From NCBI GenBank assembly GCA_024679065.1, contig JAGIQG010000010.1:10106001-10170000 (forward strand): a stretch of DNA of 64,000 nucleotides, in the 5' to 3' direction. Below the pieces are notes generated by a model. It saw nothing but the letters and a program-made list of their open reading frames with translations, had not been told where the DNA came from and did not search any database. A program made the position numbers and the translations under genes. How positions within the stretch are numbered: the first letter of the stretch is position 1; the number at the start of each line of letters is the position of its first letter. The DNA is from Sphyrna mokarran (lineage: Eukaryota). Below, piece after piece: positions 1 to 64,000 of this stretch.

Positions 1-175
1 CGTGGTTAGAAATGTTGCTGCTTTCTTTATTTTTCCACCCGTTTTTTGGAATTCCCATTATTTTTCCCCTTGTAATGTTAATGCAACGTTCTTAGAATCA
101 GCAGATGGGTGTCGTTAAAAAGAAAATGGCCACACCTTTGAGGCCCTTCTGTTGAGGTCACCACTGACAACAATG

Positions 176-329
176 TGGCACAGTGGTTAGCACTGCTGCC
201 TCACAGCGCCAGGGACACAGGCTCAATTCCCTGTCACTGTCACTGTGCGGAGTCTGCACCTTCTCCCTGTGTCTGTGTGGGTTTCCTCCGGGTGCTCCAA
301 TTTCCTCTCACAATCCAAAAGACATGCTG
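176..329 (+). mobile_element. V-SINE (HE1-like), 3'-truncated
   Basis: tRNA-like head GTGGCACAGTGGTTAGCACTGCTGCCTCACAG plus V core GGGTTTCCTCCGGGTGCTCC. Confidence 0.85.
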
Positions 330-415
330 AACTGAAAGAGGTCTCCTGATAAACATGACAATCAGGGGCATTTGGTTTGCATATTGTAATTTATTCCAAC
401 TTTAGTCAGTTTCAA

Positions 416-709
416 TGGTACAGTGGTTAGCACTGCTGCCTCATGGCGCCAGGGACTCAGGTTCAATTCCCAGCTTTGGTCACTGTCTGTGTGGGGTCTG
501 CACATTCTCCCCAAGTCTGCATGGATTTCCTCTGGGTGCTTCAATTTCCCCCCACAGTCCGAAAGCCAAGCTGATTAGGTGCATTAGCCATGCTAAATTC
601 TCCCTCAGCAGACCCGAACAGAGGCCAGAGTGTGACAATTAGAGAACTTTCACTGTAACTTCATTGCAGTGTAAATGTAAGTCTCATTGTGACACTAATA
701 AATAAAAAA
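416..709 (+). mobile_element. V-SINE, tail type B
   Basis: Head, V core, tail ..TTCACTGTAACTTCATTGCAGTG..TGTGACACTAATAAATAAA. Confidence 0.85.
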
Positions 710-771
710 AGTTGCGCCTTCTATATCGTACTTCATGTTTGGTATACCGAAAACAATCTCAATAAGATAAT

Positions 772-1155
772 TATTTTATCCATTCATGGCGTCACTGCCA
801 AGGTCAACATTTGTTGTTCATCCCTAGTTGCCCTTGAACAGAGTGCCTTGCTTGGCCATTTCAGATGGCAGTTAAAAATTAACTGTTTTGCTCTATGTCT
901 GGAATCACATGTACTCCAGAGAGGGTAAGGATGACAGATTTCTCTCCCTATGAACATTAGTGAAGCAGATGAGTTTCTACATTAGTCTACATTTCATGGT
1001 CACCATTACTGAGACTAGTTTTATACTCCAGATTTATGAATTGAATTTAAATTCCAAGAGTTGCCATGGTGGGATTTGAACCCATGCCCTGAGAGCATTA
1101 ACCTAAACTTCTGGATTACTGATCTAGCAACATTACCACTCTAACACTGTCTCTC
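772..1155 (-). mobile_element. Second tRNA-derived shark SINE family (tail shared with a CR1-clade LINE)
   Basis: Reverse strand has head ..TAGATCAGTAATCCAG..GGGTTCAAATCCCACCATGGCA and tail CAAGGGCAACTAGGGATGAACAACAAATG; homologous to 16965, 25903, 26155, 30228. Confidence 0.75.
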
Positions 1156-1757
1156 CCTATAATTAATTTCTTACACTATAACAATGATTACACTTCAAAA
1201 ATCCTTCATTGACTGTTAAGCTCCTTGGGATATCCTGAGGATACAAGAAGCACAAGATGAAAGTACAAGTTCCTTTGTATGAAGAACAGCAAAAACCGAC
1301 ATCTCCCTAAAACTTACTTGTAAATCTCTCTACTTTCTGTCAATAAAGACACATTGAGTTTAATATTTTACAACAAGTAAATGACCATACAATCCAAGAA
1401 GTTCTTCTCAAGAAGTAATGAGTTGTGACAATTCATCTACAGATGTTGCAAATGGAATTTTCCCATTAAAGGGCAAAGTGTCAGATTCTAATTAAAAACC
1501 AGTGTATTTCTCCCCAGTAATTAGCCTTTTGGAAAGGATGCCCCAATCTAACATTAAGAGATAAGCCCCCTCACCCACATTGCTGTCCTGCTCCCTCCTT
1601 CCTCTCCTGCAACAGCTATCTGGGGCCACTTCTCCTCACCAATTATTTTGCTGGCAATCTCTTCCCCCTCCAATCCATTCATTCTTGCTGGCAACCTCCC
1701 CACCATCATCAGCACATGTCAAAGTTAATAATGTCTTTGCAACAGTATGAACCATTT

Positions 1758-2058
1758 GGGCGGCATGGTGACACAGTTGTTAGAACTGCTGCCTCACAGT
1801 GCTAGGGACCCAGGCTCAATTCTGGCCTTGAGTCACTGACTCTGTGGAGTTTGCATGTTCTCCCTGTGTCTGCGTGGGTTTCTCACAGGTGCTCCGACTT
1901 CCTCCCACAGTTCAAAGATGTGTGGGTTAGGTTCGTTGGTCTAAACCCAATTGATACTAGTGTTGGGGGATTGGTGGGGTGGACGTGTGGCACTGTGTCA
2001 GTGTGGACTCGATGGTCTGAATGGCCTCCTTCTACATTGTCATCATAATTCTATGATT
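1758..2058 (+). mobile_element. V-SINE, tail type A (CR1/HER1-like)
   Basis: Head, V core, tail GAATGGCCTCCTTCT..ATTCTATGATTC. Confidence 0.85.
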
Positions 2059-2244
2059 CCAAATGCACATTTTTTTCAAGTAAATTGGCACCTTATTCTG
2101 AATATTATTAAATACATGGCGTGCAAAATATGTCAGTAAGCTCAATACAGCTGAATAACTATAGTTAGAGTATGTAACATATATGTGAAACATTAATTCT
2201 ATAAAATATACTACCCATCATTGTTTTTGAAGTTCTTCATTGGA

Positions 2245-2572
2245 GCTTTATAGAATTTATAGAAACCCATTCAGTCTATCAAGTCTGCACCAACAATAAT
2301 TTCACCCAGGCCCTATCCATGTAACCCACATACTTACCCCGCTAATCCCTCCAACCTACACATCTTGGGACACTAAGGGACAACTTAGCATGGCCAATGC
2401 ACCCAACCTGCACATTTTTGGACTGTGGAAGGAAATCAGAGCACCTGATGAAAGTCCACGTACACATAGGGAGAAAGTGCAAACTCCACACAGATAATGA
2501 CCCAAGCTGGGAATCGAACCTGGGTCCCTGGTGCTGTGAGAAGCAGCAGTGCTAACCACTGTGCCACCATGC
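2245..2572 (-). mobile_element. V-SINE, tail type A
   Basis: Reverse complement of consensus; ends GCAGCAGTGCTAACCACTGTGCCACC on + strand. Confidence 0.85.
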
Positions 2573-2921
2573 AGGATCTCTATGGGATCAACTTCACCAA
2601 AAGCTGCTCTGAGTGCAAAGATTTGCCTGGTGGGAGCTCATTTCAGGCATCAGTGTGCTCTGCAAGGACTGTTATCAAGTTCAGGAAATGGATAATCGTG
2701 CAGTGCTTCTTACTTTCATCCAAAGAGTTGCTGATATCTTTTCACAACACAAAAAAAAATCTGCAGGGGGAATAGTAATTCATCTGTCTTGAATAAGCTT
2801 TAATATATTGTGCTTGGTAGAGAATCTTGGAATTTCTATTGAGTATTTTATTGGAAATCCTGAGGTCATCATTTGTAGTGATGGAGACCTATGTCAAATT
2901 GCCACATTGTGATTACATCTC

Positions 2922-3090
2922 CTGATGGGGAGATACTGGATTGGAAGTGGGTAAACACAATAAGAAATCTCACAACATCAGGTTAAAGTCCAACAGGTTT
3001 ATTTGGTAGGAAAAGCCACTAGCTTTTGGAGCACAGCCCTTTTGTCAGGTGAGTGGGAGTTCTATTCACAAACAAGGCATATAAAGAGTC
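2922..3090 (-). mobile_element. Penelope-like element terminal fragment with degenerate hammerhead
   Basis: Homologous to the 3' part of the GIY-YIG-bearing copy at 27371-27920; core reads CTGACAA..CAAAA (CpG-decayed). Confidence 0.75.
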
Positions 3091-3572
3091 ACCCCAATTT
3101 TATATCACTCAGCAATTCAAGTCTAGATTTTTGAATGATGGAGAGCCACTTTATCATTGTGAAAGTGGCAAAGGAGACCAAAAAATCTTAAGTTTCACTG
3201 CCAAACATAACACAACCATTTTCCTGGTGGTAGGTCACTTTTATGAATACACATTTCACAGAGGCAACTGCCAATATATATGGCAGATTTCTTCACTCAT
3301 GTCTAATTTTGGTGACCCAAGTGTGTGATACACAACATGCACAGTTTATATCTGATGGGAACAGTTCTGAACTTTGCAGAGTCTTTTGGAGAGATTATAT
3401 ACCGTTTTGAAGAGGTTATATAGAAATGGCCCCAGGACAACTTTGTGCGAGGTCAGGTACTGCTTGGAAGAAGTAAAGTGTCATTTGGGATTGTTACAAA
3501 TAGGCATGAATGTACATAAAAAGTGCATAAACTAATTGATGGTCAAGCTCATTAGCACTATCAAAAATATTC

Positions 3573-3670
3573 AAATGAACTGCCAAAGGCAACTGTCAAA
3601 AATGTCAAAATGAACTCTCAAAAGCAACTGTCTAATGTGTCCAAATGAACTGTTGAAAATAATTGTCAAG
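3573..3670. repeat. Degenerate 35-bp tandem repeat, about 3 units
   Basis: AAATGAACT recurs at 3573, 3608 and 3643, each followed by an AA(C/T)TGTC motif. Confidence 0.7.
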
Positions 3671-4736
3671 CTGTGAAGGCAGTTAAAACTCCTACTCTTT
3701 GGAAGAAATGTCTGGAATGTTAAAAAAAATCATTGTTTGCTATTTCACTCTGTCTGAGGGCAACCATTTGTGGATCTGTGAAGCATGACTGATTACACAA
3801 CCTTCATTTATCACAGTAGAGTGATTGCCATTTCATAGTTTTACAGTCTCAAATGGTTATAGACTCTTTGAAGTGGGATTAAGGGTTTCAATGCTTTGAA
3901 TGAAATGTTTGTTCTTATAATGGATTATGTAGTTGAAGGAATGTAAGTGTAGTAATTGTTTCTATAAATGAGAATATGTTTCCACAATAGACACTTAGGA
4001 CTTCATATTATGTCATCTCAGCGTGGCTCCTGAGTTCTGCCCATAGTGGATACTGAGTGAGTTGGTATGGTAAGTGTGAATACAAAGGGTGATGGGTGGA
4101 GGTAATCAACTGGAATGAGTTGGCACAAAGTTGGTATATGGACAATAAAGGATTAGACATATGGGTAAGAGGTAGCACAGAGGGTACAAGAGATCTTAAG
4201 GAATGGGCAGCATAGCATAGTTTGACATGGAAGATATAAAGAGGTATGGTTGGAAGTGAGGACATGAGGTGGCATGGAGGGTTTGAGGGGCCATGGGGAA
4301 TGCATGAGATGGGTGAGAGATGAGAGTTGGAGAATTTTTACTTTTTTTTTAATTTCAACACAGTCCAAGACAGACTTTCTGCCTCGCCCACTTCCACACA
4401 TGGCAATTCCACAATCATTCCAGGTTCCCCAGCCTAGTTCCCAAAGAAGCCAGCCACTGCAAAAGAAAAAAATCCAACTTCAGGGCACTTTCTCCCAGGA
4501 AATGTCCCAACTCTGCATTTCTCTGAGAGTGAAAACCCAGATCTTAGTCTACATCTTCAATGATGTAACCAATGCTACTTCTCAAGTTAGCATATTTGTT
4601 ATTTGATTGCAAATATCAAAGTGTCCATATGAAACAAGAAGAAAATGTATCACTTAAAAAATAAACTACCTCTAGATTATGCCTATACACCCTGGTCATA
4701 TTTCTGAAGCACTGCTTTGCATTACAGCTATATACA

Positions 4737-5043
4737 CAGTGGCATCATGGTTAGCACTACTGCTTCACAGGGACCCAAGTTTAGTTTTGGCCTCGAGGAA
4801 CGGTCTGTGTGGAATTTGTACGTTCTCCTTGTGTCTGCGTGCATTTCCTTCAGGTCCAGTCTCCTCCCACAATCCAAAGAGATGCAGGTTAGGTCGATTG
4901 GCCAGGCTAAATTGTCCCTTAGTGTCGGGGGGGATTAGCAGAGTAAATATGTAGAATTTCGTGGACAGGACCTGGCTGGGATTGTTGTTGGTGCAGGCCC
5001 AAAGGGCTGAATGGCCTCTTTCTGCACTCTCAGGATTCTATTA
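4737..5043 (+). mobile_element. V-SINE, tail type A
   Basis: Head with deletion, V core, CR1-like tail. Confidence 0.8.
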
Positions 5044-5977
5044 TTAAATGTATATACCTTTGCTATAACCCAAATTCCACCTATGGTGAACTCTCAAATA
5101 AACTGGACACAAATAAAATACTATTAGCCTTGAGTCAGAAAATAACTTTGGAGTCAACGGAATAAAAAAACCTCAAATCTTTAAGGAGTTAAACACAATC
5201 ATTTAGCTATCACTTTGATCCAGGAAGGAGGAAAACTTCTGGTGGAAATATTTTTAAAATATCATTGCGTGTTAACCATTAATGAAATCGCTGTTGTAAA
5301 ACCATAGAAATGATATAAATAATAAAACCGATTTTGTAATGAACTGAGCAATGTATTTCCTGCACTACCCCACCATCCCAACCTAATAGAACAAGAAGTT
5401 ATGTCCATATGTATGTCAAGTAATCTAGCATGTGTGACACATGCCTGAAATTGTATGTGCCTGGTCTGAAATTGGGGAAGAGCTGGAAATGGGCAGATAT
5501 TCTCAATCAGGCAAGCTTATTGCCAGCTTCCCCACTTGGAAACTTCCTCTAATTCAAGCGACTAACAAAGTTATAATATTTGACCATCTTGGTGCTTTTA
5601 AAGATAATGGACAAGAACCGTGCAGCCAAAGACGCCATAGGTTTAAGATGAGAGGGGAGAGATACGAAAGTTCCAGAGGGGCAATTTTTTGTGAAGCAGT
5701 TTGGGATGATTCATTATAATAAAGGTGCAATGTAAATGCGAGTTGTTGGAACTGGCAGTACTTGAAAAATAAAACCAGAAAATCTTAAACCATAAGACCT
5801 TAAGATCATAGAAACAGAATTAGATCATTCGGTCCATCGAGTCTGCTCTGTCATTCAATCATGGCTGGTTTCCTTATAGAGTCATAGAGTCAGAGATTTA
5901 CAGCATGGAAACACACCCTTCAGCTCAACTTATCCATGCTGTCCAGTTTTTAACACTAAGCTAGTCCCAATTGCCTA

Positions 5978-6610
5978 TAATCTCGAAAGGGTCAAAATAC
6001 AAGAGCTGGGATGTACTTTTGAGGCTGGGAAAAGCTCTGATTGGACCCCTTTTGGCATATTGTGAGCAGTTTTGGAAACCATATCTATGGAAGGATGCTA
6101 TGGCCTTGGGAAAGATCCATAGGAGGTTCACTAGAATGATCCCTGGAATGGAGAGCTTGTTGTATGAGGAACGGTTAAGGACGCTGGGTCTGTACTCATT
6201 GGAGTTTTGAAGGATGAGGTGGCATTTTATTGAAACTTAGAGGATACTGCGAGGTTTGGATAGAATGGATGTGGACAGGATGTTTCCACTAGTGGGATAA
6301 ACTAGAACCAGAGGGCACAACTTCAAGCTAAGGGGAAGATCCTTTAATTCTGAGATGAGGAGGAATTTCTTCAGTGAGAGGGTGGTGGATCTGTGGAACT
6401 CTTTGCTGCAGAATGTTGTGGAGGCCAGGTCATTGAGTGTCTTTAAGACAGAGATAGATAAGTTCTTGATTGGTAAGGGGATCAGGGGTTATGGGGAAAA
6501 GACAGGAGAATGGGAATGAGAAAAATATCAGCCATAATTGAATGGCAGGGTAAACTCGATGGGCCGAGTGGTCAAATTCTGTTCTGATATCTTATGGGCT
6601 TATGGTCTTA
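5978..6610 (+). mobile_element. CR1/HER1 LINE 3' fragment (ORF2 C-terminus and tail)
   Basis: ORF 5971 reads ..LAYCEQFWKPYL..RRFTRMIPGMESLLYEERLRTLGLYSLE, typical of CR1 ORF2. Confidence 0.9.
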
Positions 6611-6651
6611 AGGTCTTCTGGTTTTCATCTTGAAGTATTGCCAGTCCCAAC

Positions 6652-6868
6652 AGAGAGTGGTGAGTGTCGAGAACAAGTTGCGAGAGGTAGTAGTAGAGGC
6701 AGATACAATTTTGTCTTTTTAAAAGCATTTATTCAGTTGTATGGGTAAGATGGGTATAGAGAGATATGGGCCAAATTGGGGCAATTGGGACTAGCTTAAT
6801 GGTTAAAAAACTGGCAGCATGGACAAGTTGGGCTGAAGGGCTTGTTTCCATGCTGTAAACCTCTATCA
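6652..6868 (+). mobile_element. CR1 LINE 3' end (second subfamily)
   Basis: CAGAGAGTGGTGAGTGTC..GGCAGCATGGACAAGTTGGGCTGAAGGG..TTTCCATGCTGTAA. Confidence 0.8.
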
Positions 6869-7199
6869 GTTGAAGGAAACCAACCATAATTGAATGGCGG
6901 AACAGACTCGATGCCTAATTTTGTCATGGATAAATAAACATTAAACCTTTCAAACCTCATTGCCCAGGACTTCTATCTGAGAATAGACCCAGAATATCAC
7001 CTGTTATGCTTTGGTTATTCAAACTTGGAATGTTTATTAAGGACAACCAAACTCAAAAAAAAATCTGAAGAAACATTTCTAACAATTCCGTTCTTGGCTG
7101 CAGTGAATAAGGGAACAGAGACTAGCTTTCATCTTAAATACTTAAAGTACATTAGACAGTCTGTTCATTATTACCTCGAGTGGACTGCGGTTGAAAGGA

Positions 7200-7900
7200 C
7201 TAAATTGAACAGCTGAATTAGCACATATCTTCATGTTTGGTCGCACTTCTGTTTTGTATTTTATCTTTGAAGAGCCTGCTTGCCTTTTGATGTTGTCTCA
7301 GCGCATCACTGTTTAAATAGAAGAAAATAAAACAAAAGCTACTTTGCAGCAGGAACACACGTTGCAAAGTTTTGAACACCATGGGTTTCCACTTTGAAAG
7401 TTCTGAGGTGTGCGCACTCGAATGTCCTTCCTGCCGATGTCAGGCCCAGTCGACCGTGACACAAAACGCATCTCTCGCACCTTATCTGATAGTCATTAGT
7501 TCAGATCAGCACATCCGTCACAAGGCAGCGCTTGATATAAACAAGAGATCACCAAAGACACTGCTTGTAATCAATGGCAGGGCGGCTCGAGTATTGAGGC
7601 CCCTCCAGTGTTCCATCATTTCTCTCACCCTCTATTCCGATGGCCAAACGAAGCATTAATTCCGATAATAAATCTGAGGTGATTTAAATCCGGGGCCGTG
7701 CGGCTGCCTGCTTTAATGATTTATTTTGTACATTCCGCGAAGCGGGAGATTTGTCCATTCCGACTGACAGGTCACCTTCAGCTGCCACAGGCAGACCATT
7801 CTTCATCAGGCAGGCGAGCATCTCATCCCAGCAAGTAAATATTAAAGTAAAATAGTCCAATTGATTGTGGATGGAAGAGAGAAGGTGCCGCGGCAATATA
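7200..7900. promoter_or_regulatory. Candidate conserved intronic enhancer
   Basis: Repeat-free, CpG-retaining; TGATTTAA 7680, TGATTTAT 7717, TGACAG 7765. Conservation not tested. Confidence 0.45.
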
Positions 7901-8419
7901 TATATATTTCACCCAAAGTGCGAATACCTCACTTTCCGAGCCTTCTGTGGCTCATTTACTAGAATTACAATGCTGTGTGAAGGCAATGGCTCAAGGTTAT
8001 GGAAGAGATAAAACAGTTTCTTATTAGCTTCATTGGCATGACCGCACTCTATTAATCAGTGGATCTCAGCTCAGCCGATTAGTCTGACCCTATCTGCTTG
8101 CCTATCTGCAGTAACAACTTCTCTGCCCTAACCTCCTTCACAAATTTTCTGCCAAAAGTCTTCATATTTCCAGGCTGCACTCTGTTTAATTGCGAGCACA
8201 TCCAAGGGTTTATGTATCCTGTGATACTGGTCACAGTGGAACTCAAGATTGGATGGTGGTGCCAGGTTCCAGTTGAAAAAGAAATTGGATGTGATGGTTG
8301 AAGCAGACCTCACAGGGACCAACCACAGTCTACTGAGAAACAAGGAGGACTAACACCAGTTCATCATGAGGTATCACTGCAGGGACATATCTACATTTTC
8401 TCCTTTATTAAACAAAGTT

Positions 8420-8712
8420 TTAAAGTTTATTTGTTTATTAGTTGGCCAGGCATATACAGTTGATTTATTACAAGTAAAGCTCACATTAACACTGCAATGA
8501 AGTTACTGTGAAATTCCCCTACTCATCACATTCCAGTGTCTGTTCAGGTCAATGCACCTAACCATTTTAGATTATGGGAAGAAACTGGAACACCCGGAGA
8601 AACCCAAGCGGACACGGGGAGAACATGTAAATTCCACACAGACAGTGACCCAAGCTGGGATCAAACCTGTGCCCCCAGCGTTGTGAGGGAGCAGTGCTAA
8701 CCACTGTGCCAC
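8420..8712 (-). mobile_element. V-SINE, tail type B
   Basis: CACATTAACACTGCAATGAAGTTACTGTGAAA..GCAGTGCTAACCACTGTGCCAC. Confidence 0.85.
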
Positions 8713-9144
8713 TTCTGATGATTCTTCTCTTTCAACCTTTCTTTTTTTTCATTCATGGGATGGGGACATTGTTGAGAGAGAGAGAGAGACTGAGACTTTT
8801 GCTGGCTCTCATAATTTCAGCAAGTCTTAAGGGAAAGCAGCATCGAGATAGCAAAAATACCAAAGAAGAAAGAAGGTCCAAACAGAAGAGTCAAGAGAGA
8901 CGGCCCAGAATATTCCAAAAGGCACCAAACCTGGTTGTAATTTTGAGAGTGACTGAATTCTCTTCTGTTATTGAGTGCGAATTGTATATTTCTGAAAAGC
9001 ATTCCATTAGAATCATGTTTTATTCAGTGTCTTAAAAGTCTAGTTAATGTGTTCACTATCAGTTAGATAAATAAATAGTTACATATTGATTTTATAGTAA
9101 GTGTCAGGAATCTATTTTGTATTTAAGTAAAATAAAAGTAAATT

Positions 9145-9400
9145 TTATTTATTAGTCGCAAGGTTTACATTAACACTGCAGTGAAGTTAATGTGAAATTC
9201 CCCTAGTTTCCATGATCTGGCACCTGTTCAGGTCAATGCATCTAACTAGCAGAATGTGGGAAGAAATTGGAGCACTCGGAGGAAACCCACACAGACACAG
9301 GGAGAATGTGCAAACTTCACACTGACAGTGACTCAAGCCTAGAATCGAACCAGTGTCCCTGGCGCTGTGAGATAGCAGTGCTAACCATTGTGCTAGCCGC
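9145..9400 (-). mobile_element. V-SINE, tail type B
   Basis: Same structure as the 8420 copy. Confidence 0.85.
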
Positions 9401-9879
9401 CCTATCACTAAAAGTGTTGAAGAGAAGGTCACACCACTTCAGGCACACTTTTTACAGTTAACGAGGTGTTTCGGGGTTAGTTCTCAGGGAGGGGCAGGGA
9501 TCAATCTCTGCTTAGTAACACCTCTCTGAGATGTCATTCCCACCCATTTGTACTGTATTATTTTACTTCAACCCGAAGCTTTGCTGTTCCTTTCCATTTA
9601 TCCTAGAGAAGCAAGATGGCTCTACTCTTTGATATGCGAGTTAGTGGAAACAGTTACAAATTGATGATCTCACTGACCAAATAATGAAAGCTTTATAGCA
9701 AATTCTCAGTGACTTGACAACGTTCAACATCTGATGTCAAAAGGAATTTCAACCAGCTCCACAACTGTCAGGACTAATATAGAAATCTTTCCAGAAACTA
9801 CATCTCAACAACTGTATCCATTTGGGAGCAATTGCATCAATGCAGCTTTTTTAGTAATGCATTTTCTATAAAGCTCAAA

Positions 9880-10018
9880 NNNNNNNNNNNNNNNNNNNNN
9901 NNNNNNNNNNNNNNNNNNNNNNNNNNNNNNNNNNNNNNNNNNNNNNNNNNNNNNNNNNNNNNNNNNNNNNNNNNNNNNNNNNNNNNNNNNNNNNNNNNNN
10001 NNNNNNNNNNNNNNNNNN
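9880..10018. other. Assembly gap (139 N)
   Basis: Run of N. Confidence 1.
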
Positions 10019-10189
10019 ACTCGCATCGAGTCACACAAGAGAGATGTCAGGGCAGATGATCAGGAATTTGGTCAAAAAGGTTTGAAAGAGGATCTTAAAG
10101 AGGGAAAAGAGAGGCAGAAAGGTAGAATTCCGTAACTCGAAGTCTTGACAGGAAAAGGCCAGTGGAGAAATTAAACCTGGGATTGTCCA

Positions 10190-10395
10190 ACAGTAAGATG
10201 TCTCACAACACCAGGTTAAAGTCCAACCAGTTTATTTGATAGTAAACCCACAAGCTTTCGGAAATGCTGTTCCTTCGTCAGGTGTGTGGAAAGTTTTGCT
10301 CAGAGAAGGACATATAAAGAAAAACACAGTTTACAGAATACTGTTTAGAATGCAAGTCTTTACAGCTAACCTGCTATTCAAGTCATAAAGGTACT
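10190..10395 (-). mobile_element. Penelope-like element terminal fragment
   Basis: CAGTAAGATGTCTCACAACACCAGGTTAAAGTCCAAC.. homologous to the 27371-27920 3' UTR. Confidence 0.8.
10249..10284 (-). ncRNA. Minimal type I hammerhead ribozyme motif, intact core
   Basis: Minus strand CAC-CUGACGA-A-GGAA(CAGCAU)UUCC-GAAA-GCUU-GUG: stem I CAC/GUG, stem II GGAA/UUCC, palindromic AAGCUU in place of stem III. Confidence 0.75.
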
Positions 10396-10879
10396 TGTCC
10401 AAGAGGCAGAATTCGAACAGCACGGATATCTATGAGGGGGTTGGAGAAGATAACGGAAACAGAGAGGGGTTAGTTGATGGAGAACTTTGGAAAGAAAAAT
10501 GAAAATTTAAAATTGAGGCATTTTTGAAGCGGAAGCCAACTTAACAACAGGGGTGATGGGTGAACAGAATTAGGGCATGGAACGAGCTTGAGTTTATGGA
10601 GGGTTGAATATGCAAGGCTGGCCAGGTGTATACAGTTGATGTTTTCAATTTAAACTCCTCGACAGCACCATTCCTGCTGTGATACTGAGTCGAACAAAGC
10701 AGCTGTGTTGCAGACTTGACATCCTGCACTGATTTGGAGCTGTGAGGCTGGTACAGTTACTTTCATACTTCCCAGGGATTGGCAAGGGAAGAACACAAAC
10801 TGAGCACCATTTCCTAATCCTGCACCAACATGCAGATGTCTGGTTAGTTTTTCAGACTGGGAGGCTTTATGACAAAACA

Positions 10880-11100
10880 GCCTTACTGTCCCCTAGCCCA
10901 CGCACAGATATCCAGGCTCTCCCAATTCTGCCCTCTTGGACAATCCCAGGTTTAATATCTCTCCCAGCCATTTTTTGTCACTCCTGGAGTCTGGAATTGC
11001 ACTTTTATGTCTCTCTTTTCCCTCTTTAAGATCCTTCTTAAAATCTCTTTGATCAAACTCTTCATCTTCTGCCCTGACATCCCTTTTGCGTGACTCGGTG
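10880..11100 (+). mobile_element. Degraded L2-like LINE 3' fragment
   Basis: TCTGGAATT..TCTCTTTTCCCTCTTTAAGATCCTTCTTAAAATC..TTTGATCAA. Confidence 0.5.
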
Positions 11101-11254
11101 CAAGATTTTAGAACATAGAATACAGAACATAGAAAAACTACAGCACAAACAGGCTCTTCGGCCACTAGTTGCGCTGATGATATCCATACCTAGTAGGCTT
11201 ACCTATTTGTTTGATAACATTGGTATATGACATCCCAAGATACTTTTGAAGTGT

Positions 11255-11557
11255 AGACACAATTTTAGGGAATGTGACGACTAATGTTCACACTGCAAGC
11301 ACTATGATAGTGACCAGGTAATCTGTTCGTTTATTAATACTGATAGGACACCGGGGAGAACTCCTCTGCCACTCTAATGCCATGGAATCTATGATATCCA
11401 CCTGAGGGAACAAATGGGGTCTCAGTTTAATTTGAAAGGTGGCACTTCATTTCACTGCCAGCCAAGACATTATTGCTCAGGTCTCTGGAGTGGGAGTTGA
11501 ATTCATAAGCCTGTGTCTCAGAAATAAGAGTGCTCCTAACTGAGCCATGGCTGACAC
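11255..11557 (-). mobile_element. Deu-domain SINE (SacSINE1-like)
   Basis: GGACACCGGGGAGAACTCCTCTG (Deu core, reverse) and head GTGCTCCTAACTGAGCCATGGCTGAC. Confidence 0.7.
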
Positions 11558-11889
11558 ATTGCTTGGCACACCCATGAAGAACAACCATGTTACGAGGATT
11601 CCAGGGGGCTTCTGAAACGCAAATTGCATTAAAAAAAAATTCCGGTGTCAGCAAACTATCACCATTTTCAGTCTTCAGTAGCAGTAAAGGAATTTGTAAT
11701 TGCATAGCCCATTGGGTACCTCCACAAATCTATGCAATCTATTGCTGTTCTATTGTTTCACTTTTTTAAGATGCTGCGAGGCTTTAATAAAGCAACAATT
11801 GATAGAGTAGCTTTTCCAACTATGTTTATTTATTGGTGTCACAAATAACTTACATTAACACTGTAATTAAGTTACTGTGGACGGCACAC

Positions 11890-12158
11890 AGAAGATAGGA
11901 GCAGGAGGAGACCCTTCCAGCCTGATCCACCATTCATCACAATGATTGCTGATTGTCCAAGTCTAATCCTGTTTTCTCCCCATAACCTTGGATCCTATTC
12001 ACTCCAAATGCTCCATCCAGCCGCCTCTTGAATACATTCAGTGTTTTGGCATCAACTATATCCTGTGGGAATGAATTCCACAGGCTCACCATTCTTTGGC
12101 TGAAGAAATGTCTCCTCATCTCCTCAATGGTCTAACCCGAATCCTCAAATTGTGACCC
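11890..12158 (-). mobile_element. CR1 LINE 3' end
   Basis: ORF MRRHFFSQRMVSLWNSFPQDIVDAKTLNVFKRRLD. Confidence 0.85.
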
Positions 12159-12164
12159 TTGGTT

Positions 12165-12427
12165 ACAGTGGTTAGCACTCATAGCGCCAGGGACCTGGGT
12201 TCAATTCCGATCTCAGGTGAATCTGTGTGGAGTTTCCACTCTTGCCTGCGTGGGTTTCCTCTGAGTGCTCTGATTGCCTCCCACATTCCAAAAGATGTGT
12301 GGGTTAAGTGGATTGGCCATGCCAATTTGCCCCTTAATGTCAGGGGGGCTAGCAGGGTGAATACAGAGATATGGCCTGGGTGGGATTGGTGATGCAATTT
12401 CTGCGCTGTGGGAATTCTACGATTCTA
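12165..12427 (+). mobile_element. V-SINE, tail type A
   Basis: Head, V core, tail. Confidence 0.8.
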
Positions 12428-12569
12428 AATCTGATATACAATTAAAGGTGACCAAAAGTTCTGTAAAAGAGGTAGGGATTTAAGCAGTGTCTTCATGCAT
12501 GAGAGAGATGCAACAATGATGGTATCTGTTCTCCTTACCACTATTAAACAACTCCAGCACTTCATGATC

Positions 12570-12805
12570 TGGGACAATACCCTCCCCCGTAGCACATTGC
12601 GTCTGGGATGAAACCGATTCTTGTTATTAAGTATTGCATGTGTGACCCTGCCAATGAGAGGAACGCTTGCTGGATTAATTCCTTTGTAAGTGAGAGATGA
12701 GTTGCTATTGCTTTATTTTTCACTTCTGACCCAGCTTGTGTCAGCACGGTCATGGGTGTTCAAGAGCCTTCTTTCATTACCCCCTGTCAGAGATTAATCC
12801 TGACC
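12570..12805. promoter_or_regulatory. Candidate enhancer
   Basis: Repeat-free; GGATTA 12672, CTGTCA 12784, TAATCC 12795. Confidence 0.35.
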
Positions 12806-13189
12806 ACCCAGCAAATCCCCAGCCACCCCACCATTCCACCCTGCCCGCACCCAACCTCTCCCCCTCCCCACCCTGTCCCTCATCAGGAAATCCCATTTGG
12901 CTGCCCGAGCTCATGTCAGTTTCACTTTCCTTTTCATACTAACGCTCGAGGAGTTGCAACTCTCACTTTTTCCCCCCCGCAAACAAAGATCAACCGATGG
13001 ATGCTGTAAAAAGAATTCAAAGCGAGAAAAAGGAACAGATAATGTGAACAAGTACAGAGGAGGACTCAAAGCAACAAAAAGAATGCAAATGTAAAGTCAT
13101 GCTAAAGATGTACATGTTACTGAAAAGTACGCGCCAATAATGCTGATTGTCCAATCTATTCACAACAATAGCACTCAGTACAGAGAGAT

Positions 13190-13403
13190 AAAGGCAAAAT
13201 ACTGCTGGAATTGGAAAGAAAAACAGAAAATGCTGGAAAAGCTCAACAAGTTTGATAGCAAATGTGGAGAGAATAGACCAAAGGTTCAACTTTGGATGAC
13301 CCTTGATCAGAGCTGCTCTGACAAAGGGTCATCCTGACTTGAAACATTGGCTCCATTCTCTCTCCACAAATGCTCTCAGACCTGTTGAGTTTTTCTGCTT
13401 TTG
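13190..13403. mobile_element. Fold-back element built from two inverted copies of a second hammerhead-bearing (PLE-type) repeat
   Basis: Inverted arms centred on T13314; right arm CTGACAA-A-GGGTC(ATCCT)GACTT-GAAA-CATT. Confidence 0.7.
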
Positions 13404-13685
13404 CCTCGATTAGCTTATTGCAAAAGGGATGATAAATAGATTCAGGGCATTTGACTTCAGAATTTTTGAGTATGGGTTCCCAGTCAGGGTGGTAGATTGC
13501 TTCCACATGGCAACACTCCAATGCCAGCTATTCCTTGATTTGTAACTTCTATTCTATCCCAATTACACACACCAACCAAATGTCAGAAAGATATACCTCA
13601 TTGTGTAATTGTGGTATTTCCATTCTCATGTCAACCTTCCTTTCGCCAGCCTGGCATAAGTGGGAAGTTTAACGATAATGCGTGG

Positions 13686-13892
13686 GGTAGGATTTTCCAC
13701 ACAGTCCGTTGCGGGTTTTCCAGCGGCAGAAGCGGCCCAGCATTGGCCAGCAATGGGATCTTCTGCTCCCATTGTTGATAATGAGATTTCCTGCTGAATG
13801 GACCCTTCACTGACAGGAATCTCTTGGCAGGGAGTGTGTTGTCATTAGGACTGGAAGAACCTGCCGGTGTGAATGGCTCGAAAGTTTCAGTA
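13686..13892. mobile_element. ~200-bp internally palindromic MITE-like element
   Basis: Termini GGTAGGATTTTCC / GAAAGTTTCAG with nested inverted GGGATCTTC / GGAAGAACC; homologous to 42464-42668. Confidence 0.55.
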
Positions 13893-13944
13893 CTGTCACT
13901 GGGTCAAAATCCTGGAAGTTGCTTCCTAACAGCTCCACCACGTA

Positions 13945-14275
13945 GAATTATAGAACCTCTGCAGTGCAGAAAGAGGCCATTCGATCCATTGAGTCTATAC
14001 CAACCAAAGCCATATCTCCATAAACCCGCACATTTACAATGGTGAATCCTCTTAACCCACACATTCCAGGACTCTAAGGGGAAATTTGGCACGGCCAATC
14101 CCATCTAACATGCACATCTTTGGAATGTGAGAGGAATTTGATGCACCCAGAGAAAACCCATGCAAACACGAGGAAAATGCGCAAACTCTACACAGACAAT
14201 GACCCAAGCTAGGAATCGAACACAGGGCCATTGCGCTGTGAGGCAGCAGTGCTTACCACTATGCCACCGTGCTGC
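13945..14275 (-). mobile_element. V-SINE, tail type A
   Basis: Consensus match. Confidence 0.85.
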
Positions 14276-14529
14276 TGCAGTTTAGGGAGGCAGCTCACTG
14301 TCACCTTCTCAAGAGCAAGTGGGAATGAACAATAAAGATTTGCCATAAGTGAGTGAAAAACAAGAATTATGGATAGTTCTGTACTATGGAATCAAACTCA
14401 CTAGTAAATGAGTTGAGATTTCATCACAGCCACCAAATGGTGAGAGTTAACTTCCACCTATTTAGTTAGAGATGGAAGACAGTGTGCTAACAGCTTCATC
14501 AGACATTTGAATGGACCCACCTCATATTA

Positions 14530-14682
14530 AGTTGATCCTTCTCTGCACTCTAGCTATGACTGTAGCACTACTTTGTACACCATCTCTTTTCCTTCTCTAT
14601 GAATAGTATGCTTTGTAAAGCACAAGAAACAATACTTTTCACTGAATACTCGTAGACAATAATAAATCAAATCAAATCAAAA
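14530..14682 (+). mobile_element. Rex/Babar LINE 3' end
   Basis: ..CAAGAAACAATACTTTTCACTG..AATAATAAATCAAATCAAATCAA tail; same family as 53435. Confidence 0.75.
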
Positions 14683-16071
14683 CTCAATAAGGCACCATAT
14701 TCTCCCAAACTATTAGATGTCTGCAAACCATTTTAACTCATTATTCAACCCAGTAAACTTTTAATGTCCAAATTAAGCTGAGACACCATCAACAGTTTTG
14801 AATACAAAATGCCCTTAAAGTGTACAGAATATGTACAACTAATCTCCATACACCTGTCACATCTATATAGGACAGCACAAATAGGAGGTTGTGTTTTATA
14901 TTTAATACAGGAAGGAATATAATTGTAAAATAAGGTGCTTAATTCTTCTGAGTTAATTTATTTTTAAGTTGGGGAATTGAATACATCCGTTTATCAAACT
15001 TTGTCACGCACATTAGCTTGGATTCTCCCAAAACAAAACTAAATGCCCAACGGGTGGGAAAACAGGAGAGTTTCCAGCCTGTTTTTTTGGATGTATTTAT
15101 CTGAACAAATCCCTGACACTGTGCGATGTTAAGTGACTTAGTGTGATTCATGCTGGCCAGAGGGGCAGGGCCTTATCCTACCCGAGAGGCCGGCAGCGTA
15201 GTGCTGAGTGGGCCATTGTGCATGCGCTGATCTGTCAGTAGGGAGATTGGCATGTGTGCAGAGCTGATTGTGCTAAAAATAAAGGGCCTTGGAGACTTGT
15301 GACCAGTGTAAATCTTGTAAATGATCCCCCGTTACCATCTCCTGGCCTGCTGCATTATTTGAGCAGCGCAGTGGGCTGGGATAATCACAGCCATTAGTTC
15401 ATATTGAAATAGAGTGGGAGGAGGATTATGAGAGCATTGAAGCTAGCATGGACCTGTTGAGCCAAATGGCCTGTTCCTATGCCGCTAATTCTATATCATT
15501 GTATGTAATAGTGGCCCACTGTAACGATGTAAATGTCAAAAAGGAAACAAGGCCTTGTGACAGGCTTCTTGTCCTGTATCTCATTCTAGTCACATTGTTC
15601 CAGATCAGATAGGAGGTAGGCATTGAAGCAAATGACATTGAATTGAAAAGAAGAATGTTGAGGCTTGAGTGAAAACAAAGAATGTGACAATGGAGTCTTC
15701 AGCCCATATCTGATAACCGATTAATGTAGGCTCTGTTACTTCCTTCCCACAAACTGCCAACAAATTGCCACTCAGTTAAAACCTACACACATGCTATCAT
15801 TGCACGCAGTAAAGATATTACACCTAACCAAAACAATGCATGGCATTACATTTTTATAATGGAGGTTAACAGATAATTTACGCCCAGTAAAGTCCTAATT
15901 GTAACAACAGATGTTGGACAAATTATTTGGTTTTGGGAATCCCAACCAAATCAATCTATTAAAGCATTGTTGGATCATCAGTCCTGCTCACAATAGGCCG
16001 CAAGATATAGGAACAGAATTAGGCCACTCGACCCCTCGACTCTGCTCCCTACTCATGGCTAATTAGTTTCG

Positions 16072-16388
16072 AATCACAGAATCTTACAATGCAGAAGGAG
16101 GCTATTTGGTCCATCAAGTCTGCACTGACCACAATCCCACCCAGGCCCTTTCCCTATTAACCTATGCATTTACCCTATCTAGTCCCCATGACACAAAGGG
16201 GCATTTTAGCATGGCCAATCCACCAAACCCGCGCATCTTTGGACTGTGGAAGGAAACCAGAGCACCTGGTGGAAACCTACGCAGGCACAGGGAGAATGTG
16301 CAAACTCCACACAGACAGTGACCCAAGCTGAGACTCGAATCCTGGTGCTGTGAGGCAGCAGTGCTAATCTCTGTGCCATCATGCCATC
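16072..16388 (-). mobile_element. V-SINE, tail type A
   Basis: Consensus match. Confidence 0.85.
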
Positions 16389-16479
16389 CAAAGCTTTGGG
16401 GAATGCTTATGCCTGGTTTCGAACCAGAGAACTTCTGCATGTGAAGCAAATTTGAAAACCACTACACTGCAGTAACACT

Positions 16480-16700
16480 CAAAACCATTCTCCCACGTTT
16501 TCCCCTTGATCTTTGATCTCCCTACCAATCAACAACCTATCTATTTCTGTCTTAAATACACTCAATGACCTGGTGTTCACAGCCTTCTCAATAATGAATT
16601 CCACAGATTCTCCATCCTCTGGCAGGAGAAATTCCTCCTCACCTTGGTTGTAAAGAATCATCCCTTTATTCTGAAGCTCTGCCCTCAGATCCTGTTCTCC
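16480..16700 (-). mobile_element. CR1 LINE 3' fragment
   Basis: ORF ..RSLSVFKTEIDRLL.. Confidence 0.75.
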
Positions 16701-16964
16701 ATACATAGCCCTCCATTTACAAGCAATTGTTGGTAGATATAGGTGTAAGCTTAAAAGTTGCAAACTGTTTTGAATTTAGAAGCAGGATTTTTACGCTGGG
16801 GTATAAGAAATGGACACAGCAACTTTTACAAAGCAGTGGGTGAATATTTGTTGCTGAATGTTAAGCATGGGGTTATTTAGCACCAGAGTCACCCACAGGA
16901 ATTACGCCTTTAGCAATTAATGGCTAAATTTGGGGACTCTGCCTCCAGCAAACTTGGAGAACTT

Positions 16965-17262
16965 TTTTTATTCTTTCATGGGATGTGGGTGTCACTGGCT
17001 GAACAGCATTTATTTTCCATCCCCAATCGCCCTTGAGGAGGAAGTTAAGAGTCTCGGCCAGATCAGGTAGGAATGGTAAGTTTCCTTCCCTAATGAGCAT
17101 GGATGAACCAGATGGGTTTTACAACAGTGGACAATGGTTCCTTTTAGTTCCAGATTTTTATTGAATTCAAATTTCACCATCTGCCATGGTGGGATTTGAA
17201 CCCAGGTCGCCAGAGCATTAGCCTGTCTCTGGGTCACTAGTACATTGACAATATCACTCTGT
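16965..17262 (-). mobile_element. Second tRNA-derived SINE family
   Basis: TTGAATTCAAATTTCACCATCTGCCATGGTGGGATTTGAACCC. Confidence 0.8.
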
Positions 17263-17511
17263 CCTTTTGCTTTTATGTTCATCCAACACTTGTCTCTGTT
17301 AGTTGTAAAAATGTTAGAGATGGGGGGAGGGGAGAAGAGGGTGTGTGCAAGAAAGGTTGTCAGACCAAATAGTCAAGAACATCCAATCAAGTAATGGAAG
17401 GTCTGTTAATTCTCCCGGGAAAGTGGGAAGGCAGGAGGGCATATGTGTCAGGTAACCAATGGCAGGAATCTGGTTGTGAAGGGACAAGGTGGAGTTTCAT
17501 TCAGCAGAGTA

Positions 17512-17802
17512 ATCCATAAATTCCCTACAGTACATAGAGTCTGCCCCGAACACAATCCCATCCAAGCTCTATTCCCATAACTCCACATATTTATCTTGTT
17601 AATCCCCTAACATTAGGGTCAATTTAGCATGGTCAATCAACCTAACACACACTTCTTTGGATTGTGAGAGGAAAACAGTGTGTCTGGAGGAAACCCGTGC
17701 AGACATGGGGAGAACATGCAAACTCCAAGCAGACAGTGACCAGAACTTAACCTGGATCTCTGGTGCTGTAAGGCAGCAGTGCTAACCACTGTGCCACCAT
17801 GG
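17512..17802 (-). mobile_element. V-SINE, tail type A
   Basis: Consensus match. Confidence 0.85.
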
Positions 17803-18543
17803 CAGACTGTCCCAGTGTGCCACAACAATGCTGCTTGGATGCCCTGGAATGATCAGAAGTTTAAGCAAAGGCATTCTCCTGATATCCCACTCTTTGGGGA
17901 CAGTAGCAAACATAATAGCTGGGCAATTTGTCTCACTAAGCATTACTTAATATTGGGTAATGTGCTTCAGAGATGCAATTTTTCCACTTTCAGCTACTGT
18001 TCCCCAACCTACTCTGCTCAGACGTGAAAGTGATACATAATGTCAGAGCAAAGAATGTGGGAGCTTTCCAGAGACAACATTCCAGAAGTTTAATATCTCT
18101 GAGGTGTATGTCTGCTATGATGTACTGGCTACCTTGAGCCCACGTGGCAGTATTAATCCTGTCTGTGAGAGGTAGAATTGAACATTATTACAGCATAACT
18201 TAACACATGACAGAAAGTCAGAAATTAGCACAATGATCAAACAAGGAATCACATTAGAAAAGGAGTTTAATGGTTATTAATTTCTCTACGAGTTAATAAT
18301 CTGTGCATTCATTTCCGCATCTCAGACAAGATACATCAACCATAGCAGGGGTGCAGCACAGATTCAGTAGAATTTAACATGGCTAAAATATGTAGAGAAT
18401 AGAGGGATTTAGACCATGTAGAGGCAAGAAAATATTAGATAGAAGAGATATCTTTGTTGGCACAGACTTGGTGGGCCAAAAGGCCTGTTCTTGTGCTGAT
18501 TATTCTTTATTCTTTCTTTGTAAAAGAATTAAAAAGAGTTCTT

Positions 18544-18876
18544 GTGGCACAGTGGTTCGTATTACTGCCTCATAGCTCCAGGGACCCAGAAGCAATCTGG
18601 CCTTGGGTGACTGTGTGGAGTTTGCACATTTTCTCCATGTCTGCACAGGTTTCTTCCAGGTGCTCCAGTTTCTTCCCACAATCTGAAGATGTGTGGATTA
18701 GATGGATTGGCCACACTAAATACTCCTTCATGTCCAAAGATGTCTAGTTTAGGGAGAATAGCGAGTAAACTGGTGGGGTTAAGGGGATAGAGTCTAGAGA
18801 AGATGCTCTGCCGGAGAATTGGTGCTGACTCAATGGATTGAATGGCCTCCTTCTGCATTGCAAGGATGCTATGATC
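18544..18876 (+). mobile_element. V-SINE, tail type A
   Basis: Consensus match. Confidence 0.85.
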
Positions 18877-19054
18877 TAATGATAAGGCTCCCTCCAAGGT
18901 TTCACGGCTAAGGAAGGAGCATTCGTAATGGTCAATCTGCAAATCCAACGTGCCCTTGATAAGAGTGAGAGAACTTCTTGGGTCAGTCATGCTTGATGTG
19001 GAATTGTACCCCTCACTGTCTCACCACTGACCAGCAATCTGTTCCAGGTGAGCT

Positions 19055-19270
19055 ATGATATGGAGATGCCAGCATTGAACTGGAGAAAACACTATAAGAA
19101 GTCTTACAGTTAAAAGTTAAAGTCCAACAGATCTAGCTGGTAGCAAAAGGCACTAGCTGTCCGAGTGCTGTTCCTTCATCATGATGAAGGAGCAGCACTT
19201 CGAAAGCTAGTGGCTTTTGCTACCAAATAAACGCGTTGGTAATTAACCTGGTGTTGTGAGACTTCTCACC
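19055..19270. mobile_element. Fold-back of two inverted PLE terminal copies fused at the hammerhead core
   Basis: Perfect palindrome TCCTTCATCA|TGATGAAGGA centred at 19181/19182; imperfect arms of about 85-90 bp. Confidence 0.85.
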
Positions 19271-19984
19271 AGGAAAGCTAGCCACTGATCAGATATAGCT
19301 GTGTGTGCTTTGTCTGTCTAGGCATGGTAAGAGAAATAAGAAAAGATGTAAGGAGAGTTTGCACAGACTAGACTTATACTCCCTTCGAGTTTAGAAGATT
19401 AAGAAGTGATCGAACTAAGGTGTTAAAATGATTAAAACTTTGAATAACATTTCTTTTATTTCCACTGATGGGGGGTGGGGGGAGTGCTTAAAATCAGGAA
19501 ATATTTCTTCTGCCAAAGTAGAAATCTGGGATTCTCTAATGTCAAAAAATATTGTTGAGGCTGTGGGTCAATTAAAGAATTTTAGAACTGAGATTTTGTC
19601 AGGCAGGCTAGAGTAATGGAATAATAGTGGGTATGTGGTCAATATACTGATCAGCCATCATCTAATTTAATAGCATTAAGCTAAAGGGGCTGAATAGCCT
19701 TCTTCTATTCTTAGGAATAAGATATTTTCAATAATGATCAGATGGTCCAGCAACATCAATTTATATGGTATGATCATCCAGTAAGGCAAGATTTGTGACC
19801 ATCAAAGTTAGGGCAGCTTCTTCTTTCGGCTTGAGTCAGTTGATGCTTGCTTCCTAGCCTAGCTAATAGGTTCATCACCATGAGGAAGGAAAGCCACATT
19901 TCCATCTCTGTGGGAGTTCAAATTAATCTCATCCAGCATCACTCTACCCATTCCCACCTCCACATCCATGCACTTTGATCATGC

Positions 19985-20190
19985 AGTGTTAATGGCAAAC
20001 ATTTCCACCTATTCTTTGTAAAGTGCATTTGCTTGCTACTTTAACAAAGCCAATAACTCGGTTTGCTTTGAACTGATGAGCAGCTCTATTAAACAGATGG
20101 AGAAATTTAATCCAAATGCATTTGCTGATATCATACAGTGCAGTTGCAATGTTAAATATGCCAAAATAGGCATTGGACAATCATGAAGCA
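19985..20190. promoter_or_regulatory. Candidate enhancer
   Basis: Repeat-free; AACAAAG 20043, CTTTGAA 20066, CAGATG 20094, TAATCC 20108. Confidence 0.35.
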
Positions 20191-20354
20191 ACATTAAAGC
20201 ATGAATGGAAAGAAGTGATAATCTAGGTGGTCATACTTTCCGAATAGCAGGGCGTCAGCATAGAAGACAATGGCTCAGAGTTCCCTCACTTCCTGATCAC
20301 AAAGATTACATGCAATGACAAATGGTCCACAGAACACTGTCCTGAGGGAAGGAG

Positions 20355-20635
20355 CAATAGAACATAGAAAGACTACAACACAAACAGGCCCTTTGGCACA
20401 CCAGTTGCGCCGATGATATCCATACTTACTGGCTTACCTATAACCCTTAATTCTATTAAGTCCCATGTACTCATCCAAAAGTCTCTTGAAAAACCCTATC
20501 GAATTTGCCTCCACCACCACCGAAGGCAGCCGATTCTACTCACCCACCACCCTCTGATTGAAAAACTTACCCCTGATATCTCCTATGTACTACTTCCCAG
20601 CACTTTAAACCTGTGTCCTTTCGTAGCAACCATTC
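20355..20635 (-). mobile_element. CR1 LINE 3' end
   Basis: ORF ..ATKGHRFKVLG.. and AGAACATAGAA tail. Confidence 0.75.
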
Positions 20636-21374
20636 CAGCAATATTTTTTGTAGAAAGTGGTAGATGTCCGCCATTGGGATGTTGCAGCGAGGCTGAATCA
20701 TCAAGGGCGCATTGAAGATTAGAATGCGACCCTCCACAACATTTCCTGACTACTTGGGATAAATGCTGAAATATCATGTACATGGCAGACATCAAATCTT
20801 CAACTCTCGATGCATAAGAGATCCGTCAAAAACTCAAAACATGCCATATAACATAACCGTTCTGTCATTACTGATGTTACACTCCACATCAAGCATGGCT
20901 GATCCAAGATGCTACGGCAAACAGGAGGCAATTTAGACCATCATTCACGTGTTGAACATTAATGTGAACTTCTGAAGGAGTTAAGACTTAGTTCTATTCC
21001 CACGCTTCATGCAAATTGCTTAGTGAGAGCATTCCTGTTTTTGAGTCAGAGTTTAACACTGGCTGTTGACAATCTCTAATTTTGCACCGTGGATGCGCAT
21101 TTGTCAGAGAGTGCAGGTGACCTATTCTCCATCTTAAGGGTTGTGAAAACCGATGACCTCTTCCTCACTTATTGTCTGGCATCTCTGTGGTTTTGGCTTG
21201 TGGTGCTGCCGGTCAGTGTAAATGCATTAGTAACAACCATCAATTTGCCTGGTGGGTTGGCCTGCCAGTGCCTTGCAGGCTGGACGACAGGCTCCTTTGT
21301 GAATGAAAGATGCATTTCTGTTAACTTACACAATGACAGATCTTGACTTCATGGTGGATAAGCAGACAACCTCC

Positions 21375-21528
21375 ATTTATCAGTACTGTCACTCTGACCT
21401 CCATGTCAGAAGTTTGTGGGTTCAAATCCCATAAATGAGACCTGCACAAAATCCAGGCTGACACCAAGAGAATGCCGCACTGCTGGAGGCACCACCTTTT
21501 CAATGAGGTATTAAACCAAGTGCTCACC
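21375..21528 (+). mobile_element. Deu-type SINE 5' fragment
   Basis: GTCAGAAGTTTGTGGGTTCAAATCCCA..CACAAAATCCAGGCTGACAC. Confidence 0.6.
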
Positions 21529-21617
21529 TTGGCAGTCTGCTACAGCAAAGCTTGGGACACTCGCCAGGGAGGTGCAATGGGGAAACAACATTGTCTAAGA
21601 CCTTTCAGCCACAGAAT

Positions 21618-22210
21618 ATATAAATGATTTGGAGGAAAATGTAACTGGATTGATAAGCTTGCAGATGACACAAAGGTTGGTGGATTTGCAGGTAGTGATG
21701 AGGACCCTCAGAGGATACAGCAAGATATAGATCAGTTGGAGACTTGGGCACAGAGATGGTAGGTGGAGTTTAATCTAGACAAATTTGAGGTAATGCATTT
21801 TGGAAGGTCTAATACAGGTAGGAAATGCATAGTAAATGTCAGAACTCCTAAGAGTATTGATAAGCAAAGAGATTTGATGTATAGGTACACAGGATACTGA
21901 AAGTAGCAATTCAGGTGGAGAAGGTAGCCAAGAAGGCATACGACATGCTTACCTTCATCGGCTGGGGTATCGAGTTTAAAAATTGACAACTCATGTTGCA
22001 GCTTCACAGAACCTTAGTTAGGCCGCACTTGGAATATAGTGTTCAATTCTGGTCGCCACACTACCAAAGGATGTAGAGGCTTTGGAGAGGGTACAGAAAA
22101 GATTTACCAGGCTGTTGCCTGGTATGAAGGGGGCTTTAGCTATGAGGAGAGGTTGGAGAAACTTGGTTTGTTCTCACTGGAACGATGGAGGTTGAGGGGC
22201 GACCTATAAA
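21618..22210 (+). mobile_element. CR1 LINE RT/ORF2 fragment (decayed)
   Basis: Encodes INDL..ADDTK..LVRPHLEYSVQFWSPH..YEERLEKLGLFSLE with frameshifts. Confidence 0.9.
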
Positions 22211-22427
22211 TACTTTTACAGACATTTTAAAATGATCTTTACAAATGACACAATGTTTCCTTGATTGTACTGAAGTATCACAAAGTGTGTCTTCATGTAT
22301 GTAACAAACCAGAAAAAGCACTTTGTGTGATGGCCACTTTGAAATGATTGTGATGTTCTTGAAGACTTTTTATGACTACAGTAGATTTTTGAAAATTAAA
22401 AAAAAATGCATCTGTGATAGACACATA

Positions 22428-22604
22428 ACTCGGTGAAAGATGCTGTTTAGTCTGCCCAAAACATCTTGACCTTCCAGTGCAAGGAACTGTCTTTGAGTGT
22501 TGCAGACCGGCACATTCCAAGGTCCAGGATTGCGTGCTAAGGGATGCACTCAAGCTTGGGGCAACCATCAACAAGGCACAAGGGGGAAAAGTCACTATGT
22601 TAGA
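22428..22604 (+). mobile_element. Tx1/L1-clade LINE ORF2 C-terminal fragment
   Basis: Decayed NSVKDA..SA..FQCKELS..CCR.AHSKVQD.VLRDALKLGA..KAQ.GK. Confidence 0.6.
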
Positions 22605-22874
22605 CCTTTCAACTAATGCATACCAAGGACTGGTAACTGGGTAAGACTCCTCAGACTATGTGTCTATGTACATGTAATGAAGCACTGCAGAGTGCAACAT
22701 GACAGATTTATATAGTTTTGTAAAGAATTTTACTCTTTAATCAAAATATTGGAATGTATGAAATGTTCTCATTACTGCACTGAAGCACCTTGGAATGCAT
22801 CTTGATCGCCGGAGAAAATGTGAATATCATTGCACTTTACTGTTATAACAATTGAAAATGTTTTCAAAGAATCT

Positions 22875-23045
22875 TAGAATAGAATCATAGAACCTTATAG
22901 TGCAGAAGAAAGCCATTTGGCCCATCGAGTTTGCAGCAACCACAATCCCACTCAAGCCCCATTCCCACAATGCCATGCACCCACCCTAGCTCATCCCTCT
23001 CAGAGACACTAAGGGGCAATTCAGCATGGCCAAATCACCAAATGT
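22875..23045 (-). mobile_element. V-SINE type A 3' fragment
   Basis: TAGAATCATAGAA..GACACTAAGGGGCAATT. Confidence 0.75.
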
Positions 23046-23161
23046 GTCTTTCAGATTTTACATGAATGAAGTATATTTTGTAAAAATCTATGAAAGGAAC
23101 ATAAGTACATAGGTCTGCACAAAACCATTTGACAAAGTCCAGTATCTTGAGATTAAAGCTT

Positions 23162-23428
23162 TTTTTATTATTGTCACAAATAGGCTTACGTTAACACTGT
23201 AATGAAGTTATTGTGAAAATCCACTCATTGCCACACTCCGGCGTTTGTTCAACTACACTGAGGGAGAATTTAGTATGGCCAAACCACCATGGAAGGAAAG
23301 TAGAGCACCTAGAGAAAACTCACGCAGACAATGTGCAGACTCCACACAGTGACCCAAACTGGGAATTGTACCCAGGTCTCTGACACTGTGTGTGGCAGCA
23401 GTGATAACTATTGTGCCACTGTGCTGCT
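23162..23428 (-). mobile_element. V-SINE, tail type B
   Basis: Consensus match. Confidence 0.8.
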
Positions 23429-24099
23429 ATATCCAAGAGCATCTATCATACCCCCTTCTAGTATTTTTATTGGATAATAAATTCAATTCTCTCAGAAGTT
23501 GATGATCCGATCTCTCATCCCTTGTAAGCCATTCCCATTTCCTTCGCTCTTGACATAAAATAATTAAGTCTAAATTCTTCTCGCTTCTAATACTGAGGCT
23601 GTGTAATTTTGCTGTAAAACCTGTGAATAGGTTCAACATTTATCTCTTTACTCCTTAATATCTTAAACCCTTCACTAAGATCAGGCTTGATCCTTCTCCC
23701 CTTCAGTGTAAACATTCCTGCTCCCTCTCCTTATACCTCGAGTGCCTAATCCCGGCTATCAAACTGGCTGGCCCCCACTGTGCCCTTGTCAATGTTTGAA
23801 CATCTTTTTCATAAGACGGTGAACAAAATCAGCCCCAGATGGGGCTGATCCACCAGCTTTGAAATGACTTCTTGAGAGCGGTTCTCCATTTATCTTCCTG
23901 TACAATCCGAGATCCTGGTTGATCTCTTCATTGCTGTTGCAAACGGAACTGATGGATTCAACTATCTCCCTCTGCAGGTGTGGGAGAATAGATATATTTA
24001 TAAAAGATCAACTGGGGCTTTTTATACCAGGACACAAAAGCTAACGGGGGGATTTGATAGCGGTACTTTAGTATTATGATACAATAAAAAAAGTAAAGA

Positions 24100-24790
24100 C
24101 TTGAATTTAAACACATTTTTCATACTTGCTGGACATCTTCAGGTGCTTTACACCTGATGAATCACTTTTTGAAATGTGCTCACGAGTAACAAAGGGAACA
24201 AGGCATCACAGTAGCGCAATGGTTAGCACAGCTGCCTCACAGCACCATGGACCTGGGTTCGAATCCTGTCTTGGATCACTGTCTGTGTGCATGTTCTCTG
24301 TGTGGGTTTCCTCTAGGTGCACTGGTTTCCTCTCACAGTCTGAAGGGTGGGCGCACTGGCCATGCTAAATTCTCCTTCAGGGTACCTGAACAGGTGCTGG
24401 AGTGAGGTGACCAGGGGATTTTTACAGTTACTTCATTGAAGTATTCATGTAAGCTTACTTGTGATTACTAAATTAACTTAGATTGAACTCCGACAATCCC
24501 ATCAAAACGATCATGACTGGATAATCTGTTTCTTGTGATGTTAGTTGAGGGACAAATATTGACCAAGACACCAGGGATAATGCCCCTATCTTTTTTAAAT
24601 TAGTGCAATGGAATCCTTTACATCCATCTGAATAGGCAGATAAGACCTTGGTTCAACATCTCATTTCAAAGATAGATCATACAACAACGCAGTGTTCCTT
24701 CAGTACTGCACTGGAATGTCTGCCTTAATTTTTTGTGCTCAAGTCCTGAATAGAGATTTTAACTTGGAACCTTGTAATTCACAGGATGAG
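24100..24790 (-). mobile_element. Deu-type SINE interrupted by a + strand V-SINE (24202-24478)
   Basis: TTGAGGGACAAATATTGACCAAGACACCAGGGATAA (Deu core, reverse); tail resumes left of the insert. Confidence 0.7.
24202..24478 (+). mobile_element. V-SINE, tail type B
   Basis: Consensus match. Confidence 0.8.
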
Positions 24791-25039
24791 AGAGGGGAGA
24801 CTGTAAGAGCCCCAGGGTACATTTCACTTCAGCTGGGTAGAAACCTGATAATATCAAATCGATTGTAAACACTGCCCAATTTTCCTTTGTTTTAGGCCCA
24901 GAGTGGACTTAACATTTCCTGATAGGTACACATGACATGTATGAGGAGTAATAAAGCAGTAAATGCCTTAAACTAACAATGTGACTTCAATATGATTGTG
25001 TCAGTCTTCGTGAACTATCTACAAGGTGCGGTCACTGAG

Positions 25040-25265
25040 TGTCCTTCAACAACACCTTCCAAATCCACGAATCTTACCATCTAGAAGGTCAAGGCAGCAG
25101 ATATAGAGTCAAAATGCTGGAATTTCCTTCCCTACAGCACACTGGGTATACCTACACCACTGAGAGTGCAGTGGTTTGAGAAGGCAGTTCGCTACCATCT
25201 TCTCGAGGCCAATTAGGGATGGGTAATAAATGTTGACCTAGCCAGCAACACTGACTTGCCCTTGA
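25040..25265 (+). mobile_element. CR1-clade LINE 3' end, putative partner of the second SINE family
   Basis: Ends GAAGGCAGTTCGCTACCATCTTCTCGAGGCCAATTAGGGATGGGTAATAAATG; same tail as 26155-26440. Confidence 0.6.
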
Positions 25266-25902
25266 CAATTTAATCAAATAACTCAATATGAAACCCTGTT
25301 TGGCATGACTCACTTGTTAATCATACATATCACAGAATCACTTCCTAGATTAGATCTAAGCTCATAAGGTGATATGAACCGTAAGTGGAACATTCTTACC
25401 AAAATCAATGGTAGTAATTTCATGCGCGCTGAATTTGACTAAATTTCCGCCACTATGTTCGTTGTGAAATTAAGGAAGAGTGTGGTTGGAGGTTAAAGGA
25501 GTTTAACCCTTTCTGACATTGGATTGCCCTCAGTCTTGACTTACATTTACATTTACTCAGGATTCTATCCTATCTTCTCTCATAATAGACCAGTCAACCA
25601 CATCTTCAAAATGGTGTTCCTTCCCTTTCTCCTAACCAGAGTCATCGACCCCAATAGCTTAGCAACGTTAACTGAGCCATGATAATGCAGCAGGCCAGAG
25701 ATCCAATCACTGATTGGTGTTAAATGATCTATTCTGTATGATCAGGATAGCAGGGTTACCCTTAGTGACTGGACAGGGGAGGAGTAGATCAGTCAGGGTT
25801 CTCATTCCGGCTAGCTCTGGAGGAAGTTTATTTGATTTGCTGAACTATCTACAAGTTGAGTACGCTTAAGTGTTTTATTCTCGTAGTGCCCCCTCCCACT
25901 GG

Positions 25903-26440
25903 GAATGGTGATGGCCTGGTGATATTATCATCAGACTATAAAATTAGAAGCTCAGCTATTGTTCTGGGGAGCTGGGTTCAAATGTGAATTCAGCAAAAAA
26001 TATCTGGAATTAAGACCAGACTGCTGACCATGAGACCATTGTTGGAAAAACCTATTTGGTTCACTTTAGGGGAGGGAAGGAAATCTGCCATCATTACCTG
26101 GTCTGGCCAACATGTGACTCCAGAGCCACATCAACATGGTTGACTCTGCTATCACTCCATTAGTAATCCAGAAACACAGCTAATGTTCTGGGGAATTGTG
26201 TTTGAATCTGGCCACGCAGATGGTGGAATTGCAATAAAAAATACCTGGACTTAGGAAGCTACCATGAAACCATTGTCAATTGTTAGAAAAACTAATGTCC
26301 TTTAGAGACGGAAATCTGCTGTCCTTACCTGGTCTGGCCTACTTGTGACTTGTATCTCAACTGCCCTCCAAGGGCATGTAGGATTGGGCAATAAATGCTG
26401 GCCAGCCAGTGACGCCCATGTCCCACGAATCAATTAAAAA
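25903..26440 (+). mobile_element. Two tandem copies of the second tRNA-derived SINE family (25903-26150, 26155-26440)
   Basis: Each has GTTCTGGGGA..GGAAATCTGC..TTACCTGGTCTGGCC..TGTGACT. Confidence 0.8.
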
Positions 26441-26699
26441 AACATACATCACGAGTGCAGCAGTTGAAAGGATGCAGGTTTTAAGTTGAAGTTGTTCTTC
26501 CCTGAGATGAACTGCTCAACAAGCTGGAAAGTTTCAGCTGTCCTTTCATATTGTCATCCAATCCATTGGCATTGTCTGTCTTTTCCAGTGCTGTTAACTG
26601 ACAAAGACTTTGCTAATTTGCCAATGGCTGGAGGTATAAAATGAGAGTTTTCTTTTTCTTTGGTAGGCTATCAACCAAGGCACATAAACCCTATCTTAC

Positions 26700-27012
26700 T
26701 GAATCACAAAATCCCTACAGTACAGAAGGAGGCCATTCAGCCTGCACCGACAACAATCACATCTAGGCACTATCCCCGTAACCCTATGCATTCACCTTGT
26801 TAATCACCCTGACAACAAGGGACAATTTAGCATGGCCAATCAACCTCACATTTGGGAGGAAACTGGAGAACCCAGACAAAACTCACTCAGTGTTGAGGTA
26901 GGTTTCACTGGGGAGAACTGCAAATCCCACAAAGACAATCATCCAAGGCCGGGAATTGAACCTGGGTCCCTGGCGCTGTGAGGCAACAGTGTTAACAACT
27001 GTGCCATTGTGC
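26700..27012 (-). mobile_element. V-SINE, tail type A
   Basis: Consensus match. Confidence 0.8.
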
Positions 27013-27370
27013 TTTTCCAGATCTGTTTGGTTTTGAGGGAGCAGACACTTGCCTTCATTCCGCTGCCCACAGTTCCAAGCAGGGATCAACATGCAAAGCC
27101 AGACAGTAGGAGTTTGATTCTGAGAGGTTACTCGAGACATTGACCAAACGGGCCTTCCTGTGGGTGAAGAGCATCTCAACTCTCTTTACCCTCCTGGTCC
27201 TTGCTAACCCTTGTTGGAACTACATCTGGTATGCTGGAAATACACACAAACAAGTTGATCTGGGACTCAGGTGTAAGGTCCTACATTTCCAATATCCTAC
27301 CAAGAATGACAGTCGATAATAGCCACTTGGGTAAAGGGCTAGAAGGACACACTGGCAACTGTATAGCATT

Positions 27371-27920
27371 TGTACGACAATCACCAGGCAGGTGTGTTCC
27401 CTTCCAGTCGGGAACACTTCAGCAGTCAAGGACATTCAGCCTCTGATCTTTGGGTAAGTGTTCTCCAAGATGACCTTCAAAACACACGACAACACAAAAT
27501 CACCGAGCAGAAACTGAGACCCAAGTTCCGCATGCATGAGATTGGCCTCAACCAGGTTCTTGGGTTCATGTCACACTACATTTAACCCCTGCCATTTGGC
27601 CTGGGCTTGCAAAATCTTGCTAATTGTTCTGATAATTCACACCCTCTTTAATCTGTGATTATCTCTCTCTCCACTTTCACTGTCTGTACTTGCAAAGACT
27701 TGATTACCTGCAAAGACTCACACATTCCAACCATTATCTTATAATTGTGTCTTTGTCTATATACGTGATGTTTATGAAACCTATCTTTACACTCACTTGA
27801 TGAAGGAACAGCGCTCCAAAAGCTCATGATTCCAAATAAACCTGTTGGAATTTAGCCTGGCATTGTGAGACTTCTTACTGTGCCTACTCCAGCCCAATGT
27901 TGGCATCGCCACATCATGGC
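27371..27920 (+). mobile_element. Penelope-like retroelement 3' part: GIY-YIG endonuclease C-terminus plus 3' UTR with degenerate hammerhead
   Basis: ORF 27370: EHFSSQGHSASDL.VSVLQ..EQKL..KF..H..GLN..LGF, the typical PLE endonuclease end; hammerhead remnant CAC-TTGATGA-A-GGAAC(AGC)GCTCC-AAAA-GCTC at about 27794-27828. Confidence 0.85.
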
Positions 27921-27944
27921 AAATGTATAAGTTTAAGTTTTTTC

Positions 27945-28218
27945 AAGTTTATTTATTAGTGTCACAAATAGCTTACATTAACACAAGTTAGTGTGAAGGT
28001 CCCCCAGTCACCACATTCCGGTGCCTATTCAGATACACTGAGGGAGAATTTAGCATGGCCAATGCACCCAACCAGCACATCTTTTCGACTGTGGGAAGAA
28101 ACCGGAGCAGCCAGAGGAAACGCATGCAGACACAGGGGGAAACTCTGCTCAGACAGTAACCCAAGCCAGGAATCAAACATAGGTCCCTAGCATTGTAAAG
28201 CAGCAGTGCTAACCGATT
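27945..28218 (-). mobile_element. V-SINE, tail type B
   Basis: Consensus match. Confidence 0.85.
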
Positions 28219-28747
28219 GTCAACAATGTCACAAAATGGAGGCGGCATGTACCGAGTTGTACAAAAAGAGTAAAGAAAACTGTTCTCTAACCTGCTCAGT
28301 TCTCCGAGACATCAAAATAGATAGTATTATGAGCACATTTTGTTGTAGCAAACATCATTACCAGGAGAACCTGCCTATAAGGCCCTATTGATACCAATTT
28401 TTGAGATCAGGCAATAGATCTATCAAAATCATTTATGAAGGTGTTCCTATTTTCATCCAACAATAATCTTTTTGCAGGATGCTAGAGCCCAGAATTTGCA
28501 AAGTTATATTATTGAAAGCTCAAAGCCTGGCATTGAGTGGGCTAGAATAAGATATCAGAAAGGGTTCGAGTGGAATCACTATTTGAGCAGTGAGCTTTGC
28601 GCTGACAACACTGAATATTAAAATTTAAGGAATTGCAGCAGTCTCACATTTATGAATGTTTTCATATTAGTCGACACAGGAGTGATCTTTAAAGAGAAAT
28701 ATTAGCCTGAAATTTCCTGGAATGTACTCCCATGGAAATAATACACG

Positions 28748-28866
28748 GAGTGGGATTTCCTGGCTGCGCTTGCTCCAAAACTGGAAAATCCCATCCGACT
28801 TCAGCAGACCTTTCCACCCCTCGCCCGCTCCGATTCCTGTGGCGGGCAGAATGGGAAAATTCGCCC
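28748..28866. mobile_element. ~120-bp TIR/MITE copy
   Basis: GAGTGGGATTTCC..GGAAAATTCGCCC. Confidence 0.7.
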
Positions 28867-29211
28867 AGGATTTTGAACAGTGGTCTTGCACCCAAATTTC
28901 CTGAGTCGTATCAGGATTTCTCAAGGTGCGGAGAGCAGCGTCAGCCAAGCGAAAATCAACAGGAACAAACAATCAGGTTGTGAAATTACAAAGCTACCAC
29001 AATTAATGCATGTCAGGCTCAGTATGTTTGAGAAAATGCAGATGTAAGCTTTTCTTTCTTTAATGGAGTGCATAACAATGCCACAACAAAAAAAATCACA
29101 TCAAAGTATGGAAAGTTCATTGGGGCTCTGCAGGAGGAGAAATAAAAGAAACTGCTAAAAAGGGTCAGTAAAATTTAGCAACAGAAAGGAACTTCAGCTC
29201 TGCTGTATTTT

Positions 29212-29337
29212 GGCCAGAATTTTCCCACCCTGCTGCCACTGCAATTGTAGTGGGCGGGTTATGGACAATGTGAAGGCCCATTGACTGTTGGGTGGGAATT
29301 TCTGACTTTTAGACCAATGCGGCGGAGAATGGCGCTA
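29212..29337. mobile_element. ~125-bp TIR/MITE copy
   Basis: GGCCAGAATTTTCC..; flanked TTT/TTT. Confidence 0.6.
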
Positions 29338-29896
29338 TTTCCATAGTTTACATCCGTTCAAGTGATGTGTAAATGCAGGAAATCCACAATCTCCGGACAG
29401 CACTTCCCAGCGCCGCCAGCATGAGGGATGGAATGGGAAAATTTGGATAGTGGCCTAAAGTCAATTGATGACACCCGCCAATGATGAGACTAGAAAATCC
29501 ATGCCTTGAGTTTCTGGCAATGTGAGCAAGCTATGTTCATAGGTCAAGTGGGTGATTTCAGAGAATTAAACTGGGCAGCAACACCAATGTTGGAAGTAAT
29601 CATGGTGCAAAACAAGTCTAAATCACTTCTCTCCAAATTTGCACAGGAAAAGAGAATAAAATGGCCCTGTCTTGTTGCTGCAGTTACTCTGAAACCTCCA
29701 GGAAATGCTGTACCTTAGTGCACAGTCCATTCAGATGGACCGAGTAGCAACTCTGGAAGTGTTCAGTGAAGTCTATGTGTAATTGGAGTGTCACAGTGTT
29801 TGCAAAAGTGAGACGGGAATATTTTTCATGACAGATTACATTTTGTGAACATGAAGGGACTCTTTATTTGGTAGCTTACTCTTTGAGGGAACTCAC

Positions 29897-30061
29897 CAAT
29901 ACTGGAGTTCATGTCGCCATTTTCAGACTCTGTGCCATGCTGGTTGCTGTTACCGTGGAAGCTATTCATGGCCTCCAGCTTGATCTTCTTTGCCTTCATG
30001 GCCTCTGCTATGGCAGCATTGGTAGCTGCTGCAGCGGCGGCTGCTGCTGCTGCCGTCAGAC
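29897..30061 (-). CDS. DACH1: Internal coding exon of dachshund homolog 1 (equivalent to human DACH1 exon 3), 165 nt, phase 1-1
   Basis: Translates (G)LTAAAAAAAAAATNAAIAEAMKAKKIKLEAMNSFHGNSNQHGTESENGDMNSSI(G), matching recalled DACH1 GLTA(n)TNAAIAEAMKVKKIKLEAMSNYHASNNQHGADSENGDMNSSVG; DACH2 lacks the poly-Ala/TNAAIA. Acceptor tcttctctttctcag|G (AG at 30063-30062); donor ATTG|gtgagt (GT at 29896-29895). Confidence 0.95.
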
Positions 30062-30227
30062 CTGAGAAAGAGAAGACAAGAAGAGATAGATGGTGAGATA
30101 GGTAAACACATCTCAGGTTAGCCTGCGATACATTAAACTTCATAAATATCAGTTCATTCAAACTTCTGCCAACTGTATCCCAGCTTGTTCATTCTTCACC
30201 CCTATGTTCCCTGACCTGGGTTGGCTT

Positions 30228-30388
30228 TTATTTATTCATTCATGAGACATGAGCATTGCTAAGCATTTATTGCCCATCCTTAATTGTCCTTGCAGTTGAG
30301 AGTCAACCACATTGCTGTGCCTCTGGAGTCACATGTAGGCCAGACCAGGTAAGGATGCCAGATTTCCTTCCCTGAAGGACATTAGTGC
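30228..30388 (-). mobile_element. Second SINE family 3' fragment
   Basis: GAGTCACATGTAGGCCAGACCAGGTAAGGATGCCAGATTTCCTTCCC. Confidence 0.75.
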
Positions 30389-30446
30389 AAGATTAAAGCA
30401 CATGGGATTGGGGGAAGTATTGAGATGGATGGATAACTAAAGCAAA

Positions 30447-30648
30447 GTTTATTTATTCGTCACAAGTAAGGCTTCCATCAACACTGCAATAAAATTACTG
30501 TGAAATTCCCTTAGTCGCCACAGTCCAGTGCCCATTCGGGTCAATGAACCTAACCAGCACGTCTTTCTGAATGTGGAAGAAAACCGGAGCATGAGGAGGG
30601 ATCCCACACAGGCAAGAGAAGATAGACAGTGACCCAAGCTGGGAATCC
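30447..30648 (-). mobile_element. V-SINE, tail type B
   Basis: Consensus match, head truncated. Confidence 0.8.
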
Positions 30649-30659
30649 ATTGGAATTCT

Positions 30660-30796
30660 CCATTCACCTGATGAAGAGGCAAACCCTGAAAGTTTGTGAG
30701 TTTACTATCAAATAAATTGGTTGTACTTTAACCTGGTGTTGTGAGACTTCTTACTGTGTTTACCCCAGTCCAACACCGGCATCTCCACACCATGAC
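30660..30796 (+). mobile_element. PLE terminal fragment
   Basis: Homologous to 27790-27920. Confidence 0.8.
30665..30698 (+). ncRNA. Minimal hammerhead motif (core intact, stem II weakened)
   Basis: CAC-CUGAUGA-AGAGGCAAACCCU-GAAA-GUUU-GUG. Confidence 0.55.
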
Positions 30797-31299
30797 GGGG
30801 AGTTGCCATCAGCGGGACTGGAAGAACCTATCAGTGGGATCAGCCTGGAAAATCCTGCCCTTGGTGTTAACTATTGCTTGCTGACTGCATTTCTGATATA
30901 TCTGGAGAAGTCCCACTGTCTTAGATGCACAATGGAAATGCTAGTTGTTGCTGTAATGCTCTTTCATAGCAAAGTAGTCCATTGCTACTCAATTTCAAGA
31001 CCACAGATCAAGCAGACAACTTGGGTGGCATACTATAGTCCTGCCATCACTCTCTCTCTTAGATGTGGGTGCAAATTGCCATCTTCAAAGGAAAAGAAAG
31101 GAGAAAGGAACATTAGAAATTTATCCAAATAACCTATCCTAACCAATCAATGCCCTTACATCTGGCATCCTTTCATCAGTGAAGCCCAAATTTGTATCTG
31201 AACTGAAGGAAGGAAGAGCCTAAGTTTATTCCTCTATCTGTGTTTCGGTTGTGAACATCCCACTCTGTGTCCTTCTCATTTGCTTGACCCAGACTATGA

Positions 31300-32010
31300 A
31301 ATTGGACGTTTAAATCGGGCTGATTGTCGGTGACAGATGCAAATCACCAATTACTGAGTAAATTGAAGAATATATCAGGCAACCAATGGAGAACTTTCTT
31401 GTAGTATGAGAGCAAAATGCCACTATTATGATTAAATCTGACACAGCTTAGAAGAGAATTAAAAGTTAGAAGAATGCCCTATTAGCAAATCCATGCTGGC
31501 TCTGGAAAGCTTCATAAAAATTCTTGAACATACATGTACATAATGGCAATTGGTCTGTTTGTGGGATGCAGTGGCAATTAGTCCGGGTAGAGGGGTTGCA
31601 ATCAGCTGCGCAGTCCCACAGTAGCGGGGGGAGGGGTAGGTGGTGATGAATCACAGAAGCTGACTATAGCTGGGGAGGCAGTGACAGGTTTCTGTGCTCA
31701 CAGAGTGCAGAGATCTGCACATCAGAAATTGCACTCTATGCTGCTATCAGCTGGCTTTCGGGTGTTTTAGGCCTTGCCCACTCCTCTTGTTAGCAGATTG
31801 CAAATTTGGTTTAATTTTTTTGGCAAAATTAGGCAACTCGATAATTAAGCCACCCAAAAGGACAGCACTAATTTCTCCTGTTTTCATGCTCATTCAGGAT
31901 TTAGAATTTTTTTGGCAAGAACGCATCCACAGAATTTCCCTTTCTTAAATAACCTATTGTCAGTGTTAATCTGATGATTAATGGATCTCATTTGAGCACT
32001 GACATTGCAA
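31300..32010. promoter_or_regulatory. Candidate enhancer cluster
   Basis: Repeat-free; TGACAG plus ATGCAAAT at 31331-31344; TGTCA 31958 next to TGATTAATGG 31975. Confidence 0.45.
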
Positions 32011-32424
32011 GTGGTAAGATGAACCAGTGGAAACAGCGATATGTACACCTCCATTGTCCATCTTGGGGATAGTCATCAGAATGTAATGAGTCAGGATCAT
32101 TTGGTTCAAGAGTCTTTGAAAGAATCCTCCTCACAGACACTATTCCAGACGATTCACCCTTGGAGGAAATGTTCTGCTAAATTACTTTCTGCATTGTTCT
32201 TAGATACAAATAGCCAGAATGCCTATTTAAATTTGCTTCTTACTGCATTAAACTTACCAGGATTATTAATTTAACATTTCTATACTCTGGCAGCAACTTA
32301 GCTGATCATGTTTCAGGCAAAATTTAATCATCTATATCCACATATGTTAGAATAGCTCACCGAATACAGATGTTAATCAGATATTTACACTTCTCCAATC
32401 TCATCATGATATGCAATAGCAGTA

Positions 32425-32695
32425 CAGAGGCACAGTGGTTGACGCTGCTGTCTCGCAATGCCAGGGACCTGGGTTTGATTCCCGGGTCACTGTGTGGAAT
32501 TTGCACTTTCTCCTCATGTTTGGGTGGGTTTCCTCTCACAGTCCAAAGATATGTAGTTTGGTGCATTGGCTGTGCTAAATTCTCTCTCAGTGTGTCTGAA
32601 CAGGCGCTGGATTGTGGCGACCAGGGGATTTTCACAGTAACTTCATCATAGTGTGAATGTAAGCCTACTTGTGACTAATAAATAAATAAAATAAA
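32425..32695 (+). mobile_element. V-SINE, tail type B
   Basis: Consensus match with (AATA)n end. Confidence 0.85.
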
Positions 32696-32751
32696 GTCAC
32701 TTTTGGATATGGAGTCTCCTGTATCAAACGCTAACTGGCCGTTTCTGATAT

Positions 32752-32876
32752 CGATGGGATTTGCTGTCTACGCTCACCCCAAGGCCAGAATGTCCTGCCC
32801 AAGGTCAATGAATCTTTGCATGGTCCATGAACCACCTGCTCCATTCCTATGTGGGCAGGATGGGAAAATTCCATCC
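32752..32876. mobile_element. ~125-bp TIR/MITE copy
   Basis: GATGGGATTT..GGAAAATTCCATCC. Confidence 0.65.
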
Positions 32877-33339
32877 ATTACACGTTCACGATGACTTCAT
32901 CAGTTCACTGAAACACTTCAGAGTGTAAGTTGATCTAAACAGACAACTCGAACACCTCTGTGCCATTTGTAGTGACCATTTTGAAATGTCTGCAATGTTT
33001 CTTTGGACTGCATTAAAGCATTTCAGAAAGCCGCGAGAACTATATAGAAAACCTGAATATCATTGCCCTCCCTATGATAGCCATTTTGAAATATCTATAA
33101 TGATGTTCAGGTATTTTATGGATAAAGTATTTTTCTTGCAAAAAAAAAACTTCCAGCAGGTCATTCATTCAACAATGTGGGAATAAAAAACACTTTTTAT
33201 TCCCTCAGTGATTTTTTTCTTATGGAATTGGCCTGGAGGGTTGGCAACCATGAATAGTCCATCTGACCTATCTACAATCAAATCCTTCTGAGATGCGCCT
33301 CTATATCAACACTTACCTGATCACATTAACTACCACTAT

Positions 33340-33668
33340 TTGTTTATTTATTTGTGTCACAAGTAACACTGCAATGAAGTTACTGTGAAAATCCCCTAGT
33401 CGCCACACTCTGGCATCTGTTCAGGTACACTGAGGGGGAATTTAAAATGGCCAATGCACCAAACCAGCATGTCTTTCAGACTGTGGGAAGAAACTGGAGC
33501 ACCCGGAAAAAGTGCAAAGTCCATGCAAACACACAGACATACAGACACACAGACGCGCAGACACATGAGAGGGACCCAAACCCCAGGAATCAAACCCTGT
33601 CCCTGGTGCTATGAGGTAGCACTGCTAACCGTGCTGCCCTTAAGTAATCTCATGCCACCGTGCCATCC
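33340..33668 (-). mobile_element. V-SINE, tail type B with internal CA-rich expansion
   Basis: Consensus match. Confidence 0.8.
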
Positions 33669-34199
33669 TTAAATAATCTCCTTGATGAAGGATGAAAATG
33701 AATATGAATGTTCCAAACATTTTGTTAGCAATGTCCTCAGGCTATCCAGGATTAACCTTTCTGAAATGTGCAAGTTTCACATTTGGCTTTCAACAAAATG
33801 TTCATGTTCTAACATATACAGTTTAATATGAAAAGCATGCCTACAGAATAAAGTTGCAAAGTTTTGCACTTTCCCTTCCACTCTATCTACACCACCATCA
33901 CAATCTCTCATGTGAAGTAAGAGCCAAAGGTTACAGTTGAAGGGCAGAGCCCAGTGCACAGTCCTTCAGTTACCAAAGCAGAGGTTACAACATGGTCAGC
34001 AAAGTAAGGTCACAATGAGTGAGGCCAAATGAGAGAGAAAGGTGCATGAACATTCTCTGCAGAACTGCTACAGATCTTCATAGGATCGATGACACCACAG
34101 AAATGACTAGGAAGGAAAAATTAATGACATTGCTCTGAGAAAAGTCTCTTTTGTTCATGGATTATAAAAGCATTGGACACGGACAAAAAGCAGTTTTAA

Positions 34200-34700
34200 T
34201 GATCATAGAATCCCTCAGTGCAGAACAGGCCATTCGGCCCATTGTGTCCACACCGACTCTCTGACAGAGCAACCCATCCAGGCTATCTTCTTGCCCTAAC
34301 CCTGTAACCACGCACATTTCCCATGGCTAATACATCTAACGTACACATCTTGGGACACTAAGAGGCAATATAGCATTGCCAACCAACCTAACCTACACAT
34401 CTTTTTTGATTTGATTTCTTATTATCTTATTGTCACATGTATTAGTATACAGTGAAAAGTATTATTTCTTACGCGCTGTACAGACAAAGCATACCATTCG
34501 CAGAGAAGGAAAGGAGTGCGTACAGAATGTGGTGTTACAATCATAGCCAGGGTGCAGAGAAAGATCAACTCAGTGCAAGATGGGCCCATTCAAAAGTCTG
34601 ATGACAGCAGGGAAGGAACTGTTCTTGAGTTGGTTGGTACATGGGACACTAAGGAACAATTTAGCATGGCCAATTCACCTAAACTGCACATCTTTGGACT
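34200..34700 (-). mobile_element. V-SINE type A fragment containing a Rex/Babar 3' insertion (about 34405-34640)
   Basis: TTGATTTGATT..TACAGTGAAAAGTATT Rex tail inside SINE sequence. Confidence 0.75.
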
Positions 34701-35419
34701 TGACTCATCAGTCAATCGGGCAACAAACTTCTCAAGGCCATCCGTCATAAGTACAGACATGGTGGGCAACCAACAGCAGGAGGGTGGAAAGTGGGGCAGC
34801 TGGACACATAAGGTCATATGATGATAGGTGAATGTCCAATCTGATTTGGTAATGCCCCATGCACTGGCTGCGTATCTGCTTTGAGCACTTGTGCATATTG
34901 GACTGGAGAGGAAAGGAATCCTAACAGGGTGTGTCATTTAAACTGCCTTCAGGATCATTTTAACATATAACATCCATGGAAAATGATATCCTTCAATAAA
35001 TCGGTGCAGGTATTATCAGTAGGATTTCAGTATCACATCACCGGTGCTTAGAAAGAGAAGTTGGATAAATCTAGGAGGAGGAAAAGAATTTGAAGATGGT
35101 TGGGCTGCTCAGGCAAGGCAAAGAGAGATGAAAAGATGCCTGTGCGGAGCTTAAGTAGCAGCATAGACATGTTGGGCCGAATATCCAATTTCTGCGCATT
35201 GTATTACTGGGTGAGTGCAATTTAGACGCAAAATCTACCTGGTCTGAAAAAAACAACTGACAAAACAATGTCAATGTTAAATGTCTGCCCTTTCATTTTG
35301 TGTACAGAGTATCTTAAGCTGTCAAACATTCTAAAGTTTTAACAGTTTATTTATTAGTGTCCCAAGTAGGCTTACATTAACACTGTAATGAAGTCAGTGG
35401 GGAAAAGGGGGGGTCTATG

Positions 35420-35670
35420 AAGATTTGATTGACCCCCATGCCACTCTTCTGATTGCTCTGATATCAATCAATAAACATCCCAAATCTGTTGATCCTCTAA
35501 GCCGGATATGCCCAAACGTGCGCGCAGCATGTGAGGATGTCATTTTGCGAAACATTGCCAAAAATGAGTTTGACTGTAGTTTCTCCAGCAGCACCTTGTT
35601 GCCAATTCTCAGCTAACCTGTGCGATAATTATGTGGCAGTGCACTCAAACGAGCAATCTCAGTATCAAAT
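35420..35670. promoter_or_regulatory. Candidate enhancer
   Basis: TGATTGAC 35426, ATCAATCA 35463; repeat-free, CpGs retained. Confidence 0.4.
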
Positions 35671-35674
35671 TGAG

Positions 35675-36030
35675 TTATACAAGATGGATAAAGTAGGTGT
35701 GGAGCGGATGCTTCCTCTTGTGGGGCACTCTAGGATGAAAGGACATAGTCTTAGGATAAGAGGTAGCAAATTTAAAACAGAGTTGAGGAGAAACTACTTC
35801 ATCCAAAAGGCTGGTGAATTTGTAGAATTCAGTACCCCAAAGTGCAGTGGATGCTGGGACTGTGACTAAATTTAAGGAGGAGTTGGACAGATTTTGGTAA
35901 TGGGTTGATGGGTTATGGGGAGAAGGCAGGAAAACAGGGATGAGGAGCACATCAGCCATGATAAATGGCGGAGTGGACTAGATGGGCAGAATGGACTAAT
36001 TCTGCTCCGAAAGCTTACGAACTTATAAAC
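35675..36030 (+). mobile_element. CR1 LINE 3' end
   Basis: ORF ..ERMLPLVGHSRMKGHSLRIRGSKFKTELRRNYF. Confidence 0.85.
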
Positions 36031-36205
36031 AATCTAGAAATCAGATGATCAGCGAACATTTCTTATTTCCAAAACACATTCAGTGGGGTGTGTGGGGATT
36101 GAAATTAAGAAGATAATTCTAGGGCCCTACACCTTTAAATGAGTAAACCTTGAGTCGCAAATCAGCCAGGCTCTGCAAACAAGGAAAACACATGTCCAAG
36201 GACTA

Positions 36206-36492
36206 AGGCGGCACAGTGGCACAGTGATTAGCACTGCCATCTCACAGCGCCAGAGACCCAGGTTCGATTCCCAGCTTGGGTCATTGCCTGTGCAGAGGCT
36301 GCAAGCTCTCTCTGTGTCTGCGAGGATTTCCTCCAGGTGCTCCAGTTTCCTCCTACAATCCTAAAGCCATGCTAGATAGTTGCATCGGCCACGCTAAATT
36401 CTCCCTCAGTATACCCGAACAGGAGCCGGAGTGGAGGTTTTCACAATAACTCCATTGCGTTGCTAATGTAAGTCTACTCGTGACACTAAACC
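36206..36492 (+). mobile_element. V-SINE, tail type B
   Basis: Consensus match. Confidence 0.85.
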
Positions 36493-37602
36493 TTCGAACG
36501 GAGCAGATTCCACTTATCAAATGACATTTGATAGAAGCCTAGAAAGGTCTTCTAAGAAACCGTTTATAAGATGAATTCTGGCGGCCTGATTCGAGTTTAT
36601 TGAGAGATTCAGAGGTTTATTAGTTTTATAAAGATCTCATCACTCAATCATGATAAGCATTTCAGTGACATGGCTCAGGGGCTACTAATAGCTACATGAA
36701 TGGTATGACTACAGGAATGTGGGAAGAGAGAGAAAAGAAGCACGTGGCATTAATACGCAGCTCATGTTCAAAAACATCTGATAGGCAGATGATGTGAAAC
36801 TGGGAAGAAAGGGCACATCATTTAAAAGCTTGTTTGCATTCTAACAGATAAACGCAGAAAGCAGCAACGTGTAGGGTCATTTAAAAACTGAGTTTATGCG
36901 GCACTCTGGAAATGACATGTTGTTGATTCCCCCTGAATATTAATTTCTGTGCTTTGATCAGGGAATTACATTAGTCAGTTGCATTTCTGCAGAATAAAAG
37001 AATGAGAGGTGATACCAAGGACTGATCCTTACCTTAGTCCCACCTACCCGAATTTGTAATCTTCAAACCCTCGCAGATTTCCCCTGGTTAGGATTCAATG
37101 GCAGTGCCACAGTGTGTCTCCACATGCAGCCCCCTCTCCTCACCTGCCCCTCCACCCCTCTCCCGGCTCCCCCCTCCCCAGCCACTGGCAGATGAAGCAG
37201 GGTCACAACACCAGATTAAAGTCTAACAGGTTTATTTGGTAGTATGGGACTTAGTAAGATAGAGGGTTGTAGATAAGCCTACTAGGAAGGGATATGTTCA
37301 GCGCAACTTGTGGGCTGAAGGACCTGTTTGTGCTGTAGTTTTTCTATGTTCTACGTTCAAACGCCACTAGCATTTAGTTAGTTAGGATGAAACAGGCCAT
37401 TTAAATTGCACTTACTTCAGTTGGATCATAACATCTCATTGGGCAAGAGGGAGCCACTCAGATCCCAGTGCACATCTGAAGATCCTTTCCCTGACTCGAC
37501 CTGAAACTCCAATTTTAAAGATCGCCCTGCAACCCCACCTCCCTGCACACCACCCTTCCCAACTGCACCCCCACTCCCTGACCACCAGCCCCGATGCTCT
37601 AA

Positions 37603-37725
37603 GGCTGGAATTTTACCAGCACGCCTGCCCCAATTCTGGGGGCCGGCGACGCTAGGAGAACAATATTCTCCATTGGCCTTGGGCAGGATCACATGAACTT
37701 CAGATGGACATGTATAAGTCCACCC
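37603..37725. mobile_element. ~123-bp TIR/MITE copy
   Basis: TAA|GGCTGGAATTTTACC..TAAGTCCACCC|CAA; same subfamily as 51333. Confidence 0.65.
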
Positions 37726-37789
37726 CAAGTCTCTGACTGAAAGCAAATCTTCTCCAGCAGCCATCCTGCTGAGACTTGTTGCAGCACAG

Positions 37790-38730
37790 AAATCGCAGAA
37801 CGCCAGTATTAAGATGCAGCAAATAATAAAAATGACAAATGGGATGTCAGCATTTATTGCAAAAGGACTGGAGTATACAAGTAGAGAAGTGTTGTTGCAA
37901 ATGTATCGGGTGTTGGTGAGACCACATCTGGAGTGTCGAGTCCAGTTTTGCTCTCCTTATTTGAAGAAGAATGGGGTGGCGCTGGAGGCAATTCAGAGAA
38001 ATATCACCAGATTGATTCTGGGGATGAAAGGGTTGATGTACGAGGAGAGATTAAACAGTTTGGGCTAATACTCACTGGAGTTTAAAAAGATGAGAGGGGA
38101 TCTGATTGAGGTATATAAAGTCCAAAAAGGAATTGATAAATTAAATGTCGACCAAATATTTCTCTTTGTGGACAATCTAGAACAAAAGGTCACAGGGTAT
38201 CGATTGCAAGAAGGTAAATTTAAAACTAAGATGAGGAGGAACCATTTCCCACAGAGGGGGGTGAACTTTTGCAACTCACTGTCCCATTGCACAATGGAAT
38301 TGGAATCTTTTGGTTTGATTTGATTTATTATTGTCATATGTACTAACTTACAGTGAAAAGTACTGTTGCTTGCATGCTATACAGACAAAGCATACCATTC
38401 ATAGAGAAGAAAACGAGAATGTTGTGTTACAGTCATAGTTAGATTGAAGGGAAGGATCAACTTCGTGCGAGGTAGGTCCACTCAAAAGTCTGACAGCAGA
38501 AGGGAAGAAGCTGTTCTTAAGTTGGTGAATGGTTTCAAGAAGGAGATAAATATTCATCAGGAGATAAATAAATCAGAAATATTTCTGATTTTAAAAAATG
38601 GTAGAAAGGAATATGGGGAACCGGTGGGGAGTGGATTTGAGACCAGGGCGAGATCAGCTATGATCTGATTGAATAGCAGAATAGGCTGGAAGGGTTGAAT
38701 TACCAACTTCTGCTCCTAATTGCTATGTTC
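37790..38730 (+). mobile_element. CR1 LINE 3' fragment interrupted by a minus-strand Rex/Babar 3' end (about 38315-38528)
   Basis: ORFs ..LVRPHLECRVQFCSPYL..YEERLNSLG and MRGDLIEVYK.. Confidence 0.9.
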
Positions 38731-39236
38731 CACTGGTCCCATCACACTCTCAGGAAGCCACACACTGCCCTATTAAGCTTTAGAGGCAGCCAGTTAGTTA
38801 AGAGGCATGTGATTCAATGCCTATAATTACAGTAGCTTACTTAATGAAAGTCACTCTGGAAATGCATGTCTTCTTTTCCACAATTCTACCTTCCCTGAAC
38901 TTGAGCTTATTCCAAACTCTGCTGCCTGTATTCTAACCTGTCACTCCCTGATCTACAGTTGCTCTCCTCTCCACCTCTGTCACTAGCGTATCACTGAGAC
39001 ATGGCTTGCATTTCCAATTCTGGCCTCTCCTACATTCCCAACAGTCTTCATTGCAGCTTCAGTAGTCCAGCCTGAACCTTGGTATTCCCTTCCTAAAACT
39101 CTCCATCTCTTTATCTCTCTTTTGTCCCTGAAAATGCTCCTTAAAACACTATTTAAGTGCGAACGATTGCTATTAAGTTGCAGAACATTATTCGGTGGTA
39201 CTGGTTCACTTTGCCGTCAAGAGACTTGGGGATACA

Positions 39237-39356
39237 GGCAGGGATTTTATAATCCCACCCATGGCAAGCACTGGCAGGAATATTTGATGGACCAGACCAA
39301 GGTCTATGGGCATGGATTTCCCAGCCTGTGACAGGCAGAACCTTTAAGTCCTGGCC
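39237..39356. mobile_element. ~120-bp TIR/MITE copy
   Basis: ACA|GGCAGGGATTTT..AAGTCCTGGCC|ATA. Confidence 0.6.
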
Positions 39357-39639
39357 ATAGCACAGGTGGAAAAGACTCTTCTCTCTTTAATCCTTATTTT
39401 CTTTTGATCTGCACGACTTTGAGCTTGACTTTCCAACATTTGTCCACTGCCGAGTGATCTTTTGGTCCCATCAAAAGTCAATGGACTCTTGGTGGGGCTG
39501 CCGAATCTTCGCAGCTGATCCCACCACGACAGGGCTGGAAAATCTCAGCCCTCACTGCTCTCTTGAATTTCTTGTGTTCCCTCCTTCTTCATGTCTAATT
39601 TGATTTTAGGTTTGATTAATTTGATCAATTTGATCATTG

Positions 39640-39960
39640 TGCATGGTGGCACAGTGGTTAACACTGCTGCCACACAGCTCCAGGGACCCGGGTTCGATTT
39701 CCAGCCTTGGGTCACTGTCTGCATGGAGTTTTTACATTCTCCCCGTGTCTGCGTAGGTTTCCTCTGGGTGCTCTGGTTTCCTCCAAAGATGTATAGGATA
39801 GGTTGATTGGCCATAGTAAATTGTTCCAGGGTGTCAAGGTTAGAGGGATTAGCAGAATAAATATGTGAGGTTACAAGGAAAGGGTCTGAGTGGAATCATT
39901 GACAGTGCAGATTCTGTGGGCTGAATGACCTCTATTGCACTGCAGGAACTCTCTGATTCT
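39640..39960 (+). mobile_element. V-SINE, tail type A
   Basis: Consensus match. Confidence 0.85.
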
Positions 39961-40269
39961 AATTAATCAAATAAAACTTGATTAATTTCATATTGAAACA
40001 CATGATTTTGATTTCTTTGCCATGTGTCTCTGAAGGTGGATTTTAATCTAGTCTAGCACCCAAAGCATTGACACATTGATCTTACTGTTTGTGGGCGCTG
40101 TGTCACAGCAGATTCATTTCAATGAGGCCATCCCCCACTTTTCCACGAGCGTTGCCAACTCGAGTTGAGCAAAATCTTGGAGGCTTCGTCACGTTACTCC
40201 CCGCCACCAAATGCCCCACCCTTACGTCTACCATCGGTCGCCATATGTCCATCCTCAAAAAGCTTTGCC

Positions 40270-40520
40270 TTCCCAGCCAATCGAAAAATGCTTGGATGCA
40301 CTATTACCTGATTATGATTCCTGAGTGTCAGCCAATGAACCAGGTTATTTTTTTCCCAGATCCAATAGTTTCCTCACAAGCGTTTTCAAAAAAAATAGAT
40401 TAAATGACACCTTATTTTAATTGTTTCCCTGCTTTATTTTCCTGGTTGTAAAATTATCAATGACAGGAGTGCCTCTGTATAAAAAGCTCTGTTTGTAATG
40501 CTTGAGACAGTGCATCTGCT
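40270..40520. promoter_or_regulatory. Candidate enhancer
   Basis: Repeat-free, AT-rich; three CCAAT, ATCAAT overlapping TGACAG at 40461, TAATT/ATTA cores. Confidence 0.3.
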
Positions 40521-40926
40521 GTTCAGTGAACATGAAAGGTCCCAAACAGCGAACAACCGACCTTTAGGATATTGGGTTAATTGGCCTACAGTATCAGACT
40601 TCATCCAGCTCTTAAAAGGAACAGAGTTATGGAGCCAGATAAGCAGAAGATCTAAGGAAACTGACTCCCAGGGTTGATCAGCTGCTTACTACATCCACTG
40701 AAACTGGGTTCACAGTAATGGCCCACACCAGCAGAACGCAGATGAGTGGACATCATACTGAATGTATTTAAAGTTCTGGATGATCAGAAATTGAAATACT
40801 GTTCAGAGCGATATAATTCAAAATGGAGATATTGAATTATCCAATAATTCAATTATTGGATTATTGAATCCAATAATTCAATTGGATTCTGATGGGGTCA
40901 CATCAGAATGATAACTTGAATTGAAA

Positions 40927-41200
40927 GGACAGATAGCATAGTGGTCAGCCTGCAGCCTCACTGCGTCAGGGACCTGGATTCGATTCCCAGCTTGGATCAG
41001 TCTCTGGAAAGTCTGCTCGTTCTCCTTGGGGAATTTCCTCCATGTGCTCCCATAGTCTGATGCTGGTTGGTTGCTTCGGCCATGCTAAATTCTGTCTCAG
41101 TGTCTCCTAACAGGCTCTGGAGTATGGCGACTAGGGGATTTTCACAGTAAATTCATTGCGATGTTAATGTAAATCTACTCATGACACTATTAAATCAACT
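40927..41200 (+). mobile_element. V-SINE, tail type B (diverged)
   Basis: GGCGACTAGGGGATTTTCACAGTAA tail. Confidence 0.75.
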
Positions 41201-41815
41201 TAAATGTAAATTATGAGGCCACGTTACATGAAGTAGGCAGGCATTCCCTCAAGGGATGATGTCATTAAGGTTCTAATGATTTGACAATGTATGTGAGGAG
41301 AAACGATGTTCTCAGGTAGAAGATTCTAGAACTGGATCTTTGGGGATTGATGCCAGGAGTTGTTTCTTGACTCAATGGGTGGTGAGAATCTGGAATGTTC
41401 TCCCCTGAATTGCTGGTGGGGTTGGGAGTCAACTGAAAATTTCAGAACTGGGATTGAGAAAATGTTATTGGGCACATGGAACTTTGGTAGGTGGATATAT
41501 TTAACTTACAAATCAAGCATGACCTAATTCAATGGCAGAAAAAAATACTCTGAGGGCTGACTGGTCTACTCATGTCCCTATATTCCAATGGGATTGCAAA
41601 TGAGCAGATCCAGGAAACTTGAGTGTAACTCCTGCTGCTGAGAGTGGTTCTATTCAGTTAAAGAAGTAATTCAAAAGCAGTGAATTCTGAAGAAATTTTA
41701 GGCCAAGATTTACTGTATGATAGACAGATCAACATTGATATGTATCCCTCTCCCTACTAAGTGGTGTTATAGAATCTCAGTGTTGTAAGTTGCTGAATGG
41801 ATGTTTGTGTGAGTA

Positions 41816-41817
<2 letters not shown>

Positions 41818-41848
<31 letters not shown>
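41818..41848. repeat. (TG)n microsatellite
   Basis: About 15 TG units. Confidence 0.95.
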
Positions 41849-41850
<2 letters not shown>

Positions 41851-41970
41851 AACATAGGACTGGGAGCAGACCATTTGCTTCTGATCTGCTATTCAATAAG
41901 ATCATGGCTGATCTGTGACCTAACTACACATTCCTGTCTTTACTGCCATATTCCGAATATCTTTGTATAA

Positions 41971-42270
41971 GTGGCACAGTGGTTAGTGATCACAGCGCCA
42001 GGGACCTGGGTTCAATTCAGGCCTCGGATCAGTGTCTTTATAGAGTTTGCACATTCTCGCCATATCTGCGTGGGTTTCCTCCTGGTGCTCTGGTTTCCTC
42101 TCACAGTCCAAAAGATGTGTGGGTTGGATTCGTTGGCCATGATAAAAGTTGCCCCAAGTGTCGGAGGAAAGGGTTAGGTAAATACGTGGGATTATGGGGA
42201 AAGGACCTGGGTGGGTTTGTTGTTGTGTAGGCTCTACACAATGGCTTCCTTCTGCACTGTAAATTCTAAG
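41971..42270 (+). mobile_element. V-SINE, tail type A
   Basis: Consensus match. Confidence 0.85.
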
Positions 42271-42463
42271 ATAACCAAAACTACTCAATGTTAGTTTTAA
42301 AATTAATGACTGAGTTGGCCCTTTGCTGAAGAGACTTCTAAACTTTTTGTGTGAAGATGTGTTACCTAACTTTATTGATCCTGAAAGGCCTGGCTCCAAT
42401 TTCAGGATGATGCCCCCCAATTCTGGATTCCCTAACTGCCAAACAGCTCCCTCAGTTTATATT

Positions 42464-42668
42464 GGCTGGAATCCCCCAACCGTTCATGCCAGTGGGATTT
42501 TCCGGTGCTGCCAGCAGTGCATTTCCGCCCACAAGTTTTCCGACAGGGAGGGATGGAGTCAATGGAAAATCCCATTTGGAGTAGCGGGACCAGAAAATCT
42601 CACCATTGCTGAAAAGCACGCCATCTCCCACCATCAAGAAATCTGTGGTGGCCAGAGAATCTCACTCT
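42464..42668. mobile_element. ~200-bp internally palindromic MITE-like element
   Basis: GGCTGGAATCCC..GGGATTTTCCGG..CAATGGAAAATCCCATT..CCAGAAAATCTC..AGAGAATCTCACTC; lies within a CR1 fragment. Confidence 0.6.
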
Positions 42669-43414
42669 TTGTCTGTCCCTGAAATGCCTTGAATACTTTG
42701 ATCAAATCACCCATGAATATTAATTCATATAACTTCTCTTTGTAACTCAGCCCTTAGAGTCCAGGTATCATTTTAGTTCCAGCACCACACACTCACTGCA
42801 ATATATTCATTCTAAGGTATGGTGCCCAGAACTGTTTGCTCAGGAGGAGAGAGAAAAAAGAGGAGAATGGTGGAAGTACTGATGAGAAAGCAAACAGTGA
42901 TGCTAGATCATCAGGACATCATGGTACTGATACTGAACATATTGATTCAGGATCAAACTCGTATGTCAGTCATTTGGCATGCACTCAGTCTCTTAACTGC
43001 TAGAGGTGCTCAGTCTGAAGGGATTAAAGCAGAGGTGGAGCGTGGGGTTGGGAGGGGGGCGGTGGAGTTGCTGTGGATAGAAACCAATTTGGGTCACGGA
43101 TGAAAGGCCCTCAAACAAAAACCAAAAGAGATTCAGCTTGTTGTCGGAAATTGTAAATACAATACAACGTGTAAAGAATAGGGGTCAGTTTTGTTCCATA
43201 TGTAAGAGATAGCCTGTCGAACTGTTGTAGTACTAAAAGATTTATCTTTCTGGGGATTAAAAGTTAAATTAAGTAGACAATAACAATTCATACACCTTGA
43301 CTCTATTGTTAAAGGACAAAGCATATTTCTCCATCCTTTAGATTGCTTGGGAAATTAGCTGATTGTAGCATTTTGTTTTACAGCCAATTTATTTCTGGGA
43401 GTTTTAAAAATGTT

Positions 43415-43561
43415 ACACATAAACATACATATACCATGCATATGCATATGCACATATGCAAATGCATGCATATACATGCACACACACACGATGCACGCAC
43501 ACACACACACATGCACACGTGCACACAGACACACACACACACACACACACGTGCACACACA
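43415..43561. repeat. CA/TGCA-rich low-complexity tract
   Basis: Alternating purine-pyrimidine sequence. Confidence 0.9.
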
Positions 43562-43688
43562 GGGACGAATTTTACCATCCTGCCTACCGCAGGAATCAGA
43601 AAGAGAGAGGGACAGAACATGGAAAGATCCATTGATCTTGTGCAGGATTTTCCAGTTTCAGGGTGAACAAGGCTGGAAAATCCTGCCC
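43562..43688. mobile_element. ~127-bp TIR/MITE copy inserted in the CA tract
   Basis: ACA|GGGACGAATTTTACC..GGAAAATCCTGCCC|TCA. Confidence 0.75.
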
Positions 43689-45029
43689 TCAGACTTACAC
43701 ACCTACATGCACACATACATGCACCAGGCACATTCACACGCCCACATCCCAACAACCTGGTAAACCATGGTTGCGCAGCCAAGAAATAATAATAATAATG
43801 CATGTTTGATTTCAGTCCATGTACTAGTGGGAAAAGTCATTTCAGGATACAAGGAGCCTTCACAAAATCTGCAGGAAAGATCAAAGGTGAGAGTGTGTCT
43901 TTGCTAAGAACTGTACAATATGAGTGTTCAGCTGTTGATGACTTAACTATATCTCATTGAACAAATGCATTTAAGTGCAGTTTATTTTCTTTTCTAAATG
44001 ACCCTGTCAATTTTTCTCAACTGCTTAGGGACACAATGGCTGTCTTTAAACCTGCAGTTGGCAACCTGGATTATTCACTTAATGTCCAACCTTAGGTCAT
44101 GAGCAGCCCCGCACAATTGTCTTCCCAAACTTATTAATGAAGCACCCACTCGAAAAGAGGTCAAAGGTTTTGTTTCAGTCTGTATTATCTTACAAGATCG
44201 TTTCTTGCCCCAAAGGGAGAAGGAAAACAGCCAAGAGGCTGATAATGAATGCATTATTATTCCTGGAGACTCTGAACTAGTTCATACTCTTACATTGAAG
44301 GCTTCTTTCAACTATTACTGGACAATGAGAAAAGCAACCTTGAAAGGACCTATTTTCAATCCCTGAAACTGACATTACATTTCACCTCAAACACCAGCCA
44401 AGGAATAAGACAAAAGACTGATTGTCTTTTTTGGTTCCTTATTTTGAATGGAGCAATAGAGACTTGTAGAGCTGCTAGAGAAACCATCAGAAGACAAGGA
44501 GGTGTCATTCAGTTTGAAAGAAACCCAACAGGTGCAAATGTCTTTTTCAATTCAGTAACTATTTCTCACGACTAGCAATAAACATCCTCATACCAAATTC
44601 AGCCAGTTACACTTTCAGGGAAATATTAAGGGCATGCAATACAGAAATGACCAGTCTAGCCATTGACTTCATGCAACATTAGATATTTCATTGTTTTTGT
44701 GTCTTGGTCTGCCTTGACCACTTTCATTCCAGTTAACACATTTTCAGCCATCTTTTAAGAGCCAATGTTTATTTGAAAATATGGGAACAGGGTCATAGTG
44801 ATAATATCAGTGGGCTCTTAATGCAGTAGTCTGGAATAATGACCTTTAGACGTTGGTTGTTATGCATTATTAGCTTGGTATCCCATTATACAAAGTAAAG
44901 AGGTTCCAATGCTTGCAGTTTCTGCTTTTGGTATTTTAAAGAGCTGGTTGATTGACACTTCTACAGGGCTGTAGTAAAAGGCTGTGACTACAAATGCTTT
45001 GAATTGTGCTGAGGTCATGAAAGGTGAGG

Positions 45030-45775
45030 CATCGTACAATCCCTGCAGGGCAGAATGGGCCATTTGTCCAATGAGTCTGCCGTTGAGTTTGCACTGACTC
45101 TCTGACAGAGTATCTTATTCAAGTTCTCTCACCAGCCCTTTCCTATAATCAATCTAACCTCTACATCTAACTTGCAATAAAAAAAAGAACTCAGCCCTGG
45201 CATATCCCTGCATTGTGGGCCCTCTTTCTAGAGCAGCACGGTGGCAAAGTGGTTAACATAGCTGCCTCACAGTGCCAGGGACCCGGGTTTAATTCCGGCC
45301 TCAGGTGACTGTCTGTGTGCGGTTTGCACATTCTCCCTGTGTCTGGTGGGTTTCCTCCAGGTGCTCTGGTTTCCTTCCACACCCCAAAGTTGTGAAGGTT
45401 AGGTTTATCGGCTGTGCTAAATTGCCTCTTAGTGTCAGGGGGATTAGGAGGATTACGGAGACAGGATCTGGGTGGAACAGTTGCTGGCGCATGCTTGGCA
45501 AGCCAAATGGCCTCCTTGTGCACTGTAGATTCTATGAACTTGGGACACTAAGGGGCAATTTAGGATGGCCAATTCACTTAACCTACACACCTGTGGACTG
45601 TAGGAGGAATCCAGAGCACGCAGAGAAAACCCGTGCAGACACGGGGAGAACATGCAAACTCCATACAGACAGTGACCCGCGACTGGAATTGAAACCGGGT
45701 TGCTGGGTGACTGTGCGGAATCTCCATATTCTCCCTGTGCGTGGGTTTTCTCCAGATTCTCCAGTTTCCTCCAAC
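45030..45775. mobile_element. Cluster of four V-SINE pieces in alternating orientation
   Basis: 45030-45160(-), 45232-45537(+), 45538-45700(-), 45704-45775(+). Confidence 0.8.
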
Positions 45776-46224
45776 GATAAAAAATGCAAATCTTCCCAGC
45801 TTAACGCTTAGGTGAAATTTCAGCATGGTTACACCCAAGACGGGCACACAGAAATTTCATCCAAATTCACAAAGCTGATTTTTGACAAATAGTACACAGA
45901 CCATACTGTATCTCCTTGGATCCCAGTCATGTTCTGCCTCTCACTCCTCTGTTTTTGTTAACTCTCACAATAAGAGGAAATAAAGAAACAATGACAGTTG
46001 GGGTGGGGGAGAACATCAAAGAGAAAAGTTTCCTCTGTTAATTACGATGGCACACAGGAAGAAACATGAAACCATTTGACCTTACCCGTGGGAATAATAA
46101 AATACAGAGAGGAATTCCAAACCCGGTCCGATCGGATGCAAGGAGCAGGAGAAAGGACAATAACCTTGGCGCAATCCTACTTTCATCATGTAGCTTAGTG
46201 ACAGCCAATGCAATTGTAATTTTT

Positions 46225-46960
46225 TGATTTGATTTGATGCATTATTGTAATAGTGTACAGTCAGAAGTATTGTTTCTTGCATGCTATTACAGACAAAGTA
46301 TACTATTCATAGAGAAGGAGAGAGTGCAGAATGTCACAGTCACAGCCAGGGTGTAGAAAAAGATCAACTTAACGAGAGGTAGGTCCATTTAAAAGTCTGA
46401 TTGCAGCAGGGAAGAAGCTGTTCTTGAGTCGGTTGGTATGTGATCTCAGGCTTCTGTATCTTTTTGTTAATGGAAGATGGTGGAAGAAAAAATGGTCTTC
46501 AGTGTGTGGTAACATGCGTACAGTGAAAAGTATTGCTTCTTGCATGCTTTACAGACAAAACATACTGTTAATAGAGAAGGAAATGAGGAAATACAGTATG
46601 TAGTGTTACAGTCATAGCTAAGCTGCAAACAAAAATCAACTTAATGCAAGATAGGTTCATTCAAGTCTGATGGCAGTAGTGAAGAAGCTGTTCTTCAGTT
46701 GGTTGACAAGTGACCTAAAACTTTTGTATCTTTTTTCCAACAGAAGAAGGTGGAAATGAGTATGTTCGAGCTGCGTGGGGTTCTTAAATATGCTGGCTGC
46801 TTTGTCGAGGCAGCAGGAAGTGTAGACAGAGTCAATGGATGTTTTGTGTGATGGATTGGGCTACATTCACAACCCTTTGTAGTTTCTTGCAGTCTTGGGC
46901 AGTGCAGGAGCCATACCAAGCTGTGATACAACCAGAAAGAATGCTTTCCATGATGCATCA
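46225..46960 (-). mobile_element. Two tandem Rex/Babar LINE 3' fragments (46225-46500, 46505-46960)
   Basis: Repeated TACAGACAAA..AGAGAAGGA..GAAGAAGCTGTTCTT; ORF2 remnant. Confidence 0.8.
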
Positions 46961-47044
46961 AGTTCCTAGTGTCATTGTAACTGGTGGCTTTCCTGCCAGT
47001 GAAACCAGAATAATCTGTGTCCAGGAGTTCGATTTTCAAGTGTT

Positions 47045-47352
47045 GGGCGGCATGATGGCACAGTGATTAACACTGCTTCTTCACAGCGCAGGGACCTGAG
47101 TTCATTTGTAGCTTGGATGACTCTGTGTGGAGTTTGCATGTTCTCCTCATTTCTGTGTGGGTTTCCTCCTGGTGCTCCGTTTTCCTCCCACAGTCCAAAG
47201 ATGCCCAGGTTAGATGGATATGCCATGCTAAATTGGCTCCTGTCAGGAGGACTAGCAGGATAAATGCGAGGTATTATGGAGATACATTCTGGGTGGAATT
47301 GTTGTTGGTGCAATCTCGATGGGCTGAACTTCCATGTCAGGATTCTATGATT
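47045..47352 (+). mobile_element. V-SINE, tail type A
   Basis: Consensus match. Confidence 0.85.
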
Positions 47353-48327
47353 TGAACTGGGATCCGGTGTAGGTGCGATTTCAAAATCACGGTTCTGGAA
47401 GTCAAATCTGGATCGCAAAACATCCAGAGTCAACTACCATTTTCAAAGTGAGAGAGGGGATAGGGTTGTGTGAAGAGAACAGGAAATCCACTCACAACCA
47501 ATTTGAAGCCTGCTAAGCTCCTTTAAAACCTGGCTGAAGGTCTAAAGAGGACAATATTTTCAAAGGACACTTTTTCGAGTTGGTGCCCAGCTCTGGCATT
47601 CATTGCAGGGTGAAAGAATGTTCGGATGGAATTTTCTGTTTCTGCCCATCATGGGTCCACCAGATTTTCCATAGCATCCGTGACGATTCTCGGAATTGGG
47701 GGAAATTGAAAATTGGTGGCCCAACTAGCACTGGTTCCAGTGCCGTACCTTTACTTCACGTCCATGGTTACTCTTCTTCATGTTCCTGCTCCTGCCCTTC
47801 CAGCAAGATAACCATACCATTCAGCAGAATCTAACATGGTTACCGTTGGCAATGGACTGGCAGTTCCAACACCCGGAGCTACCAGTTCTCTCTAATTGCC
47901 AAATCCGCTCCCTGCCTAATTAAAGATAGCTTTCTGAGGATGATGTGGTTTGATTGAGAGTTTGGGAACTTTATCTTGGTGATAGGTTCCCAAGCCTACT
48001 TTGAAAATGTAGCCCTATAGCAGTGGGTGCCTACTTTTGCACCCTAATGGAAATCAACCTGTTTTTTATTAATTTACAAAGGGCTCGGCTTTAAAACTGC
48101 TCCAAATAATGATGATACAGAAATAGATGCTAAATCCACCCTTCCAGAGCATTTACATTTTCTCTAATCAGCCTGCCCTAGCACTCATCTACTCTAATAG
48201 TCGCCGACACTTCACTTCCAGAACCTTCTGGCCACAGCCAATTCCCTGACTCTCCAAAGTGAAAATTGCTCGCAATGGGGCCCCCTGATATCCACCATGT
48301 CAGGAAATTTATTCTTTCAAACTGCTA

Positions 48328-48640
48328 GGGCAGCATGGTTGCACAATGATTAGCACTGCTGCCTCACAGAATTGGACCCAGGTTCAATTCTGGCCAAGGG
48401 TCACTATATGGAATTTGCACATTCTCTCCATTTTCTCTGGGCGCTCCAATTTCCTCCCCCAGTCCAAAGATGTGCGGGTTAGGTTGACTGGCCATGCAAA
48501 ATTCACCCTAGTGTCATGATTAACAGGGTAAATATGTGTGTTTACAAGAATCAGGCCTGGGTGTGATTGTAGTCAGTGCTAGTCTCAATGGGCCAAATGG
48601 CCTCTTTTTGCACCATGGGAATTCTATGTTTCTATGATTT
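48328..48640 (+). mobile_element. V-SINE, tail type A
   Basis: Consensus match. Confidence 0.8.
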
Positions 48641-49619
48641 TATTTGCCTTAGTAACAAAATTTCAGCCCATCGTATTTCATGGAAAGTTTGTGGCAACTA
48701 AGGTTTTTTGGCATAACACAGATTTCTTTTGTACATAAGAGACTCAAAAAAGTGCTGGCCTAAAATTAGTTTTCATGATAGTCCCCAAGCATTCCGTTTC
48801 TCAGCCCACTGTAGGTTGGCTGTAAATGTTCATTGCTGTATGTAACCAGTTCTGTTTCCGTGCTCTGTTCCTTTAACCATGAATGTTTTTATCATAAAAC
48901 AAGGTACTGTGTGACTGCAGACCCAGACAACCTAGTGGGCATGTTGCACCTTGCCCACCGTTCCACTGACAGTGAGGGACTGGGTGTTACATTTCTAGGG
49001 CAGGGTGTGTTGGAGGGGAAGGTGGCAATGGTGGTATTCCCATGCGTCTGCTGCACTTTTCCGTCAGCTAGTTTTCACAGAGAAAGAAAACAAATCTGTG
49101 GCAATGCGTTGCCAAAGCATTGATTGAAATCATGAAGTCCAATGGAATGAAGGGGATTTGAGTTATTCAGTCACCTTGAAGCAGTAGCCCTGGACATGGC
49201 AGGGCTGTTTTTCAGTCGCATGTTTTATCTTTGAGCTGTCACCTTCTGAAGAGCTGTGTCAGCGATTCTGAAGCCGTTTGTCAGCTTCACTGCGTTGAAG
49301 AAGTTGGCACTTGTGACATCTCCATTTCTGACATATGAGGTTTACTTGACAGTTTAGTTCAAAAGAAACTTTTCACTTCAGGAATGAAGACTGTGAAGCC
49401 ACTTGGCTTTATTTGAAGATGCACATTAACATAAAGTGATGCACTTTGCAGTAGTTTAGTGTGGGATTAAAAAGTCATACTGATCAGAAGATTTACAACT
49501 TAGTCAGTTGTATTCACTGTTGACAGCGTGATCTCTACACTGGGGAAACCAAACCATAGAATGACAGGCCACATTTCCATTCAGTCCACAAGCCATGACT
49601 CTGAGTTTCCAGAGACCTC

Positions 49620-50280
49620 TTAGAATAGAATCATAGAATCGCTACAGTGCAGAAGGAGGCCATTCGGCCCATCAAGTCTGCACTGACAACAATCCACTTG
49701 GGCCCTATTCCCATAACCCATATTTATCCTGCTAATCCTCCTGACACAAGGATCAATTTAGCATGGCCAATCCACCTAACTGACATATCTTTGGACTGTG
49801 GGAGGAAACCGGAGCACCCGGAGGAAACCTGCGCAGACATGGGGAGAATGTGCAAACTCCATATAGACAATGATCCAAGGCTGGAATTGAACCTGAGTCC
49901 TTGGTTCTGAGAGCGGCAGTGCTAACCACTGTGCAGACCCTGCCACTTTAACCTTCCACTTTGCTCTCACTCTGATATCGAATCACAGAATCCCTACAGC
50001 ACAGAAGGAGGCCATTCAGCCCATCGAGTCTGCACTGATCACAATCCCACCCAGGCCCTATCATCATAACCACGTGCATTTACTCTAGTTAGTCTCTCTG
50101 ACACTAAGAGGCAACTTAGAATGGCCAATCCACCTAACCTGCATATCTTCAGACTACGGAAGGAAACCCACGTTGATCTGGCGAGAATGTATAAACTCGA
50201 CACAGATAGTGATCCAAGCCAGAATTGAAACCAGGTTTCTGGCACTGTGAGGTAGCAGTGCTAACCATTGAGCCACTACA
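49620..50280 (-). mobile_element. Two tandem V-SINEs, type A (49620-49935, 49980-50280)
   Basis: Consensus matches. Confidence 0.85.
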
Positions 50281-50314
50281 TCTTTGTACTTGATCAGCTG
50301 TATTGATCCAGTGA

Positions 50315-50675
50315 AGCCCAAGATCCCAAAGTGCTTTACAGCCAATAAAGTATGTTTGAGATGTCTTCATGGTTGTAATGTAGAAAACGCAGCAGCCATT
50401 TCGTACGCAGCAAGCTCCCACAAACACAATCAGGGCAGGAGGGAGTCCCTCCCACTCTTTCTGAAATAGTGCCATGGGTTCTTTTACACCCATTCAAACA
50501 GATGTTTAGGGTCTCTGTTCAATCTTTCACCCAAAATACAAGACAGCAACAGAGCAGCACCCTCTCAATACTTGCACTGGAGGTGAGGTTAGATTTTTGT
50601 GCTCAAATCATCAACTGCGACTTGAATCAAAATCTTGCGACACAAAGATGAAAGTGCTACCAGCTAAGCATAGCT
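50315..50675 (-). mobile_element. Deu-type SINE
   Basis: CCCAAAGTGCTTTACAGCCAAT tail..GAAATAGTGCCATGGG..head GTGCTACCAGCTAAGC. Confidence 0.7.
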
Positions 50676-51214
50676 GTAAGCACTCTATATGGCGTGCAAT
50701 GATGTCCACAGTATATTCATAGTCGCAGTGCCATTAGCACAGGTAATAATCTATAGGGAAAGTTCTGAACAATATGCTGATGTTGCAGCAATAACAGAAG
50801 CAAATCTCAACTGATATTTGGCATTACACCTGTTGGTTAAATCAAACTGATTGAAAAAATGGGATCCTTTTGCCAAGATGTGGTACCCTGATTTACCCCA
50901 CACATTTGTACAGCAGCCAGTTAGTATTTGATGCGTACCGAGCTCAGTAAATCTCCAATTTCAGTAGTCCATTGTCAGATCCATTCAGGGACCTGATCAG
51001 ACAAACAGGGTTAAAAAAACAACTGTTAGGGGCTGTCAGTCTATAGGTGCACTTGTTCAAAGTTAGAAGCACAACTTATCTCTGCATCCTTTCGCATCAA
51101 GGACCCCAAGACTCGTCTTTCTATAACCAAAGTTTAGTATCACAAAAAGCAGAAAAAGATTTACGAGGATGCTTCAAGGAATGAGAAGCACCAGTTGTGA
51201 AAACTGTGTAAACC

Positions 51215-51952
51215 ACAGAATTCTTACAGTGCAGAAAGTCCATTAAATCCACACTGACTCTCATGAAACCCCTGAGCCTTTTCCCTTTAATCCCTGCACA
51301 TCTACCTATCCTATGCATTTTTTCGTCACTAAGGCCAGAATTTTACCGGCATGCCAGCCCCGATTCCAGTGTGGGCTTGGCTCAGAGAATGGCATTCTTT
51401 GTTGGCCTCAGGCAGAACCATACAAAACTTGCAGATGTGCCAGTAAACTTCTGCCCTAAGGATCAATTTAGCATTGTCAATTCACCTAATCTGCACATCA
51501 GTGCACAGTGGTTAGCACTGCTGTCTCACAGCAGCAAGCACCTGGCTTTGATGCCCAGCTTGGGGCATTGCCTGTGTGGAGTCTGCACTTTCTACCTATG
51601 TCTGCATGCATTTCCCCGGGTGCTCTGCTCTCCTCCCACAGTCTGAAAGATACGTTGGTTAGGTGCATTGGCCATGTTAAGTTCTTCTTCAGTGTACCCG
51701 AAGAGGTGCCGAAGCATGGACACTAGGGGATTTTCACTGTAATTTCACCGCAGTTAATGTAAGCGTATTTGTGACACTAATGAATAAACTTTAAAAATCT
51801 TTGGACTGGAGGAAACATGAGCACTCAGAAGAAACTCATGCAGATGTTGAAGGAATGTGCAAACTCCACACAGACAACCACTCACGGCCAGAATTAAACC
51901 CAGGCCTGATGCTGTGAGGCAGCGGTGCTAACCACTGTATCACTGTGCCATC
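51215..51952 (-). mobile_element. Host V-SINE type A carrying two nested insertions
   Basis: Consensus resumes after the MITE (51333-51456) and after a + strand type B V-SINE (about 51500-51795). Confidence 0.8.
51333..51456. mobile_element. 124-bp MITE with TAA target-site duplication (PIF/Harbinger-like)
   Basis: TAA|GGCCAGAATTTTACCGGCA..TGCCAGTAAACTTCTGCCC|TAA, splitting the host consensus CACTAAGG. Confidence 0.85.
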
Positions 51953-51990
51953 ATGCTACCTTATAGAAAGGTCCGGAGAAGTTAGTTGGT

Positions 51991-52095
51991 GTTCTGAAGC
52001 AGAGTCACCTTGGACTCATAATGTTAACTCTCTCTCTCTCTCTATCCCCAGATGTTGCTAGACCCATAAAGATTTTCCAGCATTTTCTGTTAATA
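51991..52095 (+). mobile_element. Single arm of the second hammerhead-bearing repeat (degenerate)
   Basis: GTT-CTGAAGC-A-GAGTC(ACCTTG)GACTC-ATAA-TGTT-AAC then CAGATGTTGCTAGACC..TCCAGCATTTTCTG; homologous to 13315-13403. Confidence 0.65.
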
Positions 52096-52119
52096 TTATC
52101 AGGGAAATTAAGACTATTT

Positions 52120-52410
52120 TTCAAGGAGAAAGAAAGCTGAGAAGAGATTTGATGGAGGTATTCAAAACCATGAGGGTTTCGGACAGAGTAGATAGGCAGA
52201 GTCTGTTCCCCACTCATCAACAGGACACATTTAAAATAACTGGCAGAAGAAGCAAAAGTAACGTTAGCAGAAAAAGCTTTTCATGCAGCAAGTAGTTAGA
52301 GTTTATAATGTACTGTCTGAGAGTGTGGTGGAGGCAGGTTCAATCGAAGCATTCAAAAGACTATTATCTGAAAAGGAGAAATGTGCACAGCAATTGGGAG
52401 ATGATAGGGG
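52120..52410 (+). mobile_element. CR1 LINE 3' fragment
   Basis: GAGATTTGATGGAGGTATTCAAAACCATGAGGG.. Confidence 0.7.
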
Positions 52411-53009
52411 AATGGTCTACTTCTCCAATGTAACAATTGTATGTGCATAAATTAACTTTAAAATTGCACAGCACCTGCACAAATCACCTGTCAGATTTCA
52501 GTACAGGAAACGTGTTGAAAGAAGGGGGCAATTAAATGCATCTTCAATCAAAAAGGAAGCATTTTAAATCAACAATGAATGGTAGATATTTAAATAACGA
52601 TGGTTATTCAGTCAGGTTGACTTGATCAGTTATAAAATAACTTTTAAAGCCCAAAAGGTTCCATTTGATGCTCTGTGTTGAATCAACAGGTCCCACTCAC
52701 ATGAAGACGTAGTTCTGTAGCACTCCTGTCTCTGAGCCAGAAGGCCTGGATTCAAATCTTAGTCCAGGGCTTGATGGACAACAAATGGACATGGTAGTAG
52801 GGAAACCCAGAGAGTGTGGGCCACAGCAGGAGAGGAATGTATGGAAAGGGTTAAACAGATGGTACTGTGGTATCTACATTCACTGCAGGACAAAATACAA
52901 ATAACTACATCTCAGACAGTACTAAAACAGTCATACCGCAGGTGGTATCGCTCCAAGGCTTCAGCAACCATAAGAGAATTGATATCAATTATCAAGGCTC
53001 AACATCATT

Positions 53010-53350
53010 AAGGATCTAGACAGAATAGTTAGGGAGATTGTTCTCACTGGTGAAAGTTTGAGAGAGTGCTGATTTAAATTAATAAAAGATGAAATTGCAA
53101 CATAAAGAGAAGCATTTTCCATGCTGCAAGTGGATAGGATCTATATTGTGCTGCCTGAGAGTATGGTGGAGACAGAGTCAATTAAGGGTTTCAAGAAGGA
53201 ATTGGATCTTTTTTCTGAAAACGAGGGCTAAAGGGAGAAAGTGGGGGAGTGACACCGGGTAGATTGTTCCTATGAGGAGTGGCATAGATGCTATGTGCTG
53301 AATGGCCTCCTTCAGCGGTGTAATATTTCTGTGATTCCATTATTCTATTC
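53010..53350 (+). mobile_element. CR1 LINE 3' end
   Basis: GCTGCCTGAGAGTATGGTGGAGACAG..GAATGGCCTCCTT tail. Confidence 0.7.
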
Positions 53351-53434
53351 CTTCATGTCTCTTCTCAGTCTGCTTTCACAATGGACCTTTCTCCTGCAGG
53401 TTGTTCCTCCATCACCTCAGTCTACTCTTCCCCT

Positions 53435-54020
53435 GATTTGATTTAATTTATCATTGTATTGGGATTCAGTGAAAAGAATTGTTTCTTGCATGCTATACAG
53501 ACAAAGCTTACTATTCAAAGAGTACATAGGGAAGAAGGAAGTGAGAGAGTGCAGCATATAATGTTACCGTCATAACCAAGGTGTAAAAGATCAATTTAAT
53601 TTGTGGTAGGTCCATTCAAAAGTCTGATGGCAGCAATAAAGAAGCTGTTCTTGAATCAATTGGTACATGATCTCAGACTTGTGAATCATTTTCCCGACGG
53701 AAGAAAGTGGAAGAGATTATGTCCAGGATGCGTGGCATCCTTGATTATGCTACCTGCTTTTCCAGGGCAGAGTCAGTGGATGGGAGGCTGGTTTGCATAA
53801 TGGACTGGGCTACGTTCACAACCCTTTGAAGTTTCTTATGATCTTGGACAGAGCAGGACCCATACCAAGCTGTGATACATCTGGAAAGGATGATTTCTAT
53901 GGTGCATGCATAAAAATTGGTCAGAGTGTAACGGACACATTGAATTTCCTTAGCCTTCTGAGAAAACAGAGGCATTGGTGACCTTTCTTAATTATAACGT
54001 CAGTGCAGAGGGACCAAAGA
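53435..54020 (-). mobile_element. Rex/Babar LINE 3' fragment
   Basis: ORF LTNFYACTIEIILSRCITAWYGSCSVQDHKKLQRVVNVAQSI, a Rex1-type C-terminus. Confidence 0.9.
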
Positions 54021-54529
54021 CCTGTCACCTTCCCATGTAATTACATCATATATTTCCCCTCTTCCTACACCAAGGCTGTGAATATCTCCCCCAGGTGATA
54101 TCGCAATTTATGTGCTTTTCTATCAACATATCCACTGATCACAATGGGAATGCCAAATACAGATTGGATGATCACCTTGTCCCAAGACTAAGGCTGATCC
54201 TGACCTCACTTTAACTCACCATGTCAACTTAGCCTCTTCAGTTCCCTTTTGATCTCTGTCTTTCACTGCCTGAACTGTCCAATCAAACTCAACATGAGTT
54301 CCAGGAGGAGTGAGGGTAATTTACTGCATGTCAAACCCACAGTGTGAAATCATACACAATGTGTAAATGAAAATTTTCCCAACATCACAGCTTTCACACA
54401 AGTGCATTGCGGTCCTGTTGAAAAATGGAATTTGGTCGCATTAGATTTCAGCTACTTTTTCTTTGCTTCAGAATCACAGGATGCTGAGAATGAATAGCAC
54501 TGAGAGAGAGGGTAGTCACTCAACTGGTG

Positions 54530-54866
54530 TAATCATAGAATCCCTACAGTGCAGAAGGAGGCCATTTGGCCCATCAAGTCATGTACCAACTCTCTGAAAG
54601 AGCATCTTACTCAAGCCCATCTCCCACTCTATCTCCATAATCTAGTGCATTAACTTCACTAATCCACCTAACCTATACATCTTGGGACATGAAGGGGCAA
54701 TTTAGCATGGCTAATCCACCACACCTTTGGAGAGTGGGAGGAAACCAGAGCATCCGGAGGAAACCTACACAAACATGGAGAGAACATGCAAACTCCACAC
54801 AGGTGGTCACCCAAGGCTGGAATGGAATCCAGGTCTTGGCACTGAGAGGCAGCAATGCTAACCACA
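54530..54866 (-). mobile_element. V-SINE, tail type A
   Basis: Consensus match. Confidence 0.85.
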
Positions 54867-56039
54867 ATGAGTGCAAACACTTCATCAACATATAGTTCTA
54901 ATGAGATCTTACAGAATATTACAATGCATTTACAGTAAGTTATCTGACCCAACAAATCCATATTGGTATTTATGCTCCATACAAACTTCTTCTTCTAAAC
55001 CTGTCAACGTATCCTTCCAATCTTTCTCCCCTATGTGTTTATCCCTTTTGCCACCCAGCACAACTAATCCCTGTGTCACCTTTAATCACCTTTGAATAAA
55101 CAGGTTTTCCTGAATTTTCTATTGGATCTATTATAATATTACCTTATGTTTATGGCCCTAATTTTTGCTCACACCCTCAAGTGCCAAGCACCAATATATT
55201 CTCAAAGTAAATCAAACTATTTAATGGCTAACAGGTAGGGTAGGGGTATAAAATTAGGTGGCACGGTGAGGGGTACAGTGCTCATCACTTCCACTGACCT
55301 TTCACCACGGATGTGAGGGTATTGGGTACTTTATCTACCTTTGGGCCAATTGAGGTCCTCATGAGGCCCAGTAAGGGCTCTTCCTAATGCTGACGGTGTT
55401 TCACCAATGGTGGTGTGGATGGCAATGCCAAGTGCTGAGACCGCCGGGGACTCAGATCGGGAAGGTTGGATAGGGGTGCTCTCATGTTTTGTGCATCGTG
55501 TGCCCAAAAGAGAGGCCCCTCCACTCAGAGTAATCCTCATGCCCTCCCCAGATTTCTATCATCAGTGCCATCTTGACAGTGCTCCCCCAAATTCCCCTCA
55601 CTGGGAGTTTATCAGACTAGCCCAGTGGAAACAAGGCTCCCCTCTACCCCAAGTAACTTGGGGACTGTCTGCAACATTAGCAATGGTCGACACCCTCAGT
55701 GGCATTGCTGGGACTGGCAAACTGCCAGTCTGATGCCATCTGATTCTGGCAGATCCCAGATGGAGGCAGAAGTCTCACGCTGAGCCAAATAAGGGCTTGA
55801 TGACTGTATAATCATGGTTTCCGCGCCATGTAAGCACACCTCTGACCAGTCAGCCAAGAGAGGAGACCTCTGCATAAAATTCCCTTCATGATCTTAAAGG
55901 CCTCCATCAGTCAAGGAATACAGCCTGTTGACCTCTCATGTTTAATTTGCAGTCTAGAAGCCATGCTGTGCATTTTTATTCTTTTCTTTCAGTACTTTCC
56001 CTTTTCTCTTTTTACACAATGCTGTTTTAGTTTTGACAG

Positions 56040-56480
56040 AACACGGCTCTGCTAAAAAAAAATGGCCACTGTAATCAAGTAAAACTTGAACAAAACCTCA
56101 TCATAAAATTGAGAATATTATAGCTGGGCTAATTGCCCAGTGTTCTGGGGCTTATTACCTCAGTTAAACCCTTTCATTAGATCACCCTCCAGTAATCACT
56201 GTTTGGCATCCATTATTGTACACATCATAACTCATTAACTCTAAAGTGCGGCTCTGCAAATATCAGAACAATTTTGTTGGGGCTTTATTTGTTTTTAAAA
56301 CTAATCTTCTCCCCTGTCTCGTCTGGTCTTATTAAAACCAGTGGGAGTCTGCCTCCCAGACTAATAGGAACAGCATTCCACTTGTTTTGATAGCATCAGA
56401 TCTATTGAAACTCCTGGGATTTTAAATGCAGATTGTCTTCAATGAATAAAAGTCACCTCATTATTTTTTTTAAGGGACCA
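56040..56480. promoter_or_regulatory. Candidate enhancer
   Basis: Repeat-free; many TAAT/ATTA cores, TCATAAAA at 56101. Confidence 0.35.
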
Positions 56481-56844
56481 AACTCTGGCATCAAAGTTTT
56501 GGCCAAGGAATGTGAAGACCAAGGACAGGCACAGACCGCTTCCGAACCATCTAAACCGTTGTTTGTCACTGACTGGTGTCCCAGGCAAATAAGACAAAAT
56601 ATTCGTCCCATCAAAATCAACTCTCCATTACTCATATCCTTACTCACGCCAAAACCCGTTCATTCATCACGCCTGTTCTCCCTGACTTACTTTGGCTCCT
56701 ATTTCAGCCCTGCTTTTATAACTTCCATTCTTCTTTCCAAATTCTTCCCCGGCCTTGACTCTCCCCGTCTCTAGAACCCACTCAGACCTGCTGCAAAATA
56801 TCTGGGTTCGTTCAATTCTGGCCTCTTGCGCAACCACCTCCCAG

Positions 56845-57125
56845 TGCAAAACACACGCAAACAGACACACATGCAGATGGACACACAGACACACACGTGC
56901 ATGCACACACCCATACACACACACATGCACAAGCATACAGACAGACAGACTCAGACACGTGCACACAAGTACGCAAACATACATATATTCACACACACGC
57001 ACGTGCACAGGTGCACATACATGCACACACACACACACATAGACACACACATATGTATACACATACACACATGTGCACACATATGTATGCACACATACCT
57101 GCTCACACACGCGCATACACACACG
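56845..57125. repeat. CA-rich low-complexity tract
   Basis: Imperfect (CA)n. Confidence 0.9.
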
Positions 57126-57196
57126 CCTCTCCCTCACTCCTACTCCTGTCCACACCCTCTCCCTCACAATTTTTATCATATGCTTTCAGATATCTA

Positions 57197-57324
57197 GGAT
57201 GGGATTTTACAGCCTCGCTTGTCCAGAAACCATAAAATCCTGCCCGAGGTCAATGAATATTTCCATTGTCGGCCCCTTGCCCATTCCGATTCCCATGGCG
57301 AGCAGGGTGATAAAATTCCAACCC
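57197..57324. mobile_element. ~127-bp TIR/MITE copy
   Basis: GGATGGGATTTTAC..TAAAATTCCAACCC; inverted homolog of 43562. Confidence 0.75.
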
Positions 57325-57437
57325 TTGTCCCAACACTTGAAATCCCTCCCTACACCTCTCTCTCCCTCATTAAGACGGTCCAATCTATCAATTTGACCAA
57401 GCGTTCAGTCATGTGGTTCAGTGTGAAATTCTGTTTG

Positions 57438-57780
57438 ATGGTGGCACAGTGGTTAACAACCTGGATTCAATTCTCGGCTTGGGTCACTATCTGTATGGAG
57501 TTTGCACATTCTCCCTGTGCCTGCATGGGTCTTCTCCAGGTGCTCCGATTTCCTGTTACAGCCCACAGATGTGGGGGTTAGGGTAGATTGGCCATGCTTA
57601 TTTGCCCCTTAGTGTCCCAAGATATATATGTTGGGGGGATTTGTGGGGTAAATATGTGAAGTTACGGGGATAGTGCCTGGGTAAGATAGTCTTTCAGAAG
57701 TATTGGTACAAAAACAATGGGCTGAATGGCTTCCTTCTGTACTGTAAGGATTCTACAGTTCTATTCTATGATTCCTATGA
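57438..57780 (+). mobile_element. V-SINE, tail type A
   Basis: Consensus match. Confidence 0.8.
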
Positions 57781-57899
57781 AGTGCCGTGGCAATTTTTAC
57801 ACAATGGAAGGCACCACACAAACGCAAATTGTTGCAGTGACCCATAGAAGTGCACTCACCCACTGGCTGCATCCTTCAAGACTCGGCTATCCAGAGTGA

Positions 57900-58260
57900 G
57901 CCATCTAAGCTGATTAAAAATTAAACTTCCCTGATCTTCCGTCATTAAATCAAAGGAGACAAGAAGGAGTTTGAGCAGGAGGAGTTGTCATTACAGACGA
58001 TCAAATAACAGCCTGCTCCTTTTCACTGAGGGACTTGCAAAATGACTAAGTACTTAAAATAGCAACAAAATGCTCCGATGTGCATTGTGAGGCAGTCGCA
58101 CAGCTTACCAGAGACACGTTTCAACACCACCTGCAAATATTTAACTGCAACCAGGATTAAGTAATCACTTGCCTTCAACAGCCATTTGTTCAAGATTATT
58201 GCACTGATTTGTAATGGGAAACCAACCCGCATTTGCATCCACTTGTCTTAAGCAGGCAAG
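57900..58260. promoter_or_regulatory. Candidate enhancer
   Basis: CATTAAATCA 57943 overlapping ATCAAAG 57949; GGATTA; repeat-free. Confidence 0.4.
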
Positions 58261-58431
58261 CACCTTCCTTGAAGCAGTTTTTTTTCCCTTGTTTTTCTTT
58301 GCTTGGCTTATACTGTCTGTTCATGTTCAACTGCAAAATGTATGCTGTTTCAGGATTCTGGTAACATGAGTACTGAATACACAGACATTATAGTATATAA
58401 ATATATATATATATATATGCATACTGTATTA

Positions 58432-59025
58432 TCATGGTATTCCTGGCGCAGAAAGAGGCCATTCATCCACAATCACACCCAGGCCCTATTCCACAACCCC
58501 ATGTGTTTAACCTTCTAATCCCTCAACACTAAGGGGCAATTTAGCCTGGCACATAACATGAACACCTTTGGAGTGTGGGAGGAAACTGTAGCACCCAGAG
58601 AAAACCTACGCAGAGGCAGGGAGAGTGTGCAAACTCTGCACAGTGACTTAAACTGGGAATCGAACACGAATCCCCGGCGCTATGAAGCAGCAGTACTAAC
58701 CGTTGTGCCTCCCCAGAACATAATTATGTACTATAGTGCGACACAGTAGCACAGTGGTTAGCACTGTTACCTTACAGCATCAGGGATCTGGGTTCGATTC
58801 CCAGCTTGAGTCATTGTCTATATGGAGTTTGCACATTCTCACAGTGTCTGCGTGGGTTTCCTCCAGATGCTCCAATTTCCTCCCACAGTCTGAAAGATGT
58901 GCTGGTTAGGTGCATTGGCCGTGCTAAATTCTCCCTCAGTGTACCAGACTGTACTGACTAGGAGAATTTCACAGCAACTTCATTGCAGTGTTAATATAAA
59001 CCTGCTTGTGACTAATAAATTAACT
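58432..59025. mobile_element. Head-to-head V-SINE pair: type A (-) 58432-58712 and type B (+) 58738-59025
   Basis: Consensus matches about 25 nt apart. Confidence 0.85.
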
Positions 59026-59284
59026 TTAATTTTAAAAACTATCTGTTAATTATATACTATGATTCACTGATATATGCAGTATTATTGCAAGTGCGGACTG
59101 GCAATGTGAATAACGATAAGAGGTTTAAAGTTTGCCATCTCTCCAGAGTTGCCTTGGAGTTCCCCAGGAATTAAAGATCTCATGGACATTTCTCCAGGAG
59201 ACAAATCACCAGGCCAGTAAAAATTCTGCCTGTTTCTGCACTTTCTTTGAGTGCCTTTGTTTGTTAGTTGTAAAAAAAAAACAC

Positions 59285-59990
59285 AGATGGAGCAGAGGGG
59301 GGAGCTGAGGGGTGAGGGAGGAGGGGGAGCAGAGGGGCAAGAGAGAAGAGGGAAGGGGGAAGAAGGAGGAGAGGAAAGGAAAAAGGTGAAGGGAGAGAGT
59401 AGGAGAAGGGGAGAGGAATAAGGAGTGAGAGGGAAGGAAGAGGGAGCAGAGGGAGCAGGCAGGGATGATGGAGAGGGGAGAAGGGGAATGGGGAAATATA
59501 GAGGAGGGGTAAGGGGAGGAGAGGAAGAGGAGGGGAGATGGAAGGGGAGGGGACTGGGAGGTGAGAGGGCAGAAGGGAGGGGTGAGGGAGGAGAAGAGAG
59601 GGGGTATGGGGAGGAAGGGGGAGGGATGTGGGATGAGTGATAGTGAGGGGGATAGACGAAGGAGGTGAAGGGACAGCAAGGGGGAGGGGTGGAGGGAGAG
59701 GGGAGGAAGGAGAAGGGAAGAGGAAGTGTGGCAGAGGAAGGGAGAGGGCAAAAGAGAGGGATAGGGAGAAGAAGAGGGGAGGAGAGGTGGAGGGAGATGA
59801 GGTGAGGGGGAAGTGGAAAAGAAGGCGTAGAGAGAGGGAGGAGGATAGTAAGAGCAGGGGGAGAAAGGAGATGAAGGAAAGGGGAGGTGGGAGGTAAAGG
59901 GGAGGGGGAGGAAGATGGGTGGGGAGTACAGGGAGGAGAAGGGGGAGGGAGGGCGAAAGGAAAGGGGAATGGGGGAATGGGGCAGAAGGC
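59285..59990. repeat. Polypurine (GA-rich) low-complexity tract, ~700 bp
   Basis: Almost only G and A on the + strand. Confidence 0.95.
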
Positions 59991-60294
59991 CATGTGACGA
60001 AACATTGAGAATAAGTCCAAACAGAATCCATAACATAATATGTGCTATTACTAATTCCCAATCCTTCCTACTATCTCATTTATCTGCAGGCGACTGACGG
60101 TCACAAATGATGGATGACAACAAACCAGCCTCCGACATTCAAAACTCCCGGGTTGAAGGCTCGGAGTTGCGAGTGAGGTAAACATTAGTAACGTTAAGAA
60201 CAGGCAAGTGACAGTTCTTTTTTTTTCCCTGTAGCTGGGGCAGATCTACATGGCGCACCAAGTGCCGCGATTCCAAGCGATTGTATTAAAGGGA

Positions 60295-60470
60295 CGATGG
60301 GAGAGGGGAGGAGGGGAATGGGGGAAAGACAGAGGAGGGGTAAAGGGGAGGGAGAGGAGGAAGAGGGGAGGTGGAAGGGGAGGGGAGGAGAAGGCGAGGG
60401 CAGAGGGAGGGGTGAGGGAGGGGGAAGGAGGGGAAGGAGAGCAAGGGGAAAGGGGGAGGAAGGGAAGAGT
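60295..60470. repeat. Second polypurine tract
   Basis: G/A-rich. Confidence 0.95.
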
Positions 60471-60559
60471 CACAAAGATACCTCCCTGCTGGTTCTTACA
60501 GGCAAGATAATAATTTTCCAGCAGGTTAAGTATACCCATTCCCTAAGGGTTGTGCAGGC

Positions 60560-61060
60560 TGCTGGGACAGAAATAATCATTGCAGAAATATTTTGCCCTT
60601 GCAGCAATTATTAATGTGCTAGCCATGAGTGAGGCAGAAATTCAGTACCGGGGAACAGGTGCTGGCAGGTTTAAGCATCGCCTCAATCTACGTGGTATAA
60701 CAATGGCAATTTCTCATTGATTTGAGACTGTCTCAGCAGGTGGTTCAACAGTGAATGATACCATTGATCTTGTTCAACTATTGTTCCCCGTATCTGCTGC
60801 CATTTATTGTTATCAAGAACTCCAGGGCAGGCTAACCATTCCAAAGGATCATCTTTAAAATGGTAATTAGTTGTGACACTCTGCAGCAGTCAGCTGCAGT
60901 GCAATCAACGGTAATTCAGAAGTAATAGTACACCCAACTATATTGTCTTTTGCTTAATTCTTTCAGCCGCAGACATCATATGGCTCCCCTCTGAATGCAA
61001 AGCCCAAATCAAATTATTCAGTATTGTCTTCCTGAATGTAACTATTTTCCAAGGTTCAGC
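60560..61060. promoter_or_regulatory. Candidate Sox-site-rich enhancer
   Basis: AACAATG 60699, CTATTGTT 60778, TATTGTT 60805, TATTGTC 60941 and 61022. Confidence 0.3.
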
Positions 61061-61679
61061 CAGGCTTATCGGAAGCATGGAGAGGTACTTTGAAACTGCA
61101 GTGGCGATCCAAGAAAATTGGCAATGCCAAACCCTTTGTCTCCACTGTTGTAAAGCACACCCAATGTTACGCTGAGTGTATGGTAGTTTTTGGGTTATGG
61201 TTTGAGACTGGGAATTCAGGGCCAGATACTCACAGAGTCGGAAAAACTCACTGAACCCTTTAAAGGCCGGGACTCAGATCCCCATGTCCCTCCTCCATTT
61301 CAAATTAAGAAGAGGAAGGGACACAGAATGTGATTCACACAGAGCCACCAAGATTCCAGCTGCCCAGATCCTGACAGCTGGGAATTGTCTCCCTCTGGCT
61401 CTCAACCTCACTTTCCTCCTACCTCATTGACAAAAAATAAACAGCAAACTTAAAGTCCGGCACAGGAACAGCCCTCAGATTAGCTGTACTAAATTTCCAC
61501 TTAGTGTCCGGGAAAGTAGCAGGGTGGGGACATGGGGATAACGGCTGGAAAGGATTGTGATTAGGTGCACACTTGATGGGTCGCATGGCCTCTTTTTGCA
61601 CTTGGCGATTCTCCAAGTCTTTGCCGATGATGATGCCCTAACTAAACAAAAAGCTTCCGCCCTTACTTGAACTGCGTCC

Positions 61680-62156
61680 CTCTATTTTTTTCCCATTCAC
61701 GTACCCATCCAAATGTCTTTCCAATATTTCTAATGTGCCTACTTCCACCACCTCCTCTAACAGAACACTCACCATCTCTGTATGAAAACCTTCCCCTGCA
61801 CATCTCCCTTAAACTTTCCCCCTCTCACCTTGAATCTGTGTCCCCTTGTAATTGAAACTTCCACTTTGGGAAAAAGCGTATGAGTATCCACCCTATGTCT
61901 CTCACAATTTTTTAAATCTCTATCAGGTCTCCCCTTCAGCCTCTGTCTTTCCAGTGAAAACAATCCTAGTTTTTTCAACCTCCCCTCAAAGCCAACACCC
62001 TCGAGATCAAGCAACATCCTGGTGAATCTTCTTCCCACTCTTTCCAAAGTTTCCACATCAATATGGTAGTGCGGTGACCAGAACCACACGCAATACTCCA
62101 AATGTGGCCTAACCAATACAGCTGCAATATGATTTAACAACTCTTGTACTCAATAA
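61680..62156 (-). mobile_element. CR1 LINE 3' fragment
   Basis: ORF LVRPHLEYCVWFWSPHY..LERVGRRFTRML..RLKKLGLFSLE..TRGHRFKVRGGKF. Confidence 0.9.
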
Positions 62157-62502
62157 CCAAACTTTTTGGTTATTTATCATAATGTCTCAGTATGTAACGT
62201 GGTGTCAAATTTTGTTTTTTAATGCATCTGTGAAGCATCTGGAGATGTTGCATTTTGTCAAAGTTGCTACATAAATGCAGGTTGTTGTGGTTATAACACC
62301 ATCGATTTCTATTCGAAGCCCTGGAAGGGGATTGTTATTTTGGCACCATCACACAATGGAAAGCAAATAATGCTCGTCATTTATAAATCTTATTACTTAA
62401 CCATCGGTCAACAAACCTTAAAGCATGAGTTAATTGTTTTTCAGTGCATTTGCCCCAATTACAAAACAAGCTGTATTCCTACAGCCACCTTTCCATCACC
62501 CT

Positions 62503-62775
62503 TAGTGATTGGCACTGCTTCCTCACTGTGCCAGGGGCCAGAGTTCAATTCCAGCTGTAGGTGACTTTCTGTGTGGAGTTTGCTCATTCTCCCCATGTCT
62601 GCGTGGGTTTCCACCAGATGTTCCAGTTTCTCCCACCGTCCAAATACGTGTGATTAGGTTGATTGGGCATGTGAAATTGCCCCTTAGTGTCAGAGGATTA
62701 AATAAGTAAATATTTATTACAGGGGTTACAAGGATAGGGCCTGGCTAGGATTATTTTCAGTGATGGCTTGATGGG
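62503..62775 (+). mobile_element. V-SINE, tail type A
   Basis: Consensus match. Confidence 0.8.
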
Positions 62776-63041
62776 CTTAAACTCAATCTCAAAACCTAAC
62801 AAGCTTTGGACTTTTTCTCGCTTTTAAAACCAGGTCAAGCTTTTCAATGTTTAAAGATTTTGCATTTGTTATGTTTGCTCCAGAGTTTTTGGAGCAATTT
62901 TGCAACAGATTTATAAATCTGAATCGGACTGATTGCAAACTTGGGTTTTCTTTTAAGGAAGGCAACAATAGCTTGTATTTATATAGTGCCTTTAATACAA
63001 TAAAATGTGCAAAGTCAATTCACAGGGACATTATAATGCAA

Positions 63042-63330
63042 ACAGCACATGGTGGTTAGCACTGCTGTCTCACAGTACCAGGGACCCGGGTTTGATTCCC
63101 TGCTTGGGTCACTGTCTGTCTGGGGTTTCTCCTCATATTTGTGTGGGTTTCCTCTGTTTCTTCCCATGATCCAAAGACGTGTGGGTTAGGTGGATTGGCC
63201 ATGCTAACTTGCTCCATCGTGTCAGGGGGGCAAATGCATGGGATTATGGGAATAGGGTCTGGGTAAGATTGTGGTCGGTGCAGACTCAAGGGACTGATTG
63301 GTCTCTTTCTGCACTATTGGGATTCTATGA
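63042..63330 (+). mobile_element. V-SINE, tail type A
   Basis: Consensus match. Confidence 0.85.
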
Positions 63331-64000
63331 AAATATAACATTGAATGCAATGAGGAGACATTGGCCCAACTCTTCAGAAGAGTGGCAATCACTGTGGATT
63401 TGCTTCTCCACTCCTGCCTGCCTGCACTGTGATAGGGATCCACATTTCTGGCCAGTTCTATCCATCCCACTGCTTCGGAAATGTGGAACAGGCTTCCATC
63501 GAACCTCTTTCTCACAGTGCTTGGTTATCTGGGGTAGACCAGCCACGACCCCTTTTTCACAGCATAGCTGATGTATTCAGGTAAGCACTCACTAGCACTC
63601 TGAGGAGTATTTGAGACATTTAAATAGCTTTGACAATGTGTTAGTGAACAAGTAACTAGGCAAATGAATGGGCAAATAGTTGAATGTGTATGTGTATGGG
63701 TGAGGTAATTGGTTAGAGTGGATGATATAAGTGCGTAGAGTGAGTGAGATAGAGTGGCAGTTGGATAGGGAGGTAAATCAAAGTCAGAGGCTGGAATTCT
63801 CTGGTCTTGTAGAACCCCTCAACCAAATCTCCATTCAACGCATGAGGGCAGAGAACCCCAGATCTGGCCAAGGTTACAGAATCCCAGAGATTTTTTCAGG
63901 AGGTTCCTGGGAGCAGGGGAATTGCCCATCAAAGTTCAATATTTCCAGGCCATTCCCCAGAATCATTGCATAAGAACATCCGTCAGATCACCAATTGCAT

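Follow-up and report, generated by a model that had tools for sequence, protein, structure and literature searches.

Head-to-head inverted ends of a Penelope-like element family in Sphyrna mokarran and a candidate transcription-start edge beside a decayed hammerhead motif

Introduction

Penelope-like elements (PLEs) that carry an endonuclease (EN+) have been described with inverted ends. In Adineta vaga, palindromes at head-to-head junctions, a tail on one side only, a target duplication and a putative TATA box and initiator within the pLTR have been reported (PMC3846280), and the inverted pLTR layout has been presented for PLEs in general (bioRxiv 2021.04.23.441226; PMC8557442). In the accessible text of these reports the junctions are explained by self-priming and are not tied to a start site; PMC8557442 names the way in which tandem and inverted PLE structures form as an open question. 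Metazoan PLEs also contain minimal type I hammerhead ribozymes, for which a U3–A8 variant has been described, and in Schistosoma dual hammerhead motifs are found on opposite strands, 100–700 bp apart (PMC4209133). In Penelope of D. virilis the internal promoter lacks a TATA box, and an intron precedes the hammerhead (PMC2377424, PMC4209133). For PAc, the Poseidon element of Anolis carolinensis, two internal reverse-transcription start sites define the tail in vitro, both strands are cut and extended, and the hammerhead lies upstream of the start sites; the accessible part of that study contains neither transcription-start mapping nor inverted products (PMC11167929). A search of freely accessible papers returned nothing that ties PLE inversion points to a start site or to twin priming.

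In this study, we analysed a palindrome at 13188–13403 of a 64,000-nt stretch of DNA (the window) and the PLE family to which it belongs (the 13188–13403 family), with a second PLE family (the 19055 family) for comparison. With inverted-pLTR EN+ insertions (Pen2a_Av of A. vaga, PMC3846280; PMC8557442; D. virilis Penelope, PMC2377424) the family shares a head-to-head inverted end, a one-sided tail of 30–40 nt, target duplication, a GIY-YIG frame upstream of the end, and the putative TATA and initiator of the pLTR, as far as these are set out in the accessible text. Unlike those insertions, the window palindrome has no coding part, its arms measure only ~90–130 nt and its junction is bounded at one position. 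The core, the extra base before stem II, the short stem I, the palindromic positions 15.2–16.2 and the U3–A8 variant are as in the available description of metazoan PLE hammerheads (PMC4209133), whereas the window motifs, unlike the dual motifs of Schistosoma, lie side by side in a decayed state and are predicted to be trapped in a hairpin. Non-LTR retrozymes, as the accessible preprint text presents them (10.64898/2026.07.22.740005), are likewise non-coding and PLE-derived with a type I hammerhead, but they form head-to-tail tandems with active ribozymes, whereas the window element is head-to-head, decayed and apparently not self-copying. A retrozyme was ruled out as the identity of the element by its head-to-head pair with decayed cores in place of head-to-tail intact units.

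Materials and methods

End positions are counted from the C of CUGA, taken as 0. In a genome search with the palindromic query, 40 of 4,384 candidates were scored, and 27 distinct loci were aligned. Because matches to a palindromic query lean to the query's own axis, they were left out of the axis counts, and a random sample (120 evenly spaced 10-kb stretches, 1.2 Mb in total) was used together with arm-only and tail-only queries. Before counting, we removed the loci of the queries themselves and three duplicates from each query set (L012, L019, L027, L054, L057, L081 and L266). Target-duplication counts pool all query sets, with 300 swapped flanks as the control. Contigs were taken from four sequencing runs, one of which may be the window's own source.

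Results

Structure of the window palindrome

The inverted-repeat search of the window placed the axis of the palindrome at T13314, where a sequence-only reading had put it. The outer arm pair (13236–13272 and 13359–13395) is 84% complementary and the inner pair (13278–13313 and 13315–13350), with 1 nt between its arms, is 81% complementary. The folding energy of the 216-nt palindrome is −91.9 kcal/mol (z = −9.45), and none of 200 shuffles folded equally well. The left arm (13212–13314, minus strand) is an inverted copy of a PLE end (profile match 13315–13189, E = 2.7e-24), whose 5' end is the A four nucleotides before CUGA and whose hammerhead core is decayed. It is followed by the PLE tail (13188–13211, minus strand), which the alignment of 27 loci identifies as a 3' extension of ~30 nt; 24 nt are present here, 6 nt being deleted, and the tail is unpaired and on the left arm only. 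The right arm (13315–13403, plus strand) is a tail-less copy of the PLE end in direct orientation (profile match 13314–13405, E = 3.4e-20) and has a short internal deletion close to its end in the alignment. The head-to-head junction (13314–13315) coincides with the putative transcription start of the parent element, and a decayed minimal type I hammerhead (13315–13352, plus strand), assigned from its sequence and from family pair counts, opens the right arm. There is no coding part between the arms, GIY-YIG is absent from the window copy itself, and a target duplication was looked for around the palindrome and none was found. The window palindrome is a short, decayed insertion of an endonuclease-bearing PLE, an ordinary and dead locus. 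The arms and the core letters were as the sequence-only reading had given them; its extent of 13190–13403 needed correction, since the element begins at 13188 with the tail, which that reading did not mention.

A solo tail-less arm at 51990–52092 (plus strand; profile match E = 1.6e-10), which had been taken for a copy of the same family, is real, but belongs to a related subfamily. It begins just before CUGA and keeps the stem I GUU/AAC, and its core, including GAAA, is decayed.

Two small features of the window copy recur elsewhere. The 6-nt tail deletion (13200–13211) and the right-arm deletion (13389–13403) are seen again among L003, L004, L008 and L018, with both in L003; slippage between short repeats or a sublineage are possible explanations, and the query favours such matches. 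The segment 13360–13395 is a pyrimidine tract ending in CAG, after which the family majority has ATG and then stays open as far as the tail end; the parent's frame may begin here, or the segment may act as a splice acceptor.

The comparison element, a fold-back of the 19055 family at 19054–19269, has its tail on the left arm only. In line with the claim that the two elements have no similarity outside the core, blastn of the window palindrome against the 19055 element gave no match. The window contains five more 19055-type arms, all unpaired (2923–3049, 10190–10282, 27796–27916, 30667–30791 and 37195–37245), four of which reach CUGA and keep native-looking upstream sequence. At six loci (L053, L088, L099, L137:7051–7174, L143:3487–3607 and L311), 19055-type copies lie inside arms of the 13188–13403 family, near the same pyrimidine stretch 30–50 nt after CUGA, possibly through an insertion preference of one PLE for another's end. 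Other inverted arrangements in the window are neighbouring copies of a tRNA-derived SINE-like repeat (58526–58940, 1793–2540, 17610–18733, 32556–33464 and 45348–45775), with weak Rfam tRNA matches at 58740–58813 and 16404–16476 and no tRNA gene according to ARAGORN, and a 45-nt inverted pair (5744–5788 and 6608–6652, 82%) around LINE-like sequence, which resembles a further short PLE-type arm split by insertion.

Parent Penelope-like element

Copies of the 13188–13403 family that extend upstream contain a pyrimidine-rich stretch and then a frame with VY..YIG and C/H motifs. The atlas places this frame with GIY-YIG clusters at 0.96; the best Pfam GIY-YIG match (E = 4.9e-4) is under the curated cut-off, and the Pfam scan of upstream frames found GIY-YIG in 0/8 pieces of one set and no match in many decayed pieces. 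At 21 of the 24 loci found with the GIY-YIG frame of this family, an arm is present downstream in the same orientation. A separate GIY-YIG frame occurs in the 19055-type family (Pfam E = 3.4e-5; one match above the cut-off), and the endonuclease frames of the two families are homologous (31% over 91 aa, E = 9e-11). Because of this homology, and because a TATA-like box lies ~35 nt before CUGA in both families, a common ancestry is simpler than convergence, and the families are relatives rather than independent inventions.

The largest paired copy, L330:2419–5870, is a decayed copy of 3.45 kb with a tail-less inverted arm, a tailed direct arm, a duplication of ~15 bp and a broken GIY-YIG frame between its arms. 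By eye, its broken frames also contain what we take to be RT-like motifs. Pfam gave no RT match in 7 pieces, and the atlas pointed, as a lead, to a cluster at 0.90, 14% of which bears RVT_1. Among 20 long-frame loci there was no full-length copy and no intact RT, and no copies running past the tail into a frame start were shared among 160 and 126 tailed arms. Four small contigs (L342–L345) contain a near-identical PLE fragment and inverted arm inside LINE-like sequence, representing either a larger duplicated unit or assembly duplicates.

Fold-back layout in the two families

In both families the arms of a pair are unequal. Exactly one arm has the tail in 9/10 random-sample pairs of the 13188–13403 family and in 18/19 of the 19055 family, and the tail is on one arm only in 25/27 palindrome-query pairs of the former. 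In the 27-locus alignment the tailed outer end is fixed and the opposite arm lacks the ~30 nt. Target duplications of 8–17 bp flank 15/53 pairs of the 13188–13403 family, against 0.7% of swapped flanks, and duplications flank 38/74 pairs of the 19055 family, against 1.7%; among unpaired arms at the edge, a duplication is seen in only 3/24 and 0/8. At the other end of the arms, 15 of 23 pairs of the 13188–13403 family have a tail-less arm that exceeds the tailed arm at the 5' end by 8 nt or more, one shows the reverse and seven lie within 7 nt; the same comparison for 40 pairs of the 19055 family gives 17, 11 and 8, with 4 unclassed. The junctions vary from locus to locus, and several in the 27-locus alignment are exact palindromes around the self-complementary AGCT.

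Paired and unpaired arms are equally alike (0.89, 0.884 and 0.881). On a weakly resolved tree, they are separated by 8 changes against a shuffled mean of 9.9–10.0, with 73–82 of 500 shuffles as low, and this absence of clustering is in line with each fold-back having been formed anew at its site. The identity of sister arms (0.83, against 0.81 between loci) is confounded by locus choice and carries no weight. As a rough extrapolation, the 10 pairs in 1.2 Mb correspond to ~23,000 per genome for the 13188–13403 family and its relatives.

Position of the 5' ends

In the 13188–13403 family, no paired arm passes −7 in the 1.2-Mb random sample (0/21) or −12 with the arm-only query (0/28), and 13/15 unpaired arm-query copies end at −7 to +7. 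Many paired arms stop short of the edge, as far as +57. The axis is therefore bounded and not fixed, the arms ending between −12 and +57, at the edge or downstream of it. The match to native upstream sequence falls from 0.46–0.48 at −5/−4 to a background of 0.24 at −6 in 83 arms, a set that includes loci picked with the palindromic query, and only 4/47 arms have native sequence up to −35. In contigs of the four runs, loose ends exactly before the A at −4 are among the top positions listed (390, 274, 371 and 305 contigs); the reference for this edge is a promoter-bearing copy with a variant at −5, so that the edge could be −4 or −5. The loose letters before it agree at just 0.33–0.35 in the four runs, and 5 of the 10 strand-switch joints listed start at the edge. 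There are exceptions to the edge: the ends of one flank pair are at −158/−49, L330 has an inverted arm that continues for ~240 nt beyond it, and 10/52 unpaired random-sample arms, from mixed subfamilies, pass −10.

A TATAA motif starts at −34/−35 in 34 of the 38 arms that have TATAA within −45 to −20, which is 30–31 nt before the A at the 5' edge, and it is retained in two subfamilies with differing spacers. Such TATA-to-start spacing marks a polymerase II start. From the motif spacing and the DNA ends, we infer that transcription starts at the A four nucleotides before CUGA. The edge also falls on the first base of stem I and adjoins the pyrimidine tract and CAG. An extra-G cap signature was not seen at −5 (C in 17, G in 10 and A in 4), and there was no pile-up at the cleavage site (+31), where 2/29 tail-query arms end at +29 to +36 against 11/29 at −7 to +6 (12 of the 29 arms occur in the arm-query set as well). 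A depletion of promoter-bearing copies by selection was rejected as the origin of the edge: it would thin copies near −35, not make an edge at −5.

In the 19055 family, 49/77 arms pass −35. Among the remaining 28, the match drops from 0.79 at −6 to 0.46 at −7 and 0.29 at −9, a step that lies 29 nt after the TATA-like box and 3 nt outside stem I, which starts at −3. Paired arms spread from −200 to +78, and only 13/37 paired random-sample arms end in −10 to +9. Thus, the 5' edge just before CUGA is sharp in the 13188–13403 family and a weaker step in the 19055 family.

Hammerhead motif

The core of the right arm comprises CUGACAA (13318–13324), stem II (13326–13330/13336–13340), GAAA (13341–13344) and stem I (13315–13317/13349–13351), with cleavage predicted from the motif between 13348 and 13349. 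Both window arms are decayed, the right by G8 to A and the left by CUGAUCA and GAAC, and the two abutting motifs are predicted to be locked in the hairpin. Because none of the 27 Rfam matches to the window at E ≤ 10 was a hammerhead, the assignment rests on the motif, the stems and covariation. The majority state of the family has the core, CUGANGA and GAAA, as the earlier reading had expected of a consensus, though both boxes are intact in 13/142 family arms. In 28 hand-picked rows 89.3% of the pair cells are paired, against 14–48% in slid controls, and the core pair is C3–G8 in 14 and U3–A8 in 10; a shuffle test on these stem pairs is inflated by related rows, and the signal is mostly this one subfamily change. 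U3–A8 occurs in 29/36 arms of one subfamily, with a GUC cut triplet (loci L254, L242, L248, L255, L260, L264, L115 and L117), whereas the window's subfamily has C3–G8 and GUU. Pairing kept through the C3–G8/U3–A8 change indicates that the motif was under selection in the parent elements, while it decays in the copies.

Discussion

The sequence-only reading had seen in the two families a convergence on fold-back at the hammerhead, had taken it as a hint that the ribozyme fold is linked to how palindromic PLE derivatives form or are mobilised, and had considered this a candidate for an undescribed system. The PLE origin is borne out, as longer sister copies run into the GIY-YIG frame; the link to an autonomous PLE extends to that frame and stops short of a full-length copy. 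Inversion at or just 5' of CUGA holds as a sharp edge in one family and a weaker step in the other, not as a fixed axis. Fixed outer ends and duplications were found in sister copies; no clade of fold-backs was seen. Convergence is not supported, the endonuclease frames being homologous; nor is a causal role of the ribozyme fold, given the ends and the position of the 19055 step, nor an undescribed self-mobilising palindrome, given that no clade was seen, that the junctions differ and that the layout is published.

We consider it likely that a fold-back consists of two cDNAs, primed on both sides of a staggered cut, that were joined after running off the RNA at its 5' end. The parent element has the conserved TATAA box 30–31 nt before the A that is the first base of stem I. 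Transcription would start at that A, so that the hammerhead would fill the first ~40 nt of the RNA. By analogy with the Anolis PLE in vitro, the enzyme would cut both strands, and reverse transcription would proceed from two internal sites ~30 nt apart, at about +100 and +131, so that only one of the two arms would include the tail. Each cDNA would end at or before the RNA 5' end, the ends would be joined, often via AGCT, and gap filling would leave the target duplication. The product, having no TATA box, would be a dead end, and every fold-back would arise anew. The ribozyme would then mark the axis only because it adjoins the start site. The TATA–start–hammerhead layout is not universal, since the promoter and intron of D. 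virilis Penelope differ from it.

That the edge at −4 is exactly the first base of stem I in the 13188–13403 family, that the core was under selection in the parents (C3–G8/U3–A8 counts) and that a step lies within 6 nt of CUGA in both families could also be explained if the folded hammerhead, or a protein bound to it, set the fold point by halting the reverse transcriptase where stem I has its 5' edge. We regard this as unlikely. The 19055 step lies outside stem I, an enzyme travelling 3' to 5' would meet stem I first at +34 and not at −4, and cleavage would put the ends at +31, where few are found; moreover, in the accessible text of the respective studies, hammerhead mutants left insertion of the Anolis PLE in vitro unchanged (PMC11167929) and Naiads make inverted insertions without canonical hammerheads (PMC8557442). 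The exactly palindromic junctions are what would be expected if one cDNA folded back, primed itself and copied itself, with AGCT as a hot spot, which is the reading given for A. vaga PLEs in the accessible part of PMC3846280. Here, however, the tail is on one arm and the longer 5' end on the other in 15/23 pairs (17/40 in the 19055 family), and unpaired copies, in which self-annealing has no role, end at the same edge. Each arm holds sequence that the other lacks, which calls for two templates and cannot be given by self-copying, so that we think self-priming rather improbable as the origin of these pairs.

Alternatively, the edge might mark a 3' splice site, or slippage might occur in the U-rich tract that immediately precedes it; both readings are very unlikely in our judgement. 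The pyrimidine tract and CAG precede CUCUGA in the 13188–13403 family, and the D. virilis intron ends at helix I (PMC4209133, accessible text), but there is no common upstream exon, the loose letters hardly agree, and the 19055 step has neither an AG nor a U-rich tract. Finally, the palindrome itself could be mobile, as a master palindrome, a retrozyme-like RNA or a DNA-transposon MITE; its high copy number (10 pairs in 1.2 Mb) and fixed outer ends would fit such a unit. Against it stand junctions that vary among loci, arms that are unclustered and equally alike whether paired or not, asymmetric one-tailed ends, duplications of 8–17 bp, sizes up to 3.45 kb and the missing promoter, and we attach hardly any weight to it. 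A MITE in particular was ruled out by the asymmetric ends, the 8–17-bp duplications and the lack of a cluster of its own.

Conclusions

In conclusion, the layout of these fold-backs is already known, and what the sequences analysed here would add is a base-level edge at a TATA-spaced position and the two-template argument. On balance, we lean towards the view that the inverted ends of PLEs arise by twin target-primed reverse transcription, and that the stumps record at base resolution the 5' end of a TATA-driven transcript beginning with the hammerhead. The family statistics predict that inverted ends need two RNA-templated syntheses and that the ends of short products mark the transcription start and not the ribozyme cut. 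For annotation, such ~200-bp palindromes should be read as retroelement stumps, and not as MITEs, microRNA hairpins or active double ribozymes. If this view is correct, tens of thousands of stumps in the genome would record an RNA 5' end, promoter-bearing truncated copies would act as SINE-like donors of promoterless stumps of ~135 nt, and the loss of the TATA box from run-off copies would account for the need for partial tandems.

Follow-up and report, generated by a model that had tools for sequence, protein, structure and literature searches.

The hairpin at positions 19055-19269 of the 64,000-nt stretch of Sphyrna mokarran DNA analysed here (the window) folds back on itself inside the core of a hammerhead ribozyme, which raises the question of whether this axis is special and how such a structure was made. 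The 215-base hairpin is a single insertion of a Neptune-like Penelope-like element (PLE), comprising two head-to-head pLTR ends. The insertion, likely dead on arrival, was probably built by twin priming on one RNA.

The fold-back reported in the first-pass annotation was borne out, with the axis at 19181/19182 and TCCTTCATCA joined directly to TGATGAAGGA (gap 0, microhomology 0). The arms had been expected to pair over about 85-90 bp; the span is indeed 88 nt, but the pairing is imperfect, with 65 of 88 ungapped positions matched, distributed as 39/44 in the inner 44 nt and 26/44 in the outer 44 nt. Both strands were folded and gave the anticipated rod shape, with an energy of -96.2 kcal/mol for the + strand (z = -9.9 relative to 200 shuffles) and a similar result for the - strand. 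The hammerhead described in the right arm was also recovered, with 19182-19212 reading UGAUGA-A-GGAG(CAGCA)CUUC-GAAA-GCUA-GUG and lacking C3 and the 5' strand of stem I. The left arm is its decayed mirror, as proposed (101/126 matches to the family profile, against 79/88 for the right arm), with the GAAA box changed to GACA, and the same two hammerhead parts are missing from it. A feature missed in the first reading is that the left arm is the longer one, as it carries a 39-nt tail that is absent from the right arm. The hairpin is surrounded by a target-site duplication (TSD) of 12 bp, 10/12 identical and flush with both family ends; its score of 6 is under the cut-offs used for the family counts, and its recognition depends on its exact placement. 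The coordinates are collected in Table 1.

Table 1. Coordinates of the hairpin components and of a related PLE copy in the window
Feature	Position	Strand	Basis and remarks
TSD, left copy	19044..19055	+	12 bp; final base common to tail end
PLE tail, 39 nt, left arm only	19055..19093	-	47 long arms aligned: two sharp 3' ends
Tail-bearing pLTR arm	19094..19181	-	Starts at hammerhead U4 (+1 from C3; joint junction call); 101/126 to profile including tail
Decayed hammerhead mirror in tail-bearing arm	19151-19181	-	
Head-to-head junction	19181..19182	.	No spacer, no microhomology
Tail-less pLTR arm	19182..19269	+	Start +1, end +88 = short 3' end of the family; 79/88 to profile
Truncated minimal type I hammerhead	19182..19212	+	Sequence; family covariation in stems I and II; predicted inactive
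TSD, right copy	19269..19280	+	First base common to arm end
Solo 5'-truncated related PLE copy	27375..27920	+	Endonuclease-domain end, 3' UTR, pLTR, tail; tblastn P0008 aa 815-880, E 9e-14; blastn

The cut of the truncated hammerhead is predicted to fall after 19209, and Rfam at gathering thresholds gave no hammerhead match in the window. Judged from its sequence, which no longer has C3 or stem I, the ribozyme is predicted to be dead regardless of any antisense pairing. TATA-like and start-site motifs are absent from both arms. The hairpin is an ordinary copy, likely dead on arrival; it has neither promoter-like motifs nor a working ribozyme and is likely inert.

The PLE origin suggested in the first-pass annotation was confirmed by long fold-backs of the same family that carry RT and GIY-YIG coding sequence; at three loci (L059, L095 and L034), RT and EN coding sequence ends in the hairpin's type of pLTR. 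A 235-aa piece of the family RT shared 70-74% identity with the five best-matching shark proteins, which have an RT-linker-GIY-YIG layout. The GIY-YIG domain (Pfam PF01541) was found in more distant homologues, and Pfam matches of the raw family fragments were weak (RVT_1, E 0.016). A CxxxxCxxC motif is present in the linker of P0001, P0003 and P0008, the three closest of the four shark-protein homologues examined, and is decayed in the genome copies of the family. A Zn-finger-like cysteine motif in the RT-EN linker is described as a mark of Neptune and Nematis PLEs (PMC8557442). The designation "Neptune-like" is therefore provisional, as it rests on this linker motif, which is also found in Nematis.

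The arms of the family have two sharp 3' ends lying one tail apart, and in intact copies (L074 and L192) the ATG of the ORF directly follows the tail. That the family has a minimal hammerhead, as had been claimed, was backed by covariation in stems I and II. In 21 complete motifs from the census tiles described below and the window, with relatedness uncontrolled, pair 2 of stem I and pair 3 of stem II exceeded all 1,000 shuffles, and N7 was variable.

Several other elements were recorded. In addition to the solo copy listed in Table 1, the window harbours solo arms of related PLE subfamilies at 2923-3102 (-), 10190-10394 (-), 30652-30791 (+) and 37195-37245 (-). At L074:1329-1660, two pLTRs, both starting 4-6 nt before C3, are linked by about 73 bp of ORF start in a miniature partial tandem. 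P0011, a shark protein with an epn2-isoform annotation, contains a PLE RT segment, which probably reflects either a chimeric annotation or the exonisation of an insertion. A second small CTGATGA palindrome in the window (24130-24175) had no relative among the sampled loci and is possibly due to chance. The window also contains at least 16 dispersed copies of a SINE-like repeat whose head resembles a tRNA (for example 168-600, 16190-16476 and 18537-18727), one tRNA-like Rfam match, at threshold, at 16404-16476, and a run of 139 N at 9880-10018.

Recurrence of the exact axis, for which a count of junction copies had been proposed as the check, was not found. The junction is present in 5 family copies including that of the window, as against 4,130 places in which the two half-patterns are separated by a spacer of 1-30 nt; the reversed control gave 47 such places. 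An 18-nt pattern across the exact axis occurs at 7 places genome-wide, 5 of them in the family, and these five same-axis copies differ in stem II or in downstream sequence. Among 76 mapped junctions, 74 were distinct. Arm ends at 0 to +2 (C3 = 0) were at chance level (6 versus 5.6 expected), and these ends, together with the spacer-pattern counts, ruled out the exact axis as a hot spot. Since the junctions are nearly all distinct and the axis is not recurrent, the hairpins are made anew at each insertion, with no master hairpin. The window hairpin is an atypical, trimmed member of the family, in which both arms begin at +1 and the join is blunt, and it does not lie at the hot spot described below.

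These counts bear on the proposal that the structure is a self-silenced, non-autonomous, retrozyme-like unit propagating in hairpin form. The very stable rod, the TSD and the tens of thousands of similar hairpins (by extrapolation) would all fit such a unit. The diversity of the junctions and the differences among same-axis copies argue against it, as do the lack of a tandem array, the absence of TATA-like and start-site motifs from both arms, the loss of C3 and stem I from the ribozyme, and the decay of the arms without compensation (65/88). The proposal was thus not supported, and is considered extremely improbable.

The family survey covered 1.4 Mb of a 2.77-Gb genome, sampled as 140 tiles of 10 kb at even spacing along eight large contigs. 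The tiles contained 124 arms of the hairpin's repeat, which by rough extrapolation corresponds to about 250,000 arms genome-wide. About half of the insertions in the tiles (approximately 43 of 81) were fold-backs, with arms from less than 100 bp to 1.8 kb. In 26 of the tile fold-backs both arms end at most 40 nt upstream of C3, equivalent to about 50,000 genome-wide by extrapolation. Junctions were analysed in a set of 75 fold-backs, of which 35 were unbiased (from tiles and anchor loci) and 40 were picked by pattern in proportion to bin counts, a selection that leaves out very short arms. The unbiased set was derived from 38 candidates, with L200 and L158 dropped as unconvincing and the window copy left out. 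Arm starts from plain BLAST and nhmmer gave false pile-ups at +25 to +35 or overran into the other arm, and a joint junction caller was used instead; in simulations, 75% of its calls were within 2 nt. A DNA search with the hairpin as query returned 3,271 candidates, and all 40 of those scored were fold-backs; the query selects such structures, so these loci were excluded from the distributions.

A TSD score of at least 8 was obtained for 47/76 fold-backs compared with 5/228 shuffled flank pairs, and the duplications were mostly 11-14 bp long. Exactly one tail was present in 68/75 fold-backs, the remainder being tail/tail (5) or short/short (2); the tail calls for L055 and L067 were set by eye, and the one-tail count without both is 66/75. 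Among the fold-backs with a supported TSD, all 47 had exactly one tail. Two near-perfect young hairpins of another subfamily were also seen (L071:8039-8263 and L192:2055-2284), with axes at about +4 and -7. At five further loci (L052:9062-9206, L078, L199, L062 and L075) the tailed arm is barely more than the tail, inverted at the far end; such arms may account for the "tail at either end" of the literature.

The first-pass annotation had also raised the possibility of a recurrent template-switch point at the ribozyme. Breakpoints do recur near the ribozyme, but the hot spot lies 4-7 nt before C3, outside the core. Family breakpoints were not uniformly spread, the alternative named in that annotation. 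Of the 115 arm ends of the 75 fold-backs that fell within -25 to +36, 34 were at -7 to -4, compared with 8.8% in a leave-one-out simulation with uniform ends (p 2e-10). When fold-backs genome-wide were sorted by inner length into five 31-nt bins, the counts were 154/439/648/225/113. A constant stop rate was rejected for these bins (chi2 266), and an added stop near the front of the hammerhead fitted them (chi2 10, with three free parameters for five bins).

The position of this peak might indicate that the ribozyme itself sets the breakpoint, either through cleavage of the template or through a fold that stalls or redirects the RT. The hammerhead is no more than about 40 nt from the end of most short arms, the peak coincides with the 5' edge of stem I, covariation supports the hammerhead in the family, and some junctions use its self-complementary bases. 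However, a peak at the cleavage site was ruled out (5 ends versus 5.6 expected), there was no excess in the core at 0 to +2, and an RT moving 3' to 5' would be expected to stall at the 3' side of the stem and not beyond its 5' edge. In addition, ribozyme mutants left insertion in vitro unchanged, as described for the anole element (PMC11167929), and a breakpoint set by the ribozyme does not predict the extra G described below. Control by the ribozyme is therefore regarded as very unlikely. Another candidate cause was an antisense motif. Read antisense across C3, the family pLTR has the sequence CAG/GTGAGT in the main subfamilies (for example in the window at 3040-3060, +), a splice-donor consensus, and the motif is absent from other subfamilies. 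It was rejected as the cause of the breakpoints, as there were 0 arm ends at position 0 and other subfamilies lack the motif.

The base composition of the ends pointed to the start of the transcript. A TATA-like motif starts at -38 in the family, and the bases around A(-6) may fit an initiator consensus. The template base before A(-6) is C; the non-C bases found before A(-6) were G (1,644 cases), T (1,316) and A (692). Among inspected loci, truncation exactly before A(-6) was verified for 27/30 with G, 10/20 with T and 10/12 with A, so that G accounts for about 55% of the truncated ends with a non-C base, compared with 27% expected from base composition. In 17/27 of the G ends a T precedes the G, and in 9/27 a GT does, which mirrors the neighbouring TCAC; in some loci the extra G also lies within the target duplication. 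An extra G is described as a mark of capped 5' ends in L1 (PMC11702581). From the sequence pattern we infer that the enriched untemplated G before A(-6) may be the trace of a capped RNA start. A snap-back of 2-4 nt or addition by a terminal transferase could yield the same G, and each would still need a cDNA end at -6.

The preferred model, twin priming, would proceed as follows. The RT-endonuclease would nick both target strands about 12-14 bp apart. A single RNA, uncleaved, would then serve as template for both target 3' ends, with reverse transcription from each beginning at one or the other of two sites within the 5' pLTR. The enzyme from the tail-less start would lead and often run off the capped 5' end, and the enzyme from the tail end would trail and usually stop earlier. 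The two cDNA ends would then be linked in a blunt join, through short microhomology or via filler bases. In the window copy, a further 7 or so bases would be missing from both arms, removed either when the ends were joined or in a deletion afterwards. The hammerhead would thus lie at the hairpin tip because it is at the very start of the transcript, and not as a result of cutting or folding there.

The lengths of the arms are consistent with this order of events. In the unbiased set (34 one-tailed fold-backs of 35), the tail-less arm extended further in 27, the tailed arm in 5, and 2 were ties (p 1e-4); among TSD-supported fold-backs the tail-less arm was further in 18 versus 5. The asymmetry was weaker in the 40 pattern-picked fold-backs (20 versus 9, p 0.06), and the tailed arm was further in 14/61 non-tied cases overall. 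Arms of the same insertion were more alike than arms across insertions (median 0.87 versus 0.83, p 6e-6) and belonged to the same profile class in 69/69 cases. Joins without filler made up 31/75, and central microhomology of at least 2 nt was present in 11/31 against 15%, a modest enrichment given by a caller that is biased upward. The published account of the anole element (PMC11167929) describes cutting and extension of both strands, two RT starts that define the tail, a predicted dimer, and uncleaved RNA as the substrate.

The likeness of arms within an insertion would also be explained by snap-back, in which the cDNA 3' end folds and self-primes, or an antisense template does so, to yield the inverted arm. 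Snap-back has been reported for R2 proteins, mainly after full-length cDNA (PMC11371274), and self-priming on an antisense template has been proposed for PLE palindromes (PMC3846280). It may account for the 14/61 cases in which the tailed arm is further. However, a copy of a tail-less cDNA cannot gain a tail, so snap-back needs the tailed arm to be further, and the reverse was found in 27/32 non-tied unbiased fold-backs. It also offers no reason for the second arm to stop at a site shared with the ends of TSD-flanked solo insertions. Snap-back is considered unlikely as the general source of the arms.

For the window copy itself, the zero-spacer axis might be secondary, with a usual hairpin with a short spacer later losing its centre by deletion. 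The same bases, up to +1, are missing from the two arms, whose match to the profile (80% and 90%) marks them as old, and the changes in the left arm are clustered; such a deletion is compatible with an origin of the hairpin by twin priming. A later deletion is nevertheless unneeded, given that four more family members share the axis and that joins are often blunt, and the chance that it occurred is judged to be slim.

Twin priming could also be the default mode of integration for these PLEs, with a dimeric RT-endonuclease, one capped uncleaved RNA, two fixed starts and short cDNA of a "strong-stop"-like kind; this broader proposition seems about evenly balanced between true and false. The family pattern also suggests, from its sequence traces, that in vivo the RNAs that were copied had escaped cleavage by the ribozyme.

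The hairpin shares its main features with EN+ PLEs as described for Pen2/Pen2a of Adineta vaga (PMC3846280) and Penelope of D. virilis (PMC2377424), and in a published scheme (PMC8557442), namely the inverted pLTR, the hammerhead and the junction palindrome. Published EN+ PLE insertions in the same three sources have a one-sided tail of 30-40 bp and a TSD, as does the window hairpin. In contrast to them, nothing but the two pLTR ends is present in the hairpin, which spans 215 bp and has no ORF; stubs of this kind occur in very large numbers, and the ends of this family pile up just before the hammerhead. A further parallel is with Poseidon PAc of Anolis carolinensis (PMC11167929), whose two fixed 3' ends are likewise separated by one tail and lie about as far downstream of the hammerhead, and for which uncleaved RNA is described as the template, as the shark family would also require. 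The PAc ORF starts in stem II, whereas that of the shark family is directly after the tail, and relatives of the shark family, unlike PAc, carry the Neptune/Nematis linker cysteine motif.

The minimal hammerheads of metazoan PLEs (PMC4209133) are likewise type I, with a bulged A before stem II and a palindromic stem III junction, and pairs of them on opposite strands, 100-700 bp apart, have already been described there; the window copy differs in lacking C3 and stem I and is predicted to be dead. In L1 twin priming (PMC11702581), a second target end also primes on the RNA, the TSD is kept and an extra 5' G is found at full-length ends. The inverted pieces of L1 are described as non-overlapping and inversion as affecting a minority, whereas in the PLE family the same segment is copied from two fixed starts and about half of the insertions fold back. 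Non-LTR retrozymes (bioRxiv 10.64898/2026.07.22.740005) are also non-coding, hammerhead-bearing and related to PLE pLTRs, but they are described as head-to-tail tandems with complete hammerheads, and the window hairpin is a lone head-to-head pair with a broken hammerhead.

The arrangement of an inverted pLTR with a tail on one side and a TSD is already published (PMC3846280, PMC8557442, PMC2377424). One of these accounts (PMC8557442) describes the way in which PLEs acquire inverted repeats and a one-sided tail as undefined, and the text of the in vitro study (PMC11167929) leaves the inverted arms unexplained. Among the titles and abstract openings covered by the literature search, no application of twin priming or cap run-off to PLEs was found. 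Three predictions follow for the existing in vitro system: each pair should have one tailed and one tail-less arm, the tail-less one should be ahead, and copying should stop at the RNA cap with an extra G. If the model is true, one twin-priming step would explain the inverted pLTR, the one-sided tail and the roughly 50,000 mini hairpins, and would show that the hammerhead had not cut the copied RNAs. The window copy is debris; the statistics of its family matter more, as a clue to the integration of PLEs.
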